Below, piece after piece: positions 1 to 4,325 of a DNA stretch of 4,325 nucleotides (within the stretch, counting starts at the first letter, position 1; every line of letters starts with the position of its first letter). This DNA comes from a virus. Its lineage: Duplodnaviria; Heunggongvirae; Uroviricota; Caudoviricetes. The notes under the pieces were generated by a model. It did no database searches, was not told the origin of the DNA, and saw nothing but the letters and a program-made list of their open reading frames with translations. The stretch is taken from the IMG/VR virus record IMGVR_UViG_2534681939_000025; one strand, given 5' to 3'. Both the position numbers and the translations under genes were made by a program.

Positions 1-80
1 TGGACAGTTGGCGTTGATGCGCAGGCGCTTACGACCAGCGGCAACATCAGCACGCAGAGTTTCATTTTCAGCTCTCGCAT
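1..80 (-). CDS. Rz1: Rz1 o-spanin (outer-membrane lipoprotein spanin subunit), embedded in the +1 frame of Rz, 5' partial
   Basis: ATG at 80 (second ATG at 65) in the +1 frame relative to Rz, preceded by GAGGGAA 7 nt upstream. Translation [26 protein letters not shown]... has a lipoprotein signal and lipobox (VSAC), and resembles lambda Rz1 (MLKLKMMLCVMMLPLVV.GC). Embedded out-of-frame position inside Rz is the classic arrangement. Confidence 0.75.
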
Positions 81-300
81 CGGCTAATTCCCTCGAGTAT
101 CTGGCATCAAGTGCAGCGACATCACGCTGGCGTACCTGCATATCAGTAATTGTCACGTTCGCCAGCTTCAGCTCACTGGCTTTTTTATCGCGTTGCGCTT
201 TGTAGGTAATGGCGTTATCGCGGTAATGATTCAGCCCCAGACTAAGCACACCACAGGCTACCAGCAGGACAATAATCACCACACACAGAACACGGTTCAT
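1..300 (-). CDS. Rz: Rz i-spanin (inner-membrane spanin subunit), 5' partial: start ATG at 300, gene runs off the window at position 1
   Basis: Not in the ORF track because no stop lies in the window. Reverse-strand translation from ATG 300 gives [100 protein letters not shown]... The block [56 protein letters not shown] matches phage lambda Rz as I recall it. It has an N-terminal signal-anchor helix and a strong SD (GAGGGGGA) 1-8 nt upstream of the ATG. Confidence 0.9.
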
Positions 301-307
301 ATCCCCC

Positions 308-439
308 TCACCCCACCAGCCATGACAAAGTTAAGACGCGCCAGGCAGTGGAAAAGCAAATAGCAACCAGCATTAGTGAAAATGAAATGCCGACGATTAC
401 ACAGAGGATCTTCGCCAGCGTTATGAGCTTGTCTGACAT
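308..439 (-). CDS. Hypothetical 43-aa hydrophobic membrane peptide, translationally coupled to Rz
   Basis: ATG at 439 preceded by SD AGAGGA (6 nt spacer). Translation [43 protein letters not shown] is almost entirely one or two transmembrane helices. Stop TGA at 308-310 sits inside the Rz ribosome-binding site, 8 nt before the Rz ATG. Not in the ORF track (below its size cut-off); no family recognised. Confidence 0.45.
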
Positions 440-451
440 GCTTAATCCTCT

Positions 452-634
452 TCACGATTTCAACGCAATGACCAGTTTTGCCAGCCCATACAGCATCGGA
501 GACACAGCAATACCGACCGCCACCCACTTAATAGCAAAAGCCAGCGCTCTGCTGACGTCATCAGTTACAGGCGCTTTCAGTTCAAGGCCGTTTTTCATAG
601 TCAATCTCAACAGAATTCGTTTATACTTTCCCAT
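452..634 (-). CDS. Hypothetical 60-aa small membrane protein (basic N-terminus, one C-terminal TM helix)
   Basis: Internal ATG at 634 of track ORF 452..712; the track's upstream extension would translate through the terminator hairpin, so 634 is the more likely start. SD AGGGAGAA 1-8 nt upstream of the ATG. Translation MGKYKRILLRLTMKNGLELKAPVTDDVSRALAFAIKWVAVGIAVSPMLYGLAKLVIALKS. Stop TGA at 452-454 overlaps the SD of the next ORF (start 439). Contains rare codons (AGA, CGA) typical of acquired genes. Confidence 0.45.
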   Translation of the reverse strand: MGKYKRILLRLTMKNGLELKAPVTDDVSRALAFAIKWVAVGIAVSPMLYGLAKLVIALKS

Positions 635-667
635 GTTCTCCCTTGCCTTACTCAAGGTCAGAAACAC

Positions 668-706
668 AAAACCCCGTTTGCGGCCAACAAACGGGGTTTT
701 ACTTTT
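668..706. terminator. Bidirectional rho-independent terminator hairpin between endolysin and the downstream small ORFs
   Basis: Perfect 9-bp stem CCCCGTTTG (672-680) / CAAACGGGG (688-696) with a 7-nt loop, flanked by AAAA (668-671) and TTTT (697-700). On the plus strand it is followed by TTTTACTTTTATT, on the minus strand by TTTTGTGTTTC. Confidence 0.6.
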
Positions 707-789
707 ATTCACTTAGTTTTTGCCAGTTCGCAGGATTTCGTGTTATCCGCCAGTGTGAGCAAACCGCATTTTTCAGCAAAATATTCTGC

Positions 790-1323
790 TTATCTGTCAA
801 TTCCCCAGCACGCCAGCGCGCTCTCCTGGTCACGCCGTGAAACCTGACCGTAGCAGTTGTTTGAGCGAATACGGCAGTCTCTGCCACCGTCCTTAATCCA
901 CCAGCGAATCGCCTCACACGCACCTTTGCGATCTCCTGCATTAATCCGTCTGTAAAACGTCGACGGGAAACACTTACCGGGACCAATGTTGTACGGACAG
1001 AATGACGCGATCCCCGCTTTCTGGGGTTCGGTCAGCGGTACTTTAATATTGCGCTCCACCCACTCCAGCGCCTTATCACGTTCAATGGCGTTAACCTGGT
1101 CGCATTTTTCCTTCGACAACTTCATGCCCGGAACGACAGGTTTACCATCCACCAGGATGGCACCGCGGCAGATGGTCCAGATACCCGCACCATCACGGTA
1201 TGCCGTGGTGTGGTTACCTTCTTTTTCGTCAAGAAACTGGTCGAGGATTTCAGGCGCAGACGCACCTGCACCAATCAGCGCCAGAACGGCAGCCGACAGG
1301 CCGTATCTGATTTTTGCGTTCAT
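790..1323 (-). CDS. R: Phage endolysin, glycoside hydrolase family 24 lysozyme with N-terminal signal-anchor-release (SAR) domain, 177 aa
   Basis: Track ORF 790..1323. Catalytic-region motif EG....Y.D..G.WT.C.G (KEGNHTTAYRDGAGIWTICRGA) and RRINAGDRKGACEAIRWW resemble phage 21 R21 and T4-type lysozymes as I recall them. N-terminus MNAKIRYGLSAAVLALIGAGASAPEIL is a Gly/Ala-rich weakly hydrophobic helix typical of SAR endolysins. Lies downstream of a pinholin gene and upstream of Rz. Confidence 0.92.
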   Translation of the reverse strand: MNAKIRYGLSAAVLALIGAGASAPEILDQFLDEKEGNHTTAYRDGAGIWTICRGAILVDGKPVVPGMKLSKEKCDQVNAIERDKALEWVERNIKVPLTEPQKAGIASFCPYNIGPGKCFPSTFYRRINAGDRKGACEAIRWWIKDGGRDCRIRSNNCYGQVSRRDQESALACWGIDR

Positions 1324-1373
1324 GGATATTTATCAGGGTTTATCGATTTCAAATCCCTGGATATGTTAAGTCT

Positions 1374-1652
1374 TCAGGCCAGCGGTGGAGTCTTCAGAGA
1401 ACCCGTAATTATTCCCGGTAGTTTTCCTCTGTAGGTTATCAACACATCCTGCGCCTCTAAAATTACGGGGCGCTTTTCCGGCAACGGACCATCCCCTTCA
1501 CATAACCCGGCAGCAACATCCATGAAAAACTGCTTCGCCTGCTTTTTCGCCTCAGCTTCGTAAAACTCCAGCGTGGCACCTTCAGTACGGTCAAGACTAA
1601 TCGCCACATCTGGCAACAACAGTGACGGATACCCACCAATTTCCAGTGCCAC
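1374..1652 (-). CDS. Hypothetical acidic soluble protein (92 codons from GTG) between holin and endolysin; start uncertain
   Basis: Track ORF 1374..1652, whose first codon is GTG, not ATG. It fills the 400-bp gap between holin stop and endolysin start. It is in the same frame as the holin, and the 22 codons between the holin TAA (1722-1724) and this GTG contain no stop and no canonical start. SD is weak. Some lambdoid prophages carry a small ORF in this position (I recall ydfR in Qin), but homology cannot be confirmed here. Confidence 0.35.
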   Translation of the reverse strand: MALEIGGYPSLLLPDVAISLDRTEGATLEFYEAEAKKQAKQFFMDVAAGLCEGDGPLPEKRPVILEAQDVLITYRGKLPGIITGSLKTPPLA

Positions 1653-1721
1653 AGTAACAGTAATCTTATCCGGGTAATTATTTATCCCTTTAACACCCAG
1701 TTCGTATTTTTCTTCATCGCT

Positions 1722-1997
1722 TTACTCCCCCCGCGCCGCCTTACGACGGTCCTCTCTGATTTTGAAATACAGGTTAGTCAGATACGTCAGCAGGCCAAAC
1801 AGCAGACTCCCCAGCACACCGATCGCCACCCACTGGGACGGAGAGACTTTGTCCAGCAGCTGCAGTAACCAGTATCCCGTCCCCACCGCTGACGTGGTGT
1901 ATGACACACCTGTTGTGATTTTTTTCCATCTGATGTATGTCTCCGTCACCGCCGACAGAAAATGAAAGTAAAGGAAACAAAAAGCCGCCAGTGTCAC
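1722..1997 (-). CDS. S: Class II pinholin, phage 21 S21-like; conserved region 1722-1925, N-terminus uncertain (expected ATG at 1929 is out of frame)
   Basis: Track ORF 1722..1997 (GTG start). The C-terminal 64 aa [67 protein letters not shown] match the S21 pinholin nearly residue for residue over the second TM helix and C-terminal tail (from memory). Two TM helices, and it is paired with a SAR endolysin. The track's N-terminal extension ([24 protein letters not shown]) has no SD. Confidence 0.85.
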
Positions 1998-2182
1998 CCA
2001 CTGACGGCCAACGCCGGGAGCCGTGATTATGGCATTCAGGCTCTGCTAAAAATGCCAGATAACATTCCGGCCTCCCCCGATTCAGGTTATAAATGACACA
2101 ATATCTTGACAACATCCGTCACTGTCTGTCAGAAAATGTACTGCCATATAGAAGCAACATGTGAAGTACATCTATCCTTTTG

Positions 2183-2224
2183 AGCCAGCACCTCTCCACC
2201 GAAAGTCAGTGCTGGCTGTTTTTT
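2183..2224 (+). terminator. Plus-strand terminator-like hairpin (copy A): stem AGCCAGCAC/GTGCTGGCT, 17-nt loop, then GTTTTTT
   Basis: Stem 2183-2191 pairs with 2209-2217, followed by T6. The 17-nt loop is larger than in typical intrinsic terminators, so function is uncertain. The T-run is on the plus strand only. Confidence 0.35.
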
Positions 2225-2331
2225 CCTTAATAAAGCATCTGTAACTGAAACAATCCGCATATTGATAATATATTGACAGGCATCATTGCTGTCTGTGAAA
2301 AATAAGTCTCTACAAACATATAAGGCCTTTT

Positions 2332-2369
2332 AGCCAGCGTCTTCTTTCAGGTCAGTCGCTGGCTTTTTT
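2332..2369 (+). terminator. Plus-strand terminator-like hairpin (copy B): stem AGCCAGCG/CGCTGGCT, 17-nt loop, then TTTTT; abuts the esterase stop codon
   Basis: Stem 2332-2339 pairs with 2357-2364, followed by T5 (2365-2369). Lies directly 3' of the esterase stop (2371-2373) but is oriented as a terminator for plus-strand (antisense) transcription. Confidence 0.35.
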
Positions 2370-2370
2370 A

Positions 2371-3855
2371 TTATGCTGCCGGTGCATTTATCTCCAGCAC
2401 CAGACTTTCTATCTCAACGCCATACGCTGCATTTTTTGTAACATCCGTCAGCGTCAGCGCATTCAGTCCCAGTGTCATACTGTCTTTTATAACCTGGAAT
2501 GCCGGGCCAGCCACTCCATTCAGTTTCGGAGTAACCGTGGCACTGCCGGCGGTGAACACCAGCTCCAGCGTCTGCCAGTCGTTACCGTAATCGCCGAACT
2601 CCCCCAGCTTCGTGTTTCCGGCTTTCCTGTGATGCATCAGATTCACTCTGCCGTCAGTGGTCTGAGTGAAGTACGACATCAGGAACGGATTACCGGTACC
2701 CGTCATCGCCACACCATCAGGAACGGGAGCATCCGTATACAGATAAATCCCCAGCCCGAACTGATTGTTGGTCAGTGCGCCTGACAGGCGGAACTTACAG
2801 GTCAGTCTGCCGCCCTGTGTCAGCAGGGTAATTGCGTCATCCACCGGATGCGTCAGGGACCAGGTTTTATTGCTCTGCTTGGTGATCTTAAATACACCAT
2901 CTGACAACTGAATTCCGCCATCCTTAATGCTCCAGCCCTGCGCAGCAGCCTCTCCGGCTGCCGGCAGCAGGGAGATTGTGCGAACGGACGTATCTGCAGA
3001 CGGACCTGATGGCGTGTTGCCGCCGGGCGAGGGTTTGATTTCCGGTGCCTTACCACTGATGAAGGCTGAGGTGCGCCCGGCTGCGTTCAGAATAGCGGTT
3101 GCCAGACGATCCGGAATAATGCTCCTGCGCGCCCATGAACTGAAATGTGTCGGGCGGTTTGATGATACCTGGTTTCCATTCGTTCTCGATGCCGCACCGT
3201 AATATCCTGATGCCGGAATATCCGGATCTTCTGCCGGCGCGTTAGTGGCGGTATTGACGCCGTTACCGTCTGTCATGAAGGGCACAAAATAAACGCCCTC
3301 ACTCTCCCTGTTTTTATACCCGCCGTACACGGTGTCGTACTGGGTAGCGTATGTATTTTTCCAGTAATACGTCGTGTCACCACAAATCCACGGCACATCT
3401 GCAGCACTGCCACCATGGCACTGCGCGTTAAACACGGAGAGGTCAGCCCTCGGATGATTCAGCGTACTCATATCCTGCACATCATGCAGACAGTGGTCAG
3501 CCGGAATAATATCGTTATATCTGCAGGCAGCCCCGCCCGGCGTCACTGTACTGCGGCGCGCCAGCTGTTTAATGCGCGGATCCGGAGCATCGTATGAATC
3601 CGGCAGCGGAAGCCCTTCACCGTAAGCCATGGCATTGGACTGCCCGGCCAGTACGATGACGTAGTACCAATCCGGCTCAGATGAACCACCGACCACCACA
3701 TCACCTTCAACAGCAACCGCCTGCATCAGGGTATAAGGCGTAATGGCAACCGGACCACCAAACGGCTGCCAGCCCTCTTTCAGTTTGTGTGTCAGCTTTT
3801 CCGCAAGGTCTGACGGCGACGCCGCCCTGACAACATCATAATGTTTAATCGACAT
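2371..3855 (-). CDS. nanS-p: Prophage-encoded sialate O-acetylesterase, NanS-p-like (SGNH/SASA-type esterase with N-terminal DUF1737-like region and C-terminal probable carbohydrate-binding domain), 494 aa
   Basis: Track ORF 2371..3855; ATG at 3855 with SD GGGAG 7 nt upstream. GQSN esterase serine motif in VLAGQSNAMAYGEG near residue 70. The N-terminal 50 aa resemble the DUF1737 region of prophage NanS-p proteins (from memory). Position immediately upstream of the holin matches where nanS-p sits in Stx-type and other lambdoid prophages. Confidence 0.85.
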   Translation of the reverse strand: MSIKHYDVVRAASPSDLAEKLTHKLKEGWQPFGGPVAITPYTLMQAVAVEGDVVVGGSSEPDWYYVIVLAGQSNAMAYGEGLPLPDSYDAPDPRIKQLARRSTVTPGGAACRYNDIIPADHCLHDVQDMSTLNHPRADLSVFNAQCHGGSAADVPWICGDTTYYWKNTYATQYDTVYGGYKNRESEGVYFVPFMTDGNGVNTATNAPAEDPDIPASGYYGAASRTNGNQVSSNRPTHFSSWARRSIIPDRLATAILNAAGRTSAFISGKAPEIKPSPGGNTPSGPSADTSVRTISLLPAAGEAAAQGWSIKDGGIQLSDGVFKITKQSNKTWSLTHPVDDAITLLTQGGRLTCKFRLSGALTNNQFGLGIYLYTDAPVPDGVAMTGTGNPFLMSYFTQTTDGRVNLMHHRKAGNTKLGEFGDYGNDWQTLELVFTAGSATVTPKLNGVAGPAFQVIKDSMTLGLNALTLTDVTKNAAYGVEIESLVLEINAPAA

Positions 3856-3941
3856 CGAATTTCTCCCGTGTAGAGGAACAGAGTTAAAAAGCCGGAAGCG
3901 GAATCAAATCACAGGATGACCATCTGCCAGTGGCTGGTCGT

Positions 3942-3968
3942 AAAAAAAAGGCCGCGCCATGCGCAGCC
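3942..3968 (-). terminator. Minus-strand rho-independent terminator upstream of the esterase gene
   Basis: In the minus-strand transcript the stem GGCUGCGC / GCGCGGCC has 8 pairs with one G-U wobble and a 3-nt loop, followed directly by UUUUUUUU (plus-strand A-run 3942-3949). On the plus strand the wobble position becomes a C-A mismatch and no T-run follows, so it is specific to the minus strand. Confidence 0.6.
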
Positions 3969-4169
3969 GAAAATAAAGGGATAACGATGATAGTTTGAGA
4001 AAAACAGAAATAACACTTTTGTGGCAAAGCATGGTGCCGGGTGCCTCCCGGTGAATTCAGTATCAGCACCTGAATCCGCGATTACCCCATATACCTGCTT
4101 GCTGATCGCCCCACCGCACAGGGGGATTCACCATGCAGAAGTGTTTTTAATAAACAGCAAACAAAAAAA

Positions 4170-4325
4170 TCAAGCATTATGCAGGCTGTTTCTTTTTATC
4201 ACCGGCCACAGCAATACCATAATGCCGCAGACCAGCACCCCATCCGCCAGCACCGACATGATTCTGCTGGTGAAATCCACCATCACCACCAGAAACAGCA
4301 GGAGTGCAGCCACAGTCAGGCGCAG
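4170..4325 (-). CDS. 3' end of a hypothetical membrane-protein gene entering from beyond the window (51 codons visible, stop TGA at 4170-4172)
   Basis: Minus-strand frame open from 4325 to the stop: LRLTVAALLLFLVVMVDFTSRIMSVLADGVLVCGIMVLLWPVIKRNSLHNA. Hydrophobic and rich in CTG/GTG codons typical of E. coli. The plus-strand frame is also open but His/Gln-rich, which looks like its antisense shadow. No family recognised. Confidence 0.4.
   Translation of the reverse strand: MRLTVAALLLFLVVMVDFTSRIMSVLADGVLVCGIMVLLWPVIKRNSLHNA

Follow-up and report, generated by a model that had tools for sequence, protein, structure and literature searches.

A small mobile module of two short genes, encoding predicted inner-membrane peptides, is common to unrelated phage lysis cassettes

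Lysis of Gram-negative hosts by phage is commonly explained by the actions of holin, endolysin and spanin. Releasin and disruptin are recent additions to this scheme, and both came from small unexplained genes of the kind described here. A positional precedent is the antiholin gene lysA of phage P2, whose neighbours are the endolysin gene K on one side and the spanin genes lysB and lysC on the other. We analysed a 4,325-nucleotide stretch of phage DNA (IMG/VR record IMGVR_UViG_2534681939_000025; hereafter the window) in which two short open reading frames, ORF1 (60 aa) and ORF2 (43 aa), lie between a lysozyme gene and Rz. The initial annotation had placed the pair at 308-634 as a coupled chain, within an endolysin-Rz separation of about 490 bp that also holds a terminator hairpin, and had contrasted this arrangement with canonical cassettes. 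On re-reading the sequence, we found the coordinates, the lengths and the coupling geometry to be exact; the separation is 489 nt, the hairpin is flagged by a terminator scan, and the canonical cassettes that we compared (lambda, phage 21 and K-12 Qin) all lack ORF1 and ORF2. The features of the locus are as follows.

1 to 300, minus strand: Rz i-spanin gene, whose first 100 codons lie in the window before the gene leaves it (PF03245, E = 4.4e-24; phrog_13, E = 2e-48).
298 to 312, minus strand: ORF2 stop codon TGA (310 to 308) inside the Rz SD GAGGGGGA, read from the sequence.
308 to 439, minus strand: ORF2, 43 aa (RefSeq WP_001280929.1; phrog_4906, E = 7.3e-24 over residues 1-43; dN/dS 0.29).
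440 to 454, minus strand: ORF1 stop codon TGA (454 to 452) abutting the ORF2 SD AGAGGA (451 to 446), read from the sequence.
452 to 634, minus strand: ORF1, 60 aa (RefSeq WP_001303555.1; phrog_1115, E = 6.6e-42 over residues 1-60; dN/dS 0.21).
598 to 712, plus strand: hypothetical antisense unit, with a -35-like TAGTCA (598-603), an 18-nt spacer and a -10-like TATACT (622-627).
635 to 659, minus strand: ORF1 translation initiation region with the SD AAGGGAG (644 to 638), from sequence and folding.
660 to 712, both strands: intrinsic-terminator-like hairpin consisting of an A-run, a GC-rich stem-loop (668-700) and a T-run, from a terminator scan and folding.
713 to 789, minus strand: conserved non-coding leader after the lysozyme stop, with the core GGCGGATAACACGAAATCC at 751 to 733.
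790 to 1323, minus strand: lysozyme gene, 177 aa, phage-21-type with a SAR-like N-terminus (PF00959, E = 1e-24; phrog_7 endolysin).

The lysozyme gene, hairpin, ORF1, ORF2 and Rz are all carried on the minus strand. Rz starts at the ATG at 300 to 298, and the 489 nt between it and the lysozyme gene contain the stable hairpin (700 to 668), ORF1 (634 to 452) and ORF2 (439 to 308). Residues 9-174 of the lysozyme match the phage 21 lysozyme chains 3hde/3hdf and RrrD 4zpu (PDB). The cassette of the window consists of an S21-type holin, a phage-21-type lysozyme and Rz; holin and lysozyme are of these types in most E. coli loci with the module as well.

ORF1 starts at the ATG at 634 to 632, after AAGGGAG(AAC), and stops at the TGA at 454 to 452. 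Its SD is partly masked by a small stem, CCUUG/CAAGG, which homologues keep while the loop varies. The peptide has a basic N-terminal extension (residues 1-12) and a long hydrophobic helix (about residues 30-58), with a Kyte-Doolittle maximum of 1.9; the AF2 model has helices at 3-15 and 22-59 (pLDDT 75). Hydropathy and model suit a predicted single-pass inner-membrane mini-protein. A second in-frame ATG, Met13 (598 to 596), opens a 48-aa form, and its initiation region, GAGGTTGACYATG, is kept at the nucleotide level in diverged homologues; many database entries begin there. Met1 is preceded by AAGGGAG, and Met13 by GAGA/GAGG and then 6 nt. The extension GKYKRILLRLT contributes four basic residues, in place of which homologues in tail-fibre loci have an acidic extension.

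ORF2 runs from the ATG at 439 to 437 to the TGA at 310 to 308. It is very hydrophobic (Kyte-Doolittle maximum 2.86), is modelled by AF2 as one helix spanning residues 2-42 (pLDDT 90), and is predicted from the positive-inside rule to lie N-in/C-out with a tail of about 10 aa. Its N-terminal 27 residues are nearly invariant from E. coli to Cronobacter, and the 43-codon frame is intact in 79 of 80 IMG/VR copies, the remaining copy having lost its stop. Stx-phage haplotypes have ATA at the aligned codon 1 and an ATG one codon upstream, giving 44 aa (phage PA8 annotation). The prediction of hydrophobic single helices agrees with the initial description of both products as membrane peptides.

Both ORFs are real genes under purifying selection. 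In the called frames, dN/dS is 0.21 for ORF1 and 0.29 for ORF2, with an excess of changes at third positions, whereas the other two sense frames have dN/dS of 0.9-2.0 and contain internal stops. On the sense strand, low dN/dS without internal stops is therefore confined to the called frames. The co-phased antisense frame is also low (dN/dS 0.31-0.35) and stop-free. It corresponds to a 122-aa plus-strand ORF (348 to 716) antisense to both genes, whose low dN/dS is an artefact of shared wobble positions; we rejected this ORF as a gene, as a 2-nt indel breaks its frame in other loci. We judged ORF1 and ORF2 to be real because of their PGAP annotation, full-length PHROG matches, frame-specific dN/dS, kept frames and footprints in Sakai. 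The claim in the initial annotation that both are real is thereby upheld by RefSeq annotation, PHROG matches and the check for protein-coding selection that it had proposed, which gave low dN/dS in the called frames. The Sakai homologue of ORF2, ECs_1966 (XECs191), has published, weak ribosome footprints from uninduced cultures (Huecker et al. 2017, PMC5597208), with a transcriptome RPKM of 30.0, a translatome RPKM of 12.6 and an RCV of 0.43 in LB (PMC5597208 S2 table). In Sakai Sp10, it lies between an antirepressor gene and Rz.

The initial annotation had recognised no family for either peptide. This holds for function; as sequences, the two are catalogued as phrog_1115 and phrog_4906, as WP_ entries and as ECs_1966/XECs191. 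The matches to phrog_1115 and phrog_4906 are full-length, and both PHROGs families are labelled unknown function; WP_001303555.1 and WP_001280929.1 are identical to ORF1 and ORF2 and are annotated as hypothetical protein. Neither peptide has a match at E<=1 in Pfam, a check also proposed at the outset, nor in NCBIfam or PADLOC, and among the PADLOC-DB anti-phage defence profiles 0 families reach E<=1. Word-indexed and HMMER searches for relatives with known function returned only short hypothetical Enterobacteriaceae peptides, and an exhaustive HMMER profile search of 1.84 billion representatives returned just 18 peptides of 20-87 aa. A literature search of main texts for the peptide strings and RefSeq accessions found no paper, the lysis-cassette literature that we searched and the spanin census (PMC6139136) do not mention ORF1 or ORF2, and the svsR paper and the sRNA paper of Tree et al. 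2014 report no sRNA at their position.

ORF2 DNA is present in 1750 of 5426 complete E. coli genomes (about 32%), in 4657 copies, with up to 11 copies in EHEC. It also occurs in 276 phage records, mostly of Stx phages; plaque-forming or inducible phages with the module include PhiR12_x, phi24B, Min27, vB_EcoS_P27 and P13374. At least four cassette types carry the unit of hairpin, ORF1 and in some loci ORF2 after the endolysin gene and before the last lysis gene: S21-type holin, phage-21-type lysozyme and Rz (the window); HP1-type holin, 161-aa lysozyme and Rz (Salmonella); PF16931/PF05449 holins, GH108 endolysin and a 60-aa lipoprotein (Citrobacter and Cronobacter); and PF16931/PF05449 holins, M15 endolysin and a lipoprotein (phiSTEC1575-Stx2k). 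Hairpin, SD, ORF1 and ORF2 form a small mobile module common to unrelated lysis cassettes. The synteny of endolysin-Rz junctions, a comparison suggested by the initial annotation, shows the insert to be sporadic and not universal. The junction census also refutes an obligate pairing of the two genes: ORF2 occurs without ORF1, after an antirepressor gene, in Stx phages, and Salmonella has ORF1 with no ORF2. Wherever we examined ORF2, it stood between an endolysin gene and the last lysis gene of the cassette; ORF1 relatives also follow tail-fibre genes, flanked by terminators and with no lysis genes nearby. Elsewhere, the endolysin-Rz junction also holds an antirepressor gene, IS elements or a DNA methyltransferase gene, so the location may by itself indicate no more than a site that tolerates insertions. 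As many as four mini-ORFs stand in an array, and some arrays include decayed copies.

Within the module, the genes follow one another closely. The ORF2 SD, AGAGGA, which abuts the ORF1 stop, is separated by 6 nt from the ORF2 ATG, an arrangement that homologues keep with a 2-nt indel. At the other end of ORF2, GTGAGGGGGAT leads into the Rz ATG, with 7 nt between the ORF2 stop and the Rz start; in IMG/VR loci this spacing is 7 or 11 nt. ORF2 ends 4 nt before the lipoprotein gene in Citrobacter. ORF1-family genes also stand directly before the last lysis gene, ending 1 nt from its ATG in GER2 and phiSTEC1575-Stx2k and 10 nt from it in Salmonella L086. One group of ORF2 alleles has 11 nt between the ORF2 stop and an Rz ATG that lacks a well-placed SD, which fits dependence on coupling. 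The shared strand and the overlaps of stop and SD bear out the packing originally described, that of a coupled chain in the late lysis operon, and the geometry suits translational coupling from ORF1 through ORF2 to Rz.

Upstream of ORF1, the leader at 713 to 789 is alignable and conserved from E. coli to Salmonella L086 and is missing from the Citrobacter copy of the module. The hairpin (700 to 668) is the left end of the mobile module, and it lies upstream of ORF1-family genes in both lysis cassettes and tail-fibre loci. Its stem of 13-15 bp sits between the A-run and the T-run, so that it is scored as a terminator on either strand, with folding energies of -21.3 kcal/mol (minus, z = -4.5) and -18.7 kcal/mol (plus) and z of about -4.3 to -4.5 overall. 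In five diverged homologues, the folding energy is -19 to -23 kcal/mol despite differing inner-stem sequences. A promoter scan between the lysozyme stop and ORF1 found no sigma-70-like sense promoter; a TTGACA at the lysozyme stop was rejected, as scan and inspection gave it no usable -10. Scanned against Rfam, the window has no family match within 300-800, and its sole gathering-level match, STnc100, lies outside that interval.

On the plus strand, a hypothetical RNA of ~75 nt is predicted to begin near 634, to end at the hairpin and T-run (668-712) and to be complementary to the SD and start codon of ORF1. The promoter match is 9/12, and the scan found 4 such matches with 2.8 expected, which is weak alone. 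TATACT is shared by the diverged homologues GER2, L090 and L094, with a -35-like hexamer at 17-18 nt (TGGACA, TTGGCC and TGGTCA, respectively), and is lacking in the distant homologue L095. For this predicted RNA, the computed folding energy is -24.6 kcal/mol (z = -4.2). The block reaching from the hairpin to codon 18 is better conserved than the remainder of ORF1, with 1/48 versus 33/126 differences in Salmonella and 11/48 versus 59/114 in L094.

The explanation that we tentatively favour is that ORF1 and ORF2 are accessory inner-membrane peptides of the late operon that tune lysis. Both genes would be transcribed solely by Q-modified RNA polymerase reading through the hairpin and would be translated as a chain from ORF1 to ORF2, the last link feeding ribosomes into Rz. 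We infer this late-operon coupling because the genes share a strand, SD and stop overlap, and there is no sense promoter between the hairpin and ORF1. The peptides would insert into the inner membrane alongside holin, endolysin and spanin and there tune a general membrane step, either timing or the hand-over to the outer-membrane step; their target would be a general step of lysis and not one particular type of holin or endolysin. Two forms of ORF1 may exist, one starting at Met1 and carrying the basic extension and one starting at Met13, echoing dual-start holin/antiholin genes. A role in lysis is supported by the constant site of the module, after the endolysin gene and before the last lysis gene, in differing cassette types, and by its presence in plaque-forming or inducible phages. 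Against it, lambda, phage 21 and Qin do without ORF1 and ORF2, which are hence dispensable for lysis generally; ORF1 relatives lie beyond tail-fibre genes, in places that have no neighbouring lysis genes; copies in some arrays are decayed; the Sakai footprints are weak and come from uninduced cultures; and the homologues from the 1.84-billion-representative search are short peptides without assigned function.

Several other explanations would account for part of this evidence. That the ORFs are spurious or decaying and have no function is a reading already disfavoured, and we give it very little credence. Both are very short, frameshifted remnants occur in some arrays, and many database entries are chimeric or mis-started, but purifying selection is frame specific, the peptides are conserved across Escherichia, Salmonella, Citrobacter and Cronobacter, and there are ribosome footprints as well as 4657 copies in 1750 genomes. 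The ORFs might instead be pure coupling devices, in which re-initiation after their stops sets the dose of Rz and the peptide sequence is irrelevant. In every arrangement the stops overlap or abut the following SD or ATG, and one Rz allele group lacks a well-placed SD, as this would predict. Selection at the protein level (dN/dS 0.2-0.3) makes it very unlikely, however, as do the near invariance of the first 27 residues of ORF2 from E. coli to Cronobacter, the retention of ORF2 where a methyltransferase gene intervenes before Rz or where an unrelated lipoprotein gene follows, and the strong SD that the Rz of the window has of its own. We consider it highly improbable that the genes encode a regulator specific to the pinholin/SAR-endolysin pathway, such as a trans-acting S21-type antiholin or a releasin-like factor, a role that the initial annotation had raised. 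Such a role would suit the S21-type holin and phage-21-type lysozyme cassettes of the window and most E. coli loci, and a stretch of the ORF1 helix, KWVAVGIAVS, resembles pinholin TMD2, with a shuffle z of 4-5 against the holin of the window. Against canonical S21, however, the Smith-Waterman z is only 2, and hhalign of ORF1 with the holin alignment gives a probability of 11% over 13 columns, which leaves homology to pinholin TMD2 unsupported. The idea is weakened further by the lack of any DUF2730 or holin Pfam match; a test for class II holins/pinholins (Phage_holin_2_1) likewise gave no profile match, and each peptide has a single helix, not two TMDs. The module also accompanies other holin families and GH108 and M15 endolysins, which have no N-terminal hydrophobic segment, and its presence with these non-SAR endolysins argues against a releasin or pinholin-specific role. 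The releasin gp25, moreover, is oriented the opposite way in the membrane, with 73 aa of cytoplasmic domain (PMC9239132). Comparison of ORF2 with Rz, the holin, the lysozyme N-terminus and ORF1 gave no similarity signal.

Two further readings take up the toxic membrane peptide and the superinfection-exclusion factor suggested in the initial annotation. One is a type-I-toxin-like unit, in which ORF1, perhaps with ORF2, would damage membranes, and a cis-antisense RNA starting inside the 5' end of ORF1 and stopping at the bidirectional hairpin would mask the ribosome-binding site, so that peptide is made only once late transcription outruns the antisense RNA. The size and hydrophobicity of both peptides are typical of type I toxins, a plus-strand -35/-10 pair lies 35-40 nt before a terminator hairpin readable on that strand, TATACT and a -35-like hexamer are kept in diverged homologues, the block that reaches from the hairpin to codon 18 has changed far less than the remaining ORF1, and the hairpin always travels with ORF1. 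On the other hand, the promoter match is weak (9/12), TATACT is missing in the distant homologue L095, the Met13 initiation region in the same block could alone explain its conservation, and no toxin family of Pfam or NCBIfam and no Rfam family matches; we think such a unit quite unlikely. The genes may otherwise be moron-type cargo unrelated to lysis, serving, for example, superinfection exclusion or interference with host membrane proteins to the benefit of the lysogen or infecting phage, with the junction merely tolerant of insertions. This somewhat unlikely reading draws on the stand-alone, hairpin-flanked ORF1-family units that follow genes for tail fibres and their assembly, where morons classically sit, on the antirepressor gene, IS elements and DNA methyltransferase gene found at the same junction, on the sporadic, mosaic distribution, in which mini-ORFs form arrays of as many as four and some copies are decayed, and on the footprints in uninduced Sakai cultures. 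What speaks against it is that no sense promoter precedes ORF1, that in lysis cassettes the hairpin lies upstream and not downstream of the genes, that ORF2, wherever examined, comes after an endolysin gene and before the last lysis gene, and that PADLOC has no match.

Returning to lysis-tuning peptides, we can also imagine, as an unlikely extension, that a mobile 'lysis lock/timer' module, so far unrecognised, is built from the hairpin, the putative antisense RNA and one to four mini-proteins of a single helix each. It would plug in just before the outer-membrane step of unrelated lysis cassettes. In Stx phages, lysis timing governs toxin release, and many Stx phages carry the module; a lock or timer would therefore influence the timing and amount of Shiga toxin release. 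A peptide of either gene that tunes lysis or controls Rz translation would offer a new control point of medical relevance. Should the peptides be morons or toxin-like, they would add a widespread family to the prophage repertoire of small membrane proteins.

Among known systems, the entries phrog_1115 (also 4493 and 3246), phrog_4906, the WP_ records and ECs_1966 are the same proteins as ORF1 and ORF2 or close homologues, but they are catalogue labels only, reading unknown function or hypothetical protein. A moron is defined as an accessory gene between conserved phage genes that has its own promoter and terminator (Juhala et al. 2000, as cited in PMC4104026); ORF1 and ORF2 are sporadic, mobile accessory genes, and the unit has hairpins on its flanks in tail-fibre loci, but in the lysis cassettes the scan gave no sense promoter and the hairpin lies upstream. 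Type I toxins (Hok, TisB, Ibs and Ldr) are likewise hydrophobic single-helix peptides, of 40-60 aa compared with 60 and 43 aa here, and the candidate antisense RNA would cover the ribosome-binding site of ORF1; type I toxin-antitoxin systems are stand-alone loci, however, whereas ORF1 and ORF2 lie in a co-directional operon and match no toxin family. The gene for the Mu releasin gp25 (DUF2730), a membrane protein with one transmembrane pass, lies close to that of a SAR endolysin; gp25 has 99 aa, N-out/C-in topology and an acidic cytoplasmic domain of 73 aa (PMC9239132). ORF1 and ORF2 differ from it in having no DUF2730 match and no soluble domain and in also standing beside non-SAR endolysins; in a topology test, ORF2 was one 41-residue helix with no soluble domain, and the helix of ORF1 was C-terminal. 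ORF2 resembles a component of two-component spanins in its slot directly upstream of the gene for the outer-membrane step, and its place directly before the 60-aa lipoprotein gene in Citrobacter and Cronobacter recalls the order of i-spanin and o-spanin. In contrast to Rz/Rz1 and T4 PseT.3/PseT.2, ORF2 in E. coli precedes a complete Rz, and only about 10 of its residues extend past the helix, whereas i-spanins need a long periplasmic coiled-coil (117 aa in T4 PseT.3 and two coiled-coil domains in lambda Rz; PMC6139136). From antiholins, ORF1 and ORF2 differ in sequence, to which they have no relation, and in having one helix instead of two to four. Like P2 LysA, lambda S107 and phage 21 S71, however, they are small, nonessential inner-membrane proteins encoded within the lysis cassette, as far as prediction places them in that membrane, and the two in-frame starts of ORF1, whose predicted longer form would carry extra basic residues, recall the dual starts of S107 and S71.

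The lysis cassette of the window lies on the minus strand and comprises the following features, in order of transcription.

3855..2371, minus: DUF1737/DUF6645 protein gene, first of the cassette
ends at 1722, minus: S21-type class II holin gene (PF04971)
1374-1718, minus: YdfR/DUF1327 gene (PF07041, E=1.3e-29), between the holin and lysozyme genes
1323..790, minus: lysozyme gene, 177 aa (PF00959)
700..668, minus: hairpin with an A-run and a T-run on its flanks (-21.3 kcal/mol, z=-4.5)
634..452, minus: ORF1, 60 aa
439..308, minus: ORF2, 43 aa
ATG at 300, extending past the window end, minus: Rz (PF03245)

In related records, the gene at the DUF1737/DUF6645 position is annotated as "SASA family carbohydrate esterase". 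The YdfR/DUF1327 gene is a further uncharacterised accessory gene of the cassette, present in only some related loci. Lysozyme residues 9-174 match RrrD and the phage 21 endolysin structures 3hde/3hdf, which is consistent with the label "SAR endolysin" used in the initial annotation. The 489-nt interval between the lysozyme gene and Rz contains the hairpin, ORF1, and ORF2. The TGA of ORF1 is directly followed by AGAGGA, 6 nt, and the ORF2 ATG, and the ORF2 TGA lies inside GAGGGGGA, 7 nt upstream of the Rz ATG. Read from the sequence, this stop/SD geometry is exactly as initially described, and the observation of two coupled small hydrophobic ORFs between the endolysin gene and Rz is confirmed.

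ORF1 and ORF2 are genes. The NCBI pipeline annotates both as hypothetical protein (WP_001303555.1 and WP_001280929.1, respectively) in an O157:H7 genome identical to the window over 250-760. Over their full lengths they match PHROG profiles of unknown function class, phrog_1115 for ORF1 (E=6.6e-42) and phrog_4906 for ORF2 (E=7.3e-24). Among 80 IMG/VR loci collected by ORF2 alignment, the ORF2 frame is kept in 79 copies, and in one the stop is lost; in Stx-phage haplotypes the aligned first codon reads ATA and the start lies at the codon before it, giving 44 aa. We obtained dN/dS values (Nei-Gojobori, unique haplotypes) of 0.29 for ORF2 (n=16) and 0.21 for ORF1 (n=11), with variable sites by codon position of 14/10/24 and 7/3/12, respectively. 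The remaining two sense frames contain stops and have dN/dS of 0.9-2.0. The antisense frame co-phased with ORF1/ORF2 also has low dN/dS, as expected because wobble positions are shared. In the window this frame forms an uninterrupted 122-aa plus-strand ORF (348-716) opposite ORF2, ORF1, and the hairpin; a 2-nt indel breaks it in other loci, and we regard it as an artefact of the hydrophobic coding sequence on the other strand.

AlphaFold2 predicts ORF2 as one continuous helix (residues 2-42, pLDDT 90) and ORF1 as a short N-terminal helix followed by a long helix (22-59, pLDDT 75), consistent with hydropathy. In prophage Sp10 of E. coli O157:H7 Sakai, the ORF2 homologue, flanked by the antirepressor gene and Rz, is ECs_1966. 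It corresponds to XECs191, which ribosome profiling listed as a translated novel gene and for which one TM helix and an inner-membrane location were predicted (PMC5597208). Its signal in LB was weak and came from uninduced cultures (transcriptome RPKM 30.0, translatome RPKM 12.6, RCV 0.43, coverage 0.55; PMC5597208).

Hairpin homologues taken from five diverged loci have folding energies of -19 to -23 kcal/mol throughout (z=-4 to -5), and their inner stems vary in sequence (GUUUG/CAAAC, GAUUG/CAGUC, and others); what has been preserved is therefore the structure. The sequence running from the hairpin to ORF1 codon 18 is far better conserved than the remainder of ORF1: 1 of 48 nt versus 33 of 126 differ in Salmonella locus L086, and 11 of 48 versus 59 of 114 in metagenomic locus L094. 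This block overlaps the initiation region of an internal start, Met13 (GAGGTTGACYATG), at which many database entries begin. It also overlaps a plus-strand promoter-like pair (TAGTCA, 18 nt, TATACT; 598-627). TATACT is unchanged in every E. coli, Salmonella, and Citrobacter copy and also in L094, and a -35-like hexamer is retained at 17-18-nt spacing in diverged copies. On its own, the promoter match is at chance level (4 found versus 2.8 expected in the promoter scan). We hypothesize that this pair and the bidirectional hairpin would yield a ~75-nt antisense RNA complementary to the ORF1 SD and start codon.

Two further features lie near the start of the module. The leader between the lysozyme stop and the hairpin (713-789) includes a non-coding block, GGCGGATAACACGAAATCC (733-751, minus), which is conserved from E. 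coli to Salmonella and missing in the Citrobacter copy; promoter and Rfam scans assigned it to neither a promoter nor a family. In Salmonella L086 (~2960-3003) and phage GER2 (L092, ~1470-1497), an insert of 27-34 nt gives rise to an 8-codon leader ORF (MCREVYSL / MGREVLSL) behind the conserved SD. Its TGA overlaps the ORF1 GTG start (GTGA), a predicted extra link of translational coupling.

Other RNA candidates were seen elsewhere in the window. The STnc100 sRNA family (RF02076) matches at 3993-4165 (minus) over the full model length (100.9 bits versus a gathering score of 47, E=5.7e-22), in the late region upstream of the DUF1737/DUF6645 gene. Between that gene and the holin gene, two short plus-strand units (~2100-2230 and ~2270-2370) lie antisense to the lysis operon, each with a perfect TTGACA, a TG-extended A-rich -10-like element, and a GC hairpin plus T-run; the terminator scan flags that of the second unit (2349-2365). 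Their predicted RNAs of ~60-85 nt have no Rfam match. By position and size alone, they recall the AgvB/AsxR class, convergent short anti-sRNA genes at the moron site of EHEC prophages (Tree et al. 2014, PMC4104026).

The module is mobile, and the junction of the endolysin gene with the lysis gene that follows is a mosaic hotspot.

Arrangements found at this junction (at least these)
(a) window type: hairpin, ORF1, ORF2, Rz
(b) Stx phages and Sakai Sp10: antirepressor gene (sometimes plus IS elements), ORF2 (44 aa), Rz
(c) methyltransferase type: ORF1, ORF2, 311-aa DNA methyltransferase gene, Rz
(d) Salmonella: HP1-type holin gene, 161-aa lysozyme gene, hairpin, ORF1, Rz, without ORF2
(e) phage vB_EcoS-705R7 and EPEC E2348/69: hairpin, 31-aa TM ORF, ORF2, ORF1 C-terminal fragment, 28-aa ORF1-like paralogue, Rz
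(f) phage GER2: hairpin, 8-codon leader, ORF1 variant ending RWW, Rz
(g) Citrobacter and Cronobacter: PF16931 and PF05449 holin genes, GH108 endolysin gene, hairpin, ORF1 and/or ORF2, 60-aa lipoprotein gene (phrog_7528); no Rz called
(h) phiSTEC1575-Stx2k: PF16931 and PF05449 holin genes, M15 peptidase endolysin gene, hairpin, ORF1 variant, lipoprotein gene

PGAP annotates three of the mini-ORFs of type (e). Stand-alone ORF1-family genes with hairpins on their flanks were also found after tail-fibre genes. From these arrangements and the tail-fibre-site units, it follows that ORF1 and ORF2 are separable and that the moving unit begins at the hairpin. Nor does the module require the pinholin/SAR pair, because the GH108 and M15 endolysins lack an N-terminal hydrophobic segment.

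The type (c) methyltransferase gene (L025 2640-3575, also L026-L028) has a DPPY motif and precisely fills the space from the ORF2 stop to the Rz start, its own stop overlapping the Rz ATG. Up to four consecutive mini-ORFs, each encoding one hydrophobic helix, occupy the space between hairpin and Rz in L005 (600-1180) and L102 (E. coli E2348/69, 1501-1849): a 31-aa family (MISQLPNWKF..., weak match to phrog_6632), ORF2, the ORF1 C-terminal fragment, and the 28-aa paralogue, which ends IRWW and has a stop codon overlapping the Rz ATG. phiSTEC1589-Stx1c carries a decayed form of such an array. Public databases also contain chimeric gene calls (P0181, P0185, P0189, P0193, P0217). In these, the ORF2 N-terminus is joined via a frameshifted stretch to the ORF1 C-terminus (80-83 aa) or, in one case on a 554-bp contig, the holin is fused to ORF1; type (e) or assembly/annotation artefacts are the probable source of such calls, not real two-helix proteins.

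The phrog_7528 lipoprotein (L099 2640-2822; L097 2640-2822; L101 2501-2683; L100 2995-3183), from a family of unknown function, has the lipobox LLVGC and three more Cys and sits in the Rz/Rz1 slot. Its host cassettes have a holin and a GH108/M15 endolysin with no Rz (PF03245) called, and include Stx2e phage phiP27, where the annotation at this site (L32) uses another frame. In these "spanin-less" cassettes the lipoprotein is a candidate for the outer-membrane step. In Cronobacter prophages (L096-L098, 1-859), heat-labile-enterotoxin-like A and B subunit genes (PF01375, PF06453 LT-IIB) lie immediately upstream of the lysis cassette, the same position as Stx genes in Stx phages.

ORF2 DNA occurs in 1750 of 5426 complete E. 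coli genomes, at 4657 places and up to 11 per genome, and is annotated as "hypothetical protein" in the E. coli records listed. The ORF1+ORF2 arrangement is found in 959 genomes (at least 80% of the 250-760 query covered). Among 50,697 phage records, 671 have an Rz of the window's family, 276 have ORF2, and 14 have ORF1; the ORF2-bearing phages are mostly Stx1-/Stx2-converting and include phi24B, Min27, vB_EcoS_P27, PA2, and P13374. All homologues come from Enterobacteriaceae (Escherichia, Shigella, Salmonella, Citrobacter, Cronobacter). Searched exhaustively with a profile of the ORF1 alignment, 1.84 billion representatives yielded no more than 18 peptides (20-87 aa), none of known function. 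The insert is absent from lambda, phage 21, and K-12 Qin, and ORF1/ORF2 are therefore accessory; their distribution is mosaic.

How might such peptides act? We tentatively favor a reading as late-expressed inner-membrane peptides with a general effect on lysis. Expression would come from the Q-antiterminated late transcript, as we infer because there is no sense promoter between the hairpin and ORF1. The peptides would then enter the inner membrane at lysis time and may affect, whatever the cassette, either when lysis occurs or how it passes to the outer-membrane step. The two are conserved, selected genes, each encoding a single-helix peptide, and their geometry is that of a translational-coupling chain into the next gene. 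The slot that follows the endolysin gene and precedes the last lysis gene is occupied in at least four cassette types. Moron cargo with no relation to lysis, in favor of which the units at tail-fibre sites speak, appears somewhat unlikely.

A type-I-toxin-like unit with an antisense RNA is a quite unlikely explanation; the invariant TATACT and the chance-level promoter match both bear on it, and ORF1/ORF2 matched no known toxin or defence-protein family. That ORF1 and ORF2 serve purely as a coupling device is improbable. We consider a pinholin- or SAR-specific regulator very improbable, given the GH108 and M15 cassettes. Spurious ORFs, against which the frame-specific selection, the spread of homologues, and the ribosome footprints speak, are the explanation we consider barely credible.

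The element is thus a widespread pair of mini-protein genes on a mobile module, already catalogued in sequence and uncharacterised in function. Its main value is that it may uncover a new point of lysis control in Stx phages. The initial interpretation, which offered an antiholin- or releasin-like accessory regulator among other roles, is supported in part: accessory membrane peptides stand, and the releasin idea is weakened. ORF1/ORF2 are not DUF2730 releasins, which gave no profile match, have the opposite topology, and possess a cytoplasmic domain absent in ORF1/ORF2. Class II holins were likewise rejected (no profile match, a single helix in each peptide, hhalign 11%), and ORF1/ORF2 are not i-spanins because their periplasmic tail is only ~10 residues. 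We rate them among the accessory membrane proteins of lysis cassettes, with partial likeness to antiholins and P2 LysA in position and accessory status, of ORF1 to dual-start holin genes in design, and of ORF1 to type I toxins in size and a possible antisense RNA.

Follow-up and report, generated by a model that had tools for sequence, protein, structure and literature searches.

The lysis region of a lambdoid prophage in the draft genome of Escherichia coli DEC3F carries a pinholin gene that, as deposited, has no intact reading frame from the ATG served by a Shine-Dalgarno sequence; the frame is intact only if the run of adenines following this ATG is A6. Comparison with finished genomes indicates that the extra A is probably a homopolymer-length miscall, i.e., a sequencing or assembly artefact, in the DEC3F draft contig.

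Gene organization of the window

The window, i.e., the whole stretch of DNA that was analysed, is 4,325 bp long and makes up all of AIFJ01000044.1, a contig in the draft genome assembly of E. coli DEC3F (GCA_000249355.2, 2012); the encoded proteins bear ECDEC3F locus tags, which identify the strain. The minus strand represents the late/lysis region of a lambdoid (Stx-phage-like) prophage and features, from upstream to downstream, the following elements.

2371-3855, minus strand: nanS-p type esterase gene, 494 aa
440 bp between the esterase and holin genes: intergenic region
1975-2009, minus strand: intrinsic terminator, hairpin (2009-1983) plus U-tract, upstream of the holin gene; -20.6 kcal/mol, z = -4.05
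1941-1944, minus strand: GGAG Shine-Dalgarno sequence, 11 nt 5' of the pinholin ATG
1927-1929, minus strand: pinholin ATG, +1 out of frame with the body of the gene; holin start in H-19B, 434, YYZ-2008 and Stx1_14040
1919-1925, minus strand: A7 homopolymer (T7 on the plus strand) straight after ATG-G; A6 in all normal homologues
1722-1929, minus strand: phage-21-type (S21-type class II) holin/pinholin gene, PF04971; 208 nt as deposited, 207 nt (68 aa plus stop) with A6
1374-1717, minus strand: ydfR/DUF1327 gene, PF07041; ATG at 1717-1715
1707-1711, minus strand: A5 run in codons 3-4 of ydfR; A6 in finished genomes (T6 to T5 on the plus strand)
790-1323, minus strand: gene for the endolysin partner of the pinholin, 177 aa, intact; PF00959, 87.6 bits
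between the endolysin and Rz genes, minus strand: two small ORFs
ATG at 300, minus strand: Rz homologue, start only; PF03245

An identical gene order is annotated in Stx1 phages, in H-19B and YYZ-2008, and in many prophages of E. coli O157, O145 and O103. The endolysin has a Gly/Ala-rich, hydrophobic N-terminus (MNAKIRYGLSAAVLALIGAGASAP) that looks typical of SAR endolysins.

The holin region is a repeated sequence; among the complete E. coli records, strains that carry it have a median of 4 copies per genome. Repeat copies may have been collapsed in the DEC3F assembly, and the contig may be a mosaic or a consensus of several prophage copies. No near-identical finished copy of the DEC3F prophage was recovered; full-length matches reach 98.5% identity at best, and contigs encoding an identical endolysin are 98-99% identical to the window.

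The esterase gene lacks 366 bp, in frame, compared with the usual 616-aa gene, and the deletion junction maps near position 3440. Forms of the same 494-aa length occur in O157 493/89, TW06591 and a few other genomes, and the variant looks real; the exact protein is on record for one contig only, AIFJ01000044.1. Upstream of the esterase, positions 3993-4165 (minus strand) clearly match the STnc100 sRNA (Rfam RF02076), scoring 100.9 bits where the gathering score is 47. The plus strand of the esterase-holin interval contains two related units (approximately 2085-2226 and 2227-2370), both featuring a TTGACA box, a common CTGTCTGT motif and a terminator-like hairpin followed by a T-run. Both units run opposite to the late transcript and may encode small antisense RNAs; no family was matched by an Rfam search of positions 1700-2400, the units located there included. 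The second unit is missing in the closest O157 genomes, as a segment of 144 bp (2220-2363).

Reading frame of the deposited pinholin gene

The only ATG with a usable Shine-Dalgarno sequence upstream of the pinholin body (1929-1927; GGAG at 1944-1941, 11-nt spacer) is +1 off the holin frame and is followed by a G and seven A's, seen as T7 at 1919-1925 on the plus strand. These observations agree with a first-pass annotation made from the sequence alone, which had also anticipated the products of the two frames described below. The spacing between ribosome-binding site and holin start annotated in phage 434 is the same 11 nt. Translation from the ATG at 1929 proceeds for 51 codons unrelated to the holin and then meets a stop; the resulting peptide has no Pfam match. 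The pinholin body is located in the other frame, within a 91-aa mechanical ORF (1722-1997) that matches the PF04971 profile (Bacteriophage P21 holin S) with 110.7 bits. Removing one A restores an in-frame 68-aa protein starting with MEKITTG. This corrected protein scores 112.5 bits, covers positions 1-63 of the 64 in the PF04971 profile, and is found, residue for residue, on at least 998 public contigs. Counting the A-run against phage homologues, a check that had been proposed along with the annotation, gave A6 and a 207-nt coding sequence in all four sequences aligned (Stx1_14040, H-19B, 434 and YYZ-2008).

In-frame GTG codons are present at 1997 and 1949, and neither is preceded by a Shine-Dalgarno sequence of the GGAG/AGGA type, as had been noted earlier. 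GTG1997 falls inside the loop of the terminator hairpin, and the hairpin at 2009-1983 is annotated as a terminator in phage 434. The 91-aa ORF was considered as a real, N-terminally extended holin and rejected, as its first 16 codons overlap the terminator hairpin and the U-tract, which are non-coding in all homologues. Exact look-ups of the shifted products of 91, 113 and 75 aa returned no matches. The DEC3F assembly itself annotates the holin as a fragment of 54 aa, a product found on 112 contigs. The call is uninformative on the A7 tract because, in nine out of nine other places listed, the gene abuts a contig end, starting at most 18 bases from it.

Single-base changes in neighbouring homopolymers

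The window was aligned to the closest finished genomes, i.e., O157 493/89, O157:H16 98-3133 and PV15-279. The alignment revealed approximately 57 substitutions, one 3-bp indel, two large indels and three consistent single-base indels. The latter affect the ydfR run, the holin A7 tract and the tail of the terminator; all three are in homopolymers and all are located within a 270-bp segment (1707-1975). Only 1 substitution is found within 1264-1996, versus 56 in the rest of the window. The window contains 30 homopolymers of at least 5 bases, and the remaining comparable ones match the reference.

The A5 run of ydfR is a second frameshift in the DEC3F contig, 212 bp downstream of the holin A7 tract. 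In the deposited frame, ydfR is closed by a stop after 11 codons; with A6, it encodes a 114-aa protein that matches DUF1327 (PF07041) with 152.6 bits. No A5 run was present among the 488 copies in 416 complete records. This frameshift, which the first-pass annotation had missed, is the most telling clue. In the terminator, the U-tract reads T5-G-T3 in the window and T5/6-G-T4/5 in every other copy. The change from T4 to T3 maps to 1975-1977 (A4 to A3 on the plus strand), and the T3 state is absent from 699 finished records (2,835 places).

Three indels, each near-unique, against one substitution look unlike divergence between prophages and like homopolymer miscalling. An alternative is that DEC3F harbours a decaying lambdoid prophage whose pinholin was put out of action by a real A6 to A7 slippage mutation. 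The normal start would then yield no functional holin, and the prophage would be unable to time lysis. Prophage lysis genes are common targets of domestication, which favours this alternative, and the clustering of the changes speaks against an artefact, as three errors in 270 bp and none in the other 4 kb or so are unlike uniformly distributed error. A real mutation would nonetheless require three independent homopolymer mutations in 270 bp accompanied by a single substitution, and finished copies, compared in their hundreds to thousands, show each of the three resulting states either never or almost never. Moreover, neither an IS nor any other lesion is present in the contig, and the nanS-p, endolysin and Rz frames next to the two broken genes are intact. 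We consider a real inactivating mutation in DEC3F rather unlikely.

The same homopolymers in other assemblies

A truncated 92-aa YdfR product is also encoded by a DEC3D contig (AIFH01000016.1), which derives from the same project and carries a different prophage. Over 3,537 aligned positions, the sole difference between this contig and EDL933 is the ydfR A6 to A5 change; this change aside, the contig is equally identical to hundreds of other finished genomes. The occurrence of the same ydfR change on a different prophage, as the only difference from EDL933, also argues against a real mutation in DEC3F.

Other large assemblies featuring a truncated YdfR have fragmented neighbouring genes, such as a split esterase or a split lysozyme. 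Most of these assemblies have either A5 or A7 at the ydfR run, and one has A5 at the holin run. Among other contigs of the same IMG series, the holin region of DEC8D (IMG taxon 2526164689; protein EHW27574.1) features A5, G3 and an extra T, and a contig of IMG 2526164691 combines a holin A5 tract with three nearby insertions. As judged by sequence comparison, the holin and ydfR runs are spots where error-prone assemblies fail, and contigs of the DEC project contain indel errors.

Frequency of the A7 tract

Complete RefSeq E. coli records were surveyed with a 70-bp query spanning the tract. A7 was found in one record (OY754853) out of 697, which together contain 2,822 copies of the region; the tract is one base shorter, A6, in the other 2,821. 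A7 was not found in any of 28 phage records, nor in any of 24 metagenome contigs examined with a gapped pattern scan, all of which have A6. In IMG/VR, a sample of 119 copies retrieved with the gapped pattern included 116 A6 and 3 A5 tracts, and the exact A7 pattern occurs in one contig of the whole collection. Tracts of all three lengths (A5, A6 and A7) thus occur among public assemblies.

Broken holins account for 5 of the 119 IMG/VR copies (approximately 4%). They have varied causes and are found beyond DEC genomes as well, a frequency that lends some weight to a real frameshift. Enrichment of broken holins in the DEC project was considered and not relied on, as it is weak in the IMG/VR sample: 1 of 13 DEC-series copies is broken (another has A5 and is cut off by a contig end), versus 4 of about 106 others.

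The survey also bears on the view that the A7 tract is functional, either by allowing a low, regulated level of holin synthesis through +1 ribosomal slippage (tRNA-Lys at AAA-A) or transcriptional slippage, or by acting as a phase-variable lysis switch. The wild-type MEKITTG protein would be restored by a +1 shift at AAA-A or by an mRNA lacking one A, and the length of the tract does vary in public assemblies. However, the out-of-frame state is not conserved, being found in 1 of 2,822 complete-genome copies, in 0 of 28 phages and in 0 of 24 metagenome contigs, and a programmed frameshift or a maintained switch is therefore unsupported. A run of seven A's is, in addition, on the short side for RNA polymerase to slip efficiently or for phase variation at high frequency, and most of the length variants come from assemblies with other indel errors. 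A frameshift-stimulating hairpin 3' of the A-run was looked for and rejected. The hairpin located 8 nt downstream (-7.4 kcal/mol, z = -0.6) is no better than those of shuffled sequences, and its sequence is identical in three of four A6 phage homologues, which need no shift. A functional role of the tract is, on these data, barely credible.

A7 alleles in other strains

A7 tracts are present on at least four other sequence backgrounds. CP088028.1 and AKLI01000012.1 have a common A7 allele, with 18 differences over 5.9 kb, and in both an IS3-family element is inserted just upstream of the holin gene. A second A7 allele is found in both ABMOOF010000084.1 and AASRRY010000110.1, between which there is no difference over 2,597 bp; the longer locus of this pair contains an IS110-family transposase gene upstream of the holin gene. 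In these two lineages, the IS insertions cut the cassette off from upstream transcription. IS-linked A7 loci are L020 (1473-2686), L021 (1185-2398) and L022 (270-1466); in L022, the stop codon of the endolysin gene is lost, and the predicted protein is 205 aa long.

The sequences suggest that lysis cassettes located behind IS insertions are decaying, and that decaying prophages do undergo genuine slippage from A6 to A7, because independent assemblies agree in the same disrupted context. The range of backgrounds carrying A7, and its presence behind IS insertions in independent assemblies of two lineages, are points on the side of a real frameshift. The DEC3F allele is not derived from the CP088028.1 allele, as the two differ at 1996 and 1824, positions that flank the tract.

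Several A7 alleles are annotated as an intact 70-aa "class II holin family protein" (WP_050489768.1 and WP_050545993.1). The annotated products start at an ATC codon, in the PGAP style, and begin with MRWKKITTG. Loci annotated in this way are L009 (2557-2769), L020 (3001-3213) and L021-L023. The ATC start hides the A7 frameshift.

In a contig of E. coli 97.0246 (L008, 336-400), A7 is accompanied by a G4 to G3 change 50 nt downstream. The double change restores the frame, and the predicted 68-aa holin has its first 16 residues scrambled; it represents either two errors or a compensated allele.

A further possibility is that the A6 tract following the pinholin start is a natural slippage hot-spot that turns lysis off (A7 or A5) recurrently, and perhaps reversibly, in the resident lambdoid prophages of pathogenic E. 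coli, DEC3F carrying a genuine off-state that lets through some wild-type holin via a +1 slip at AAA-A. We give this possibility a very small chance. Were A7 real, the normal ATG would yield the 51-aa nonsense peptide, and the wild-type protein would be remade either by tRNA-Lys slipping +1, from one AAA to the AAA that overlaps it, or by the loss of an A from the transcript. Slippage at such sites occurs at a low level only.

Origin of the extra adenine

Taken together, the comparisons argue for the origin of all three homopolymer changes of the DEC3F contig in sequencing or assembly and not in the cell. The artefact appears several-fold to tens-fold likelier than a real mutation, because the homopolymer error rate of the contig is a few percent, a figure that presumes that ydfR A5 and terminator T3 are both errors, and real A7 makes up well under 1% of copies. 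The first-pass annotation had left three readings side by side. A sequencing error is favoured by the clustered, near-unique homopolymer changes and by the DEC3D contig; phase variation and slippage are unsupported, given the single A7 among 2,822 copies; prophage decay is possible in DEC3F and looks true of a few other strains, in which A7 lies behind IS insertions.

If the extra A is a miscall, the real locus would contain A6 and encode an ordinary phage-21-type pinholin of 68 aa, with an intact ydfR, the gene for an endolysin with a SAR-like N-terminus, and Rz downstream. The holin would act as in its relatives, building up in the inner membrane and forming small pores that collapse the proton motive force; the collapse would in turn free the membrane-tethered endolysin. 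Nothing new on lysis would follow, the locus being a standard cassette of a pinholin and a SAR-type endolysin. If the frameshift is real, DEC3F would merely have another lysis-defective cryptic prophage.

Frameshifts in short homopolymers of old draft contigs, or of contigs assembled from long reads only, should be compared with finished copies before a pseudogene or a recoding event is called, and finding another frameshift close by is an inexpensive warning. Such frameshifts can be masked by annotation pipelines, as illustrated by the A7 holins called as 70-aa proteins from an ATC codon.

Comparison with known systems

Programmed frameshift and phase-variable loci (prfB +1, dnaX -1 and contingency loci) resemble the DEC3F locus in having an A-run at which a one-base shift restores the frame. 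In contrast to these loci, the out-of-frame state is unconserved here, the A-run is short and no stimulatory structure reaches significance.

Antiholin forms are a second term of comparison. In phage 21, S forms small pores, and the resulting membrane depolarisation activates the SAR endolysin; the antiholin S21-71 differs from the holin S21-68 by extra positive charge at its N-terminus (PMC9636201). The dual-start motif (S21-71/S21-68) is absent from the window, in which the sequence reads GAC ATA CAT CAG ATG, with ATA in place of the upstream ATG. The 71-aa relatives (MYQMEK or MHRMEK at the N-terminus) have the upstream ATG, whereas the DEC3F allele class has only the 68-aa start; the closest phages likewise annotate 68 aa only. 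The net charge computed for the residues preceding the first transmembrane segment is +2 or +3 for products initiated at GTG1949 or at the ATC used by PGAP (MRWKK), versus 0 for the wild type. Such products would therefore resemble the antiholin forms (S21-71 and the inactive S21IRS variant) in carrying extra N-terminal positive charge and, if A7 is real, are expected to be inactive or inhibitory. They differ from antiholins in that GTG1949 and ATC are hypothetical starts with no visible Shine-Dalgarno sequence, in a region that is non-coding in all homologues.

The DEC3F contig shares with assemblies affected by homopolymer errors +1/-1 changes in runs of 4-7 bases, which break conserved genes and are absent or nearly absent in finished genomes. 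The changes also recur at the same runs in assemblies with fragmented genes and in a sister assembly. The three DEC3F changes differ in being more clustered than uniform error, and they are classed with this group by comparison alone.

By sequence, context and architecture, the gene belongs to the S21/PF04971 pinholin family; nothing at the locus is new. The family includes phage 21 S, H-19B S, 933W S and the phage 434 holin. Three differences set the DEC3F locus apart from S21-type pinholin cassettes, i.e., the deposited start, which is out of frame by one A, the ATA in place of the upstream ATG of the dual start, and the presence of ydfR between the holin and endolysin genes. The corrected protein matches PF04971 end to end, and an endolysin with a SAR-like N-terminus and Rz are encoded downstream. 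In the Kyte-Doolittle profile of the corrected holin, a weak first segment (approximately residues 8-25, maximum 0.8) precedes a strong second one (approximately residues 33-50, up to 2.25). The holin regions of H-19B, 434, YYZ-2008 and the Stx1 phage are 95-97.5% identical to the window at the DNA level, with the same ribosome-binding site spacing and a 207-nt coding sequence.

Follow-up and report, generated by a model that had tools for sequence, protein, structure and literature searches.

The spacer between the holin and esterase genes of this lambdoid prophage probably carries two tandem, co-oriented small RNA (sRNA) transcription units, which together occupy positions 2085-2372 and are read against the late operon. 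The locus is already described as an Hfq-binding sRNA locus of pathogenic E. coli prophages (PasA, EcOnc51/52). Because the window (the whole 4,325-nucleotide stretch of viral DNA that was analysed) contains the PasA locus, there is no new RNA class to propose, and a preliminary description was mistaken in holding that the units could not be assigned to any reported RNA, since they correspond to PasA and EcOnc51/52. A modest addition can nevertheless be made. The second unit resembles a tandem duplicate of the first that has diverged and has its own promoter, and it has the appearance of a separate, self-promoted sRNA gene whose role would go beyond that of a back-up terminator. The features on which this reading is based are as follows.

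1722-1931, minus strand: gene for a class II (P21-type) holin (Phage_holin_2_1, 111.6 bits; phage 434 annotation)
2106-2111, plus strand: TTGACA, putative -35 element of unit A, a perfect consensus match
2127-2137, plus strand: TGt and CAGAAA(AT), putative extended -10 element of unit A, assigned from the sequence, 18-bp spacer
2130-2137 and 2297-2303, plus strand: A-rich blocks of unit A (CAGAAAAT) and unit B (GAAAAAT)
~2141-2224, plus strand: PasA sRNA, major form of ~85 nt (Table S6 of PMC8550237, NC_011601.1 743499->743415 (-), mapped via alignment A1)
~2141-2372, plus strand: PasA sRNA, minor form of ~236 nt, produced when terminator A is read through as far as terminator B (Table S6 of PMC8550237, 743499->743264, mapped via alignment A1)
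2183-2224, plus strand: terminator A, 9-bp stem AGCCAGCAC/GTGCTGGCT followed by G and T6 and preceded by UUUU, resembling an Hfq module
2184-2193, plus strand: published seed of PasA, GCCAGCACCU, within the terminator A 5' arm (Fig. S5 text, PMC8550237)
2273-2278, plus strand: TTGACA, putative -35 element of unit B
2294-2303, plus strand: TGt and GAAAAA(T), putative extended -10 element of unit B, assigned from the sequence, 18-bp spacer
2307-2371, plus strand: unit B RNA, ~60-65 nt if self-initiated; EcOnc51/EcOnc52 of EHEC Sakai and 'pasA.E2348C_0688.IGR' in EPEC RIL-seq
2332-2369, plus strand: terminator B, stem AGCCAGCGtCT/AGtCGCTGGCT with a T-run, abutting the esterase stop codon
2371-2373, minus strand: esterase stop codon
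2371-3855, minus strand: esterase coding sequence with DUF1737 and DUF6645 domains, an internally deleted NanS-p/SASA-type enzyme, convergent with the sRNA units
2393-2403, minus strand: esterase mRNA site CUGGUGCUGGA, with 8-nt complementarity to the PasA seed

Genomic setting and identity of the two RNAs

Both units are on the plus strand, unit A at 2106-2224 and unit B at 2273-2369, 167 bp apart. The coordinates and strands of the flanking genes agree with the earlier placement of the units in the esterase-holin spacer in antisense orientation to the late operon, and the series of elements ascribed to each unit (TTGACA, 10 bp, CTGTCTGT, an A-rich block, an AGCCAGC/GCTGGCT hairpin and a T-run) was recovered in full where it had been reported. 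The window contains exactly two copies of the spaced motif TTGACA-N10-CTGTCTGT, both of them in plus-strand orientation (2106-2129 and 2273-2296). Only 0.01 copies are expected by chance, and two matches were obtained in none of 200 shuffles. The motif shared by the units is also quasi-palindromic. Local alignment of units A and B gives a score of 29, compared with 15.3 +/- 2.2 for shuffled sequences, and this score was reached in 0 of 2000 shuffles. The similarity is significant, and the two units are therefore paralogues.

The region spanning positions 2000-2420 is nearly identical to prophage PP2 of EPEC E2348/69 and to phage 434, and the gene order PasD/STnc100 - esterase - PasA - holin agrees with that given by Zhu et al. 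2026 (bioRxiv 10.64898/2026.05.13.724894). The locus is carried by ~13% of complete E. coli genomes, usually in several copies each. A search with an nhmmer profile of all units revealed no further, more distant copies in ~330 loci, and a scan of one genome per species for AGCCAGC...GCTGGCT followed by a T-run returned only generic terminators of unrelated bacteria. Coding potential in the region is confined to short, unconserved ORFs, none of which is annotated in RefSeq records.

Sequence identity, taken together with the literature, identifies unit A as the published Hfq-dependent sRNA PasA. Specifically, positions 2141-2224 match the 85-nt PasA of E2348/69 except for one T fewer in the U-tail of the window (alignment A1), the published Northern probe has an exact match at 2192-2216, and the intrinsic terminator carries the seed GCCAGCACCU in its 5' arm. 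The context is also that of PasA: unit A is located between the sialate esterase and the holin/lysozyme genes and converges on the esterase, with PasD/STnc100 upstream of that gene. Position, orientation, the terminator-embedded seed and a PasD/STnc100-type RNA across the esterase are common to both loci, with no difference of substance between the RNAs. In the window, unlike the PasA reference, the esterase is internally deleted, and the target site in it reads CUGGUGCUGG, with 8 perfect pairs, where the reference has CUGAUGCUGG.

PasA (pathogenicity-associated sRNA A) is Hfq-stabilised and trans-acting (Pearl Mizrahi et al. 2021, Sci Adv, PMC8550237). In E2348/69, whose locus is near-identical to that of the window, the RNA was detected by Northern blot and shows a log2FC of -2.78 in Delta-hfq (PMC8550237). 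It ranks among the most interaction-rich accessory-genome sRNAs in EPEC, with 41 RIL-seq partners. Most of these are core-genome CDS and 5'UTRs, and genes of the type III secretion system (T3SS) and the bundle-forming pilus (bfp) are among them. Zhu et al. 2026 note an overlap between the PasA seed and the stem of the terminator, and regard cleavage of a longer transcript as the likely source of the mature 5' end.

Unit B corresponds to a second set of published signals. EcOnc51 and EcOnc52 are Hfq-CRAC peaks in prophages Sp12 and Sp4, respectively, of EHEC Sakai (Tree et al. 2014, PMC4104026, Table S2). Versions of the Sakai genome are offset from one another, and the peak coordinates were mapped with a correction for this shift, which was deduced from landmarks (EcOnc08, ~0 in Sp4; AsxR, ~+137; EcOnc10/HnrS, +131 to +148; EcOnc24, ~+140 to +150). 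With a shift of ~0, EcOnc52 maps to 676->599 of the Sp4 locus (L125), which is unit B, and the start of its peak is equivalent to T2307 of the window. EcOnc51 maps to ~717-804 of the Sp12 locus (L124), again unit B, under a deduced shift of +137 to +148. Both peaks span terminator B. By this mapping, unit B is the EcOnc51/52 Hfq-CRAC peak region, the placement of EcOnc51 depending on the deduced coordinate shift. The sequences are alike except for the lengths of the loop and the U-tract. EcOnc51/52 were reported as peaks without a Northern blot, and the literature cites them as 'homologues of PasA', not as a separate downstream unit. In the RIL-seq data, the unit-B region is always RNA2 in chimeras, with a U-tract of 7 and 5 partners, and Pearl Mizrahi et al. 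(PMC8550237) treat it as the tail of a read-through PasA isoform.

Several other identities were considered and rejected. Membership of the AgvB/AsxR families (Rfam RF02702/RF02703) is not supported by the covariance models, which gave no match at E<=1 across the whole window or at E<=10 across 2060-2400. The same search found AsxR in Sakai Sp5 with 88 bits, and the promoter and position of AsxR are unrelated to those of the units. A GcvB decoy function like that of AgvB, exerted through the CA-rich tracts of unit A, was also discarded. These tracts (2096-2105 and 2109-2117) are in or upstream of the -35 element and spacer and thus precede the reported 5' end at ~2141, which places them outside the mature RNA. 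Likewise, the GcvB target mimic CACAACA is absent from 2141-2224 and 2307-2371, and no support was found for decoy activity of the units. Finally, the size of HnrS, a 66-nt multicopy prophage sRNA (Poudyal 2026), raised the idea that it might be unit B, but HnrS is EcOnc10-12, which is located beyond the lysis cassette and outside the window.

Terminators, promoters and base-pairing

Both hairpins are maintained, and the stem is under selection. The arms of hairpin A (2183-2191 and 2209-2217) form 9 bp with 100% complementarity and are followed by T6 at 2219-2224. The arms of hairpin B (2332-2342 and 2354-2364) have a perfect outer 8 bp, and these are followed by T5-A-TT. Each folds as had been predicted, with energies of -16.3 kcal/mol (z = -3.3) for A and -16.0 kcal/mol (z = -3.9) for B. 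The hairpins are GC-rich and directly joined to a U-tract, and published 3' ends coincide with both T-runs, as expected of intrinsic terminators. Neither hairpin is followed by a T-run on the minus strand, and both are therefore one-directional, plus-strand terminators. The preliminary description had noted that the eighth stem pair is A:T in copy A (A2190:T2210) and G:C in copy B (G2339:C2357), and had proposed selection on the structure. The pair is as described, and the proposal holds for a larger sample: among 19 distinct hairpin variants, 93.6% of cells are paired, and double-sided changes occur at three pairs (C:G<->U:A; A:U<->G:C; C:G<->U:A or U:G). The covariation score of 0.176 (0.098 when shuffled) was reached by 0 of 500 shuffles, and sliding the partner columns lowers pairing to 24-47%.

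The promoter module can be read as TTGACA-N18-TGn-(C/G)A(G/A)AAA, which predicts start sites within ~2 nt of the reported 5' ends. For unit A, the predicted +1 at ~2142 adjoins the published 5' ends of PasA and PasC, mapped to C2141, and for unit B the predicted +1 at ~2309 is close to the EcOnc52 peak start at T2307; these 5' ends are coverage-based, and the promoters were deduced from them and from the sequence. With respect to sigma-70 recognition, the -35 elements are perfect, the TGn hexamers are spaced at 18 bp and -11A is present, whereas -7T is absent, and a consensus scan does not call the promoter. The earlier observation that no canonical -10 hexamer is found at 17±1 bp is correct, but a TGn-extended, A-rich hexamer is present exactly 18 bp away in both units. 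Variants of each unit were gathered by BLAST. The TTGACA of unit A is invariant in 46 distinct sequences collected in this way and in loci chosen via the esterase protein, and that of unit B is invariant in 32 distinct sequences. The A-rich -10 block of unit A is almost invariant, the block from -60 to +1 is nearly so, and the transcribed 5' body of this unit is hypervariable. We consider the promoter assignment and autonomous transcription of unit B to be somewhat favoured by these data.

In the mechanism that we propose, unit A would be transcribed from TTGACA-N18-TGt-CAGAAA, starting at ~2141 and ending at terminator A (2224), to yield PasA. Unit B, a diverged paralogue of unit A with a shorter body, would be read from TTGACA-N18-TGt-GAAAAA to terminator B at the esterase stop codon, and the same region would form the 3' part of the 236-nt minor PasA when terminator A is read through. 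Both RNAs carry the usual Hfq-binding module, in which a U-rich stretch is followed by a GC-rich terminator hairpin with a U-tail, and would act by short trans base-pairing on Hfq. PasA would pair through the 5' arm of its terminator (GCCAGCACCU) with CUG(A/G)UGCUGG-type sites, one of which is located in the 3' end of the neighbouring esterase mRNA.

The features of an Hfq-binding RNA are evident in both units. The Hfq module, as summarised in Tree 2014 (PMC4104026) from Ishikawa et al. 2012, consists of a U-rich stretch, a terminator hairpin and a 3' poly(U) tail. Correspondingly, the U-rich stretch ahead of the stem is CCUUUUGAG in unit A and CCUUUUAG in unit B, and the U-tails comprise 6 and 5(+2) nt. 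Hfq binding by the two RNAs is taken from published data (PMC8550237, PMC4104026).

The complementarity between the PasA seed and the esterase mRNA appears in the window as a direct repeat, CCAGCACC, at 2185-2192 and 2394-2401. The RIL-seq chimera E2348C_0688::pasA is represented by 34 fragments (p = 1.7e-26), and its site is included in the target-motif list (PMC8550237). Across loci, the PasA seed and the esterase site do not covary, and all combinations occur. When PasA and unit B were each paired with the esterase 3' end by duplexfold, the results were matched by 67 and 59 of 500 shuffles, respectively, and long loops dominate the predictions. An 11-nt exact repeat, AACATCCGTCA (2111-2121 and 2440-2450), was rejected as an RNA-RNA pairing site because it lacks covariation: the copy in the spacer is variable, reading ACACCCGTCA in at least 46 loci, and the esterase copy is constant.

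Alternative readings of the locus

The balance of evidence tilts slightly towards unit B being an autonomous Hfq sRNA gene of ~60-65 nt, in an array that arose by duplication and that combines conserved promoter and terminator modules with diversifying 5' bodies, PasC-type loci being recombinants. A less probable but still plausible reading is that the locus contains a single gene. Only unit A would then be transcribed, hairpin B would serve as a fail-safe terminator that gives rise to the 236-nt PasA, and the B motif would be a decaying relic of duplication. This is in keeping with Table S6 of Pearl Mizrahi et al. (PMC8550237), which annotates exactly this major/minor pair using a probe against terminator A and implies that read-through of terminator A occurs; the G between the terminator A stem and its U-tract points the same way. 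However, the promoter block of unit B is invariant in the 32 distinct unit-B sequences, whose body and loop vary. Moreover, at three different junctions, formed with IS629, an IS3-family element and a perC gene, unit A is missing but unit B is retained with an intact promoter, its TTGACA being kept although these independent rearrangements occurred only 17-22 nt upstream. Unit B also persists on a plasmid remnant with 91% identity. The condition dependence of the two RNAs in RIL-seq differs ~20-fold, with fragment numbers changing 2.2-fold for unit B (119 vs 54) and 43-fold for PasA (4983 vs 116), although S-chimera counts depend on partner abundance and those for unit B are small. In addition, unit B has peaks in the EHEC CRAC table, and unit A of the same prophage has none. 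The Sp4 copy, which lacks unit A, does not provide independent proof of expression because CRAC reads from identical copies multi-map.

It is unlikely that the shared motif is itself transcribed, which would require a start further upstream, with TATATT at 2269-2274 serving unit B and CAATAT or TATAAA serving unit A. CTGTCTGT and the A-rich block would then belong to a leader with a site for RNase E or Hfq (ARN), at which cleavage would generate the mature 5' ends. The A/U-rich GAAAAU context presumably resembles RNase E sites, and the consensus scan reports CTGAAA-18-TATATT at 2245-2274 on the plus strand. Zhu et al. 2026 regard the 5' end of PasA as a probable cleavage product, and if so, TTGACA...CTGTCTGT could be a transcribed leader rather than a promoter. 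Yet in both paralogues a perfect -35 element is positioned at an identical 18 bp from a TGn-A-rich hexamer, for which a promoter is the simpler explanation. The -10-like hexamers upstream of unit A lack a matching -35 element, and the repeat that the leader would share with the esterase mRNA (2111-2121, 2440-2450) is the one that does not covary.

The two units have a fixed position in many prophages, and over their full length their RNAs are complementary to the esterase-holin spacer of the late transcript. Together with the chimeras that PasA forms with the esterase mRNA 3' end, these features raise the prospect of action in cis, in which convergent transcription or complementarity to the late mRNA would tune the expression of the esterase or holin, or the timing of lysis, and trans pairing would be secondary. 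We judge this improbable. No unit is present at all in 12 of 76 otherwise near-identical loci, where the esterase and holin are unchanged, PasA has mostly core-genome partners, and the unit transcripts end at the esterase stop codon with no overlap with its coding sequence. The preliminary suggestion of a pair of small antisense RNAs was essentially right in that two published Hfq-associated RNAs are encoded here, but the published evidence is for trans-acting rather than cis-antisense RNAs. Very little credence can be given to the further suggestions that the palindromes are protein-binding sites or that the hairpins mainly insulate the esterase from antisense transcription. The hairpins are indeed perfect inverted repeats, and the end of terminator B coincides with the esterase stop codon. 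However, the changes in the stems preserve RNA pairing, including G:U, and not DNA sequence; T-runs follow the hairpins on one strand only; and the RNAs that end at both hairpins are Hfq-bound in published data. The sole antisense transcription to be blocked would be that of the units themselves. These two suggestions received no specific support, and shielding or protein binding would at most be by-products of ordinary terminators.

Implications and related systems

Recognition of this locus in the window brings a small but tangible practical gain. Deletion or knock-down designs for 'PasA' should allow for a second, probably self-promoted RNA 150 bp downstream, and a search that uses the 85-nt PasA sequence as query misses the unit-B paralogue. 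The promoter module provides a specific sequence for testing regulation under virulence-inducing conditions. If unit B is autonomous, the EPEC/EHEC prophage repertoire would gain a further, unnamed sRNA that is regulated separately and has targets of its own, and the published claim that pasA copies never arise by tandem duplication would need to be revised. Zhu et al. 2026 explicitly state that the copies are not products of such duplication, which we attribute to unit B being too diverged for detection by BLAST with PasA.

PasC (Pearl Mizrahi et al. 2021; Zhu et al. 2026) represents a single-unit version of the locus, as opposed to the two units found here. Its promoter and early 5' body are those of unit A, and its stem (AGCCAGCG/CGCTGGCT), which abuts the esterase stop codon, is of the unit-B type. 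The loop of PasC is different (TCCTTCAGAGTGGG), and nothing in the window matches the PasC probe. The two parts are joined within the repeat TTT(G/T)AGCCAGC, a position that fits either recombination between A and B or an ancestral single unit. PasC looks like an A/B recombinant.

The AgvB and AsxR RNAs (Tree et al. 2014) are also short, Hfq-binding prophage sRNAs that are read against the late operon downstream of PR', and in them, too, the 3' part is conserved and the 5' part variable. Unlike the units of the window, they are located upstream of the esterase, between a moron and the esterase, and have an unrelated promoter. The arrangement described here is also reminiscent of OmrA/OmrB, PrrF1/PrrF2 and the Qrr sRNAs (cited in Zhu et al. 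2026), which are adjacent, co-oriented Hfq sRNA paralogues with related promoters and terminators and divergent bodies. The pair in the window differs from these systems in being phage-borne and in the putative nature of the second gene's autonomy.

Setting of the two units in the late region

The window covers the late region of a lambdoid prophage, with the given strand lying opposite to the late operon. The annotated features are as follows.

4170-4313 (-), ORF for a DUF3927 membrane protein
3993-4165 (-), PR'-type (PR'-proximal) RNA of the STnc100/PasD family (Rfam, 100.9 bits)
3968-3950 (-), strong terminator after the STnc100/PasD-family RNA
2371-3855 (-), esterase gene, with DUF1737 and DUF6645
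2332-2342/2354-2364 (+), arms of hairpin B
2183-2191/2209-2217 (+), arms of hairpin A
1722-1931 (-), holin gene, P21-type
1374-1652 (-), DUF1327 ORF
790-1323 (-), lysozyme gene

Both units sit within the esterase-holin spacer of ~440 bp. Each begins with TTGACA-N10-CTGTCTGT (2106-2129 in unit A and 2273-2296 in unit B, +), a combination that occurs nowhere else in the window, for which 0.01 matches are expected by chance and which was found twice in none of 200 shuffled sequences. An A-rich block directly follows each copy, and further 3' both units carry UUUU, an AGCCAGC/GCTGGCT hairpin, and a T-run. The eighth stem pair is A:T in copy A versus G:C in copy B, and neither hairpin is followed by a T-run on the minus strand. 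Folding of the hairpins, which had been proposed as a check in the preliminary description, gave -16.3 kcal/mol (z = -3.3) for A and -16.0 kcal/mol (z = -3.9) for B. The tandem motif-plus-hairpin units reported there on the plus strand were borne out by the sequence in every detail.

The order of STnc100/PasD-family RNA, esterase, and unit A (3950-4165 side, minus strand) corresponds to the literature arrangement 'PasD2 - esterase - PasA', and the RNA variant in the window lacks the UGUGAG seed printed for PasD1/PasD2. The esterase has 494 aa versus 616 aa in EPEC E2348/69, with ~122 aa lost in-frame between two 'RADLS' repeats. Because Pfam detects DUF1737 and DUF6645 in this protein and does not detect the SASA catalytic domain, this copy is probably inactive. 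On the late-operon strand, a terminator-like hairpin with a T-run lies just upstream of the holin start (1983-2009, -) and carries a terminator annotation in the phage 434 record; a weaker second hairpin of this kind is located at 2054-2071 (-). Between an 86-aa ORF (452-712, -) and the lysozyme gene, a 13-bp hairpin AAAACCCCGTTTG...CAAACGGGGTTTT with a T-rich tail (668-700, +) could be a further terminator of the antisense strand, or one that works in both directions.

Identity of the two RNAs

Hfq-bound prophage sRNAs have been described in EHEC (Tree et al. 2014, PMC4104026), as have five 'Pas' sRNAs in EPEC E2348/69 (Pearl Mizrahi et al. 2021, PMC8550237). The gene encoding the sialic-acid esterase is flanked by PasA and PasD2, and pasA adjoins the holin/lysozyme operon (Zhu, Shabalina & Storz 2026, bioRxiv 10.64898/2026.05.13.724894), an arrangement matched by the gene order of the window. 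PasA is listed on the minus strand of NC_011601.1 with a major form of 85 nt (743499 to 743415), a minor form of 236 nt (743499 to 743264), and the Northern probe GCCAGCACTGACTTTCGGTGGAGAG (Table S6, PMC8550237). On alignment, this stretch of E2348/69 is near-identical to the window and places the PasA start at C2141, its major 3' end at the last T of terminator A (2224), and its minor 3' end at about 2372, in the T-run that belongs to terminator B. An exact match to the probe lies at 2192-2216 on the minus strand, so that it detects plus-strand RNA. Because the start, major 3' end, and probe of PasA all map onto unit A, we identify this unit as PasA by sequence correspondence. The minor form is the product of read-through from terminator A to hairpin B.

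Hfq stabilises PasA (log2FC -2.78 in Delta-hfq), which is expressed in virulence-activating conditions and has 41 partners; its targets have in common a motif complementary to GCCAGCACCU, a stretch of the 5' terminator arm (PMC8550237). These partners include the adjacent esterase mRNA 3' end (34 chimeras, p = 1.7e-26; PMC8550237). The esterase site CUGGUGCUGGA (2393-2403, -) forms eight perfect pairs with the PasA seed, a complementarity visible as the direct repeat CCAGCACC. Seed and site do not covary across loci, and no significant extended duplex was found between PasA and this site.

The EHEC homologues of PasA were named as EcOnc51 and EcOnc52 by Pearl Mizrahi et al. (PMC8550237). These Hfq-CRAC peaks of EHEC Sakai are listed at 2237479-2237555 (+) in prophage Sp12 and 1181998-1182075 (-) in Sp4, respectively (Tree Table S2, PMC4104026). 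The 2014 coordinates refer to an older Sakai record than NC_002695.2, and the offset was calibrated with landmarks. EcOnc08 (Sp4) has its 3' end on a T-run at an offset of about 0; AsxR (Sp5, located by its Rfam model) gives about +137, EcOnc10 (now HnrS; Sp12) +131 to +148, and the EcOnc24 probe (Sp11) about +140 to +150. The shift amounts to about 0 at 1.18 Mb, and between 1.27 and 2.24 Mb it is about +137 to +150; by uncorrected coordinates, EcOnc51 would fall on unit A, not unit B. After calibration, EcOnc52 spans TCTCTACAAACATATAAGGCCTTTTAGCCAGCG...GCTGGCTCTTTTTTT in Sp4, and EcOnc51 the same sequence in Sp12. Because these landmark-calibrated coordinates cover the unit B sequence, both peaks are assigned to unit B. 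The two peaks have nearly the same area (1.09 M and 1.03 M), which is consistent with multi-mapping of a single sequence. Sp4 lacks unit A, and IS629 lies there 17 nt upstream of the unit B TTGACA. The EPEC RIL-seq tables name the unit-B region 'pasA.E2348C_0688.IGR', which has a U-tract of 7, is the second RNA in every chimera, and has five partners, four of which are CDS or 5'UTR (PMC8550237). Its chimeric ends (743267-743294) correspond to terminator B.

The feature has thus already been described, as PasA and EcOnc51/52, and does not belong with the AgvB/AsxR-type anti-sRNAs. The leading option of the preliminary description, small RNAs antisense to the late operon, was right in substance. 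The CA-rich tracts of copy A are ruled out as part of the mature RNA, and no family of Rfam 15 matched unit A or unit B. HnrS (EcOnc10-12) is a 66-nt prophage sRNA that ends at an intrinsic terminator and acts as a repressor of hha (Poudyal et al. 2026, PMC13502914); its position is outside the window, past the lysis cassette of related prophages (~371-436 of the Sakai Sp12 locus L128).

Proposed promoters and possible autonomy of unit B

As noted previously, no canonical -10 lies 17+/-1 bp after either TTGACA. In both units, an A-rich hexamer follows the perfect -35 at a distance of exactly 18 bp and has TGn immediately before it, giving TTGACA-N18(...TGt)-CAGAAA in unit A and TTGACA-N18(...TGt)-GAAAAA in unit B. 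We infer that these elements form an extended -10 with -11A present and -7T absent, which would account for the conservation of CTGTCTGT at a constant distance. A possible reading of the shared motif, and a refinement new here, is a -35 followed by an extended -10. Transcription is predicted to start at about 2142 (unit A) and about 2309 (unit B). The coverage-based 5' ends of PasA and of the E2348/69 sRNA PasC fall on the same C (2141) beside the former, and the EcOnc52 peak starts at 2307, beside the latter. Against this promoter reading, Zhu et al. 2026 regard the PasA 5' end as probably arising from cleavage. Among sequences gathered by BLAST, hardly any variation is seen in the block from about -60 to +1, and variation is greatest in the 5' body of unit A. 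In a plasmid remnant of 91% identity, the 50 nt across the unit B promoter are unchanged, and changes occur in the body, the stem, and what is left of the esterase.

The 11-nt sequence AACATCCGTCA occurs twice without a mismatch, in the promoter spacer of unit A (2111-2121, +) and in the esterase coding sequence (2440-2450, +). Because the two copies do not covary across loci, the repeat is probably coincidental or a relic.

The unit-B RNA might instead be PasA read-through, of which the 236-nt form certainly exists. Breakpoints are found 17-22 nt upstream of the unit B -35 in three independent contexts, namely IS629, an IS3-family element, and a perC/pch gene, at junctions equivalent to window ~2250-2256 (L125 from Sakai Sp4, L390, and L410). 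They point either to a hot spot for insertion or to selection that retains the unit B promoter. The activating/non-activating S-chimera fragments from RIL-seq are 4983/116 for PasA, 1728/91 for PasC, and 119/54 for the unit-B region (PMC8550237); the unit-B counts are small, but their ratio is not easily explained by a constant fraction of read-through. Tree's table has peaks on unit B and none on neighbouring unit A, with CRAC reads that multi-map. As indirect evidence, the conserved promoter, the junctions, the distinct RIL-seq ratio, and the unit-B-only peaks tip the balance modestly towards autonomy of unit B, which probably has its own promoter, a further refinement new here. The perC/pch activator gene (Pfam PerC, 149 bits) reads in the unit B direction, and terminator B may also end its transcript.

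Conservation, distribution, and kinship of the units

When 19 distinct hairpin variants were aligned with their arms in register, 93.6% of the cells of the 9-bp stem were paired. Three pairs have two-sided changes: pair 7 (C:G, U:A, one U:G), pair 8 (G:C in 13 variants, A:U in 6), and pair 9 (C:G, U:G, U:A). The covariation score of 0.176, versus 0.098 in shuffles, was reached by none of 500, and pairing falls to 24-47% when the 3' partner is slid by 1-3 columns. On this evidence, the compensatory change at pair 8, originally taken as a sign of selection on the structure, generalises over the 19 variants. Functional terminators and hairpins that bind Hfq would be expected to covary in this way.

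Twenty-six phage records share 95-99% identity with the region; most are Stx1a-converting phages, and H-19B, YYZ-2008, and phage 434 are also among them. Of 5426 complete E. coli genomes, 699 contain the region, at a median of 6 sites each. In the curated record of phage 434, both hairpins are annotated, on the strand of the units, as terminators only. Among IMG/VR prophages, two-unit loci have a constant spacing of 167-169 bp; other forms include PasC-type loci, A-type single units, and B bodies bearing C-type loops, and several copies are interrupted by IS elements. Seventy-six loci were picked via the esterase C-terminus alone, irrespective of sRNA units, and 12 of them (L363 and 11 others of L333-L412) have a spacer that is short, unrelated, and devoid of units. 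Because ~1 in 6 prophages with a near-identical esterase C-terminus thus lacks any sRNA unit in this spacer, the units are an optional, moron-like insert.

Units A and B align locally with a score of 29, which was reached in none of 2000 shuffles (15.3 +/- 2.2). In the promoter block 37 of ~53 positions are identical and in the terminator 35 of ~48, the match takes in the loop-proximal GTCAGT, and the unit B body is ~17 nt shorter. As judged from this alignment, unit B is a diverged tandem paralogue of unit A, a relationship new here. PasC joins the promoter and early body of unit A to a B-type stem, AGCCAGCG/CGCTGGCT, that adjoins the esterase stop codon, with the join in the repeat TTT(G/T)AGCCAGC (BLAST: query 1-190 plus 329-421). 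PasC can therefore be read as an A/B recombinant, also a refinement new here. According to Zhu et al. 2026 (bioRxiv 10.64898/2026.05.13.724894), the copies of pasA did not arise by tandem duplication; the search query there was PasA itself, and a PasA query does not pick up unit B. The PasC locus of E2348/69 has one unit only, whereas the locus in the window has two.
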